This document shows, in pieces, positions 1-64,000 of a DNA stretch of 64,000 bases. Below the pieces are notes generated by a model. The model had not been told where the DNA came from. It saw only the letters and a program-made list of their open reading frames with translations, and ran no database searches. Made by a program: the position numbers and the translations under genes. Source of the stretch: Tubulanus polymorphus (taxonomy: Eukaryota; Animalia; Nemertea); assembly GCF_964204645.1 (NCBI RefSeq), contig NC_134036.1, positions 1,860,001 through 1,924,000 of the forward strand, in the 5' to 3' direction. Position 1 is the first letter of the stretch. Each line of letters starts with the position of its first letter.

Positions 1-507
1 TCAACTAACGGGATTCATTCTTGACTGCAAACTTGTAGACCTAACTGCAAGATGTCTCAATATCATGTCAACCTATAGTTCGTTTCAAATCAAATTTTAG
101 ACGTCGCTGTTTCTATTTTTTAGACGCACGTGTGCATACAACGAACTGCTATCGATTTAATGTCAAAAGGAATTAAAGTTCATCGTCAAGATTTCAATCA
201 GATCGACTCATCGCATTCGACGTAAGAGCGTCCATACGCAGTATCCGGGCTACAGAAGCTTTTTTACCAAATATATATTTACGCACCACGACGGATTATG
301 AACTTTTTTGTATATAAGTCTAATGTGCGCAAGTTTTCTTGGCCCGTGTCGGGCTTTTTGAGGGGTAGTTCTATATCAAGAAAACAATGCACTTTTTACC
401 GTGAAAGGGGTACTTTCCAAAAAAATGAAAATTGTATCACTCGAGCTGTCAACTAACTGGATTCCTTCTTGACTGCAAACTTTTAGGCCTAACTGCAAGA
501 TGTCTCA
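1..507. repeat. Direct repeat of about 60 bp (1-58 and 449-507)
   Basis: TCAACTAAC..GGATTC.TTCTTGACTGCAAACTT.TAG.CCTAACTGCAAGATGTCTCA occurs twice, flanking the first ISOC exon. Confidence 0.8.
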
Positions 508-978
508 CAATCTCAAGTCTCCAATTGTATCCAAAATGTTGACCCTAATTCTTTTATATATATTGACTTTTTGAAGGGCACTTCGAAAGTTTAAGGGGTT
601 CGTTCGCAACTCCAGAAACCCCTCCGACACGTGCCATTGCAAATAAGTCCACAGTTTGGTATTAAATGACCCCGGCTCGAATACCCCCTACATTGGGATG
701 GGACAAATGACCCCGGCTCGAATACCCCCTACATTGGGATGGGACAAATGACCCCGGCTCGAATACCCCCTACATTGGGGTGGGATGAGAGATGGTGAAC
801 TTGAGACGAAATGGGATGATATTGATTAAAAAGAATTTCACCTTCAATTATTGCCTTGCTTTCATTGTAGAGACTTTGACGTCAGTTTGGAGCCGTCTTG
901 TTTCAACTACTCGCCGGAAAAAACCATCCTAGAATAAAACAGTTACAAAATCTTGTGAAAGGATTCATTGCCGAATAA
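124..978 (+). pseudogene. Isochorismatase domain-containing (ISOC1-like) gene, last two exons, disabled
   Basis: Exon 124-221 (ttttag|ACG...GAC|gtaaga) reads THVCIQRTAIDLMSKGIKVH, then after a frameshift SSRFQSDRLIAFD, matching ISOC1 [39 protein letters not shown] with the IVADAT codons deleted. Exon 871-978 (ttgtag|AGA) reads RL*RQFGAVLFQLLAGKNHPRIKQLQNLVKGFIAE*, matching RLARTG...[23 protein letters not shown], with in-frame TGA at 877-879 and the TTSE segment missing. Confidence 0.8.
664..786. repeat. Minisatellite, about 41 bp x3
   Basis: AAATGACCCCGGCTCGAATACCCCCTACATTGGGATGGGAC repeated three times. Confidence 0.95.
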
Positions 979-1133
979 AATCAGCTGCACGGATCCATCG
1001 AGGCCTATATATTTGTCGGAAAATTTCGGCCTAATTTCGATCCTACTGTCGGCTACACTGATGGGTGACTAGCTCAGATAGGCCTAGACTACAGTGAACA
1101 AAATAATTTCTTTTTTAATTCACATATACACGT

Positions 1134-1670
1134 AAGTTCAGGCCCATTAAACCTGTATCATTGGCGGGCCTATTGATGAACATATTTTGGTGATGTCTTA
1201 CTTCAAAAATTTACAAGATGGATGAACAGACTTTAAAGAATTCACCAGAAGTTCAGGTCTATGGAACTATATTGTTTGAAGGCCTTCTTAATGGACACAT
1301 TTTTGGTACCTAACTTTGAAAAATTTACAAGTTCAGGCAATAGAACTAAAGCTCGAAGGCCTTTTAATGGAGACACTTTGAAAAATTCAGGCAGCTACAG
1401 TTTGGAGGCCTTATTAATGAACAAACATTTTGGCAGCTTTCTTTGAAATTCACCACAAGTTCAGGCTTCACCCGCAGCACTGGCAGTGGTTGTCTCCACC
1501 AGTGGTCTCCGTCGCTCTACGATCCTAGTGTAACCAACATCAGACACTAAGATTCTTGGTGAAGTTCAGGCCTATACTGTGAGAACTATCGTTTGAAGGC
1601 CTTTTTAAAATGAACTCATTATTTGGTGGCGAACTTTAAGAGTCGGCACAAGAAGTTCAGATCTCTAGAA
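1134..1670. repeat. Degenerate tandem repeat, AAGTTCAGG / GAAGGCCTT units
   Basis: Recurrent AAGTTCAGG(C/T)...TTTGAAGGCCTT..AATG blocks. Confidence 0.65.
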
Positions 1671-2489
1671 TAATGTCGGGCGTTCTGAGGTGTCGGTCGG
1701 CAGCCTCACATTGTAAGAACTATTTGAGATTTTTTGGGTTAGGATTAGGCCTTATTCATTCAACTGATGCTAATGCGATAAATAAAAATAGGTCTTGATC
1801 GTCACGGAAGGAGAAATTGGAACTCATTTGGTTCTCTTTAAAGGCAGCATTTATTTTAAGGCTCCTTTAGGCTTCATACGTGTCATGTTCAACTGTGTAG
1901 GCCCATAATAAACTGATATCTGAGCGGGCTTGCCGTAATAGGCCAAGAACTAGGGTTTTAGGCTTGTACTCGGACAGATCTTTTTTTAGAAAAGATCTGC
2001 CATATTCATTGGAAACGTGTATTGTAGGCTTACATGGTCATTGGTAAGGCCAACGTTATAAATTGAACTGAATGTCCTCTAGGGACGGCGGCCGATCATG
2101 GAATGTTTTAGATCCCTGTATTATTTCTAGATAGGCCTAGATATTCAAAACAATTATAGTTATATATTTTAGACATTGGACGAACTCTAGATAGTTTTTT
2201 TCTCTAAAATCGGAACAAATTGAAGAAAAAAGGAATTTTTAGTTACCTTTTAACAAATCCGGACTCAACGCGTTATTTATTTATTTATCAAAACGGTAAA
2301 AAAAAACAATACCATTTTCGTCGATGCTGATCGTTTCCTCGGAGATCGTGACGTAAATTATGTAGCCTATGAAACCTCCCCGCGAATGGAGGTAGCGCTT
2401 CTCTATATTGCTAATATTACCTTGAGTGATACGCGTACATAAATATTGATTTCTAGGTAAAATCTAATTAAAATGATATTTTATGAGTA

Positions 2490-2878
2490 TTTATCACGTG
2501 GAAAATGTGTATTTTAGAATTTATTTGAGATTTCAGACGTGTTTTGAAAGTTGCGGATGATTCTAGAACCCGTTTAGAACGGTAACGAGTTCCGCTAGTA
2601 CTGAATGCTGATCTGAATTTACCGCCTAACAGCTGATATTCGCTCGTTTACTGTCGCAGTATTTCAGTATTTACACGTGCAGCGTCGCCACTTTACGGTG
2701 TGGAGACTCGTGGTGGCAGCACCGGCCGGCCTGAACCAACCCGATACAATCCAAGATGGCCGCGCCCTGTGTCTAATTCAATTCTAAAACTGTCAGACTA
2801 ATGCGTTCCTGCGACGAATTTTCTGATTTGCGATCTGTATTGTAATAAAAGGACTCGCGGGTTTTGAAGTTTGATCGC
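2490..2878 (+). promoter_or_regulatory. UXS1 promoter and 5' leader
   Basis: CpG-rich, with E-boxes CACGTG at about 2495 and 2674 and a YY1-type CAAGATGGCCGC at 2752-2763, just upstream of the proposed start ATG. Confidence 0.55.
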
Positions 2879-5800
2879 ATGCAGAGACCTCAAACAACAT
2901 TTCAGCTCCGTGGAGCTTTTCTGGTAATTAGAAATTCAACCGATCTTTCGTTGACGTTTCTGTTTTTAGATTTCTAGGGGGCCCTATAAAAATATAGAAA
3001 GAAAAGAATTGTATCGAACACGATTCCGTCTCTGACTATCAGGGGATCAATGGATTGGATCATTGACACTAGAGGCCTAACTGCAGTTAATAAGGTCACC
3101 TTTCCATAGTTAGTTACCTAATTGTTGGTGGTAAGCTTTTTATAATCGGATGAGCTTTTATACCAACTGTGGTTTGTGAAAATATCCGATCGGGAAACTA
3201 AACCACAGGGCCAAGTTTCACAAAAAAGTTTAACTCTTAAATCGATTTAATTTCTTCATTAATTCAGTTTATCTTAAATCGATTTATAGGCTTTAATCCC
3301 TTTAGATCCTTTTTGTGAAACTGGACCCAGACAGGTTACTGACTAACCTTTCCACTGTATGGCCATGGGCATGGGGTTAGTAGTGTAGTTAGTCTGAATA
3401 CCAGTCGTTGTTACGGGTTCCCTTACGTTGTTTGGGGAACGACGGCTAAGTACTAGATTAGGGGTTAGTGTAGTCAGTAACCGGTCTGTGATTCAGTTTC
3501 ACGATCGGATATTTCCACAAACCACATATTGGTACCACACGTTTAATATTTAAAGCCCATCAGATTATGAAAAGCTTACCACCAACGATTAGGTAACTAA
3601 CTAGGGTTAGTGTTAATAAAGAATGGAATTAGGGACACCTAAAGTTACTATTCGTTTAAGGCAGTAGGCCTAAAGGTTCTGGGTTCCTGCCAGGAGGGTG
3701 TTGACTGTTGAGCGATTGCAGCCCCAAAAGTTTTTTTTCTAAAGGTCATTTTTAATATTTTTTGTGAATATTTGCAGCAGAATCTCGTGTACGGCGGTCA
3801 GCGTGGAGAAGGTCTTCCCGGTAAAATCTGTTCCATCCTCGCAGCGATCGTGTTTCATCGTAAAACATTCATCACTATGTTAGTTACAAGTGTTACTTTA
3901 TTGATTGGTAAGTTAGAGAGATAGAAATAGACCGTTTGATAGTTGAGAGGGTCTCATAGCCTTCTCGACCCCAATTCCATAGTTTTGACTCACTGATCAG
4001 GGAAATCAGGGAATTTCAGAATTATTTTTCCCTGCTGGGAATTTTGGATTTCCAGATCTGTAAGAACCTTGGTTACCCCTTAACCCCCTGTTGAAACTGA
4101 ATCTCGGCTTCAGAATTTTTTAACATCAGATGTTATTTGTATTTTGTTTCTATAGTCTATTTACACTGGACATCCGGTTCATTGGTGAAAAATATGAAAA
4201 ACGATGACGGTACTATTATTGATGAGTTAAATGAGCTGAAAAATAGAGTGACTGTACTGGAGAAAAGGTCAGTGTTCTCTCCCTCCCTCCCTCCCTCCCT
4301 CCCTCCCTCCCTCCCTCCCTCCCTCTCTCTCTCTCTCTTCCTCACCCCTTACCTTGCCCCCTCTCTATCCTCCATCTCTCTCATCCCCCTCTTCCCTCTA
4401 ATTTACCTCATTCACCATCCATCTCTCTTTTCCTCATGCCCCATCCATCTTACCCACAATCAATCTTTCTTCCCTCTCATTCTCCTTCACACATATGCTC
4501 TCTCCTCCCTTTCGCTCTCCTTCCCTCCCTGCATTCATTTCCAAGATGATTAACTAAACCTATGATTCTGATTTCAGTAAGAAAGTTTATCCCGCCGTCA
4601 GATTTCTAACTTACAAGGACAGAAAACGAATTCTAGTAAGTTCTCGGATGATGCCATGATTTTACAAAAGTAATTTTCAGTACATTAAAATTTTAACGGT
4701 TTTCTCTTTGTTTTAATTCCTTGTTTAGGTGACAGGTGGCGCCGGTTTCGTCGGGTCGCATCTCGTCGATCAGCTGATGATTCAAGGTCACGAGGTGATC
4801 GTAGTCGATAATTTTTTCACCGGCCGTAAACGAAACGTGGAGCACTGGATCGGACACGAGAACTTCGAGTTGATTCATCACGATGTCGTTAATCCTGTTT
4901 TCTTGGAAGGTCAGTCAAAAACACTTTCTTGAAAGGCTAGCCCTTGCATGGTCTACTTATTGATTCCTTAGAAACTCCTTAACAATGGAAAATGCTTTTA
5001 AAGGTGCTTGAAGCTCCTTTAATTTGAGCAAAATGCCTGAAACATCTTTAAACAACTACGATTTTGAGAAATTCAAAAATATTCATGAATTACTGCCTCA
5101 TCTAACGGTTGAATGCTGGGGCCAGTTTTTGCAGTCATGGCTTAGATAAGATTTTAAGACCATTTTAAGCTTTATAGCTCCAGTCTAACAACTTAAAACC
5201 AGTCTGAAGACTTGAGACGATTTCGGACTTAAATTTCGACTATGGAAAGTAAATCCATGAATCCCAATACGATGTCATCAAATTGATGTGGCGATAAACA
5301 CTTCCATTAAAGATGGCTATGTCCATAAATCCCCCTATACATATATATCGTTGTTGTATATTTTAGTTGATCAGATCTACCACTTGGCGTCGCCGGCGTC
5401 TCCACCGAACTATATGTACAACCCGATTAAAACGATAAAAACAAACACATTCGGTACAATCAACATGCTCGGACTGGCGAAACGGACTCGCGCCCGGATG
5501 TTACTGGCGTCCACGTCCGAGGTGTACGGCGACCCTGAGGAACACCCGCAGAAAGAGACGTACTGGGGCCACGTGAACCCGATCGGCCCGCGGGCCTGTT
5601 ACGATGAAGGCAAGCGCGTCGCGGAGACCATGTGTTACGCATACGCTAAACAGGTAATCATTCCCCCTATGACATCATCAAATTGTTGTGATTTAAGATG
5701 GCTTCTTCAGTAAATCCCGTAAATGTTATCGTCAAATTGCTGCTCCCTCAAATCCCCCTATGACATCATGTAATTGATGTGGTTATAAATGATTACTCCT

Positions 5801-7740
5801 ATGAATCTCCCTATGACATCATCAAACTGATCTAAAATATGGTTACCGCTTTAAATCCCCCTATGACATCATCAAACTGATGAAGAAGCCTCTATAAATC
5901 CCCCTATGATGTCATCAAACTGATGAAGATGCCTCTATAAATCCCCCTATGATGTCATCAAACTGATGAAGAAACCTCTATAAATCCCCCAATGACGTGT
6001 AAAGTTAACTGGTGAAGTTTGAATGATTTATAGGAGAAAGTTGAGGTTCGAGTGGCGAGAATATTTAACACATTCGGGCCGAGGATGCATATGAAAGATG
6101 GAAGAGTTGTGAGTAATTTCATCCTGCAAGCATTACAAGGAGAACCAATCACTGTAAGTATCAAACATCCAACCACACACTGTATTCTCTTTCCTGATGT
6201 ATTACAAGGGGAACCAATCACTGTAAGTATCAAACATCTTCTCTCCGGATATATTTGTGAATGAACTATGATACGTGCATTGTAACTATCAGCGGCCTGG
6301 GGGACTTATGAACGAATATTGCCTTTTTGGACATAAAAGTCCCTTTTTGGGATGTGACAAGTTCTTCAAAATTTGGCCTCTGGCTCCACCCTTGTATAGT
6401 ACTTATCCTATGGGCAAATGAGCCCTGACTAAGGACGGGTCTTCAACTAAAAAACAGTCTTTTATAACATACTAGGCCAAATTTTGCTCCATAGCTGATC
6501 TTCTGAAAAACTTTTTTAAACCATTCTGCGCTATTATTAAAATGATTAAGATAAAAACACAATACTAGAATATAGTCAAACCTATTTTGGTCTGGTGCGG
6601 ACAATATTTGCGGTCCATTTGTTCGTTAATATACAAGAAAAGGACTCTCTGGTCCCAAATGATCCGAATTAAGCGGATTCTACTGCATTCATCAGGAATA
6701 ATGTTAGATTTTATTTCAAAGTTGATGGATTGTTTCAATATTTAATTTTTCTCTGATTTCTGCATTGTTGATACTAGGTTTACGGAGATGGCACTCAAAC
6801 TCGTTCGTTTCAATACGTCAGTGATTTAGTGTCAGGTTTGATCTCGTTGATGAACAGTAATTATAGTTTACCCTGTAATATCGGGAACCCTGATGAATAT
6901 ACCGTATTGAACTTTGCTGAAATTATTCGGGACCTCGTCGGTAAGTTTTATTAGAACTTTGCTGTTGGGTTCCGTTTAGAATTCAAAATCAAAGAAAAAA
7001 ACAATCAAATGAAGATAAACTAACGTTTTTCTTTAAAATTGTGTTTAACCGTTTTCAAAATAGGCTCAATTCTATGAGCAATTTTCATAAACTAAGAGAG
7101 TAGTGACGTTTAGACTCAATTCTATGAGACATTTGCAAAAGCTAAGAGAGTAGTGACGTTTAGACTCAATTCTATGAGACATTTTCAAAACTAAGAGAGT
7201 AGTGACGTTTAGACTCAATTCCATGAGACATTTTCAAAAAACTAAGAGAGTTGTGACGTTTATACTCAATTTTATGATACATTTTAAACACCGAAAATTT
7301 TGATAATGAAAAGTTGAGTCGAAACATCTCTTCTGAGTTTTTCAAAAAATTATGAAATTTGGGATTTTTCTTGTTCTAGGCGGGCCGAGTAAAATAGAAC
7401 ATCGTCCAGCGATGCAAGACGATCCCCGACGTCGTAAACCGGATATCAGACTCGCTAAAACTCATCTTAACTGGACGCCAAAGGTTAGATTGAAATGAGA
7501 TGTCAAATCTCAGCTATCCTCCCTCCCTGCGCAGTCATAGACATGCTTAACAACACCTACAGTCTTTACATACAGACCATCGAATTGATAATTTTTTAGG
7601 CTAATTTGAAATTTCCGTTAATATTTCAGGTTGCTATGAAACTCGGTATTCAAAAGACAATTGAATATTTCCGCGGTGAATTGCAGCGATCTCAACACAG
7701 CGAGCGTAACTTTGTCGCCGTCAATTCTCAGAAAAACTAA
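2879..7740 (+). CDS. UXS1: UDP-glucuronic acid decarboxylase 1 (UDP-xylose synthase), about 436 aa
   Basis: Exons 2879-2923, 3778(or 3781)-3907, 4156-4267, 4578-4635, 4729-4909, 5367-5653, 6034-6153, 6778-6940, 7380-7483, 7630-7740. All introns are GT-AG with compatible phases (1311 nt). Motifs [76 protein letters not shown], plus an N-terminal TM anchor. The first two exons are less certain. Confidence 0.95.
3105..3603. repeat. Inverted pair of a ~120-bp dispersed element in UXS1 intron 1
   Basis: Core GTCAGTAACC(T/G)GTCTG(T/C)G..T(T/C)AGTTTCAC..TCGGATATTT(T/C)CACA...CCGATTATAAAAGCTTACC(A/G)CCAA. Copies at 3105-3345 (reverse, interrupted by a MITE), 3473-3603, 17226-17343 and 53915-54003. 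Confidence 0.8.
3209..3327. mobile_element. Harbinger/Tourist-like MITE, CAG target site duplication
   Basis: TIRs GGCCAAGTTTCACAAAAA / TTTTTGTGAAACTGGACC flanked by CAG on both sides. The empty site AACCACAGACAGG is seen in the host-element copy near 17235-17247 (reverse strand). A related copy lies at 57168-57276. Confidence 0.8.
4276..4340. repeat. (CCCT)n / (CT)n microsatellite
   Basis: Read directly in UXS1 intron 3. It accounts for the spurious PPSL-repeat ORF. Confidence 0.95.
5660..5997. repeat. Array of the CCCCCTATGACATCATCAAA dispersed repeat family
   Basis: About 7 copies of ATCCCCCTATGA(C/T)(A/G)TCATCAAA. The same family occurs at 24490-25045, 31320-31890, 38750-38960, 41875-41970, 42947-43900 and 46005-46150. 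Confidence 0.85.
7063..7285. repeat. Minisatellite, about 50 bp x4-5
   Basis: CTCAATTCTATGAGACATTTTCAAAACTAAGAGAGTAGTGACGTTTAGA repeated in UXS1 intron 8. Confidence 0.9.
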
Positions 7741-8596
7741 TCAACGAAACACAAGTTTGTCTGCGTGCGCGCATGTGCGTGTTTACTTAATTTGGTACAT
7801 CGTAATTTGTTACAATGTAATTTATAGTAGAATATGTGCTACAATGGAATAGCTTCGATGAACAGCTGAAATTGAGAGATACATTGTAGTACCTTCAACT
7901 CTGAATTGTAATCTAAGGTAAACTAATCACAATGTATATTGTATCACTCAAACCGAAAAGAATCTTTGAGATGCTTTTCGTTATCAAAATGTCCACTAGA
8001 TTCGAGTGTTAACGAGTTTCCACTGTAGTCCATTGTAATAAATTCACCCGAGGTCAGGAAATATTTTCTCAGAAAACAAGTCAGCTCATCTCCTATGTTT
8101 AAAAATCGATTGAACGAAGAGCTTAAATCAAAATGGCTTATTTCTTGTGAAGATTTCTAAGATTTTATTATGTATGTAAGAAAAAGATCTGTTAATTGCA
8201 GTAAATTGATTAATGGTTCAGGGTTAGGTTTACGGGATATGAATAACTTATTGTCCAAGTCGTGGTTGCGGGATCTGACTGATTACCTTAGTTTGGGTAA
8301 ATATTTGGTATTTAACTGCAGGTGCGGATCTAGGAAATCTGGAAGGTGCCGAGGTCTTGAAGAAGAGACATTTTATAAGTCACTATCGGGGTCACGCCCT
8401 CGGTTTTAGATATTTTTGAACAAAACATGTAATTTTACGTCAAATTTGCAGGTTTTAATGATCTTTAACTTGAGGAAAAAGGCAACTGCCTCCATGGACC
8501 GCCCCACCCCCTTAATCCGCCCCTGTTGAGTTTGGTGTCAAATACCGAGTAAGAGAGTTGACAACTTCTATTCAGAAGTTTTCACTCTTATGTCGT

Positions 8597-8647
8597 CCTC
8601 CATCGGCAGGGATTTCGAACTCGATGGCATCGCTCGACTCAGCCACT
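8597..8647 (-). mobile_element. Possible tRNA-derived SINE remnant
   Basis: The minus strand reads GTGGCTGAGTCGAG (A-box-like) ... GAGTTCGAAATCCCTGCC (B-box-like). It is too short to be a tRNA. Confidence 0.3.
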
Positions 8648-9004
8648 TATGCGAGGATGTCTAGCATGAATTTTGTCCAATAAAATTGTGATCGAATTCT
8701 TTTTTTCCATATAAAAGAAAAATGTTACGTGTATTAAGTCTTATCTGTATTGAATGTTAGTTATATGATGTATTTTATAATCGAAATATGCACTTGAAAT
8801 ATTTTTTGACACTTTTTCTCACTTGCTGTGGTTTCCTCTTGTTACAATCGACTATTTTGAAATGTGCTTAACGTGCGTCTTTTTTCTTTATTGTTAATGT
8901 GTTTTAAAAAAACTCTATCTTTATAGTAATTTGTCACGTGTCCTACAAGAACAAATATTTAATCAATCAAAATTTCAGGGAAGGGAATTTTTTTCTCCAG
9001 GGCT

Positions 9005-9105
9005 CCACTCCGGGCGAGGAAGAGCAAAGTTGCGCTCTGGGGCACCAGTCCGGGCGAGGAGGGGCAAACTTGCGCTCTGGGGCTCCCGTCCAGGCAAGGC
9101 GAGGG
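9005..9105. repeat. GC-rich ~40-bp tandem repeat x2.5
   Basis: TCCGGGCGAGGA.G.GCAAA.TTGCGCTCTGGGGC repeated. Confidence 0.8.
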
Positions 9106-9404
9106 GGGACGGGTTACTTGTTGCTTTATATGTGACATCATTACTCTCAATCCACATGTCCAATCTCAATTTTGTGAACTCTTAATTTTGTCACTTGCTC
9201 ACATTCGTTTTTATTTGTATATCCATTATTTATGTTTTTGTCATGTGTTGCTGTCGGGAAAGGGGTTCGGGGGGGGACTTTTAGAATACGGTACTTTGGT
9301 CCCACTTAATCCTGGCGCTAGGGGTAGCCACACTATTGCGTGTGACTCACAGTTTGCAAACCAATATTGAAGATCTGCCATATGTAACAACAAGAGATAA
9401 TCAC

Positions 9405-9514
9405 GGTCTGGTTTTATAGACTGGTATTACCTTTAACCCCGGGGCTAACTCAAGTCATTTTCAATTGAGTTAACCTTCGGTTTAAAGGCAATACCGGTTT
9501 ATAAAACCAGCCCC
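9405..9514. mobile_element. Hairpin MITE, GGTTTTATAGACTGGTAT family
   Basis: Palindromic CTGGTTTTATAGACTGGTATTACCTTTAACC...GGTTTAAAGGCAATACCGGTTTATAAAACCAG. Related copies at 36283-36388 and 55187-55295. Confidence 0.75.
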
Positions 9515-9714
9515 AGGGGATTTACAAACTTTGTGGGTCTATCCTGTAAATCACCGATATTGTCTTTGTCAACCCAATATGGTATTGTGACATCGTAAAA
9601 GTGCATGACCTCGGTAATAGCCAAATTAAATGTTTTTTCGCTGTACGTAAAATATGGAATTTTTTGTGAGATGTTTATATTCGTTGTTTGTAACTTTATT
9701 TCGATGATGATAAT

Positions 9715-9770
9715 GAGCATTATAATTATCATTATTATTATTATTACTATTATTATTATTGTATTATATG
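9715..9770. repeat. (ATT)n microsatellite
   Basis: Read directly. Confidence 0.9.
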
Positions 9771-10393
9771 ATATATTAATATAAAGAAATTAAATGAGTG
9801 TAAACTATATTTATGTAGTTCTATTTATCGTTGGAACTTAGATTTCCGTGGGATTTACCCCAAATGGCGCAGCAGACTCTGGTTCCATAGTTGAAAGTTT
9901 AGATTTGACGAACGTAGAACCAGGGAACACACTTCCCTGGTAGAACTAAATATTCGCTGGCAGTCCAGTAAATAGACATTGATTTGAATAGCACATTCCG
10001 TGCCCTCTCCTACTTAAACCGAGACCAAAACGTCTCTCCGTTAGACTGTTAACGTTGTTTTGACAAGATAAGTAAATTAATGTTGTCGCAAGGTTGGGTA
10101 AACTCGATCTAATAGATTTAAATATACTAATGACAATTGCCAAGGATTGCTGGCTTCACAATCTGATATGGATTGAGCTGGTTCAGTGTAGTTCAAAACC
10201 CTCGATAGATTGGTATAAAAGCCGCGCATGCTTGAAGAAGTTCTGTTTGTCAGTGGACTGGAATTTTGTGTCCATTGAAACCAGTCTATGAAAGAGGTTA
10301 CGACCGACCGTCGAGTGTGACGAATTCTCAATAGACAAACAGTCTAGGTCAGTGCCCGGGTCGTCTTTTCTATTGTAAGTAAGTCCTGTGTCG

Positions 10394-10403
10394 TGGTATA
10401 AAA
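10394..10403 (+). promoter_or_regulatory. TATA box of the galectin gene
   Basis: TGGTATAAAA about 100 nt upstream of the ATG at 10500. An identical TGGTATAAAA lies at 10211-10220. Confidence 0.5.
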
Positions 10404-10499
10404 CTCGCGTAGTCAACACCAGGACGAACTGTGAGTATATTGCAGCCCTACTGACGACCAGCTCCTCTTCCGAGTCGGCACCAGATTTACAAAAACGTC

Positions 10500-13259
10500 A
10501 TGGACATCAATCGAACATTCGTAAGTATCTGACGAAACCAATCTCTCGAATTTACGTTTTGTTATGATTCTAGATTTATATTATTTTTGAAAAAAGTGGG
10601 CGTGACAAAAAAGATCCAAAATTTGAGAAAATACGGAGTACCACCATGCATCGACATAATACAACATTCAAATATTATAATACTCTATTGAGAATTCGGA
10701 ACGTCGTGTATATTTTCTAAAATGTTTATTTCATACAATGTTGTTGTTGTTGTTTTGTAGCCTTTGCCTCATACGGAGGAAATCAAATGTCTTCACGAAA
10801 GTAAAGGTTTGATGGTTTTCATCGAAGGCGAAGTACCGGAACACACAACCGACGGGTAAGCATTGCTCGATGGCAGAAATTTGTCATCAGCTAATCCTCT
10901 TCTATACTACCAGTGGTTTTTGACATTTTTCTAAACTCGATATTTTAAACTCAAAAACCAAAAGCTTTCAATCAAAAACAATTTCATATTTTTTTCTTTT
11001 TATGTAAAAATGCTGATGAGCATATTTTATAAACAATGATATTGATAAAGATCTTTTTAACACAATTTCTTTTAAATCAAAACTGAAAAACCAAATTTGT
11101 TATGTTTTGTTTTTCTGTGTAAAGTCAACTAGCACATTTTATATAGATTATAGGTTTGTTGAATAATGAAGAAGATTATGATTATTTTGTTTGTATTTTT
11201 GATAGTTTTTCGTTCAACTTCATGGCCGGTCCGACGTGCGACGGTTCGGCTAGAATACATTTCCACATGACGACCCGTAACGGAGAAGTGATCCGTAATA
11301 CCCACGAGCCCGGAAGTGGTTGGATGACCGAAGAGAACGAGGGGGAAATGCCGTTTCATCCCGGACAGAAATTCAACTTGCTCATCAAACTCAAACAAGC
11401 TATGATTAAGGTATAAGAGTTGATTTCGTCGCCATAGCGGCCATTTTGAACTTTAAAAAATGATTCTGCATCTTGTCAAAGCGGCGTTGATCTTGATTGA
11501 TGACATAATAGCCTTCACTGGTTCATAACAGATTTAGAAGCCATTGAGCACCAGTCTAATCGATTTATAGTCGCTTTGCGGCCATTTTGAACTTACGAAA
11601 AAAATCAACACCGCTGATTCTACATATTGTCCAACGAATTATGGCAGAATAGCATTCGCTGGTTCAAGGAAGTTTTGGTTACATTTTGAATTCAGTCGAT
11701 GTGGTCGCCATTGCGGCCATTTTTACTGTAATTTTATATATATCATCATCATTTATTCAATTAGGTTTTCGTCAACGGAAGTGTGTTTTGTCAGTACGAA
11801 CACAAATTGCCCATGGATGAGATCGACCATTTCCACATGTACGGCGACTACCACATTACCAATATCTACCAGGCTATGACTGGAAAGGTGCATCCGGTAA
11901 GTCTCGAGTCGTTGATCTTAGAATATGGAGGGTCGTTCCTCTTATTTATTTGATAGGATAGGTTTTATTTGATTTGTATCGGTTACAAACCCACCACACC
12001 TACCGGGAACGAATTTTGGGATTTGACTTTGAAATCGGAAATCGAAATACAAATAGGGGCTGTCGGTTATGTCAGAGTTAGTTGTGGCTCAGGCCTAAAT
12101 ACATTTGAGTTCATTTCATTAATCTTCAAATTTCTGCGAGGTTTAGTGCAATTTGCATAAATGAATAATTTATTCATTCATATTTGAATAATTAATCAAT
12201 TATCTATTGTAGTCGATCCCGCTGAGGAAGGACATCGCCCATTGCATGCATCGTCCGCACTTGGATTTCTGGATTCGAGGAACTCCGCGCGACGATTGCA
12301 AACGGTTCAACATCAACCTGAAAAACCAGGACGAAGTCTGGGTTTTCCACTGCGACGCGAGGGTTGACGTGGATGAATATCAGAATATAATGTTGGCGAA
12401 CACGTGCGACAAGGGCGGACACTGGCACGATGAGATTCGACCGGGAGATTTCCCGTTCGCACCCGGGCGACGTTTCGACCTTTATTTAGCTGCCGATCAA
12501 GAAGGAGGATATGAGGTATGGTTCTTTTAATTTCAAACTGGGGTAAAAGTTGAGGTGACAATCATCGAACATTCGATATAGCCTACTGATCGTCCACACT
12601 TCACATGTGTTCAGTGCTTCACCTGAGACATTTATAATTGGAAATGAACTACAAACACCAGATATTAGACATTTTATCAGCACACTTTCAAAAACTGATC
12701 GTCCACACTTCACATGTGTTCACTGCTTCACCTGAGACATTTCTAATTGAAAATGAACTACAAACACCAGATATTAGACATTTTATCAGCACACTTTCAA
12801 AAACTGATCGTCCACACTTCACATGTGTTCACTGCTTCACCTGAGACATTTCTAATTGAAAATGAACTACAAACACCAGATATTAGACATTTTATCAGCA
12901 CACTTTCAAAAACTGATCGTCCACACTTCACATGTGTTCACTGCTTCACCTGAGACATTTCTAATTGAAAATGAACTACAAACACCAGATATTAGACATT
13001 TTATCAGCACAATTTCAAAAACTGATCGTCCTTGCTTTGATGACCTTGTTCCATGCGGTAGATTATTGAAGACACCCTGTAGCCATTGTTATTGAAAACT
13101 ACGTACATTTTAATCATATATATTGTGTGTTCTGTCTATTTTCAGGTTTACGTAAATGGAGTCCACATCATGAACTACCCAAATCGTATACCGTTACCGA
13201 CTGTTGATAACCTCACTATCGAAGGAGACGTCGAAATTGAACACTATTTCATCCAATAA
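10500..13259 (+). CDS. Tandem-repeat (two-CRD) galectin, about 289 aa
   Basis: Exons 10500-10520, 10761-10855, 11206-11410, 11765-11896, 12213-12515, 13146-13259 (870 nt, phases compatible). CRD1: FSFNF..HFHMTTR..VIRNT..GWMTEE..MPFHPGQKF..KVFVNG..YEHKLP..GD. CRD2: RFNINL..FHCDAR..ANT..WHDEIR..FPFAPGRRF..VYVNG..YPNRIP..LTIEGDV. No signal peptide. Confidence 0.9.
12585..13031. repeat. 109-bp minisatellite x4 in galectin intron 5
   Basis: ACTGATCGTCCACACTTCACATGTG...CACCAGATATTAGACATTTTATCAGCACACTTTCAAA, near-identical copies. The reverse-complement array is at 47970-48270. Confidence 0.95.
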
Positions 13260-13581
13260 ATTCAGATAGAACTGACATCTCGATTCTTTTGTTGATATTT
13301 ATTGATAGATCTTGAGAATATCAAACGGACACTTCCCCAGAACCCAACAATCTTTACGTGGAGGCTAAAATGAGATTCTTGGACTGGTCGATAAAATCCA
13401 TTATATTCAAACCTAAAACTGTTTCTAATGGAAACGTTTTTTTAAGAAAGCTTTTACGTATTTTAGTTGAGACTTTTGCTTTTGAAAAAGTAATTTTGGC
13501 CACTAATAGTTGTCATTGTTTATCAAAATTCCATATTGCTAATGGATGTTATTCTGACTTACGCCCAAAACATCGCGAACA

Positions 13582-14625
13582 ATGACATTCACTACGACGA
13601 CTGGCGCCGATAACTCAACACGGGAACTCCAGCAGTTATCTTACGGACGACCATTTATTGCCGATATCTTACTGAATTCAATCGTCAGATCGTATGGTCA
13701 TTCGAGAATCGTACTGCTATCGTTTCTACCGTTGGTTTTTATCGTCGGTGCGTTCGGTAACGTGGCCAGCGTGCTGGTGATGTCCAGTCACAAGTTCAGA
13801 CGTTATTCGTACGCCAACTACGCCATTGCGTTGTCCGTAAGCGATTTAATGATGTGCTCGTCCTTCGCCGGGTTCCCGTTGTTACAATACGTGCTGGTTA
13901 AACTGAACAATCTCGACGGAATCAGATTCAGAAACGCGATCGAATGCACGCTGTACGATACTGTATTCTTGTTGTTCGCCTACTGCAGTACGTGGCTTGT
14001 CGTGGCCGTTTCGGTCGAGCGCCTTGCCGTCGTGGTTTTCCCGTTTACGGCGCCGCTTCTCTGCACCCCGCGTTTTTCGCGCGTCGTCATAATTTGTATA
14101 TTTCTCGTAAACGTCGTCATCTGTTTGGCTACGAATATCGACGGTTTCCAACACAGCGAAGTTAAAGGTTGCTACACGATTATACAAAGCCAACAGACAA
14201 CGACCGATTCATCGGCGAAATTTCTAGTAATCTACATGTCATTGCTGCCATTTTCAATCATCGCCACCTCGAATACGATCATTGTTTTCGTGCTAAACTT
14301 CAACAGTCGACAACTGGAAGGAAAGACCAGAAACGAAGTCAAATCCGCCAGAGCCGTTCAAACTACGAAAATGTTACTGGCCGTATCCGTCGTATTTCTA
14401 GTAACGATGGTCCCCCATAATATCCTAGTCGTTTGGGCAACGTTGCCGGCGGAAAATGCCGATTTGATCGTCAACATTTTCGGCATGTTTCGCTGTTGTA
14501 ATTATGCCGTCAATTTTTTCATCTATATACTAGTAGGAAAAGACGTCCGGTCCTACGTCCGATTAAAGGTATCGGTTGCGTTCCATTGTACCGACGAGAA
14601 TAAGAATTTATACAACAGAAATTAA
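13582..14625 (+). CDS. Intronless class A GPCR, FMRFamide-receptor-like / peptide-receptor-like, 347 aa
   Basis: Seven hydrophobic segments; GN in TM1; ALSVSD in TM2; C at the start of TM3; SVERLAVVVFP (DRY variant); LP in TM5; TTKMLLAVSVVFLVTMVP in TM6; NYAVNFFIY (NPxxY variant); N-glycosylation site NST near the N-terminus. Confidence 0.9.
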   Translation: MTFTTTTGADNSTRELQQLSYGRPFIADILLNSIVRSYGHSRIVLLSFLPLVFIVGAFGNVASVLVMSSHKFRRYSYANYAIALSVSDLMMCSSFAGFPLLQYVLVKLNNLDGIRFRNAIECTLYDTVFLLFAYCSTWLVVAVSVERLAVVVFPFTAPLLCTPRFSRVVIICIFLVNVVICLATNIDGFQHSEVKGCYTIIQSQQTTTDSSAKFLVIYMSLLPFSIIATSNTIIVFVLNFNSRQLEGKTRNEVKSARAVQTTKMLLAVSVVFLVTMVPHNILVVWATLPAENADLIVNIFGMFRCCNYAVNFFIYILVGKDVRSYVRLKVSVAFHCTDENKNLYNRN

Positions 14626-16009
14626 ACATAGCTTAAATGTAGGCTTTAATTCGTATTTATTTACGTTTACAGGCCTTAGAAAAAAAAATCTATAACAGAA
14701 ATTAAACATAGCTTAAATGTGGGCTTCAACTCGTCTTAAATGATTTCTAGGCCTGCGGCGGAACGCTGCTTTATTTGTCGGTCAGATGGTCGTCACGGTC
14801 AATTTTTATGAAATCCTGTCTATGATGTCGGATGTCTAATTCCTTACGATGATCATCCCCGACCCCGTGGTTTTATTAAAGAAAAACCGTGCACACTTTG
14901 GTGTTGGACTGATTGTCAGAGACCGCAGCGGCGCAGAATGCTCATTCAAAAAAACGCGTTTAAATTCGGCTGTGAATTCTTTCATTAAAAATCCGCGAAT
15001 TATAAATCAGAAACACAAACGCTTCCTTCCTCAAACACGAGATCAATAAACACTACCAGCAGGATGATGTGAAACAGCTTAATCACAAAATAGCGGGCCC
15101 AGAGACAAGATTGACTCTGAGTTAACTCATCGAAAATGAACTAACTTTAACTCTACTCACGACTGTAGAACTGGGTCCTTAAATTTCAATAAATAGGTCC
15201 TCAATCTTCACGGTCAGAACGCAATGAAATGTTGGACAGATATTTTCAATTTCTTTGAAGCTTTCAGAGCCGGTGTCCGGTCTCTGTGGCGCCGTAGACA
15301 TATAGTTGACAGAGTGTAGTCAATCTTAAGAATCAGCAGAACATGGCGTCACAAGCTAGCTCCGTTGGAGAGAGTTCAGAGTAGCTAATTAACTTTAAAA
15401 AAAAGAATTTTAAAACAATCATATTTATTCTTATACAACAATTATACAAAATGCCAGGTCTGGGCTCGAGGAATTATAATGTAAGTTCCTCAAACACGTG
15501 GACTGTATTTCAAAGACAATCCAGCCATGGGCGTATAAACTAAAAACTAGAGTTTATACATCCATGGTCCAACCATAGACTCTAAAACAGAAACGTCTAT
15601 ATGGGCCACAACTATGGACTCTCGAATCCATGGCTCCCCGCACTAAAACCAGAGATAAACCTGGCCAAATACTCTGGAAAGCGTAAGATTTAATGAATCA
15701 ATCTGATTTACATTTTTACTCTTAAAAGTTGACCTGGTTGGCTGCCTATCTACCTTAGGCCTTACATGACTTTCTTTCAAATCATGATCAAGCTAACAAT
15801 AACAGACCCGGCAGCTAGAAATGAACTGATAACAAATTCTATTGATTTATGAAATTACCCGACCGATCAGGAAAAACAAGGTATCATATTTAGCCTTATG
15901 ATCACTCAGACTATCCAAAATATAAAATTACTAGCTTTTGATATCACTTAGCCTATGCTACTACATCATGCATGACGACGCCTCACTTTCACCATTTACC
16001 GACAGGGTG

Positions 16010-16826
16010 TGCCGGGTGACGTCAGTAACTGACATACCTGTAAGATTGCTTGTGACAAAAATAGAGTAGCGCAACTGGATTGTCCGCACTAGCACTCAAA
16101 GGAAGACAAGACTTATCCCTGCCCGAAGCAGCCCACAGCTAGGAATCGATGAATACTAACACTCAATGGAAGACAGGAAAGGCTTATCACGTGACCATTT
16201 GAGCCGTTGCAGTTGCTAGTAATCGCAACCGACATAAGCAGGGAAGCAACTGGGAGGATCTCATATCCCGCTAGTCGGCCTCAGTTGCTGCGAATCGAAG
16301 CGCAGTCGACATATGCTGGGCTGCGATCGCGGTTCGGAGTTAGGAGTCGGTAGGCGTCGCGATGCTTGTCGACAGCCAGCCTTAACGATAGGAGCGCGTA
16401 CCAGGACGCACGTGGTTATGTTATTATTTATATATGACGTCAACGACAAACTCGTCTTGGAACTAATGACGACCAACAGGCCTATACCACCGAGCAGGAG
16501 AGGAATCAGTGAATTTTTTGATCTTGAAATAGGGATTGGCCCTTTTATCTATTTGATTGGTAGATGTCATTTGTCTACTGCGTTTCTCTTGATTTCATCG
16601 CTGTGCTTTTCCGTAGAAATAAATATTGATTTGAATTCGTCTCTGGTGGAAAACATCGAGCCATCTAGTGGGCGGAACTAGAAAAACAAAGATGGCGACA
16701 GCAACCCGGAAGTAAATAAATAATTTGATTGTGACAGAATAAATCTCTCGACAAGTCAGTGAATTGTAGAGTTTTAGAGCTGATATTCGGAGGAATGGTA
16801 GCGATCGCCTGAATCCAACAGATACC
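16010..16826 (+). promoter_or_regulatory. Myosin V promoter region
   Basis: CpG-rich; CRE TGACGTCA at 16017-16024 and 16435-16442; TCACGTGAC at 16187-16195; GC box GGGCGG near 16670; YY1 AAGATGGCG at 16689-16697; ETS CCGGAAGT at 16706-16713. Confidence 0.6.
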
Positions 16827-19800
16827 ATGTCAACTACGGAATTATATACACAGGTTCGTTAGTACTTCAACCACTCAATTATGCGTCAATTCGAATTCAA
16901 CAAGCAAATCTATTCTCAATTCCCCAAAAACTCACCCCCTTTTCCAGTCCTGATGACTCACCCTATCCGATTAAGGGTTGGCCTACATTCCCCTATGAAA
17001 CTATGTTCACTAAATGACCAGTTTAGGTCAGAGGGTAAGGAAACAACACAGGTTGGTTTTAAGTTAATTAGGGTTGTCATCAATTCTGGACACTCAATTC
17101 CCCAAAACTCACCCCCCCCCCCTTTTCCTTCAGTCCTGATGACTCACCACCTCCCTATCCGATTAAGGGTAGGCCTACATTCCATGTCTTCAAAAAATGG
17201 TCACTCAATCATGAGTGTAGGCCCTAGTCAGTAACCTGTCTGTGGTTTAGTTTCACAGTCGGATATTTTCACAAACCACAAACCTTGGTATAAGCCCATC
17301 CGATTATAAAAAGCTTACCACCAATGAATAGGTAACTTACTATCATGAGATAGGCCAGAGGGTAAGCAAACCTTGTTGGTCTGCTTTAGAAGGTGGTCTG
17401 GGTTTTAGGGTAAAAATGGTTTGTTGGACTAGAGGCCTACTTGGCCCTAGGGTAGGCCACCAGGCTCATTGTAGTTTGGACAGGGACTGAATTAATGTAG
17501 TTACTATATTTCAGGGGGCGCGTGTCTGGGTGCCTGACCCGGAACTGGTTTGGAGAGGCGGAATATTATCAGAGAATTTCAACAGTGGTGACAAATCTCT
17601 GAAAGTTCATTATGAAGACAATCCGACTGAGGTCAGTATCCGAGATATCGAGAAATAGCTTTAAAACTCTCGAAATATTTATCAATATTGAAATATCATG
17701 ATATGGGAATATTCTGTATATGTTGTATGCTGATTTAGAAATCTCAAAAATATGAAATGTCTTTAATACTGCTAAGAAATCTCGAAATATTGTTTAAAAG
17801 TCGATAATGCGAATATTTTGAAATTGTGTCGGTTTTTGTTGCCGTAGGAGACGAGTATTGTGGTGAAAGACATGAAGCAGGATTTACCACCGCTGCGGAA
17901 CCCGGAGATTCTAATCGGTGAAAATGATTTGACGTCTTTGAGCTATCTGCACGAGCCAGCCGTGCTTTATAACCTACACGTGAGATTCTGTGAACGCAAC
18001 GCCATCTATACTTACTGCGGTGAGTTACGCACGCACACATTAATTTCTGTATTGCAAAAGAAAGAGAAATTTAGTTCCTTTAATCACCTTCGCCCATACC
18101 GCTGATGAGGCCTTGAAAGTTCCATGAAGTTAGCAGGGTGGCCACTTAACCTGGAAAACCTTCCTGGGGAAAACTTCAGTGATTTGTAAATGGGCGGACA
18201 GTGGCCACACTGGGTAGGTATCTAACACAGATCTCCTGCCTAGGTGTTTTTGGGCATCTCCTAAGTTGTATCTGGGCCCAGGCAGTCCTAGTCATTGTAT
18301 CAGTTTTATCCCAAATCAGACAGGTTCCATGCTTGTCTAAATTGCTTTTTGCCATCTCCAAGTTAATCCAGTAAACAAACTACAACCAAACCAAGAATCT
18401 ATTATGAAACCAATCGATGAAAGTTTGAATTGTTTGATGTATTTGTTCTAGGTATAGTATTAGTAGCTATAAACCCGTATGAACAACTGCCTATCTATGG
18501 ACCGGAGATTATACAAGCATACAGCGGTCAGGATATGGGCTCCATGGATCCACATATTTTTGCCGTCGCTGAAGAAGCATTTAAATTCATGTCACGGTAA
18601 GCTTTACTGGGGGCTAGTTTTACAGAGGTCACTGGGGCTAATTTTACAGAGGTCACTGGGGCTAGTTTTAAAAAGGTTACTGGGGCAATTTTTTTACAGA
18701 GGTCCAAAACTGGTCTTGAATTTTATCGCTTGTCTTAAGTTGTAAGGTTGAATTTAGAACCAAAATGAGCTTAGATTTAGTCTTTAAGAATTTGATCCAA
18801 AATCTAGATCAATGAATGACCATCGTTTAAGAAAGATTTATCGGAATTCGTATGATTTTTGTCAGAACTGATTATTTGTTGTTTTCTCTCTTTTTCTCGA
18901 CAGTTTCGATCAGAATCAATCGATTATCGTAAGCGGTGAATCCGGCGCCGGGAAAACCGTTTCAGCTAAATACGCGATGCGTTACTTCGCGACGGTCGGC
19001 GGCAACGAGGCTGAGACGCAAATAGAGAAGAAAGTTCTCGCATCGAATCCGATCATGGAGGTAAATAGAGTTGATGGAGCTGGTTTGGAGGAGGGACTCA
19101 GGGAAAACAGTTGAGGAGGGGCCCGGCAAGAAGGGACTCCAGAAAATAGTTGAGAAAAGAGCTTTGGGGACGGACTCCTGATTCATTGGTTTATATTACC
19201 ATCTGTGACCTAATTTTCAAACAAAATTTCTAGTTGTCAAGTTGATGATGTCATAGGGGGACTTACAGAGGCAGTCATGTTTTGTAGAATATATTGTAGC
19301 CATCCTGTTTAATGGATGTACAATTGTGCTTTCGGTTCCTGAGTCAGGTATTCTGTGTTCAGTTCATATAAGACCGCAATTCATGAACTAGATGTATTCT
19401 GTAGTAATGCCACCTGGTGTTGTATGCAGTATTGTTTATTTTTTTCGGCAGGCGATCGGAAACGCTAAAACTACGCGGAACGACAACAGCAGTCGATTCG
19501 GTAAATACATCGAAATCAGTTTCAGTCCGAGTTGTACAATTGTAGGAGCGAATATGAGAACATATCTACTCGAAAAATCCCGGTAAGACAACGCCCCTCT
19601 AGACCCCTGTTCCTCCCTCTCCTTTACTATCTACTCGAAAACTCCTGGTAAGACAACACTCCTCCAAGTGTGACCCCTGTTCCTCCCCCTCCTTTACTAG
19701 CTACTGGAAAAATCTCGGTAAGATCCCCCACAATTCTTGCCCCTCTGTCCCCTCTCAAACCTGACCTCTGTTCCTCATCCATTCCTCCCCCTCATTCACT

Positions 19801-22800
19801 TTCGACTAGAAAAAAGTCCCATTAAAATACCCCAGAAATTACTCCAATTTAGAAATTGTTTAATTACCGAGGTGAAATGTTCCTTGATCCGAAAATGGAC
19901 GCTATACTATGTACAAAATGTTGTATGGACTCTGGGGCCATTTCCATTGTAATGGCTTAGACTTAAGACCGGTGTAAGGCCATCTTTGCTTTGTTTCATA
20001 GTCTATCTCATTACCTAAGACCAGTGTTGAGATTTAAAGCTAAGTCTCAAGTACGGAACAGAAGTTTCAATCGCCTGCTCCATGAGTTCGAGATTTACTT
20101 ATCTGTAATTGTTGTTGTTATTTTCTAGGGTTGTCTTCCAAGCTCCCGAAGAACGTAACTATCACATATTCTATCAATTGTGCGCCTCATCAGAGCTTCC
20201 AGAATTCGAATCCTTTAGACTCAGTAAGTAATTTTAGAAAAATCGGATCCAGTTTTAATACAGTTTTGCGCGAGTCTGATTTTATCCTTTATAGAAGTAT
20301 TCCAAGGTAGAATACTGTGCGAGATTATCCTCGCACAAGACACCCTAATTATTGCCTCTCTCCGTCTAAGAGCAATTTGCGATACCTGGCCCGAGTGCTG
20401 AGAATCTCTGAGAGTATCTTTGAGAATCTCTGAACGCTTTGGATTTGGAGATTTGGAAAAAAATGATGATCTGAAAACTGTATTTAAACATGTGCTTTTC
20501 CGTAAAATTATATACTGTGGATACAATTTTCACCAACCTGCTGGATCCAGTTCCACAGTTGTGAGTTAGAGTTAACTCTGAGTTAAAGTTAGTTCATTTT
20601 CGATGAGTTAACTCAAGAGTCAAATCTTAACTCAGAACTGTGGAACTGGATCCTGATGAACATCTTTAACTGAGACAGGTCCTATACAAATTTACAGATT
20701 ACTTAGACCTCCCTTTTGTAAAACCATGTTGACCGTTGAACAGGATTCTCTTCATTTTCAATAGCGTTGTTCGGTTGCATCAGCATACACGCGATCGTGG
20801 TCAACACAGTATCCAGACAAGATCAAGAATACGAATAAGCCTGCGCAGAAAACCCGTTATCGCTGCTTTGCAGCTATATTTGTTATTATTGTTATTATGA
20901 TTATTATGATTGATTGATTGTAGGTCATCAGGATGATTTTCTGTATACGTGTCAAGGTGACAATCCGTCTATTCCGGGGGTCGACGACGCCGAAGAGTTG
21001 GAAAATACTCGTGAGGCGTTCGCGCTACTCGGAATCAGTCCACAAAAACAGTTCATCATATTTCAAATATTGGCGGCCATTTTGCATTTCGGTAACGTGC
21101 AAATAAAAGAGGACGATCGTGAACGCGTTTTCATTCCGGTGAGTTCATGTTGCTGTGTTTAGGGGTGTCAGGTGGGTAAAGGTTAAGGGATTGGGGAAGG
21201 TATGGCGAGCTGGGGATAGTTTATTCGTTAGAAAAGGGGAGGTAGGGTTAGCTGTTCGAGAAAATTAGGGGATAGTTAATTCATTGAGAAGGGGAGGTAG
21301 GATTAGGTGTGATGAAATAAGTTGGGATAGTTTATTTGTTTGAGAAGGGGAGGTAGGATTAGCTGTTGTGTTTGGTAAAATGATGGTGATCTCTAAAAAT
21401 TGAATTTCTGGGTTGAATTTTCATCACAACTTTTCCTAGCTTGACTGAATTTTTATTTGCAACATTTCAGGCTTTTCTGACTCAAAATTTCTTGATGTTT
21501 CAATTTGTTTGTTATTTGTAGAAAAACGACAGTTCACTGTTGACGATGTGTGAACTACTCGGAGTTGAAGAGACGTCAATGAGAATGTGGATCTCAAACA
21601 GGAAAATAGCAACACAAACTGAGACGCTTACAAAGCCATTGAATCTAGCCGAGGTAATATTGTCTCCCTCCCTCCATCCTCCCTCTCACTCCCTCTCCCT
21701 CCCTCCATCCTGCCTCTCACTCCCTCTCCCTCCCTCCATCCTGCCTCTCACTCCCCTATCACTGTCCTCTTACAAAACCATTAAATCTATCTGAGATAAA
21801 ATTCACTCTCTCCTCCTTCTCCTCTATCCTCCTCACTCCCCTCTCGCAAAACCTGCGAATCTGAGGTAACTGACTCTCCGTCCCTCCACTCTCCATCTTG
21901 CTCCTTTTACAGACCTGTCTGTGACTCCTATTCATTTGAAGACCTCAACTACTCCCAAAATAAAATGAAATACTACATTGAAAATGAAATACTACATTTT
22001 GTATCGAATTACTCTAAATTTTGGTGAAAACTACTACAAAGATTTCAGGTTTAGTCCGGTCTAGTTTTCTCCCCCATCTCCCTCTCATTTTCTCTCTCCC
22101 CATGTCCTCATTCTCTCCTCTCTCTCTCTTCCCCATCTCTCTCTCCATCTCCCCCCTGTGATAGGTATTTTGCTCATTAATTGTCTGATTATTTTGTAGA
22201 CTATAAATTCACGCGATGCTTTAGCTAAACATATATACGCTCGAGTCTTCAACTGGATCGTCGCTCAGATCAATAAATCACTAAGAAGTTCCGTTAAATC
22301 GGAAAAATTCATAGGAGTTCTCGATATTTACGGGTAAGTGTTCAAATAATAGTATCATCGCGGAATCAATATAAGTGACGTTGTTGAGGAGACGCCTCCC
22401 CAGGTTAGTAAGAAAAGAACATAGACTCGTTCAGAAAGCAACTGTAAAGGCCTCTCTGAGAATGCAAGGTTTCTCCCTGGGAAGAAAATGATCTCCTGGG
22501 AAAGAAAGGTCTCAATTTTAGTGAGGTTAATGAGGAGGTGTCTCCCAGGTTAGTAAGGTGTCTCCCTTGGAAAGAAAGAGCTCCTCAAGGACAGAAAGGT
22601 CTCCTCAAGGAAAGACAGGTCTCCCTGGGAAAGAAATATCTCTTCCTGAGATAGGTCTAGGGCTCCTCAAGGAAAGAAAGGTCTCCCTGTGAAAGGTCTG
22701 TTCCTGGAAAAGAAAAGGTCTCTTCGAGGAAATACAGGTCTCCTGAAGGAATGAAAGGTCTCAAGGAAAGAAAGATCTCTTCCTGGGAAAGAAAGGTCTC

Positions 22801-25800
22801 CTTTGGAAAGGTCTGTCCCTCGGAAAGAAAAGGTCTATTCAAGGAAAGACAGGTCTCCTCAAGGAATGAAAGGTCTCTCCCTCCAAAAGAAAGGTCTCCC
22901 TGGGAAAGAAAAGGTCTCCTCAAGGTCTCAAGGAAAGAAAGATATCTTCCTGGGAAAGAAAGGTCTCGAGGAAAGCAGCCAAGAACTAAGAAATTTTCAC
23001 CCGCTAAATTTCTATTTTCAGATTCGAAACGTTCGAAATTAACAGTTTCGAACAGTTCTGCATAAATTATGCAAACGAGAAACTGCAACAACAATTCAAT
23101 CGTCACGTGTTCATTCTGGAACAAGAGGAATATGATAAAGAACAGATCGAATGGTCGTTTATTGATTTCTACGATAATCAGCCGTGTATCGATTTGATAG
23201 AAGATCGACTCGGTATTTTAGACTTACTCGACGAGGAGTGCAAGGTAACAATAATCACTATTCACTTTTCTACAAATTACTGTAGAACAGACTATAGTTT
23301 ACTTATCTCTCAGGATAGACTATAGTTTATCAATTATTCATAACAGACTATAGTTTACCAATTATTCATAACAGACTACATCTTCACCCGTCAAGGGATT
23401 CGAACCCACTACGCTAAAGCTGTTCCCCGAACCCCTTGACATCACGAGTCGTTGGAGTCGTTACTAGCCGACCAGAATCCGGTCGTACCAATCGCAGCGC
23501 TTGTAACAAACCGACAGTAGACTTCTGTTGGTTTTCCCGTTAAATCGACCAATCAGCGAACGTTTTACCGAACAAGGAAGTATTTCGCAAATCGATATAT
23601 GACGTAATGCGCAATAGCGCCAGTAATGAAATCACGCTTCATGAGGCCAGGGGGCTGGTGGAAGTGAGTTCGGGAGTGATACTGGACCCCTGGCAAGCGA
23701 GGATGAACAGACTATAGTTTACCAATTATTCATAACAGACTTTAGTTTACCAATTATTCATAACAGACTATAGTTTACCAATTATTCAGAACAGACTATA
23801 GTGGTCCAAACACTCGGAACAGACTATAGTTTACCATGCACTCAGAACAGACTATAGGGGTCCAATTACTCTGAAAAGACTATAGTTTACCACTTCAGAA
23901 CAGACTATAGTGTACCCAATTTTTCAGAACAGACTCTAGTTCATAGACCTTAAACTACTATTTGTGAGTACTCTTATTAAGAGCTCAATTACTGAATTTG
24001 TTTTTTGGACCCACATCCACATCCAGGACTGACCCTGTTCAGCCTCTATCCACCCAGTTTGGTATCTATCCACCCAGTTCAGTATCTATCCACCCAGTTC
24101 AGTATCTATCCACCCTGTTCAGTATCTATCCACCCTGTTCAGTATCTATCCACCCTGTCTGATGTGTATTCACGAACCCAGTTCCACAGTTCAACATCCA
24201 AAAAATCAGTTTTAAAATTCTCGTGATTACGTTTTGCAGATGCCCCGAGGCTCCGATCAGAATTGGTGCGTGAAACTCTACGATAAACATATGAAAGCGC
24301 AACATTTCGAAAAACCGCGATTATCTCGCGAGGCTTTCATCGTGCATCATTTCGCCGATAAAGTCACGTATCAAATCAACGGATTTCTGGAGAAAAATCG
24401 AGATACGGTTCTATCAGAGCAGATTGATATACTTAAAGCTAGTCAGGTACGTTTGTTAGATTTCAATTCTTAGAAATAATGGGGCCTCGATGATGTCATA
24501 GGGGGATTTATGACATCAGCCATCTCTACTGACAGTTTCTATATCATCGCATCAATTTGATGATGTCATAGGGGGATTGATGAAGCTAGCCATCTTTTCT
24601 AGTAGTCTCCATATCATGGGGTGGCTGCCATCTTTTCTGGAAGTGTGTCTTTTAATCATGTCTGTATCACTACATCAATTTGATGATGATGATGTCATAG
24701 GTGGATTTATGGAAGCAGCCATCGGTTCTGGAAGTGTCTACCACGTAAGGATGTCATAGGGAAATTTATGGTGGCTGCCATCTTGAATAATCTATATTGT
24801 AGCATAAATTTGATGATATGATGAGGTAGTTAATGAAGGCTGTCATCTTTACTAGAAGTGTCTATATCACCACTTCAATTTGGTAATGTCATAGGGGAAT
24901 TTATGGTGGCTACCATCTTAGTGACATCAATTTTATGATGTTACGAGGAGATTTATGAAGGCATCCATCTTTTCTAGTAGTTTCTATATCACCACATAAA
25001 TTTGATGATGTCATAGGGGGATTTATGAAGGCTGCCATCTTTCCAAGGATATCAACTAAGATTGAAAAATGAGATAATATTGTTTTGTGTTTTTGTGGAT
25101 ATAGTTTCAGTTTGTAGCAGAGTTATTCGCCGAGGCGTCCGACGCGGCGCCCCTCGAACGGAAATACAGCCGCTCGTCTTCATTCTCTCTACAACCCGGG
25201 AAACCATCCCCGAAAAAAACTAATAAGTCGCACAAACAAACAGTCGGCTCACAGGTCTGTTCACAATCATTTATTTATTTTACAGGGCGCAGTTCCACAG
25301 TTGTGAGTTAGAGTTTTTAAACTCTGAGTTCAAATTAGTTCATTTTCGATGAGTTAAGTCTCAGAGTCAAATCTTAACTCAGAACTGTGGAACTGGACCC
25401 TGGGTTCTTGCAGATTAGAGAATTCTAGATTTATTTCCCTGCGCGAAGGAAATTCAGGGAATTCTGATTCTTGTCTTGAAAATCAGGGAAAATCATGTAT
25501 GGAATTTGACTATCTGGGGTCAGTTGCTGAAAAGTTGGTTAAAGATAACAACCGGCAGACAAATACCATGATAACAATACTTTCAATTGTCACTATGTCA
25601 GCTATCCACTGGTTAACTCTTTAACTTTTCAGTAACTGGAGCCCCTGATGTCTTATTTAATTGGTACAAGCTGAGTGTTTAGAATTCAGGAAAAATTTAT
25701 TGAATTCTGAGCCTTTCCTTGAAAAGCCACAGAATTTGAATGTTTTGGTATCATCTTGTTGTTCTTGCTGTTGACAAGTGGTACAAGGAACCTCTTGATA

Positions 25801-28800
25801 ACAAACAGCCCCCACTGAATCTTCTAATTCAATCAGGGAATTTTGGTCAAGGGTCAGAAAATTTTGGATTCCCAGATTTGTAAGAACCATGCCTTTATCA
25901 GTTTAATCAGCAGTAAAACATTTCAAAATCCGCTCTAATTCTGTAACCTCACGAATAATGATAATGAATTAATTTCTGAATAACAAATTTTCTTCCCCAC
26001 AATTAGAACTGCGGTTCTGACACATTAAAGCTGTCTGTAGGTGTACAGGTTTGTGTCATTTTAACTGTATTTGGGGTTGGCAACTGTGCAGTCAATATTC
26101 AACTTAACCCTTTCAGTGCTGACTGATTAATACCCTATAGTGCTGGAGATATTTTTGAAATTTTGAAAAATTCCACCCTAGTGTGTTGAATAACAGGAAT
26201 ACCACTATAGTGCGTCTACACCACGGTGCAGTGTATCATTAGTTACTAGTATTTCACTATGTTTGACAGGTGCTGCCATTTTTGAAGAGAGGTAATTACT
26301 AATTACTGATTACATCAATACACTGCAGTGCGGTGTACTAGCAAAATCCATCACTGATTTATACACTGCACTGCGGTGTAGACGCACTGAAAGGGTTAAG
26401 GGATATAGAGGTGATGTAGGAAATAGTAGCAGATGTGCAAAGCTAGAATATCGAAATGTACCTCAATATTACGATAGTTCAAAAAATGCTCGTTTTCATC
26501 GGGATAGACTTCTCAATGATACGTGTGAAAGACTTCTCAGAAACGGTGTACGGGATTTTTTTTACAAGATCTGGTGGCAGTTAATTTGATTCAGGGCCCG
26601 GATGCAAAGTCATGACTTAACTCTATGAGTAAACTTGAATTGTAACGCTGTTTCTCAGTTGTTGGATTCGCTTTAGAGAACCAAAATGAGCATAGACTGG
26701 TTTCAAATCTAATCCATGACTTAGCAACTGGCCCCAGAATTTACGTTGCAGAGCTCAGCTGAATTTAAAAATGTTGAAATGTTTTTTTTTTTTCCTTTCA
26801 CAGTTCCGTGATTCGTTGAAGCAACTAATGGGAACTCTTGGTAAGACGACCCCTCACTATATACGCTGCATCAAACCTAACGATGTGAAGGAGGCTTTCA
26901 CGTGAGTACCAATCACTTGAAACAAACTATAGTGTACCCATCTCTTAAAATATCTCGGAACAGACTATAGTTTACCTTAGCACTCGGAGCAGACTATAGT
27001 TTACCAATCACTCAGAACCGCCTAGTGTACCAAGCACTCAGAACAGACTATAGTGTATCAAGCACTCAGACCAGACTATAGTTAACCAAGTACTCAGAAC
27101 AGACTATAGTATGCCAATTACTCAGATCAGACTATAATTTACCAATCACTCAGAACAGACTATAGTTTACCAAGCACTCAGAACAGACTATAGTTTACCA
27201 AGCACTCAGAACGGACTATAGTGTACCCAACACTCAGAACAGACTATAGTTTACCCATCTCTCAGAACAGACTATAGTCTGATAAGCCCACTTCAATATG
27301 CAACTCAATGATTGTTTTTAATTTCAGATTTGAACCAAAGAGGGCGGTGCAGCAGTTGAGGGCTTGCGGTGTTCTGGAGACGATAAGAATCAGCGCGGCA
27401 GGTTACCCGTCCCGCTGGACGTACGCTGAGTTCATTCAAAGATATCGAGTTCTCGCCGTATCTCGAGATATCGTTAAAAACGATATGAAAAAATCATGCG
27501 CGAATATCATTGAGAAGCTGATCTCGGTAAGTGTCTGACCAGGGAGTTCAGGGTTAAAATCCTGGCAGGCCCAGTTTCACAGTCCTGACTTAAGATCCAC
27601 AGCCTGTTGAAAAAAAAAACTCTAGGGATTTAAGTTTGATATTGACGAAGTGCCTGGAAATTGCATTAGAAAATGCTCTGATATTCAAAGATTTTCCTGT
27701 GCCCTATTTTTGGCTTTATACGTCACTTGAGTGGATGTGGCTAACCATTTAGACAGTATTCCCATATTATTTCTCTATGCTCCTGTCAAACTCCACCCCT
27801 GTATCAGCTCCTAAAGTAAAGTTGACTAAAAAGTAACTACATTCAATTGACCTTGGTGAAAAGATCTCCATAACCTTCTCTGATTGTGAAATATAAACTT
27901 ATATCCATCTCCACTTTCAGGATCCCGACAAATTCCAGTTCGGTAAAACAAAGATATTTTTCCGCGCCGGCCAGGTGGCGTACTTTGAGAAGTTGCGCGC
28001 CGATAAACTGCGAACATGCGGTGTAATGATACAGAAACACGTCCGCGGTTGGTTACAACGCAGACGCTACCGGAAAATACTGAAAACTGTTTATTTGGTT
28101 CAACGTTACGGACGTGGACTTCTTGCGCGCAGGTAAGTGGACGCTGCATACCCTCCCCACTCTGGACCCTGCATAACCTCCACTCTGGACGCTGCATAAC
28201 CTCCCCACTCTGGACCCTGCATACCCTCCCCACTCTGGACCCTGCATAACCTCCCCACTCTGGACCCTGCATAACCTCCCCACTCTGGACGCTGCATACC
28301 CTCCCTGCTCTGGACCCTGCATAACCTCCCCACTCTGGACCCTGCATAACCTCCCCACTCTGGACCCGGCATAACCTTCCCGCTCTGGACCCTGCATAAC
28401 CTCAGATATTAGATATCAATAATCTTCCAATTTTTAATCATTCAGAATTCATATATTGTGTTCAGGACATCAGCTGAACTAAACCAACTACTCCAGGGGC
28501 CAGTTCCATAGTTAAGTCAAAGAGTGGTCTTCAATCTTAAGACTGGTCTGTAACTGTTGGATTAGCTGTAGAACTAAGATGGTCTTAGACTGGTGTTAAG
28601 TCTAAGCCAAGACTATGGAACTGGCCCCAGGGTCTCTACGACTCACTGATTCCTTGAAAAACTCCTTCAAAACGAAAAATGCTTTTAAAGCTGCTTGAAA
28701 CTCCTTTAATTTAGGCAAAATGTTAGAAGCTTCTTTAAAATTCCTTCAATTTTGATAACTAGGCAATTAGAAGTTTAGACTCTAACAGTACAGTTGGAAC

Positions 28801-31800
28801 CAGGATCTATTTGTCGCCCAATTTACGCAGTTACCTAAATAAGAAACAAAAATATTCTTACAAAACCACTGAATTATAACGGTTTACTGAAATAAACAGT
28901 ACCGATTTAGGAGGAGTCTACAGTGGTCGGGATGTGAAAGTAGTAATGGAGTTCAGCTTAGACTGAACAAAATATTCTAACCTTATTTCATTATTGCAGG
29001 AAAGCCAAGCGACTGCGCGAGACTGCGGCCGCCATTAAAATACAATCGTGTTACCGCGGATACCGACAATGGAAACGTTACGAGCGTATTCGAGCAGCCG
29101 TTCTCACGATACAGAGTTACGCTCGCGGAATGGCCGGAAGACATCGATACATGCAAGCGCGTTACGACGCCAAGGCGACCGTTATTCAGACTCGAGTTCG
29201 CGGTTGGCTCGGTAGGCGGCGCTATCGTAAATTCCTGTACGGACTGGTTAAACTACAGTCTCACGTACGACGACGTAAAGCTAAGAAAGAACTCAAACAA
29301 CTCAAGGTAAATTGTGTTTCTATGCCAACAGTTTGTCTACCTTTTAGCAATAGATGATTTTTCCGGATGGCAGGGTGGTGCCACTGACCTGGAAAACCTT
29401 GATAAATTAGAGAATCAGAAAATCTTGAAAAAAATCAGGGAATTCGATGAATTTCGCAAAAAGAAAATAACTAGAAAACTTGGGGAACTCGGATAATGCT
29501 ATTGACCGTGTGTTTCTTTATCAGTGCGTGATTCAATGAAAAATGAATGAATTGAAACATTTTAAACCAAGAAATTTCTCTGATTCATTCTGGGGGAATT
29601 GTGTGAAATCACATGGAAAAATCAGGGAAAACTAAGGATCCAGTTTCACAGTTCTGACTTAAGATTTGACTCCAAGTTAAAACATTAAAAATGATCTAAT
29701 TTCAACTCTAACAACTGCGGAACTGGGTCCAGGGGATTTGTAAATAAGTGGAAAGTAGCAAACCTGTTGGTGATTTGGCGATCATTTTCTCTACTCAGAT
29801 TGAAGCCAGGTCGGTTGATCACATTAAGAAGGTTAATCTCGGTTTGGAGAACAAGATAATTCAACTTCAACAACGTCTCGACGAAAGGGTAAGAATTTCG
29901 ATATCGTGGTTTAGAAATTGAAATTCTTTCTGAACCGTGGTATTCGAAATGTAGTTATTTCTGTACTACTCATAAGTACCGTGGTTCGAATAGAAATTCG
30001 ATTTTCAAACCGTCGAATTAGAAATCATGTTTAACTGATGCCTTGTACAAGTGGGCGTCTTGTTAGTCTCAAACTTCAAGGGCCAGTTGTTCAAAAGTAG
30101 AGATAACCGGTGGATAAATACCATAGTAACAATGCACTTTTAGTTGTCAACTATTCACTGGTTATCTCTAACCAATTTTTGAGCAACTGCAGCTCCTGAT
30201 GTCCGGCCCAAATTAGTCTGTTTCTGATCGTTTTTTTCTTTTGGAAATCAGGATTTTCTGGAATTTTTCATTCTTACAGAATAAACACATGAAAGCGGCC
30301 GAAGAGGAACAGCAAGAAATTCTAAAACGTGAAATCACGAACGTGCGCAAAGAGGAGTCGATCGCGTCCAATAAGGTTCGTTTAAAAGTGTCTATAATTT
30401 GATCAAAGAATAAACCCACTTTGATGACTAAAAATCAAGAACTTGTCGAAATGTCAACAAATGTCTATTTCAACTTGACTTGAGAGCACATCAGGTAGCT
30501 TAGCTCAGTCAGTTTTGGTATAACATACCTGATCTTAATAGGACCAGCAGAGATAGCAATGATGGGCAGTTGAACTAAAACATGGATTTTCAATACACTG
30601 TATTGAACGATTGCAAAAAAGTCTAGCAGGTCAACTGCCAGTCTATTCTGGTCTATTAAAGACCTGTATCAGGTATATACCACCAAAACTGACCGATCTA
30701 GGCCACATGATGTGCTCTCAAGCAAACTTGAAATATGTATTAGTCCCTTAGTTTGGTTTCTTGATAATTGAGCGTTTTTCTTCAATTCTCTAGGGCTAGG
30801 TTTCATAGATGATGAAGAAAAATAGTCCCTGGGAATATTTTGAAATTTGTCAGTTATAACCATGGTTTCCCATTGTAACTATGGCGGTTGTTACCCAGAT
30901 TGAGGATTTACCCCTAGGGATAACTTAGATACCCAGTCTATAAAACCAGGTCCAAGTTAAGGATTTATCCCTAGGGATAACTTAGATACCCAGTCTATGA
31001 AACCGGGCCCTGAAATACTTCTTCCAAATCATTCATCAGTTTATGAACTTCATGTTAACACACACGTATTATGTTTCCCCCGGCGACAGGTATCGGAGTT
31101 GTTGGAGCGTATAAAAGCGTTGGAGGCGGAGTTAGAGTCGGAGCGCGAAGAGAAACGCGATCTCGTGTCGGAGAAGGAAGAAATGGCGACGAATCACGCG
31201 AGAGTCCAAGCCTCGCTGAATGAGGATAAAATCAATTTGAAACAACAACTCGACGAAGCCAACAGACGACTACAGCTTAACGAAGGTACGATAAAAAAAC
31301 ATGGCCGCTTATGTTCTCATCACCCTATGACGTCATCAAATGGAACACGATGTAACTTTCCATTATCGATCCCCCTATGACATCATGAAGAAGATATCAA
31401 TCCCTGAAAAATGTATATTCATCACCTTATAATACAAACCCCTGAAATTGTGCTGCTTAACTTCATCACCTTATGACATCATTAGCCAATGGAACACGAT
31501 GTAAGTTTCCATCATCAATCCCCCTATGACATCATAAGGGAGATATGAATCCCTGAAACGGTAAATTCATCACCTTACAATACTAACCCCAGAAATATGG
31601 CTGTTTGAATTGATCACCCAATGACATCATCTGCAAATGGAACGTGATCTAGTCCCTACCAAAATCGTTATCTCTAGACTCCATCATCAATCCCCCTATG
31701 ACATCATGAAAAAGATATAAACTATGTAATATGGCTGCTTACATTCAACACCTTATGACCTTGATCTGTTAGTACATGTATAGACATATCCAGAAAGATG

Positions 31801-34800
31801 GCTACCTCTCCCTATGACATCATCAAATTGATGTGATGATGTAGACCTTTCATAAATATATTTGCCTCCCTAATTCCCCCTTTGACATCATAAATAACAA
31901 TATATATACTTCTACTCAAGCGATGTAAAGACAATTTCTAGTGAGTCATCAAAATCTCATCATGTTTTGTAGACTTGATAAAACAAAGCGGTAAAGAACT
32001 TGGTGCGAGTAATCTGCTACTGCAGGAGCTCGAGTCCGAGCGCGCCCATCATCAAAACCTCGTTAAAGACCACAGTCGTCTGCAGCAACGGTTCGAGAAC
32101 GTGCAAGAGGAATTACGGGTGATGTTAACGAAGAACGTCAGCGTTTCACGATCGGCTTCGAACGTCAGTAATATCAGCGATATCAGCGTAACGCCGTCGC
32201 TGCTCGACACCGATGAGAAATCGGACGCCGAGAAAGATTCATCGACCGAGAAAGAGAAAGATGTGAGTATGGAATAAACGGTGACCGGTCTCACCAGGGT
32301 CGACCGGTCTCACCAGGGTCGACCGGTCTCACCAGGGTCGGTCGGTCTCACCAGGGTCGGTCGGTCTCACCAGGGTCGTCACCTAGTCTCTTCAAAGAGT
32401 TAACCCTTCAAACTGTTTTAATTGTTGTACTTCGATTGGATATTTGAAATAACCAATAACAAGTAAACCAATGATATCAATTTTACTGTTTAGGAAAATT
32501 GGACCCAGCGGAAGATAAGTCAGACACGATTTCGACTTAAATTCTGGACAACAATATTTTCGAAATTCTTTTTACCGAAAGTTGATGTTTTTGCGAAATG
32601 TTGGCATCTCTGGTTCCACAGAACTCTAGAGTCAAACTGTGGAACTGTTGAACTGAGTCCTGTTTCAGAGAGGGACATGTTTTTAGCCTGGGCTCTTTGC
32701 AGAAATATATTTACCCATTCTTGATGAACTAATAATTGAATTTCACGTTTCAGGTGTCTCAGGCCGATCAGGGCTACGGTTCAGTGAGGGATAAACCTGA
32801 AACACGAGGCAACGTTCAACAAATAAACTGGCAAACATCGCCACCTGGTGAGACATCGACTGACGTGTTAACGCCACCTACACCTCCGGAGGTACAAGTC
32901 GAACCACCAGTTCCGGCGAAGGTAAGAATTAAAAATCTGTCCAAGGTCTGGTTTTGCAGTTGTGAGTTTGAACCAAAATCAGTTCATTTTCAATGAATTT
33001 TATGGCTTCATGTGATCTTTCTGGTAGTTTAAGCGTTTTTGACCTATAAACACTTTGTGCTACATAGTCTTTTTGATATAGCAAAATTATGATAAGAAAA
33101 ACGTCATTTCTCACGTTTTACACTGCATTTGGATGGATATCTGCTATTTCTGGTGGTTTAAACATTTCTGGCGGAGGGATTGATTTGATAACTCGATAAT
33201 CGTAGCTAATCTAACTGTAGCTAATGACTCTGTTTAACTTGTGCACTGTTTTATTCTCAGCCCCCTCACTCACTCTCTCTAACTCTATCTCACAGAGACG
33301 TAAAGATAGTGAGAATATCACTTTGATTTGTCAACTACAAAAACGTATCAAAGATTTAGAACGTGATAAACAGCGAGTGATGACCGAACTGGAACACATG
33401 ACTAATATTAAATCCCGGTCCCCGGTGGATGTGGACGATGCGTATGAGCAGATACGGGTAAGCACTAACACGCCATCTGGTGACTTAATCGAGTAACTAC
33501 CGTACAGCGCCACCTGGTGACAATTCATTCAGTCATTTCACTACCCTTCAATCATTAGCTTTGGGTGGTCACTTCTAAGCACCACCTGGTGACTGGATAA
33601 GTAACTTCTTTTATATCGCCCCACCTGGTGACTGATATAGATATTAACCGTTTGAAATATAACAAATAACGCCATCTGTTGAATGATTCATCAACTAAAT
33701 TTATCAACAAATCACAACGAAAACTAGGGCCATCTATTGACTTAATCAAGTACTAACTAATCAAATGTTGTTTCAGTTGCAAGAATTAGAAATGGAAAAT
33801 GCTAAACTGAAAGATGAACTGATGAAGTTGCGTAAGATGATCGCGGAGTACGGGAAACTCGGAGATGAATCGGGACGTTCCGAGAAAGAAGATTCTGCTG
33901 CTAAAGAGTTCATGGGTATGTTTCACCAGTAGAGGGCGCCGTAAAGCAATAACTTAGCTGAGTTGATTATAAGGACGCATGATTATGGTCCCCACCAGTA
34001 GGGGGCATTGCTAATCATTCACTTCTGTGGTTGATACTGTATATTAGTGATGAATAAATGGATGAATGTGTTAATCATGATCACCACCACTAGGGGGCGC
34101 CAGTTCTCTAGATGTTCAGACGAGATTCAGAAATAATGTAGGGGGCATTGCTCACCATTCGCTTTTGTAGATATTACTGGATATTTTGAAGTTATGAATA
34201 TGCTAATCAGGATCACTGCCAGTAGGGGGCGCCATAATCTGAAGATGTTCAGAAGAAATGATTTTAATATGTTTTCTTGCAGATCAATTTGAAGCGATGG
34301 CCGATGAGTTGGAACGTCGTAGGGAGGAATGTATCCAGTTGAGATCGGTCATAGCCGAACGTAGTCGCAGTATGTCACAGGTGGCGCAAGAGAACTACGG
34401 CAACGATCCTGATCTGATCAACGAGGACAACGAACTCGTAACGGCCTATAAAACACAGAAAATGATCAACAGGTACGCACGTGCGTGTGTGTACAATTAT
34501 CCCACTAGATGGCGTGCCTAGACTTATATTATAGTTCAGGTCTATTCCACTAGATGGCGTAATACGAATTTTCGCTTGCTTAAGCAGTCCTACTCTACAC
34601 TAGCGACACCTGGTGGATCCTCACTTACCACAGATGGAATCTTCCATTGCCGCAGTAGTTGATGTCCTACTGCACACTAGCGACACCTTGTGGATCCTTA
34701 CTCGCCACAAGTACTTGAATCCTTTATTGCTGCAGAAGTTGATGTCCTACTGCACACTAGCGACACCTGGTGGATCCTCACTTACCACAGATGGAATCTT

Positions 34801-37800
34801 CCATTGCCGCAGTAGTTGATGTCCTACTGCACACTAGCGACACCTTGTGGATCCTTACTCGCCACAAGTAGTTGAATCCTTTATTGCTGCAGTAGTTGAT
34901 GTCCTACTGCACACTAGCGACACCTGGTGGATCCTCACTTGCCACAGATAGTCATTGTCTCATGTGTTTGTTTCAGGGCGTTGGATAATCAACTGGTTGA
35001 AGAGCAGAAACTCAGGGAGAAAGTCGAAGCCGATCTTCGTAAGGAAATAATCGAACTGAAGAAAGATAACGAACGCCAACAGAAACTGATCGGCCAGGTA
35101 ACGATTATAGTAACATTCTTCATTGTTGGAAATAGTCCGCATTCGCCACACTAGAGGGGGTTTGATGTATCGAAACATTATTTCATTCGAATTTTCTTTC
35201 TAATCGCGAACAGTTGAATTTTAGAAAGCGAAAAATCTCTTTTATCATGAAGTGAATTTTTTTGATATTATTTGTATTTTGCCGGAATAGAACGCCAAGT
35301 TTTTACGTAAAAAGGTAAAGCTAAAAACCGGGCATGTTTTTCTCCGCACACACGGACGTGTTCGAAGCATGGATGATAGAATACCGGAATGTGCTCGTAG
35401 AAATAATCGAATGCGAAGATGGCTGCTATGGCAGTTATATGAGATGTCTTACTCAATTAACCTTTCAGTCTTGCGTTATTTTTTTACTGCAACGAGAAAG
35501 AATCTACAATAATCAGTGTCTACGATGAATGAAATGTTTAATTTCTTCTTTTTTTGCGATGCCTCTGACATTGTCATAATGGCTACCGATTTAAATAATG
35601 ACTTGACTGCAAATTGGCCGCATGAATTTTAGATTTTCTTTTTTTCAAACAACTCGTGCAACTACAAAGGAAGCCCTCGAAATATATGGGTCTATCTTTT
35701 TCTCATGAACTCAATCTCAACCTCGATAGGCTGGTGTGAGGAGGTTCTTCTTCGTTTGTCATCATGATTAAAACTCTCTCCTTTCTCATCTCCTCTCTCT
35801 CCTCTCTCATCATCATCTCTCTCTTTGAATGTAAACTATTCCAAGATGTTATATTCATGCAGTGTACTTGATATGTTCTGTATGAAAAGCTTGTGGCTGA
35901 TTTAAACCGATGTCTTGTTTCTAACTGACATGAAATTATAATCGAATGCACTTTTTTTTATTTCTTATTGCCAACATTGCAGTTAACTGTAAGTAGTCCT
36001 CACAAATCTCTTTGTTGTATCGTCGTACTCGCTTGCCAGGGCAGGGTTTGCTCTTTAGATCGCACTTGGTTTTTACGGCCTGTAGTCCATAGCGATAGCT
36101 TTAACAGAAGGAAATGGTTTTATCGTAGCTATAGTGACTCAGATTTCTTCATTATGAATTCTTGAGAATTTTGACAATTTTCACCTAGTATGCTTAAAAT
36201 TGGCAAAATGCTGTGGCTTGTTATTTGTAGACTGGTATCAACTTTAACCCGGGAGGACTAACTCAATTGAGATAATCTCCTGGGCCTGGGTTTATAGTCT
36301 GATATAACCTTTAACCCAAGGGCTAACTCAATTCATTAACGATTGAGCTAGCCCCCGGGTTAAAGGTAATACCAGTTTGTAAAACTGCAGATTGATACAA
36401 GCATTTTGTATAAAGCACGAAAAGAATTCGTCATTTTCTTTTGCGTCATTGTTTTTTCACTCCGAATGTTGTTGGTACAAATATCTGATACGTATATTTT
36501 CCTCACCAAAAAAAATTTCTCTAAATATTTCTCAGCGTTCACCAGTGCCGTGTTGTTGTCAAAAGGATGGTTGAAGTGAAACATTGGATAAATTCAATTC
36601 TAACAATGAGCAGTTTTGCCTCATCACTATGTCAACACTATCCACTTGTGTTAACTCTAATCAACTTCTCAGCAACTGGCCTGTGTAGTTTGAAATGGTT
36701 ACCTCAGTGTTTTTTTCACCGGTTCTCATTGTTGGATTATTGATTTTTTTTCGTACTCTAGAACGTGAATATGACCCCGGAGGCGAAGATCGAGGCCTCG
36801 ATGCAACACGAGATCACGCGTATGACCTGCGAGAATTTGGTACGAGCAAAAAGAAAAATCAAATATTTTTTTGTAGTGAAAAATCGTTTAAAAAAACATC
36901 TGATAATTTTTTTTTTTTTTTGAATTTTTTTGTAGTGAAAAATCGTTTGAAAAACATCTGATAATTTTTTTTTTTTTGAATTTTTTTGTAGTGAAAAATC
37001 GTTTAAAAAACATCGGATAATTTTTTTTTTTTTGGAAATTTTTTTGTAGGATTTACGTGAGAAAATCGACCAACTCGAAGAACAAATCGCGAAATTGAAG
37101 AAAGGCATCAAAATCTACGCGAAGCGGCTTAAAAAACAAGAAGGTACGATATGTATATGTCTGCTATAGGGAGGCTTAACTCTCCATATTCCCCCACTCT
37201 GTTCGCTGTAGGGATACAAGTTACTATCACAAATACTTTTCTCTAATCTTTTAACCCTTTCAGGGCTGACTAATCAATACCCAAAAGTGCTGCAGGGGCC
37301 AGTTGCACAGTCTAACTTAAGTCCAAAAGCGATCTTAGATGTTAAGACTATACTTATGTTGTTAGATTGGCTATAGAACTAGGTTGGTCTTAGACTGGTC
37401 TTGAGTCTAAGCCATGACTATGCAATCGGCCCCTGGGGATAATTAGAATATGTTTAAAAATTCCCCCCCCCCAGCGAGTTGAATAAGTTAGTACACTGCG
37501 GTGTAGACTGAAAGGGTTAAATTTACCTATTTTTCCAATCAATTGTTTAATTAACATCAATTAACTACTTACTGAATTAGGCACCGATTGCGAGTAAGAT
37601 TAAATAAATCATTAGAATCTCTGTAAGAATAACTCGATATTTTCAAACAATCTCGAGATTGAGACTAATTCGCATGACCCGGTGGTTTGTTGTTGTTCTT
37701 TTGAAGTTCGCGGTTTAATACGAAGAGCTTCGACCTTGACCTCCCCTATGAGCCCGACGGGTAAGGGTTAAACGTACCCCCTCTATATAACGCTCGATCT

Positions 37801-40800
37801 CTACCTCGGGGTTCGATTTTGCGAAAAAGTTTAAAATCTGAAAACAGTTGTTATTGTTGCGCTTTTTGAAAAATAAACATGAAGTAACTAATGGTGACTG
37901 AATTGAAAATTTTAAACCTTTTCGTTTAATTGGACCCAGTGCTCGTTTTTATAAATGTTGTCAATAGCGACAGTTGTTAGGGTCCGTCGTCTACCCCTCA
38001 CCCTAGCAACCTATCACGATTGTCACTACGTATTTTTTCTCAATTTTTCTGCATGTCCAGAGTCGACAGTTTCATGAAAAAATGTTTTAACTTAAAACAG
38101 TTAAGTTTGAATATTGTTGTCCTCATTGAAAACATGAGGGTAACCAAAATAGCAATTACACCAATTGTTTCAACTTTCTCATGAAATCAGACCAATCTTG
38201 GGTAGCAGTTGCTGAAAGTTGGTTAGAGTTAATGAGCTCATTGTCGACATAGTGACAATTAAAAGTTCATTGTTGCTATATGGTATTATTACGCCATGGT
38301 CCAGTTCCACAGTTCGGAGTTAAAATTTGACCCTGAGTTAACTCATTGAAAATGAACTAATTTTAACTCAGTGTTAACTCTAACCCACAATTGCGGAACT
38401 GGATCCATATCTTTAACCAACGTTTGAGCAACTGCAGCCTCTGTATGTAAAATTAGAATTCTAGTCTCCAGCATGTTGCGTTCGTGAATGTCTGCAGTGT
38501 CTTTCATCTTTTCGGCATTTTTTTTTTTTTTCTTTTTACTCTAGAAATTTTGTATGGAAACAACAAGAAAAAAATGGCCGCCGCCAACTCGAAATCATCC
38601 GGTAGAAAAACTCGATAATAATTCATTCTCTCATTTCGAATATCGATTACAAGGAAAGATGGCCGCCTCCATAAATCTACCTATGATATCATTGCATCAT
38701 CATCATCATCATAAAATTGGCTTTAGCAATTTTCAATTCATTGAAATGGTATTTGTGATGTCATAGGGGGATTCGTGAAGGAAGCCATCATGTCTTGAAG
38801 GGTTATAGGTTGGTGTAAAGTCTGATGAATCCATGGTTGCCTTCATGAATCCCCCTATGACATCATCATCCATCTACTGATATGAGTTACTCTGTTATAT
38901 TCTACAAATACTCTGATAATGCGATGATGTCATAAGGGGACTTAATGAATGCAGCCATCTTTTCTGCAAGAGGATATAAATAATTAATTACATTACATAT
39001 AAATCTAATTGTTTCATATCTATATCATTTTAATATTTTTTTAAATGTTGTCGTTGTAACTGTCTACATTGTTGCATGTACTTGTCCTTGTCTTGAAAGC
39101 TTAATAATGGATTGAAGGGGCTTGAAATTTCGAAATAGAAGTAACTTGAGTAGCTGCAAATTCGCCAGCTTCTAATTTGCTAGCTTAGTAGAAAGTACTA
39201 TCCAAGATCTGCTGGAGAGTTAGTTGGTGGGTGTTTGGGCGGGATGTTGCTTTTACTCCAGCTGAGAGAAGCTCTGGTGTCGGTATCATTTGTATATTGG
39301 GCAAAAAATGCTTTTTGTATCACATGTACCAAGTACATTGTAGTTTTAGTAGACTCCACATATTTTGGATGTGTTATTGGGCCCGGTTTAGAGTTAAAAT
39401 TGCCTCTGTAGAGTTGAAGTACTTGGAAATGAACTGATTTCAACTCCACAGAGTCAAAGTCAACTCTTTGTTCCCGGTTCCATAGTTTAGAGTTGACTTT
39501 GCCTCCTAGGAGTTAAAGTAATTGAAAAAGAACTAATTTCAACTCCTAGGATGCAAAGTCAACTCACAGCAGTGGAATATGAGTCCTGGGCTTCTCAGTT
39601 TCATAGTTTAGAGTTGACTTCGCCTCTTGAGAGTTGAATTCATTGAAAAAGAACTAATTTCAACTCCTAGAAAGCAAAGTCAACTCGTAGATGTGGAACA
39701 TGGGTCCTGGGCTTCTCAGTTTCATAGTTTAGAGTTGACATTGTCTCTTAAGAGTTGAAATAATTGAAAATGAACTAATTTCAACTCTTCAACTATAGAA
39801 CTGAGTCCTTGACCATCAGTTTTCAACTGCTAGATGTACATCTATATGAATGTTTACTTTATGGGCACTTGATCGCATATCCGTTAATGAAGCGACTATA
39901 GTGAGGGATTTCCAGTAATCTCTGATTTATATTTGATATCAACAGGCCACTTAGCGTTTAACGAAATTGTGCTTATAGCAGATTCGTCTGAAGATGCGAT
40001 GCCTAAAGTCCATCATCAACAGCGCGAATATAAAGGCATGTTAGAATATCGACCGGAAGACGAGGCTCCTCTTATTAAAGCGCTTATATACGGTAGGTTA
40101 AAACCCTTCGTTCCTCCTTAAAGCCGAGCTCCGGGCGACATACGACCCGAACGCATCGGTAGCAGGGCCCGATCGAAGCACTTGTCCAATTGCCCGGGAC
40201 AAGTATATTTCATAGGTTATCATTATCACTTATCCACCGGGCTAGGGTAATTTTATGTCTCTTTTTCCCACTCGTTACAACGGATGATTGTGCCATCAAT
40301 TGGACTGCCGTGTAGGGCAAGTTGATTCTCGAGGGGGCAAGTGGAATTTCAGATAAGCGGGCAACTGGCTTTTATTCCCTAGAACGAACCCTGGGTAGTA
40401 CACATGTGACCACTACTGATTGTTGATTCATTTGTCTCACGATCTCAAGAACACTCAATTAGACTTATTGTGTTGCGGACTCCTTTACCAATCCAGTGCT
40501 TCTACATCGCAGTGCGCAGTGTATAGACTCAAAAGTTGGTTAGAGATAACCAGTTCACATAGTGACAATTAAAGGTTCATTGTTACTATGGCATTTATCC
40601 AACGGTTATCTTTATTAACCATATTTTGAGCAACTGCAGCCTCTGGTTAATGAAAAGATTACCGAGTATTATGATTATGTTTTTTTTTGTACATTTGAAA
40701 ATGATAATTCTTTTTAAACATCGTATTTGTTGTAGATTTGAAGCCGAAAGCCGCTATGACTTTGTTACCAGGGATGCCCGCGTATATCCTATTCATGTGT

Positions 40801-43800
40801 ATACGTCACACCGACTATATCAACGACGACGAGAAAGTTCGCACGTTGCTAACGGCGACGATAAACGGCATTAAAAAAGTGATCAAAAAGCGTCACGACG
40901 AGTTGGATACGATGACGATGTGGCTCGCGAATACCTGTCGATTGTTACATAATCTCAAACAGTACAGCGGCGAAAAGGTATCTAATCCTGCTACAGGGTG
41001 GCGCCACTTACCTCACAATCAGGGAAAAGTGGGGGTATTTTCTTTTCTTTAGAAAAAAAGTCAGGGAATTCTGTTTAAAAAAAAAAAGGTTAGAAATCAG
41101 GAAAAGTCATGAAATTTTCGGAGAATTTTGTGAAAAAAACAGGTAGAAGTTGGGAATATTTGTTGACTACGAGAACAAATTTGATGACATCATCAGACTC
41201 AAATCCCGGTTGAGGGGGGGATGTGTCTACGATATAGGCTTTAGGAGTTTACTTGAGTTAAGATATTGAATCCCTGAGAGAGAGAATGGTTTATCTATTA
41301 ATCCTTTATTTCCAGGCGTTTCAAGCTGATAATTCGACGCGACAAAACGAACATTGTTTACAGAATTTCGATTTATCGGAATATCGACAGGTTTTAAGCG
41401 ATTTAGCCGTTTGGATTTATCAAGGTTTAACCAAACTCATGCAACAGACCATACAACCTATGATTGGTAAGTGCGCTAACCCTCCCCCTCCCTCTGATGA
41501 TATCTTTTTTGCCTTGCTACCTAACCCCCCGTAATTGTCTAACCACCCCCCCCCTGATTTATTGTCGCTTCTGTCTTATGTCTCTTGTTAATGATAATAC
41601 CCCTCCTAATTAAATGGCTGCCCCCATCGTAAATCCCCGTTTGACATCATCATATTATGAGCAGTGACCAGTTCTACAGTTGTGAGTTAGAGTTAACTCT
41701 GAACTCAGGATCCAGTTCCACAGTTGTGAGTTAGAGTTAACTCTGAACTCAGGATCCAGTTCTAAAGTTGTGAGTTAGAGTTAACTCTGAGTTGAAATTA
41801 ATGCAATGTTTTTGTAACAATGTGTGGAACTGGACATCAATAAGGGATCATAGATTTGCTAGTTCTCTGTATGATGATGTCATAGGGGGATTCGTTACTG
41901 TATGGCTTTCGTTATTTGAACCGCTATTGAGTTGATGATGTCATAGGTGGAATAACGCAGGCGGCCATCATTGTTTCTACGCGTATTGTGTCTATAATAG
42001 TTACTAATTGTTGTCGGCGTGTAAGCTAACAGTGAGCTCATAGTTTATTATGTGTTGCTATGGTGATGTGTGTTGTTTACAGTTGCCGCAGTTTTGGAAC
42101 ACGAATCCGTCCCGGGATTATCGAGCAGTAAACCGACAGGTGGCGCTACTAGTCGTGCGTTGTCGCGAGCAGCCGCTATTTGTAAGAATCGATGTGGTTT
42201 CCGTGTGTGCGTGTTAGCGTTAGAGTCTAGTTTGAGAATGCATCTGAATTTCATTTTCTCTTTTGAAAAAAAATTTTTTAAAGATTATTTTTTTCCGACC
42301 GCATTTTGTGTCGTCCACGCGTACGAAAGGTTTGCATTTTTTCACGAACTTCCTTTGATTTCGAAAAGTTTTAAGTTGCGATTGAAAATTAGTTTTAAGA
42401 GGAGAAAGTTTGGAACTGAATATGGGGCGAAGGCTTTGGGTGCGATGATATTTTAGGTCTTTAACTGATAGCTTTTCTTTTTTTACTGATTGTTATTATT
42501 TTTTGTGAGTTTTTTCACTGCATTTTTTCAACACTTGTTCTTCACTTAACTGTCAATTCTACACGGGTCCTACCGCACCTGGAAATCTGAAAAAACTTAG
42601 TCATCTTCAGGAATCTCGTTTTACCATACTATTATTGTATCTTTATGTACTTTTGATAGTATTTCCATTTGGGAAAATTGACAAATTCCTGTTGAAATAA
42701 TCGGGAATTTTGAATCCATGTAACTGTTGTAATGTATTCCATTGTATTTGTGTAATAAATTCTGATGTATTTTTATTCGATAGTTCCGTCTGTTCTGGAG
42801 CATGAAGCTATAGCGGGTTTATCGGGCAGTAAACCGACCGGAATGCGAGGCAGAAGCAGCAGCACCGCTCAACATCCTGACCACGATCAAGACTCAAAAA
42901 AATACTCACTAGACTCTCTACTGAAAAGTGTAAGTATCTACCTCATGATGATGTCATAGGGGGATTTATAGTGGCAGACATCTTTACTAAAAGTTTCACA
43001 ATTTGTACTGGTGTCATAGAAGGATTTATAGAGGCAGACATCTTCTCTGGAAGTGTCTAAAGATCAAATCATAGAGTCAATTTCATGATGTCATAGGGGG
43101 ATCTATAGAAGCAGACATCTTTTCTGGATGTGTCTAAAGATCAAATCATAGAGTCAATTTCATGATGTCATAGGGGGATTTAGAGAGGCATATATCTTCT
43201 CTGGAAGTGTCTAAAGATCAAATCATAGAGACAATTTGATGATGTCATAGGGGGATTTATAGAGGCATATATCTTTTCTGGAAGTGTCTAAAGATCAAAT
43301 CATAGAGACAATTTGATGATGTCATAGGGGGATTTATAGAGGCAGACATCTTTTCTGTATAAATTCCCCTATGACATCATCAAATTGTCTCTATGTATAT
43401 TGTTTCACAATATATACAATATAAGGGGATCTAAAAAGATGAAATCACTGAGACAGTTTGATGATGTCATAGGGGGATTAAAGTGACTGCCATCCTAACT
43501 GCAAGTTTCACGATCACAATATGTACTGATGTCATAGGTAGGTTCATGTATGCGGCCATCTTTTCTGGCTGTGTCTACATCACCATATGAATTTGATGAT
43601 GTCATAGGGGGTTTGTGGAGACAGCCATCTTTTCTAGAAGTGTTTAGATCAATTCATTGATTTAATGATGTCATAGGGAGATTCATGTATGCAGCCATCT
43701 TGACTAGAAGTGTCTGTTTCTTTATACATATGAATTCAATGATGTCATAAGGGGTTTCATCAGTGTAGCTTTCGGGGGGGGGGGGTGTCTTGATTACCAC

Positions 43801-45364
43801 AGCTATCCGATGATGTCATAGGTGGATTCATAGAAGCAGCCATCAGGAGTGTCTATATATCACAGATCGATTTGATGATGTCACGTGTGGATTAATGATG
43901 GCAGCCATGTTGAATTCTATTTACAGATGAGTCATTTTCTGCGTATGCTTCAAACTCACTGCGTCGACCCTGAACTCGTGAAACAAGTCTTCAAACAGCT
44001 TTTCTATTTCATCTGCGCCGGGGCTCTCAACAATTTACTACTCAGAAAGGAGATGTGCCATTGGTCGAAGGGTATGCAAATTAGGTAAGCTTCCTCTTTA
44101 CAATTAGCCATAGGACTATGCAAATTAGTTTAGCTTTACTAAGATTGGCCGTAGGTGTATGCAAATTAGTTACCGGTAAGCTTTACTGTGATTGGCCAGA
44201 TAAGTATACCAAGTAGGTAAGCTTTACTGTAATTGGCCATAGAAATATGTAGATTATGTAAGCTTCACTTTGATTGGCCGTAGGAGTATGCAAATTAGGT
44301 AAGCTTCACTGTAGTTGGTCAAAGCAGTATGCAAACTTGGTTAACTTTGCTATGATACAAAATATGTAAGCATCGTCATGAAAGGGGATGCCAATGATAG
44401 AAGCTTTCTTTTTATTGGTTGACAGATTTGTAAATATAGTAAACTTCATAGTGATTGGTCAGTTGAGCGGTCTTTAAAGATCGTACTTAGACTGACTATA
44501 TTTGTGCACTTTGTTTGAATGCAATTCCGAAGGCTTTGATTCCAACATCTTTTGATTTCTCACACTGTGAGACATCTTATCAATGCCGTAAACTTCTTTA
44601 TCGATGGATTTTGTGTCTGGTTCTTTGTAGATATAACATCAGTCACTTGGAGCAGTGGATGAGAGATTCGAAGGTCACTGAATGCGGAGGTCAGGAGATG
44701 CTGGAACCGATAGTTCAAGCATCTCAGCTGCTGCAAGCGAGAAAAACCGATACGGATGTCGCAACTATTGTAGAAATGTGTTCAAAACTTACGCAAGCTC
44801 AGGTGAGATTTACTCCCTCTTTCCCCTCAATCCTAGATAGAATATCTCTAATCTTTCCCCCATCTCCCTCTTCTCTCCCCCTCCTCGTGTCTCCTCCTTT
44901 CTCCCTCCCTCTTCTCTCCTTTCTCCCTCCCTTAGGAGTAATCCTTTTTTTTACGACCCTGCACCAATGAATTCACATTGATCGACATTAACACGCATTG
45001 TTAATTTTTCTCTAATTTCTCTGTAGATTGTAAAAATATTGAATCTTGTTTTTTTTTTACGACCCTGCACCAATGAATCCATGCTGATCGACATTTATCT
45101 CATTAATTTTGTATTTTCTCTCTGTAGATTGTAAAGATATTGAATCTGTACACTCCGGTGAACGAGTTCGAGGAACGTGTCCCGATTTCATTCATACGGA
45201 AAATACAAGAAAAACTCCGCGAACGAAACGACGAAACTAACGAGTTGCTAATGGATACGAAACAATCGTTTCCGGTTACGTTTCCGTTCAACCCGTCCGG
45301 ACTGGGACTCGAAACCGTGCAGGTTCCCGACGTGCTCGGTCTGCCGTTCCTTAAACGAGTATGA
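16827..45364 (+). CDS. MYO5: Unconventional myosin V (Myo5/didum type), about 1865 aa, 35 core exons
   Basis: Exons 16827-16853, 17515-17631, 17848-18019, 18452-18596, 18904-19060, 19452-19582, 20129-20223, 20924-21138, 21522-21653, 22200-22333, 23022-23244, 24240-24446, 25105-25254, 26804-26901, 27328-27526, 27921-28132, 29000-29306, 29799-29888, 30280-30375, 31090-31285, 31973-32262, 32754-32921, 33296-33457, 33777-33915, 34283-34472, 34977-35097, 36762-36839, 37050-37143, 39946-40092, 40736-40977, 41316-41466, 42784-42929, 43927-44084, 44631-44802, 45128-45364 (5598 nt, in frame). N-terminus [19 protein letters not shown]; P-loop GESGAGKT; switch [10 protein letters not shown]; switch II LDIYGFE; six IQ motifs; coiled coil; dilute/globular tail ([49 protein letters not shown]). 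Confidence 0.96.
20544..20652. mobile_element. Harbinger/Tourist-like MITE family A, CTG TSD
   Basis: TIRs GATCCAGTTCCACAGTT / AACTGTGGAACTGGATC flanked by CTG on both sides. Other copies at 25286-25399, 29637-29730, 38298-38405, 41668-41835, 54045-54152, 57079-57172 and 57664-57806. Confidence 0.85.
22440..22980. repeat. AAAGGTCTC-rich degenerate tandem repeat
   Basis: GGAAAGAAAGGTCTCC units in myosin V intron 10. It accounts for the spurious ORFs 22657-23124. Confidence 0.85.
23285..23945. repeat. AACAGACTATAGTTTACC ~30-bp minisatellite
   Basis: More than 10 copies. A second array of the same family lies at 26905-27280. Confidence 0.9.
23379..23705. mobile_element. Mutator-like non-autonomous element, 9-bp TSD
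   Basis: Ends CATCTTCACCCGTCAAGGG / CCCCTGGCAAGCGAGGATG form a degenerate ~85-bp inverted repeat. AACAGACTA is duplicated at 23370-23378 and 23706-23714. Confidence 0.7.
24045..24156. repeat. 20-bp minisatellite x6
   Basis: TATCTATCCACCC(A/T)GTTCAG units. Confidence 0.9.
26108..26395. mobile_element. piggyBac-type MITE
   Basis: TTAA|CCCTTTCAGTGC ... GCACTGAAAGGG|TTAA. TTAA TSD with CCC termini is diagnostic for piggyBac. Confidence 0.85.
28138..28402. repeat. 25-bp minisatellite, about 11 copies
   Basis: TGGACCCTGCATAACCTCCCCACTC, starting 5 nt into myosin V intron 16. Confidence 0.95.
28497..28627. mobile_element. Harbinger/Tourist-like MITE family B, CAG TSD
   Basis: CAG|GGGCCAGTTCCATAGT...ACTATGGAACTGGCCC|CAG. 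Other copies at 5118-5245, 26595-26733, 37296-37432, 45467-45643 and 59776-59913. Confidence 0.85.
30080..30193. mobile_element. Hairpin MITE family D
   Basis: GGGCCAGTTGTTCAAAAGT..AGATAACCGGTGGATAAATACCAT...TTTTGAGCAACTG. Related copies at 25517-25644, 38203-38438 (with a nested family A copy), 40529-40641 and 46423-46552. Confidence 0.7.
32283..32378. repeat. 19-bp minisatellite x5
   Basis: G(A/G)(C/T)CGGTCTCACCAGGGTC units. Confidence 0.95.
33471..34616. promoter_or_regulatory. Cluster of CTCF-like motifs (reverse in intron 23, forward in introns 24-25)
   Basis: Examples: CAGCGCCACCTGGTGA 33505-33520 (-), CCAGTAGAGGGCGCC 33926-33940, CCACTAGGGGGCGC 34087-34100, CCAGTAGGGGGCGCC 34219-34233, CCACTAGATGGCG 34502-34514 and 34547-34559. 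Confidence 0.6.
34587..34948. repeat. 79-bp minisatellite with a 158-bp dimeric period
   Basis: GTCCTACTGCACACTAGCGACACCT(G/T)GTGGATCCT units with alternating variants. Confidence 0.9.
35983..35988 (+). CDS. MYO5: Candidate 6-nt myosin V microexon (Leu-Thr)
   Basis: Pyrimidine tract ...tttcttattgccaacattgcAG|TTAACT|GTAAGT. Phase 0-0 matches flanking exons 26 and 27. Confidence 0.55.
37255..37516. mobile_element. Second piggyBac-type MITE with a nested Harbinger-type MITE
   Basis: TTAA|CCCTTTCAG...CTGAAAGGG|TTAA, homologous to 26108-26395. A family B MITE is inserted at 37296-37432. Confidence 0.8.
37707..37760 (+). CDS. MYO5: Candidate 54-nt myosin V cassette exon ([18 protein letters not shown])
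   Basis: ttcttttgaAG|TTCGC...ACGG|GTAAGG. Phase 1-1, open frame. Confidence 0.55.
38545..38601 (+). CDS. MYO5: Candidate 57-nt myosin V cassette exon ([19 protein letters not shown])
   Basis: Long T tract + ctAG|AAATT...TCCG|GTAGAA. Phase 1-1, open frame, weak donor. Confidence 0.4.
39388..39805. repeat. Tandem ~120-bp palindromic units x3.5
   Basis: TTTAGAGTTGACTT.GCCTC.T..GAGTT.AA...ATTGAAAA.GAACTAATTTCAACTCC...CAAAGTCAACTC. MITE-derived satellite. Confidence 0.8.
42083..42181 (+). CDS. MYO5: Candidate 99-nt cassette exon, a paralogous partial copy of myosin V exon 32
   Basis: tgtttacAG|TTGCC...ATTT|GTAAGA. Encodes [33 protein letters not shown] versus [27 protein letters not shown] in exon 42784-42929. 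Phase 1-1. Confidence 0.7.
42947..43910. repeat. Dense array of TGATGTCATAGGGGGATTT...GCA(G)CCATCTT family
   Basis: More than 12 copies filling myosin V intron 32, mostly in one orientation with one inverted copy near 43365. Confidence 0.9.
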
Positions 45365-47209
45365 GCGCCATCTAGTGACGAATGAATGAAGCAATTAGCA
45401 AATCGTGCGGCAATTTATTCTGTAGTCAAAAGAAAAGAAACAATCGATGTGATAACTGGTTTGTGAGGGTCAGTTGCACAGTCAGTCTGGGCTTAGATTC
45501 AAGACCAATTTAAGCTCATTCTGGTTCTATAGCCAATCTAAAAACTTAAGACCAGTCTAAACTCATTCTGGTTCTATAACATCTTAAGACCTGAGTTAAG
45601 ATTTTAGACCACCTTTGGATTTAAGCCACGACTGTGCAACTGGTAACTGAGGGGTATGATTTAATCCCGGTCTATAATACTGGTAAAGGTTACACTGTAC
45701 GTATTTATCTCCCTACTAAACGTTCATGTCAAATATAATATATATATACCACATGTAAATGTATTCACATGTACATGCCATAAATACTGTACATGCACAT
45801 GTTACATGTTATCATTGTGTTAGAAGTTATGGTACGTCATATCGACTCTCGAAACCTCGAAACTTTCAAACGAGTGATACACAAAAAATGCACTTAAATT
45901 CTCACATGAACTGATCAGAAATCATCATCACTTAATTGGAAAAAAATGCCAAAAATGGTTGTTGTTTTGCTTTAAACTCTATTTAGATCCATTCTTTGAA
46001 AGGATGATGTCATAGGGGGAATTATGCCGTTTACGGAGGAAGGTTGAGAATTTGATGATGTCATGGGTGAATCTAGGAAAGCATTGTCTCGTCTTACGAA
46101 GGGTCATTAAGGCTATGTCAATTTGATGATGTCATAGGGGGATTTATGGAGTTATCTTTGGAAAGGTTATCTATCTATAAGTACCACTCAGAAAGAAACG
46201 ACTGTGCTGTATAATTAATGTCTCCAATTTTCCTGTGAAGTCTTATGAAAGACGAGTCTGTCTGTGAGGGTAGGGTTAGGGAGGGGTTTGTACGCGCGTG
46301 TAGGTTTATGTGTAGATCCTGTTCTAGTCTAGTCTTTCAAATCTTTCAATCTATAAATGTTAGGTATAGAAATTTCGTCCATTGTTAGAAGATTTGTATA
46401 AATGAGCCGTGTTAATCTGGCGCTGCAGCTGCTCAAAAGTTGGCTAGATTTAACCAGTTGATAGTTGACTTCAGTGACAATTAAAAGTTCATTGTTACTT
46501 TGGTATTTATCGGCCGGATATCTGTAACCAACTTTTCAGCAACTGCAGCCCTGGTGTAGAGTAATTACAATGAAACAGGTAGTATTTATTTTATAGGTTT
46601 AACTTGTTTATTAGACGCCCGAACTTCGATACTAGTGAAAGCTTGTACGTCTAATCACGGACTCTAAAACGTTTTAGAATCCACGGTCTAATAAACTGGT
46701 TAACCTATAAAGTACTAATTGTCCATTGTTAGGTAACTCTTGAAGTCACTATTCCATAGAGGTCTGGCAGGTGACGTCACGATGTGCCATACTGGTCGTC
46801 TGTTAAACACAATAGCTGATTTACATGACAGTTTGTAAATCCCTGATTCGATCTTTTGTCGTTTATCGTATGGCCAAATTTTCGATGTGCTCGAAAAACT
46901 GTGACGTCACAAGCAAGACCACTATACTCAATGTTAATATAGCAAGCTGCAAGTGTGGTATTTATGCCTATAGCAAGCATGATTTTAATGATGCAAAGAC
47001 ACAAAAACCTCTTTAAATGAAAATATTATTTTATGCATCGCTAACTGTTGTCATTACGTTGATGATTTCATCCAAATCTTACATGTTTAGTAAATTAAAT
47101 TTGAAATATAAATTGGTACTTGAAAATAGAGATGATTTCAGTAAGGCTAAGGCTAAGTTACATTCAGTTATATTGACAACATCAAAAATTAGATTAATAT
47201 TAGAAATAA

Positions 47210-47412
47210 GGCTAAAGAAATTGATGCCTCGTTTCTCATTTTTGCTGAGCTCAAAAATTAAGACCCAACAAGTTAGGCCGTATTTATAGTAATAATGATC
47301 AAGCTAAAAATAACAGACCCGGCAGTTATAGAAATTAACTGATTACAAATTTGATTGCGGTTTACAAAAGTGACCCCCAGCCAATTTGGAGAAACCAGGA
47401 ATCATTTTAGCC
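47210..47412. mobile_element. MITE family G (GGCTAA termini)
   Basis: TAA|GGCTAA...ATGCCTCGTTTCTC...GAGAAACCAGGAATCATTTTAGCC|TTA. The core TCAAGCTAA.AATAACAGACCCGGC is also at 15726-15895, 49516-49690 and 60014-60222. Confidence 0.7.
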
Positions 47413-47969
47413 TTATGTGACGACTTGAGTAGGAGTTTGGCTGTACAGATATATACTCCTAAATTATCTATTCACTCTGTCCTACCCAAAGCTTGAAAAA
47501 AAAACGTGAAAATAATGTCTTATTTGTTTTATGTTAACAATCAGAATTCCGCATTTCGCTTCAAAATTCATTCCACATTCGATCGAGAAAACGATGCCGG
47601 TTATAACCGTTGGCAACTTCATCGTCAAACTTGATTGTTGTATTTATTTGAAATTGCGTTTAAAAAGTATAATTTAAAAATTAACTAACTTAATAATATA
47701 TATTGTTGAACCATGTTAATCAAAATACGCGGGAATAATTATTATTGATAATAGGGATTATTATTATGATAAATATTAATATCTAATATATTATGTATAA
47801 TGTAACTACTACATGATAATGTGTATTTTTGCTATGGAAATTTTAGCTTCACGTTTTTCACAATTCGATGTATTTAGATTTTAGAATCATAGGTCAGTAA
47901 TAAGTGTATGTGTTTACTCACTTGCCGCAGTCGGTTTCAGCGTTAAGAGGGACTTGGTGGCTCAGCTGT

Positions 47970-48270
47970 CCTACTGAACACATGTGAAGTTTGTACGATC
48001 GGTATTTTTTAAAGTGTGCTGATAAAATGTCTAATATCTGGTGTTTGTAGTTCATTTTCAATTAGAAATGTCTCAGATGAAGCACTGGACACACGTGAAG
48101 TGTGGGCTGATAAAATGTCTAATATCTGGTGTTTGTAGTTCATTTTCAATTAGAAATGTCTCAGATGAAGCACTGAACACATGTGAAGTGTGGACGATCA
48201 GTTAATGAAAGTGTGCTGATAAAATGTCTAATGTATGATGTTTGTAGTTCATTTTCAATTAGAAAATGTC
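47970..48270. repeat. Reverse-complement array of the 109-bp galectin-intron satellite
   Basis: GCTGATAAAATGTCTAATATCTGGTGTTTGTAGTTCATTTTCAATTAGAAATGTCTCAG, about 3 copies. Confidence 0.9.
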
Positions 48271-51056
48271 CTGTGAAAAATCATTAAATACCTTATGATT
48301 GGTCATCTGAAAGGAAAACCTTCTGCGGCAAGCGGGTATTTGAGTAAACCAAAAATTAAATCAAATCTGGACATTGTGTTAATGATATTATATACATATA
48401 TTGTGATATGTTGTTGTTGTTGCTGTTGTCGAAATTAGGAAAATACAATATTATAGGATTCGAATTTAGAAAAAAAGAAAGATGAAATAAAGAAATGAAT
48501 TAAATGCATAATTTGCTGATTGATGAACAGTATTCTGAATATATAAATATATATGAATTCACTAATAGAAAAGGATAAAACAGGATTAGATTTTTAAGCA
48601 TTAATTATTTAAATTACATAGAATTACCATAAAGATTGATAAATATATATATGCTATATATTTGTTAGCTTTAAACCTTGGAGGGTCCAGTTTCAGAGGT
48701 TTACCGAGAATGAGAACGTCGAGATTAGTAATTAATTGTAATTTTATTGAATCGTTGAAGTTATTGAGAATTAGTAGGTCAATTAATCATAATTTAGTTT
48801 TGTGAAACTGGCCCTGATTATTGTGGTTTTGAGAAATTAATATTTAGATGTTGTTTCGTTCCTAATTTTGCCGATTTTGGTTTGAAAAATTGTAGATATT
48901 TCTAAAAAGTTGTGTAGATACTTAAAATAATTTGTAGATAATGTATTTAAAAAGTACGATGACGTCATGACCCTTATTGTTGTAATTATGATTTAATTAA
49001 CGGATTATCGGCTCATTAGTGTAAAATAATTAATTAATGTATTAACCAGTTAATTATCATAATTTATGTAGAGCATTTTGCGAGAAAAATATAACTTTCT
49101 CCCTTCGGAGAATTTTTGCGGTTCGGGAAATTCCGTACATCGTTCTCGGCTGCGGCCGGATAATTCCGTATATGCTCGTGACAGTGTTCGGAAAAATCCG
49201 AACAGCGTGCGCGCGGGTGTCCGGAAAATCTCGAACGTCGTTCGGTAGCGTTCGGGAAATCCCGAAGACGCATACGGCGCTGTTCGGTGGCTTAACGATT
49301 GTTACAACGGAAAAGGCCGAAGTGCTCCGGAAGACCCGAAGAGTCCCGAAGTCGATGACGTTATGACGGTCACTTGCCAGAGACGGTGTCTGGATGCGTT
49401 CCGGGGCGCGTGTACAAAACGATTGAGGGAATTTGTATCGTCAAAATCATAACTTCTCTTCTCCATTACGATAAACTAAACTGATACGTTTCTTCTAATT
49501 TCTGCTGAGTTTAAAAGTTGACCCGGCCGCCTGTCTAACCTGTACATTACTTTCTAGAACAAATCATGACCAAGCTAAGACAATAACAGACCCGGCAGTT
49601 ATTAGTTTAACTTATAGAAATGAACTGATTTCAAATTTTAATGCAGTTTCCAAAAGTGACCCAGTCCGATTTGGAGAAACAAGTTATCTGATTTTGTTCT
49701 AGACCCAAACACTTATTGTTCTAGTATTATGCAAAATTATGTGCCCAAAAATGATCGATGTTTTATATTAGTTTCACTTTATTTGTGTAGAATGCGCGAC
49801 TCGCAAAGTTTTTATGCGACTTGAAAATTTGAAAAAAAAGTAATACGAATTCCCGATATAGATTATTACAAACTGAAATATAATATACAATGCATAGCAA
49901 CAAAATAACCGTTCGTATTGTTTCTCTATTTCTTCATGTTTTTTTGGGGGGTTTTTACTCGCGTTCGATCAGAATTTGAAGACAAATTTTCCTTCTTAAA
50001 AATGTTTCAATGAGACAACCAGAAGATTGGGCTCTGTACGGCAAAGCCCTCGAAGATTTCTGAAGTCGAATGTTTTGGACCATTTTCTATCATACATGTA
50101 CCCGCCATGCCATACCGGTAATTATTCACAAAATCCCTGATACAAATACATTGAAGATCCGATTATTTAAAAGGGCTGGACAAACTGTAGGCTGTATGGC
50201 GATAAAATATCTTCATAGTCGGAGAGGTCAGTATTTTTGTAAGGATGGCCAGATCTTTTGTTCCGAAAGTAGGTTGACAGGTTGGCATTATTTATTACAT
50301 GTTTTCAAGGATAATATATAGATATCTATTGCCGCTCACTGGTTCGTTCAGCCTCTCTAAATCCCTCTCTTTCTGGTAGAGTCTTATATTACCTGCTAAT
50401 GTATCGTAAGAAGATTTAGAGGTGTCTATCGTCGTTAACGGTGGACCAGGATACGTTTAAGTAGGTGTGAGGCGTCTATCCATGAGACTCCTTTCCCTGT
50501 AGCTGTTCTGGGATGATGAGGTCTCAGTAGAACACGTGTCTGACAGACAGCTGGGAGGAGTTTGCCATTGTTTCATGCGCCAAAATACATTGTATCTTAA
50601 TGTGGATTATCATGGATTACCGCAGTGGATTATCGAGGATTATCACAGCGGATTATCACAGTTTCTAGATGGATTAGCAGATTTGTAAAGTAAGTTGTTT
50701 TTATGATATTCTCATTTAACACACTTTTCGCTGTGGTCAGTCCATCATCCTCACGCCAGGTGGCGTTTAAATAACGTGTACATTTTTCCTCTCCGGCGGC
50801 AGCGCAGTAACGAAATTAGAACGATTAGAAAATGTTTTTTTGTTTGTTTTTGATAAAAAGATGAATCTTTATTTAGCTAAAAATCGTACATTCTAATTAA
50901 TAAATATTTAGTCAAATTAATTGACATATTCAAATTAAACTTATTTAAATATCGAACTTACAAAAAATGCGAAACAATCTACGCGGTGATACGCGAGTAC
51001 TTCTCGACTTTTCCCAACGCCCGTTTCTTCTTTTCTGCTGATCTTAGTTTCCCAGA

Positions 51057-51116
51057 GCCCTTATCAGTTCTCCGTCCAGTGATTTCAGTTGCAAACCGGA
51101 CGAACAAGTGAAAAGG
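51057..51116 (-). ncRNA. mir-184: pre-miR-184 copy 1
   Basis: Reverse complement of 51057-51078 is UGGACGGAGAACUGAUAAGGGC, the invertebrate mature miR-184-3p sequence as I recall it. The 5p arm CCUUUUCACUUGUUCGUCCGGU (51095-51116) pairs to form a 60-nt hairpin. Confidence 0.95.
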
Positions 51117-51986
51117 AGACAGGGTCACGTGATTTCTCTCAGGGGGTCGGTCGGGCAGGGGGCGCGCGCATCACTACTGACCAGACGGGCCGTGGCCACA
51201 ACCGGTTTTAGACAGTAACTCCACCACTGATCAGAAGAGACCCGACTTATACACGGAATTCTTTTCTGACCGTTTTTTTTTTAACTTCCTGGAAATTATT
51301 TGAAAACCCGATACGTGGTATTTGTGAACAATAGCTGCGCGGCGTCCGGGTTTTTTACTCTAAACCGAATCAAGTTGTCTGGGACGCTTTTAGAACTGTA
51401 CTTTGTTGTATCGGACAAATACGAATTATTTGTTCTCCAATATTGATAACAATAGCTAATATTAATTCAAATAGTTCGTTGAATATTGACTCAAAGTTCA
51501 AATAAAAAATATTGACTTAATTCATCATAAAATCAAATGATTTTTGTCGCCACGTCAAACACTGTTAAGAACTATGCACATATTTTTTTCCGTCTGCACG
51601 TGCTGCCACCTAGCGTCGCCAACCGTCAGCGCCACCTAGCGCCTATTCAATGTACCATCGGAATGCATTTTTGAGTAGTAATAAAAATTTAAGTTAAAAA
51701 GGCTTAAGTTAAAAAGTCAAGTAGATAAGCTTCCGGCAAGCACCCTAATTCGACAATCAGGATTAGGATCTGCCAACCTCGAGCGAGCTAGCAGCGTCGA
51801 GCAATTTACCACAGCGCCAAGCCGCGGTGATCAGAATACGAATATTTATTCACACTCCAACCATTTCCATATATGGAGGAAAAACAGTATTTACAATAAT
51901 TACATAAACGGTAATAAAAGCTACAAGACAGTTCTCCGTCCGGTGGCGCCGCCTAGCGCCGATTCAAGTAGATTAGCTTCCCACAA

Positions 51987-52046
51987 GCCCTTATCAGTTC
52001 TCCGTCCAGTGGGTTCACAATTAAACCGGGCAGCGAAGTGATAAGG
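51987..52046 (-). ncRNA. mir-184: pre-miR-184 copy 2
   Basis: Mature UGGACGGAGAACUGAUAAGGGC at 51987-52008 (reverse complement). The 5p arm CCUUAUCACUUCGCUGCCCGGU (52025-52046) has the conserved CCUUAUCA start. 60-nt hairpin. Confidence 0.96.
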
Positions 52047-52499
52047 AGACGAGGGATTTTACTCTGCAATTAAAATATTCAGTATACAACAAAACAATTA
52101 AAACCCAGAAATCGCTGAAAATGTGTAGTACATTTCACACCGACAGATGGCACTGCTCCCCCAAAGAATCTTCTAAAATATCTAGAGTTTGGATTCTATA
52201 ATTCGAAAAAAGATGGTTAGACCTAGAAAGAGAGAGAGAGAAAGTGGGAGTGACTCAGGGAGAGGAGAGAGAGGGGGAGAGGTAGAGAGAGAGAGAGAGG
52301 GGGGAGATAGAGGGGGAGAGACTCAGATAGGAAAGATTGTGCCGGAAGGGAGCAGACTCACTCGTGTATATTCTAAAGAGAAAATGGTGCGGCAGGAAAT
52401 AGAGGAGCGTGGGTGGAGAAGATGAGGTAGGCCTACCCGGTAGGTGAATAGCAGTACTCTAATAAAAGGGGTTTACTTGACTCGAGGGCAGTAGCGGTT

Positions 52500-53135
52500 G
52501 AGTTCTGGCGGCACCTCGCGCGCCGCGCGTCCGTAATAATACCCGGCATCCCCTAACATCGCGTATATCATTATCACTTCCGGTTCCTGGCAAATTAGTG
52601 ACTTATCATAAAACACATTAATACCTTCCGTATCTGCGGTTACCATAGCAACCGTTTACTGCAAAAATAATACGCTATAGCCGCCGGTAACAACGAACTT
52701 CTGATATACCGATACCGCAGAGTCGAAATCTCTCAGATATCCATTGCCCACGATTTTCTTTATTTCAATTCACTCAAACCTTAGACCCGCGATTTTCGTA
52801 AGTCCACCGATACCGGACAGGTCCGTGTCTCGATAACGGACAGGTCCGAGTCTCGTTCCGACGTTTAGTGAAACCCGTGCTAATGAGGAGCGTGGCGGCG
52901 GCTTTGACTAACGATGAACAGCTGTTTCGGTTGGGAAACGCACGTGCTGTTGTTGAGATGTTTCGACCGACCTGACCTAAAAATAAAGTCAATTGAAACT
53001 CCTCGACCTCGTTGTGAATGAGAACTGATAGATAGGCGCCATATTGAACAGGCAACTTGCAGCATGCGGCTATAGTAAGTGTGTTTCGATTCGATCCCCT
53101 GCGTCAGTAACCGGTTGGTTACGCCTACGGTAAGT
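52500..53135. promoter_or_regulatory. CpG-rich promoter with RFX X-box and ETS site
   Basis: ACTTCCGG at 52576-52583, GTTACCATAGCAAC at 52639-52652, and three consensus + strand donors GTAAGT at 52798, 53075 and 53130. Confidence 0.5.
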
Positions 53136-53691
53136 CAGTCAGATGACTCTCCCATGGAGGGAGTCAGTTAAGACTCTTCGCCGACGCTAGCCACACATAG
53201 ATAAATGACTCTGGAGTCCTTTAATCTATAAAATGCTAACGTTTTTGAGATAAACAAGCCCGGACTCGTCGTCGATCTAAACACCGCGAAAACCACCGTA
53301 GGCCTACCCCTGTCAGAAGCATCACTGACTCCACGTACAGATGAAACCTCGTTTATATTACGATTCAAAACGAAATCCATTTATTACGATATTTACCAGC
53401 ATTTCCCAGCTAAAAATCCAATGCAGATTTGTAATGAATAAGAAACCCGTTTATTACTCGACAATTTCGACTATTCTGCCTCAAGATCCGAATATTAACA
53501 CGACACGGTTTCACAAAAACCGATCCTCTTGAAATTGAAAATATATTTCGACTATTTTGCCCCCAAGATCCGAATATTAACACGGTTCCACAAAAACCCT
53601 GATGGACCTCTTGAAATTTAAAATATATACACCATGATCGTATTCTAACTTAATGAAAATAATATCTCTCCGACTGATAAGCCTATAGGCC

Positions 53692-53871
53692 CACAGGGAC
53701 TTGACATAAAAGGATTTTGACCCCAGTATCCTAGGTAGGCTACTATATATGAAAAGTCTTTTCATAGGCCTATATAGTACCTAGGATATTGGGATACTAA
53801 AAGTCTTTTTATATATAGTAGCCTACCTAGGATACTGGGGTCAAAATCCTTTTGTGTGACCAAGTCCCTGT
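53692..53871. mobile_element. Palindromic MITE (CACAGGGACTTG termini)
   Basis: Near-perfect 180-bp inverted repeat. The related copy at 54010-54250 carries a nested family A MITE. Confidence 0.75.
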
Positions 53872-54044
53872 GTATAGGCCTAAAGCGTTAGGGTTCCACG
53901 CTTACTCCGACCTAAGTCAGTAACCTGTCTGCGGTTAAGTTTCACAATCGGATATTTTCACAGTAGAAGCTCATCCGATTATAAAAGCTTACCGCCAATA
54001 ACTCCGACCCACAAGGGCCTGACACGAAAAGTTTTTGACCCCAG

Positions 54045-54152
54045 GACCCAGTTCCAGAGTTGTGAGTTAACGTTAACTTTGAGTTAAAGTTAGTTCATTT
54101 TCAATAAGTTAACTGAGAGTTAAATCTTAACTCGGAACTGTGGAACTGGACC
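54045..54152. mobile_element. Family A MITE nested in a palindromic element, CAG TSD
   Basis: TGACCC CAG|GACCCAGTT...AACTGGACC|CAG TATCCTAGG. The empty site TGACCCCAGTATCCTAGG is at 53718-53735. Confidence 0.85.
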
Positions 54153-54729
54153 CAGTATCCTAGGTAGGCCTACTATATATAAAACGTCTTTTTATATATA
54201 AATAGTACCTAGGATACGGGGTCAAAAACTGTTTGTGTCAGGCCCCTGTGCTCCAACCGCCAGTGTTTTACCTGTTACACGCGCACAGTCGAACTCTTTT
54301 ACCAAACTTTCTTTGCGGCGATGTTCATTACATTCCCTGCTGAATCCGATAGCAGCAAAAAGTGTTTTAATCCACACATCAGTAGATAGAACCCTAGTGA
54401 ACTCCACCTTGCTATTATGAGGTAGGCCTACCTATGTAACAGTGCTGAGAGAAGTGCCACGTCTCACTGAGGCGGCGGTACCCGTACATGATGAGGATGC
54501 TCTGCTGCTTGCTGCTGTACCGTACCGTACTACTAGCAGAGGCTGCGCGCACTCGCGCCTCAGATGCAGTTACTGTGTACAGAACCTATGTATATATACA
54601 TGTATATATAATTATAGTCGACCCTTCTATAAATAAAAACCTCATTTTATCAGTAAGCAGTGTTTATACTGATCTACAAGTTTACTACCGGCCCCGCGCG
54701 AGGCGACCTCGATTCAAAACAGCTGATCA

Positions 54730-54731
<2 letters not shown>

Positions 54732-54764
<33 letters not shown>

Positions 54765-54779
54765 CAGCAGCAGTAGCAT
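54732..54779. repeat. (CAG/TAG)n trinucleotide repeat
   Basis: Read directly. Confidence 0.9.
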
Positions 54780-57700
54780 CGCCACCCACCCTCGATATTT
54801 GTAGCATACCGTCCCAAATCTAGTACAAGCCGAAAAGCAATTTACAGTTAAAGTTCGTTTTAAAGTTCGCCATCCTCTCTACTCGCTTTTTTCAGAGACT
54901 AGAAAGGTTAACCACTTTGCCTGTGGCTAATTATTCGGTGAACAAATTTTCCCGATCTAACTTAGATTCAAAGAAAATACTTTTCTCTATAAAGCTGCCA
55001 AATTCGTTATAAACGCCATGATTTCCTTTGGTTCCAACAGTGGCTTTATTGAATACATCATAGTTTCCTTGGAACTTTCAAACCATAGAAGCGATATTTC
55101 CGTCAAAATGCTACCTGCCAACCCTCCTAAAACCTAGCACTATGGCCTCCTGTGGAAAATTGAATCCTGGTTCGCCTTAAAAACCAGGGGCCAATTTTAT
55201 GGACCGGTATAACCTTAAACCAGGGGCTAAACTCAATTCATTATCAATTGAGTTAACCTTTGGTTTAAGTTAATACCAGTCTATAAAACCCGGGCTCTGA
55301 TGCATGATACCCTGATACCAGATTATTGATCGGCTACATCATACTTTACCCGTTGAATACCTACCTCGGTAATCAAAATGCATGTAAGTTCATTGTCCCG
55401 TTTTCGCTGTGGTCCAGGATCTCTTCTTCTTTTTCTGCATTGTCTCCCGTTTTTGCCGTCTGAATTTTTCTCTCATTTTCGCTCTGTGCACAAAACAAAA
55501 AGAGTAGATTTCCGGTTTAAAAAACTACGTTTTCCCCGAGATAAATCACAACACGAGTCCCCCTAACGGGTGAAGTTGCATTAAAAAAAGCGATCGTTCT
55601 TTTTCATCAATCTTCTCACTACTGAATGTTTTACCGGTAACCATGGCAATGTCGCCGATAAAATACACGAGACGATATTATAGTGTCTGAAATGAGGAAT
55701 CTGTGCACCGCAGACGATCACACACTCGAATAGAACGATTCAATTAGAAATCGTGTAACGCGACACCGGGCAAGAAAATGTCGATCTCTGAGCTGCCGTT
55801 GACTGAGAGACAACAGTTTCTTCCGTTATCGGGAAAACCGCGCGTCGTGATGGAAATATTTCGCAACAATCCGCGCCGTTTTCGGAAATATTTGTTTTAT
55901 CGATGCTTTTTTGAAGAAGTTAAACCGCGCGCCGTTTTGAAAGATGCATATTTTCGAAAGCGTTTTTTAAGTTACGAAATCGCGAATGCTAAACATTTGT
56001 CAGCGTGATTATAGCTGGACCCGAGTCTGAAATACAGCAGACGCGCCGCCCTCAATCTAGGCCTGTGCTGTATTTACGATGATAAGAAAAATTCACTTTA
56101 AGGAGCAATTATTTTTTCTAGAGATCTTTTTTTTGACCGAGACCACGAACCTCGTTTGTCAAAATATAATATCATGACGTCACTTTATCAGTTCTGTTAA
56201 ACTCAAATCAACTTTTGAACAACTGACCCGCGATCAATAAAGTGTATTGACGATGGCACAGTCAACATACGTATTGTACGCGTTAAATATACACGTACAA
56301 TGTCTGGTAAATATGATAATCATAATTATTAGTATTAATATTACCATTACTCCTTATGCCATATGTCACATAGTATGCATATATGTGTTTGTGACACACT
56401 GACAATAGAGACAATACGTTTCCTACTAATTTGACAACAATCTAGGTTTGTTGTAACTGTGATTGTTGCGGAGAGATGGGCGTATACGTAACCGGTAATA
56501 ATTATAGCGTATATTACAATGTGTTACTGTCACTTCTTCTTGCCTGTTCTAGTACTGAATGGATAGACGTATCGGATAGATACCATGGTGACAATAAAAA
56601 CTGAAATATTACTTTTAGCTGATGACGTCTCACTCTTAGATGTGGTTAACTATATGAGATGATTCTAATCATTTTGACTGAAGCTTCTGTGTTTTTCTGG
56701 GGGTTTAGATAAATTTCCAAGTGTCAGTACTTTGAAATATCAGCAAATGTGAGATTCATCGATTACCTCTCAAAAAAAAAATCTTATTTTAGATTCCACA
56801 TAATCTAATCTATTTTGAAGACTTTGTGATGATGTAATGTTTTAGGGAACTTTGGTGACGTTTCGACGAATATTCTAATAGTCATCCTCAGGAGGACGCA
56901 GATATTGATGACGTAATGTTTTAGGTAACTTTGCTGACGTGGTCGACAAGTTTTAGCTCTTCGCCCATTTCGGCCGCATATATGTGGTATTTTTTTGACA
57001 GAGTCACGCAGGTTCGTGTCCATGGGCTGGCCCCTTTTCTCTGTCATTTGGACCGACGCATCCGCAGAAAGCCCCCATGGTCCAGTTCCACAGTTCTGAG
57101 TTAAGATTTGACTCTGAAACTTAACTCATTAAAAATGAACTAACTTTTAACTCACAACTGTGGAACTGGACCCAGTTTCACAAAAAGATTTAACTCTTAA
57201 ATCGATTTAATTTCTACATTAATTCAGTTTATCTTAAATCGATTGAGGCCTTAATCCTTTTAGAGAAACTGGGCCCCTGGGTCCATAGCTCTAATCGCTG
57301 ATAATCTTCGGTCATAAATCACCTATGTCTAGTTAGCCTTGAACTCTCCTGCCCTCCACCTACCCACCCTATATCCACACTCAACGCCTGCAAATACTCG
57401 ACCATGAAGAATCAACTCTATGTTCGATACTTGAGTGAGAATTTGTGTCGTGTTGGAGGAAATTGACGTGTTTAATTCGAGTAAATAGAACCAGTTTATA
57501 TGAAGCAGCACGTGTTCTTATCAAACTGTGTTAATATTGGGACACGTCTTATATACATTGTAATCAGGCATGTATTGTTATTGTTACACGCGATATCGAT
57601 AGATGGCGTCGTGGTAATATGACGTAACAATTTGGGTTTTTAATGTGATTTCAATTTGACTCTGGATCCAGTTCCACAGTTGTGTGGGTTTAATTTAACT

Positions 57701-59775
57701 CTGAACCTAGTTCCACAATTGTGTGAGTTTAATTTGACTGTGCACCCAGTTCAACAGTTGTGTTGGTTTAATTTGTCTCTGGATCCAGTTCCACAGTTGT
57801 GTGAGTTCACTATTTCTACAGGACTTTGAGGTCTAAAACTTTGGGTCCAATTCCACGAACAGATTACTTTCTGGAAATCTTAAAAAACGGGCAGGTCCAA
57901 TCATTGTATTCGTAACAGGGGGTTGTGTTATCGACTCACTAGAATAGTTAAACGTCGATTCAGTTCTGTGCTTTCCAGATATGAACTTGAAACTAAAATC
58001 TTATTGATATTGATATAAATATAAATATAAGGATTAATATTATATAGTCACTTGAATACAATATAATATGAACTGTTATCCGAAAGGAAACACTTGAGAT
58101 AAAGTTCCGGTTTGTACCTATCACCTCAATATATGTATAACCATGAACTTACTTATCACTTATCACTTAGGCCTATCATTAATTGCAATGTGATCGTATT
58201 GAAGTTTATCAGTTAAATTGGGTTTTATATCATTTCGTGGTGGTTGATACTATTATTCCTTGGCCGGATCTATAAACAAATAGGTCGATGTTGAATTAAT
58301 GTATATGAAATCCACTAGACCTGATCGTCTTTTGAGCGAAAGTCATTTTAATTTCTAATAACGGACTCAGCTCTTTTAGGTCGACGATCATTATGTTGAG
58401 GACTTATCCGAAATGACGACTTACACTTAACAATTGGGTTTGAAAATAGATATTGGGACTAAAAAAATAATTGATGACCTCAGTAATGCGATGACTTATG
58501 CTACATAATATGACTTATTTTTTTTATAAATTTGCAATTTGGACTAAAATAGAGAGAGACGTCGTCAGTAATGTAACGACTTTATCAAATATATATAATG
58601 ACTTTATCTATTTTTCATTGTTTTTGAATTATTAGATTCTTATATCGGGCCTAGTGTGTGTTTTCTGCGAATATTATCGTTTAGCTATATTCTTCTAAAT
58701 GGTTGATTTTACGTCTGATAAATTTCGAAATTTTGTACCATATGGCATCGCTGGGCTTTTATGTAACAATTGTAGTTTATGGAAAACGATAGTTTTTTGA
58801 ATGACAATAGTTTTATTTTCGTTTCGTAAATGATAAATTAAGTCTGAAAAAAAGTATCAAAAATCGAGACGTATTCATAGTTCGAAGAATTATTACCATG
58901 AAAATAGCGAAAACGACAAAGCGTCAAGATGATGCGAAAATTCTTTTGATGAATTGTTCAAAGGATTTTTATAGTCGATTTCGAAGGAATATTTATGTAT
59001 TGTATTGTATAAACGTATGCACATATATTTTCCAGTGTAAGTAATTTCAAAATGATAACAAAAATCCCAGAAAATATTTATTCAGATTCGTGCACATAAT
59101 TTTTCATCATAGAATCATAAATTATCTTTCCAAATGACGTAAAAATCCCCGAAAAATAGATTCAGATTCGTGCATTTAAATGTTTCATCATTGAAACATA
59201 TAAATTATTTTTCCAAATTACGAAAAAAAACTTGAAAAATATATTCAAAGTCGTGCGCACAATTTTTAATCATAAAAACATATAAATTATTTTTTAAAAT
59301 GGCAAAAAAACAGAAAAAAAACAGGTTTTTTACGTCGATTTTGAAATATGAATAGCTAATATAAACGTTTGTGTCGTTTTTTTCAAATATCAAAGTAATG
59401 AACATTTTCGACGTCTGTTTTCGATACGAATAGGCATGAACGTGGCAATAATATTTCATCTTGCAAAATCCCAGCGAATTGCGATTTGAATATTTTAATA
59501 TTATCAACATTTTTAAATGGTTTATATTTATCATTTTCAACACCGATTCGTCACGAAGAGTTGCCTTAGATGATTTACGAAATATGGCAGTTGATTTGAG
59601 TTTTGAATATTTTAAACCGCAATGGAACAGCTGCTTGACGGTTCTTTCTATTTGAATATTACATTAACTGAATATCTATTATATATGAGGTTCTATATAT
59701 AGTAATATACTCGCTTATTTTACACAGTATGATTTTCCATAAATTTCCAAAAATATGCATTTAAAAAAGAAGCTG

Positions 59776-59913
59776 GGGCCGGTTGCATAGTCATGGCTTA
59801 GACTTAAGACCAGTCTAAGACCAACTTAGTTCTATAGCTAATCTAAGAACTTAAGACCAGTCTTAAGATTTAAGACCACTTTTGGACTGAAGTCACGACT
59901 GTGCAACTGGCCC
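59776..59913. mobile_element. Family B MITE, CTG TSD
   Basis: CTG|GGGCCGGTTGCATAGTC...GACTGTGCAACTGGCCC|CTG. Confidence 0.85.
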
Positions 59914-61009
59914 CTGATTTGAACAAGTTTTCCATACTCTATCTATTCGTTGTCTTTACTTATTTCTAGTTGATACTTCAACTTGTATGCTACACAAATC
60001 CTCGTAATATTAAGCTAAAAAATTAACGCCTTGTTTTTCATTTCTGGTGAGTTTAAGTTGACCCGGCCAACCGCCTATTTATCATGGTCATTACTTTTTT
60101 CACGATCAAGCTAACAATAACAGACCCGGCGGTAATAGAAATGAACTGATTATAACTTTTATTGTATTTTACAAAATTGACCCGGCCGATTAGGAGAAAC
60201 AAGGTATCATTTTATTTTAGCCTAATGAAATTGATGCAGTGATAGTGACTCTTAGAAAAAGTTGATCTTTCTAGAAAATATAACGCCCCCTCAAACTGGT
60301 CTAGTGATTTAGACACTTACGACTGCTTTTACAAATCACCCTATGACATCATTGAATTGTTGTGGTTATTAAGATACCTCCAGAAATAAATCATAAAACT
60401 ATGGCATCATCTGAAGAGGCTTCCTTGTGATTTTAAATCAAATCTAATAACTCTGGTGTATAATGTATGAACGGGGGATTAACGAGGGATTAATGGCGGG
60501 CGAGGGAGGATGAAAGTGACTAATTTGATAATAAATCTAGGCTTAATCGTCAAGGTGATGTGTATATATGTATACATGTACAATATAAACACACCTGGAG
60601 TAATAATTACTCTCGCGATCATCGCGCGACTCAATCAATCCTGATTGCGACGCCGTAGGTGCGATGCTTAACGACAATAAAGGCATAGCGATTACACCTG
60701 CGAGAAAGACTACTCTCGGATTACATATTATACCCGGTGTATTGTTTTAATCTATAGAGTCGGTGTAGAGTATCTCTGAGCTCTGTCGGTTCGATATTAG
60801 TACGATACGGGGGGGATGAGTGGAGACAGGTTGTTAATAGCGGTGATGTGTGTTTGTTGTATATTGCTAGGTTACGCGCGACCCCGCCCTTGTTTCGTGT
60901 ACCACGAGACGCAGTTTGAGGTCTAGTAGTAACTCACGTGTTCTTATAGAATGCGTTCTAAACCGACTTCATGAGTCGATCATTTACCAATAGATCCGAA
61001 GTTAGTTAA

Positions 61010-61370
61010 ATGTGTTAATAAAAAGTATGAATCGAAAAATTAAATGTAGCCGCAAAGCAGCGATATATTGGTGAGTTCCAGTAACAACTGAAATACGAGA
61101 TCAACTGTCTTAAATTCAGTCGCCTATTAGGCTATAACAAATGAATGGAAATTTGTGGTGTAGAAAAATATATGGAAAATTAAATACAGCCGCAAAGCAG
61201 TGATCTTGAATCGAAAATTAAATATAGCCGCAAAGCAGCAATCTAGGTGATTTCAAGTAACTCATGTAAAATACGACCTTGATTGACTTTAATTCAGTCG
61301 CTTGTGGTAATGTGGTAGTTAAAAGCATAAATCGAAAACTAAATATAGCCGCAAAGCAGCGATAATGGAA
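61010..61370. repeat. Degenerate tandem repeat
   Basis: AAAA(T/C)TAAAT(A/G)(T/C)AGCCGCAAAGCAG x4. Confidence 0.8.
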
Positions 61371-61450
61371 TTTCGGTTCATTAGATATCAATGATAGTTT
61401 CCTGAAAATCAAAAACTTATTGCAGACCCTGAAAAAAATGTTCTCAGTTT

Positions 61451-61596
61451 TGGACGGGAGAACTGATAAAGACACGCATACATACACGCACACATGCACA
61501 CACCACGCAACACAATATTCCACCAGGGCTGAGGCCAGCCCTGGCAATCGAGTATATATATTTCAGTACCTTTTGGACGGTAGAACTGATAAAGAC
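61451..61596 (-). other. Two near-perfect miR-184 complementary sites
   Basis: Minus strand GUCUUUAUCAGUUCU(C/A)CCGUCCA at 61451-61473 and 61574-61596 pairs with all 22 nt of miR-184, with one bulged target base and two G:U pairs. Confidence 0.75.
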
Positions 61597-61766
61597 AGCA
61601 CATTCAAAACTACACTCACCTAAAACACTCACTTCCCAGGGTCAGGCTTCACAAATTTGATTATTTTTGAATCTTCAAAAAATAATTCTTAGCGAAAAAT
61701 TGCGTTTCTTCAAAGAAATTGTAACAATGATAAAAAGTCTTGTTGTGAAGCCGGACTAGGACACTG

Positions 61767-61807
61767 CATTCATTCATTCATTCATTCATTCATTCATTCA
61801 TTCATTC
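61767..61807. repeat. (CATT)n microsatellite
   Basis: Read directly. Confidence 0.95.
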
Positions 61808-62124
61808 AAACACTCAAATAACAAATAATTCTTGTACGAAACATTTTCAAAGCATCGAAAAATATCGATTGTACTTTCGTGTTAGACACTATGGCAATAA
61901 TTCAACAATTAAAACCGATCGATTTCAAATAATTTCAAATGTATTGACATTTAACGACCTTTCGTCGATGATATTAAAACGTGTTTAAATAGTCGAGTTG
62001 TACATATTGCATAGGGATGTTTCATAAAAACATCTGTTAGAGGTTCTGTCATCGACCATGAGCCGGCTGAGCAAAATACGGTTAAACTATATATTTCAAG
62101 TATGGGGGTACGTGTACAGAGGCC

Positions 62125-62346
62125 TCAAGTCGGATCTTTTGATTCAAGAGTGATATATGTGAGTTGGATGGTACAGTAGACTCCGCTCAAGTCGGGTCTT
62201 TTGACTTGACAGTGACATCTGAGTAGGATGATACAGTAGACTCCGCTCAAGTCGGATCTTTTGACTTGAGAGTGATATCTGAGTTGGATGATACAGTTGA
62301 CTCCGCTTAAGTCGGATCTTTTGACTCGAGTGTGATATCTGAGTTG
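62125..62346. repeat. 60-bp minisatellite x3.7
   Basis: CTCAAGTCGGATCTTTTGACTTGAGAGTGATATCTGAGTTGGATGATACAGTAGACTCCG units. Confidence 0.95.
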
Positions 62347-64000
62347 AGTTCGACGAACCCTATCTACACTAGTCAATTAACTTATTCCAACTCAAAAAGT
62401 ATTTCAACGACTTTCAAACATAAAATCTGCCGCATCGACTCGATCGCATCGTATCAAAATATTCGTTGAATAATATTTAAGCCCCTGCTTTATTATTTGA
62501 CCCAACAAAACTGGTAAACCGTAAATATTTATGTGTTTGTCTAACTCTGCGGGTTGAAGAAACTCCACTTGAGAATTTTTTTCGATCAAGTGGCAGAAAG
62601 TCTGCGCATATTGTAAACAAACAGTAACACGTAAACCGTATTCGTGGCGCTCGATAAAAATGGACCCAATAACACAAAGCATTGTACGATAGATTCTGTT
62701 GACTTCTAAAGTTTAAACTATCTTCGAAAAACTAGATAACCGTTATTGTGAGTCTGAAAATATTCTTTTTCAGTAACCAATTATAGTTTAATTGATAACA
62801 TCTAACCAGATATCAGAAGAAAATAAAAAGTAGAAAAAATAGTTATTTTATCCTTTTTCAATAATGATTGATGCTTGAATTTAGATACCAATTAACTTCG
62901 ATTAGATTTTGATTTTTTTTTATGATAGTCGGCCATCAAAGAGAATAAAAAGTTAGTTTTTCCTGTTCTTCGATCAAAGCTTTTTCTTATAAAATCTAAT
63001 TCATTTTGAATATTGAAAAAAGAATTTTGTATCGATCTAGGCCGCTCACCTTTTGTCACTCGGCGAAATGAACTATTCACTAAAGTCCTAAGTTCCTGAT
63101 ACGCAACAAACGTAGCGGTTGTACTCAACAATACACATCACCGCGCAACACATCACCACGAGTGACCCTTTACTCAATGACGTGTTGGTATAAAGTCAGT
63201 CGCTTGATGTTCAGTGCGCGAGGCAAGGTGCGCGTCATAGCGCGACAGTAGCAGGTGCGCGCAGCGCGGTTTAATTCAAAACTCTAAACAAACACAGACG
63301 GCGCGCGCGATACGCGAAAGGTTGTGTGGGCTTTTCAAAACGTGATAATTCAAACATGACCTTGTCCCCAAAACCCACAACAATACCCACAAGATGTTTT
63401 TTTCGTTTCTATTTAGATACATCAAAGATATGAGGTTAGAAAAAGATTATTCAGGGTTGTATTTAGTACCAAACTTCCTCCTATTTTTCCCAAGGTAAAA
63501 TTTTCACAACCTGGCAATAGAAATATAGATTAACATTCGCGAATCGTTGGTGCCGCTTTAGAAGCCCAGAATTTATTAAATTATCGAACTTCTAATATAT
63601 ACACATGTTCAACATGCAAGTAGATATGGAAACCCCTCACCACCCCACCCCCGTTGAGAATTCCTGACACCTCCCTGTCGAGCTAAGCTGAGATTTAAAA
63701 CATTTTCCCACGCACCTAGTTATAGAACGCGCACTTCAGTATTTTCTAATCACCAGAAACAGCTTTTCTTTGTTCTGAATCCCAGATTAAATAAATATCA
63801 ACTTGTCTCCCGAGATGACGAAAGAAAGCCTTAAAAAAATTCGAATTAAGTGTCGCCAGGGGAACGGATTTGGTAGGCGATGACGGTGGGAGGTATTGTT
63901 GGTATCCCGACACCTGTCTCCTTTTCAGGACGAAGTTTTATTTCCAATAATAGGAGATTTATTTTAAAGCTTATGTTACACAGTAATCACGTCGTCATCC

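Follow-up and report, generated by a model that had tools for sequence, protein, structure and literature searches.

Three near-full-length bulged miR-184 pairing sites upstream of the mir-184 genes of the nemertean Tubulanus polymorphus: a candidate feedback of a microRNA on its own locus

Why should sequences able to pair with an entire mature microRNA lie beside the genes that encode it, on the same strand as those genes? This question is raised by a window of 64,000 nucleotides in the genome of the nemertean Tubulanus polymorphus (the whole stretch of DNA analyzed; G000:C12:1860001-1924000), in which a preliminary description had noticed a pair of miR-184-like motifs. The motif TGGACGG[G/T]AGAACTGATAAAGAC has exactly two matches in the window, both on the plus strand and 123 bp apart, as that description had it. 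No third match to this 23-mer occurs in the window, even with three mismatches allowed, and 0 of 100 dinucleotide shuffles of the window gave a match. In the genome searched (268 Mb, 77 contigs), a third site is located outside the window, 11.85 kb past site 2 and in the same orientation as sites 1 and 2. The motifs noticed earlier are genuine, exceed by far in statistical terms what chance would give, and make a stronger case than the preliminary description suggested. The sequences of the three elements are established as follows.

61451-61473, plus strand: site 1, with the extra base G on the plus strand; the putative acting reading is the minus strand, GUCUUUAUCAGUUCUCCCGUCCA.
61574-61596, plus strand: site 2, with the extra base T on the plus strand (A in a minus-strand RNA) and the core as in site 1.
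Window-equivalent 73447-73469, plus strand (G000:C12:1933447-1933469; L003:1501-1523): site 3, TGGACGGGAGAACTGATAAAGTT.

The uniqueness of these elements is likewise established. Across the 268 Mb, the pattern GGACGG-N0-2-AGAACTGATAA has five matches, namely, the three sites on the plus strand and two mir-184 hairpins on the minus strand, and all five fall within 22 kb, while the reversed-pattern control returned 0 matches in the same 268 Mb. Ungapped 22-mer matches with up to three mismatches are found genome-wide in the miRNA genes only. The read depth over 61445-61628, taken from public DNA contigs on 58501-64000, is 32, which is the single-copy level, and neighboring bins climb to 10^4-10^5. 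A dispersed repeat or transposon has many genome copies; because the sites have three copies in 268 Mb and lie at single-copy depth, they do not belong to a common repeat; such membership was among the conditions by which, in the preliminary description, the idea would be refuted.

The surroundings are those of a repeat-rich, gene-poor region. The segment from 45 to 104 kb is without a long open reading frame (ORF) or coding exon and resembles a gene desert, upstream of which lies a plus-strand myosin V gene. Adjoining site 1, positions 61006-61363 hold 3 to 4 copies of a 140- to 160-bp repeat (block AATCGAAAA.TAAATATAGCCGCAAAGCAGCGAT), whose family is moderately repeated genome-wide, as judged by a bin depth of ∼1000. 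The stretches 59605-60340 and 61997-62364 are high-copy repeats, given their depth of 10^4-10^5, and the latter is a 60-bp tandem array (62124-62346). A 109-bp satellite forms 11.3 units at window-equivalent 70863-72096 (L009:6863-8096) and is also found in the window at ∼12668-13031 on the minus strand. Its consensus holds a split, weak miR-184 match (TGGACGA, 17 nt, and then CTGATAAAA), and one unit carries the full seed match TGGACGG at window-equivalent 71591. This unit was rejected as a fourth site and regarded as a coincidence; the copies of the satellite number in the hundreds and are spread over many contigs, on either strand.

The mir-184 genes to which the sites are linked are two minus-strand hairpins.

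51977-52058, minus strand: mir-184 hairpin 1, Rfam score 67.2 bits, with the mature sequence UGGACGGAGAACUGAUAAGGGC at 51987-52008.
51047-51128, minus strand: mir-184 hairpin 2, Rfam score 53.4 bits, with an identical mature arm at 51057-51078.

Hairpin 2 scores just under the cut-off of the Rfam mir-184 family (RF00657, 54.1 bits) and folds as a hairpin at -29.8 kcal/mol. The sense miR-184 sequence of the sites lies on the strand opposite the mir-184 genes, and on the gene strand the sites are reverse complements of the mature miRNA. Read in minus-strand orientation, sites 1, 2, and 3 are 9.4, 9.5, and 21.4 kb upstream of hairpin 1, respectively, and all three share one orientation relative to the hairpins. 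Linkage and orientation are established by these positions, and the earlier placement of the sites on the miRNA strand about 9.4 kb upstream proved correct, with the nearer hairpin 9.4 kb off. The genome contains no other sites of this kind, which lie on the hairpin strand of the miRNA's own locus and complement its mature form.

Pairing with miR-184 is far stronger at these sites than elsewhere in the region. Compared with mature miR-184, sites 1 and 2 carry one extra base after nt 7 and G-to-A changes at nt 19 and 21. In RNAduplex predictions, the minus-strand reading of both sites pairs with all 22 miRNA nucleotides, including two G:U wobbles at nt 19 and 21, so that the claim of full-length pairing holds for each window site at -34.7 kcal/mol. 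In a scan of 75 kb on both strands, with a background of -8.1 ± 3.4 kcal/mol, the duplex energies of sites 1, 2, and 3 are -34.7, -34.7, and -32.3 kcal/mol, and the next best value is -24 kcal/mol. Seed pairing comprises nt 2 to 7, with nt 1 facing an A. Beyond a 1-nt target bulge, pairing resumes at nt 8 and is uninterrupted up to nt 22 in sites 1 and 2 and up to nt 20 in site 3. The extra A of site 2 fixes the bulge between miRNA nt 7 and 8. In sites 1 and 3 the position is ambiguous because the extra base is a third C facing GG; the bulge can be placed at 5|6, 6|7, or 7|8, and RNAduplex puts it at 5|6. The single extra base and the substitutions at nt 19 and 21 thus stand as first reported, as does the bulge after nt 7 in site 2, but in site 1 the bulge may lie anywhere from 5|6 to 7|8. 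Nucleation-bulge (pivot) sites of animal miRNAs, including bulged miR-124 sites, were reportedly described by Chi, Hannon, and Darnell in 2012. The extra C of sites 1 and 3 resembles them in its complementarity to nt 6 and in a possible position between nt 5 and 6. However, nucleation-bulge sites pair in the seed region only, whereas the whole miRNA pairs at the miR-184 sites, and the bulged base of site 2, unlike that geometry, cannot pair with nt 6.

The strength of the duplex could also be read as intramolecular. A single long minus-strand transcript would then contain both the sites and the hairpins, the sites would pair with the hairpin 3p arms, and the 22-bp duplex would compete with hairpin folding or provide a double-stranded RNA substrate. 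A site is as complementary to a 3p arm as to the miRNA, and their duplex (-34.7 kcal/mol) is indeed more stable than a whole hairpin (approximately -30 kcal/mol), but a local hairpin folds cotranscriptionally, well before a partner 9 to 21 kb away could reach it, and a likeness that ends at the ends of the mature miRNA fits the processed miRNA rather than its precursor. Such masking is the least probable of the alternatives that we weigh here.

What varies among the copies and what is kept is informative about the partner of the sites. Core identity is 22/23 between sites 1 and 2, 21/23 between sites 1 and 3, and 20/23 between sites 2 and 3. Sites 1 and 2 differ at the extra base alone, the position that would be left unpaired against miR-184, and site 3 departs from site 1 only at the bases facing miRNA nt 21 and 22. 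By comparison, the 90-nt flanks on each side of the three copies are 0.61 to 0.78 identical, versus 0.63 to 0.66 (± 0.05) for shuffles, and the divergence noted earlier for the flanks of the two window sites is borne out by an alignment at the level of shuffled sequence. Sites 1 and 3 are exceptional in sharing ∼25 nt directly upstream, and the flanks in general are CA-rich in composition. The likeness to the miRNA genes extends from mature nt 1 as far as nt 20 to 22, and the loop, star arm, and basal stem are therefore not copied. Within nt 1 to 20, all changes relative to miR-184 are G to A on the plus strand, as is the change at nt 21 in sites 1 and 2, and these changes stay paired (as G:U) only with the minus strand as RNA. 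By our own estimate, a random substitution would preserve pairing in this way in ∼0.2 to 0.3 of cases. Each of these points is modest alone; jointly, they are as predicted by selection for pairing with the processed miRNA and would be unlike a decaying duplicate. This constraint pattern is established for all three copies and, as far as sequence can tell, is what pairing to mature miR-184 predicts.

All three copies carry the extra base and the G-to-A change at nt 19 and hence descend from one ancestor, and tandem and dispersed repeats abound in the region. These features would suit an old inverted partial duplication of the 3p arm, copied twice more and functionless. Decay, however, would not spare 21 to 23 nt amid flanks randomized to the level of shuffles, nor would the changes then be found at the bulge and the two final miRNA positions alone, and we therefore regard such neutral relics as improbable. 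Because the conservation pattern is not neutral, the sites need an explanation even if they are untranscribed.

A further candidate source of constraint is the plus strand. A 60-codon ATG ORF at 61438-61620 (plus strand) contains the peptide LDGRTDKD twice, 41 codons apart, in frame with sites 1 and 2, and the difference between the two sites is synonymous in it (GGG/GGT). This frame, shared by the window sites, counts against reading the elements as RNA targets and would be expected if their function were at the level of the plus strand or the DNA and apart from miR-184 pairing, either as a LDGRTDKD micro-ORF or as a protein-binding motif in a mir-184 enhancer. A single difference would nevertheless hit a third codon position by chance in 1 of 3 cases, and site 3 has no ATG and a TGA in frame immediately upstream, which makes the peptide unlikely. 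In addition, neither a peptide nor a motif explains the match to 22 of 22 nt of an ancient miRNA, the boundaries at the miRNA ends, or the position adjoining that miRNA's own genes. A function of this kind appears very improbable. The neutral relics, the micro-ORF, and the intramolecular masking are all less likely than a reading of the elements as sites for Argonaute-miR-184.

Could the elements instead be small RNA genes in their own right? No mir-184 covariance-model match was found at 61.4 to 61.6 kb on either strand at an E value of ≤1. The sequence around sites 1 and 3 folds no better than its shuffles do (z scores of 0.75 and 0.42); over the folds around the window sites, z scores span 0.75 to -2.65, and the stable part belongs to an unrelated hairpin at 61523-61544. 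The ∼22-bp stem of a mir-184 precursor, whose 3p arm holds the mature sequence, is not formed by the sites. The Rfam search and the fold z scores thus agree with the preliminary description that neither site lies in a pre-miRNA-like hairpin. Two local features are relevant to the folding of the sites.

61523-61544, no strand assigned: perfect 9-bp stem with a 4-nt loop, CCAGGGCTG AGGC CAGCCCTGG, between sites 1 and 2.
61426-61450, minus strand: flank common to sites 1 and 3, reading ACC(C)TG.AAAAAATG(G)TTCTC on the plus strand.

The first is the sole strong local structure near the window sites. Within the second, GTTCTC (61440-61445) pairs with GAGAAC inside the site, which gives a 6-bp stem with the seed match CCGUCCA in its loop. 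A small stem with the seed match in the loop is present in the minimum free energy fold of the minus-strand RNA in all three copies, formed by GUUCUC/GAGAAC in sites 1 and 3 and by UACC/GGUA, from a different flank sequence, in site 2. The predicted probability that the seed match is fully unpaired is 0.34, 0.02, and 0.16 for sites 1, 2, and 3, respectively, compared with a background median of 0.006. With three sequences only, this exposure of the seed match in a loop is suggestive at most. The same stem also weighs against our preferred explanation, in that it must open for nt 8 to 13 to pair.

That explanation, to which we give a probability of roughly 0.45, is that the elements are selectively kept miR-184 sites in a minus-strand RNA and exert feedback on miR-184. 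The interpretation offered in the preliminary description is accordingly plausible and has support in part. The broader proposition, that the three elements function as miR-184-pairing RNA sites of any kind, gains a slight balance in its favor from their sequence. We infer transcription of the minus strand, Argonaute binding, and its outcome in the following way. The RNA carrying the sites would be a long primary miR-184 transcript or a neighboring noncoding RNA. Argonaute loaded with miR-184 would bind through seed nt 2 to 7 (with the A opposite nt 1), continue over the 1-nt bulge, and then pair along nt 8 to 20 or 22. Because the sites come from the miRNA's own locus, binding would feed back on miR-184 output, and the likeliest outcome would be negative feedback, through a high-affinity decoy or through target-directed destabilization of the miRNA, as full 3′ pairing would draw the miRNA 3′ end out of its pocket. 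Taken by itself, this decoy or decay branch is possible but doubtful. In a further tentative formulation, pri-miR-184 or a long noncoding RNA from the same promoter may be a cis-encoded governor with three near-full-length bulged self-sites. Each round of transcription would yield sites that capture Argonaute-miR-184, with the miRNA destroyed in a manner akin to target-directed miRNA degradation (TDMD) or the sites sliced, and the output of the locus would be buffered without a trans-acting trigger gene.

Slicing feedback is nearly as likely as the decoy or decay outcome, a close second, and on its own remains unlikely. Argonaute-miR-184 would cut the sites in the 5′ part of pri-miR-184 opposite nt 10 and 11, and the capped 5′ end would be detached and the hairpin-bearing RNA exposed to 5′-3′ decay. 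The sites pair across nt 9 to 12, including the scissile nt 10 and 11, as part of continuous pairing over nt 8 to 20 or 22, and variation among the copies is confined to nt 19 to 22 and the bulge, the positions least needed for slicing. A bulge opposite the miRNA 5′ region is compatible with cleavage in a plant system. At the Arabidopsis miR398-BCBP site, which has a 6-nt target bulge, AGO1 cleaves between nt 10 and 11, and removal of the bulge only raises the efficiency (PMC4005643). As in this example, the miR-184 sites are almost perfectly complementary to an ancient miRNA, keep the central pairing, and place a target bulge against the 5′ part of the miRNA; they differ in that miR398-BCBP is a plant case with a 6-nt bulge in an mRNA 5′ untranslated region, acts in trans, and has demonstrated cleavage, whereas the miR-184 sites are predicted (PMC4005643). 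Loss of the bulge would favor slicing, yet 3 of 3 copies keep it, and slicing would presume a miRNA Argonaute in T. polymorphus that is slicing competent and tolerant of a seed-proximal bulge. Because all copies keep the bulge and its base is free to change, we lean slightly to a decoy or decay outcome with impaired slicing.

The comparison with TDMD is mixed. An ideal TDMD trigger has an 8mer or 7mer-m8 seed and a central bulge of >2 and <5 nt (PMC6081425). Like the Serpine1/miR-30b/c, NREP/miR-29b, and Cyrano/miR-7 pairs (PMC6081425), the miR-184 sites combine a seed match with extensive 3′ pairing (nt 13 to 22 in sites 1 and 2 and nt 13 to 20 in site 3), are few in number, and lie in a noncoding context. 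Those triggers act in trans, and their pairing is broken in the center by a bulge or mismatch. In contrast, the miR-184 sites are linked in cis and pair continuously over nt 8 to 22, with no bulge or mismatch around nt 9 to 12, and their only bulge is of 1 nt at or inside the seed edge. The seed is a 7mer-A1 or bulged rather than a contiguous 8mer or 7mer-m8. Of the TDMD-like pairing initially proposed, the extensive 3′ pairing is therefore retained, while the center lacks a bulge and the seed is interrupted. Since the sites are without a central bulge and a contiguous 8mer or 7mer-m8 seed, we do not file them as canonical TDMD, and both departures from the characterized triggers also count against our preferred explanation.

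A precedent for pairing at a miRNA's own locus is let-7. As summarized in a review (PMC4172024), mature let-7 and ALG-1 of Caenorhabditis elegans bind a complementary site in the let-7 primary transcript and promote its processing (Zisoulis et al. 2012), and miR-709 blocks the maturation of pri-miR-15a/16-1. The T. polymorphus locus is similar in that the miRNA is complementary to a site of its own locus on the hairpin strand, and an autoregulatory loop through Argonaute is proposed here. As far as the account in the review goes, let-7 has a single nearby site, a demonstrated primary transcript, and a shown effect, whereas three sites at 9 to 21 kb upstream, complementary to the miRNA almost throughout, are known here from sequence. 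Nuclear targeting of the let-7 kind, in which Argonaute-miR-184 on nascent minus-strand RNA promotes or blocks Drosha processing or transcription, would draw on these let-7 and miR-709 precedents and on the position of the sites in cis with the hairpins and in the same orientation. The sites are nevertheless 9 to 21 kb from the hairpins, far beyond the distance in let-7, and a nuclear Argonaute and a continuous transcript would have to be presumed. We consider this chromatin or loop targeting quite improbable.

A self-limiting gene of a deeply conserved miRNA, with three self-complementary sites, would be a new circuit design and at the same time a variant of known modules of miRNA autoregulation and decay. 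To our knowledge, endogenous miRNA-decay triggers and near-perfect animal targets act in trans, and we know of no well-studied self-site other than that of C. elegans pri-let-7. No publication connecting miR-184 with TDMD or with self-sites emerged from our literature search. The locus would also be a natural test of how a seed-edge bulge with otherwise full pairing acts on an animal Argonaute, whether through slicing, guide decay, or sequestration.

Two public sequencing runs, the only ones found to contain this DNA, behave on 58501-64000 as genomic DNA, with flat depths of ∼33 and ∼20, and no splice-like joints were found at the sites in these runs. Both runs cover the sites, and their resemblance to genomic DNA stands against our preferred explanation. 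GC and AT skew and CpG content gave no signal of a transcribed strand. With respect to conservation, the last exon of myosin V as a query retrieved a best ORF match of 73% identity, and no mir-184 was found within 10 kb 3′ of myosin V in two distant animals. A metagenome scan for TGGACGGNAGAACTGATAA returned 12 contigs, representing ∼10 independent loci of which nine look microbial, and this count is about the chance expectation for 18 fixed bases by a rough estimate. An animal contig present in three metagenome samples (L012, L019, and L021; L021:1443-1466, minus strand) contains TGGACGGGAGAACTGATAAAAAAC, which shares the extra G. Its neighbors are a tRNA-type SINE and an EGF-like exon, and the contig is not close to the T. 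polymorphus genome. Upstream of TGGACGGGAGAACTGATAAAAAAC, UUCUUCCGUC can form a weak 10-bp stem with it. No mir-184 match was found on this contig, and an exact-protein look-up from it gave no match; TGGACGGGAGAACTGATAAAAAAC could be either a chance match or a distant counterpart.

The specificity of the sites is evident from a second group of mir-184 genes in the same genome.

G000:C7:15050823-15052837 (L031:2823-4837), plus strand: seven-hairpin mir-184 paralogue cluster, 39 to 54 bits, all just under the Rfam cut-off.

In this cluster, an ancient miRNA that is otherwise single copy has expanded. The mature arms of the paralogues depart from canonical miR-184 mainly at nt 9 to 12 (e.g., UGGACGGAAAACUGAUAAGGGC), and one starts with AGGACGG. 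Against five paralogue sequences, the sites score -23 to -28 kcal/mol, clearly worse than against canonical miR-184, and no comparable same-strand sites were found within ±40 kb of the cluster. At the mir-210 locus (G000:C11:6146982-6147081, minus strand; L050:1120-1151 and 1501-1600), no near-perfect self-complementary site was found within 1.5 kb. Since both the paralogue cluster and mir-210 are without them, linked self-sites are not a general habit of this genome, and the pairing module, judged by predicted duplexes, is specific to the canonical miR-184 locus. The lack of comparable linked sites at these two loci also counts against our preferred explanation.

Two further sense copies of mature miRNA sequence were observed. 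A partial copy of miR-184 nt 2 to 14 (GGACGGAGAACTG) is located at 51929-51941 on the minus strand, 36 nt 3′ of hairpin 1, and is adjoined by the GC palindrome GGCGCTAGGCGGCGCC. This copy may be left over from the hairpin duplication or may serve as an element of the pri-miRNA. At mir-210, the strongest complementarity is a second sense miRNA copy rather than a target site, and this apparent copy of the mature sequence, ∼390 nt downstream of the Rfam hairpin, suggests a tandem pair.
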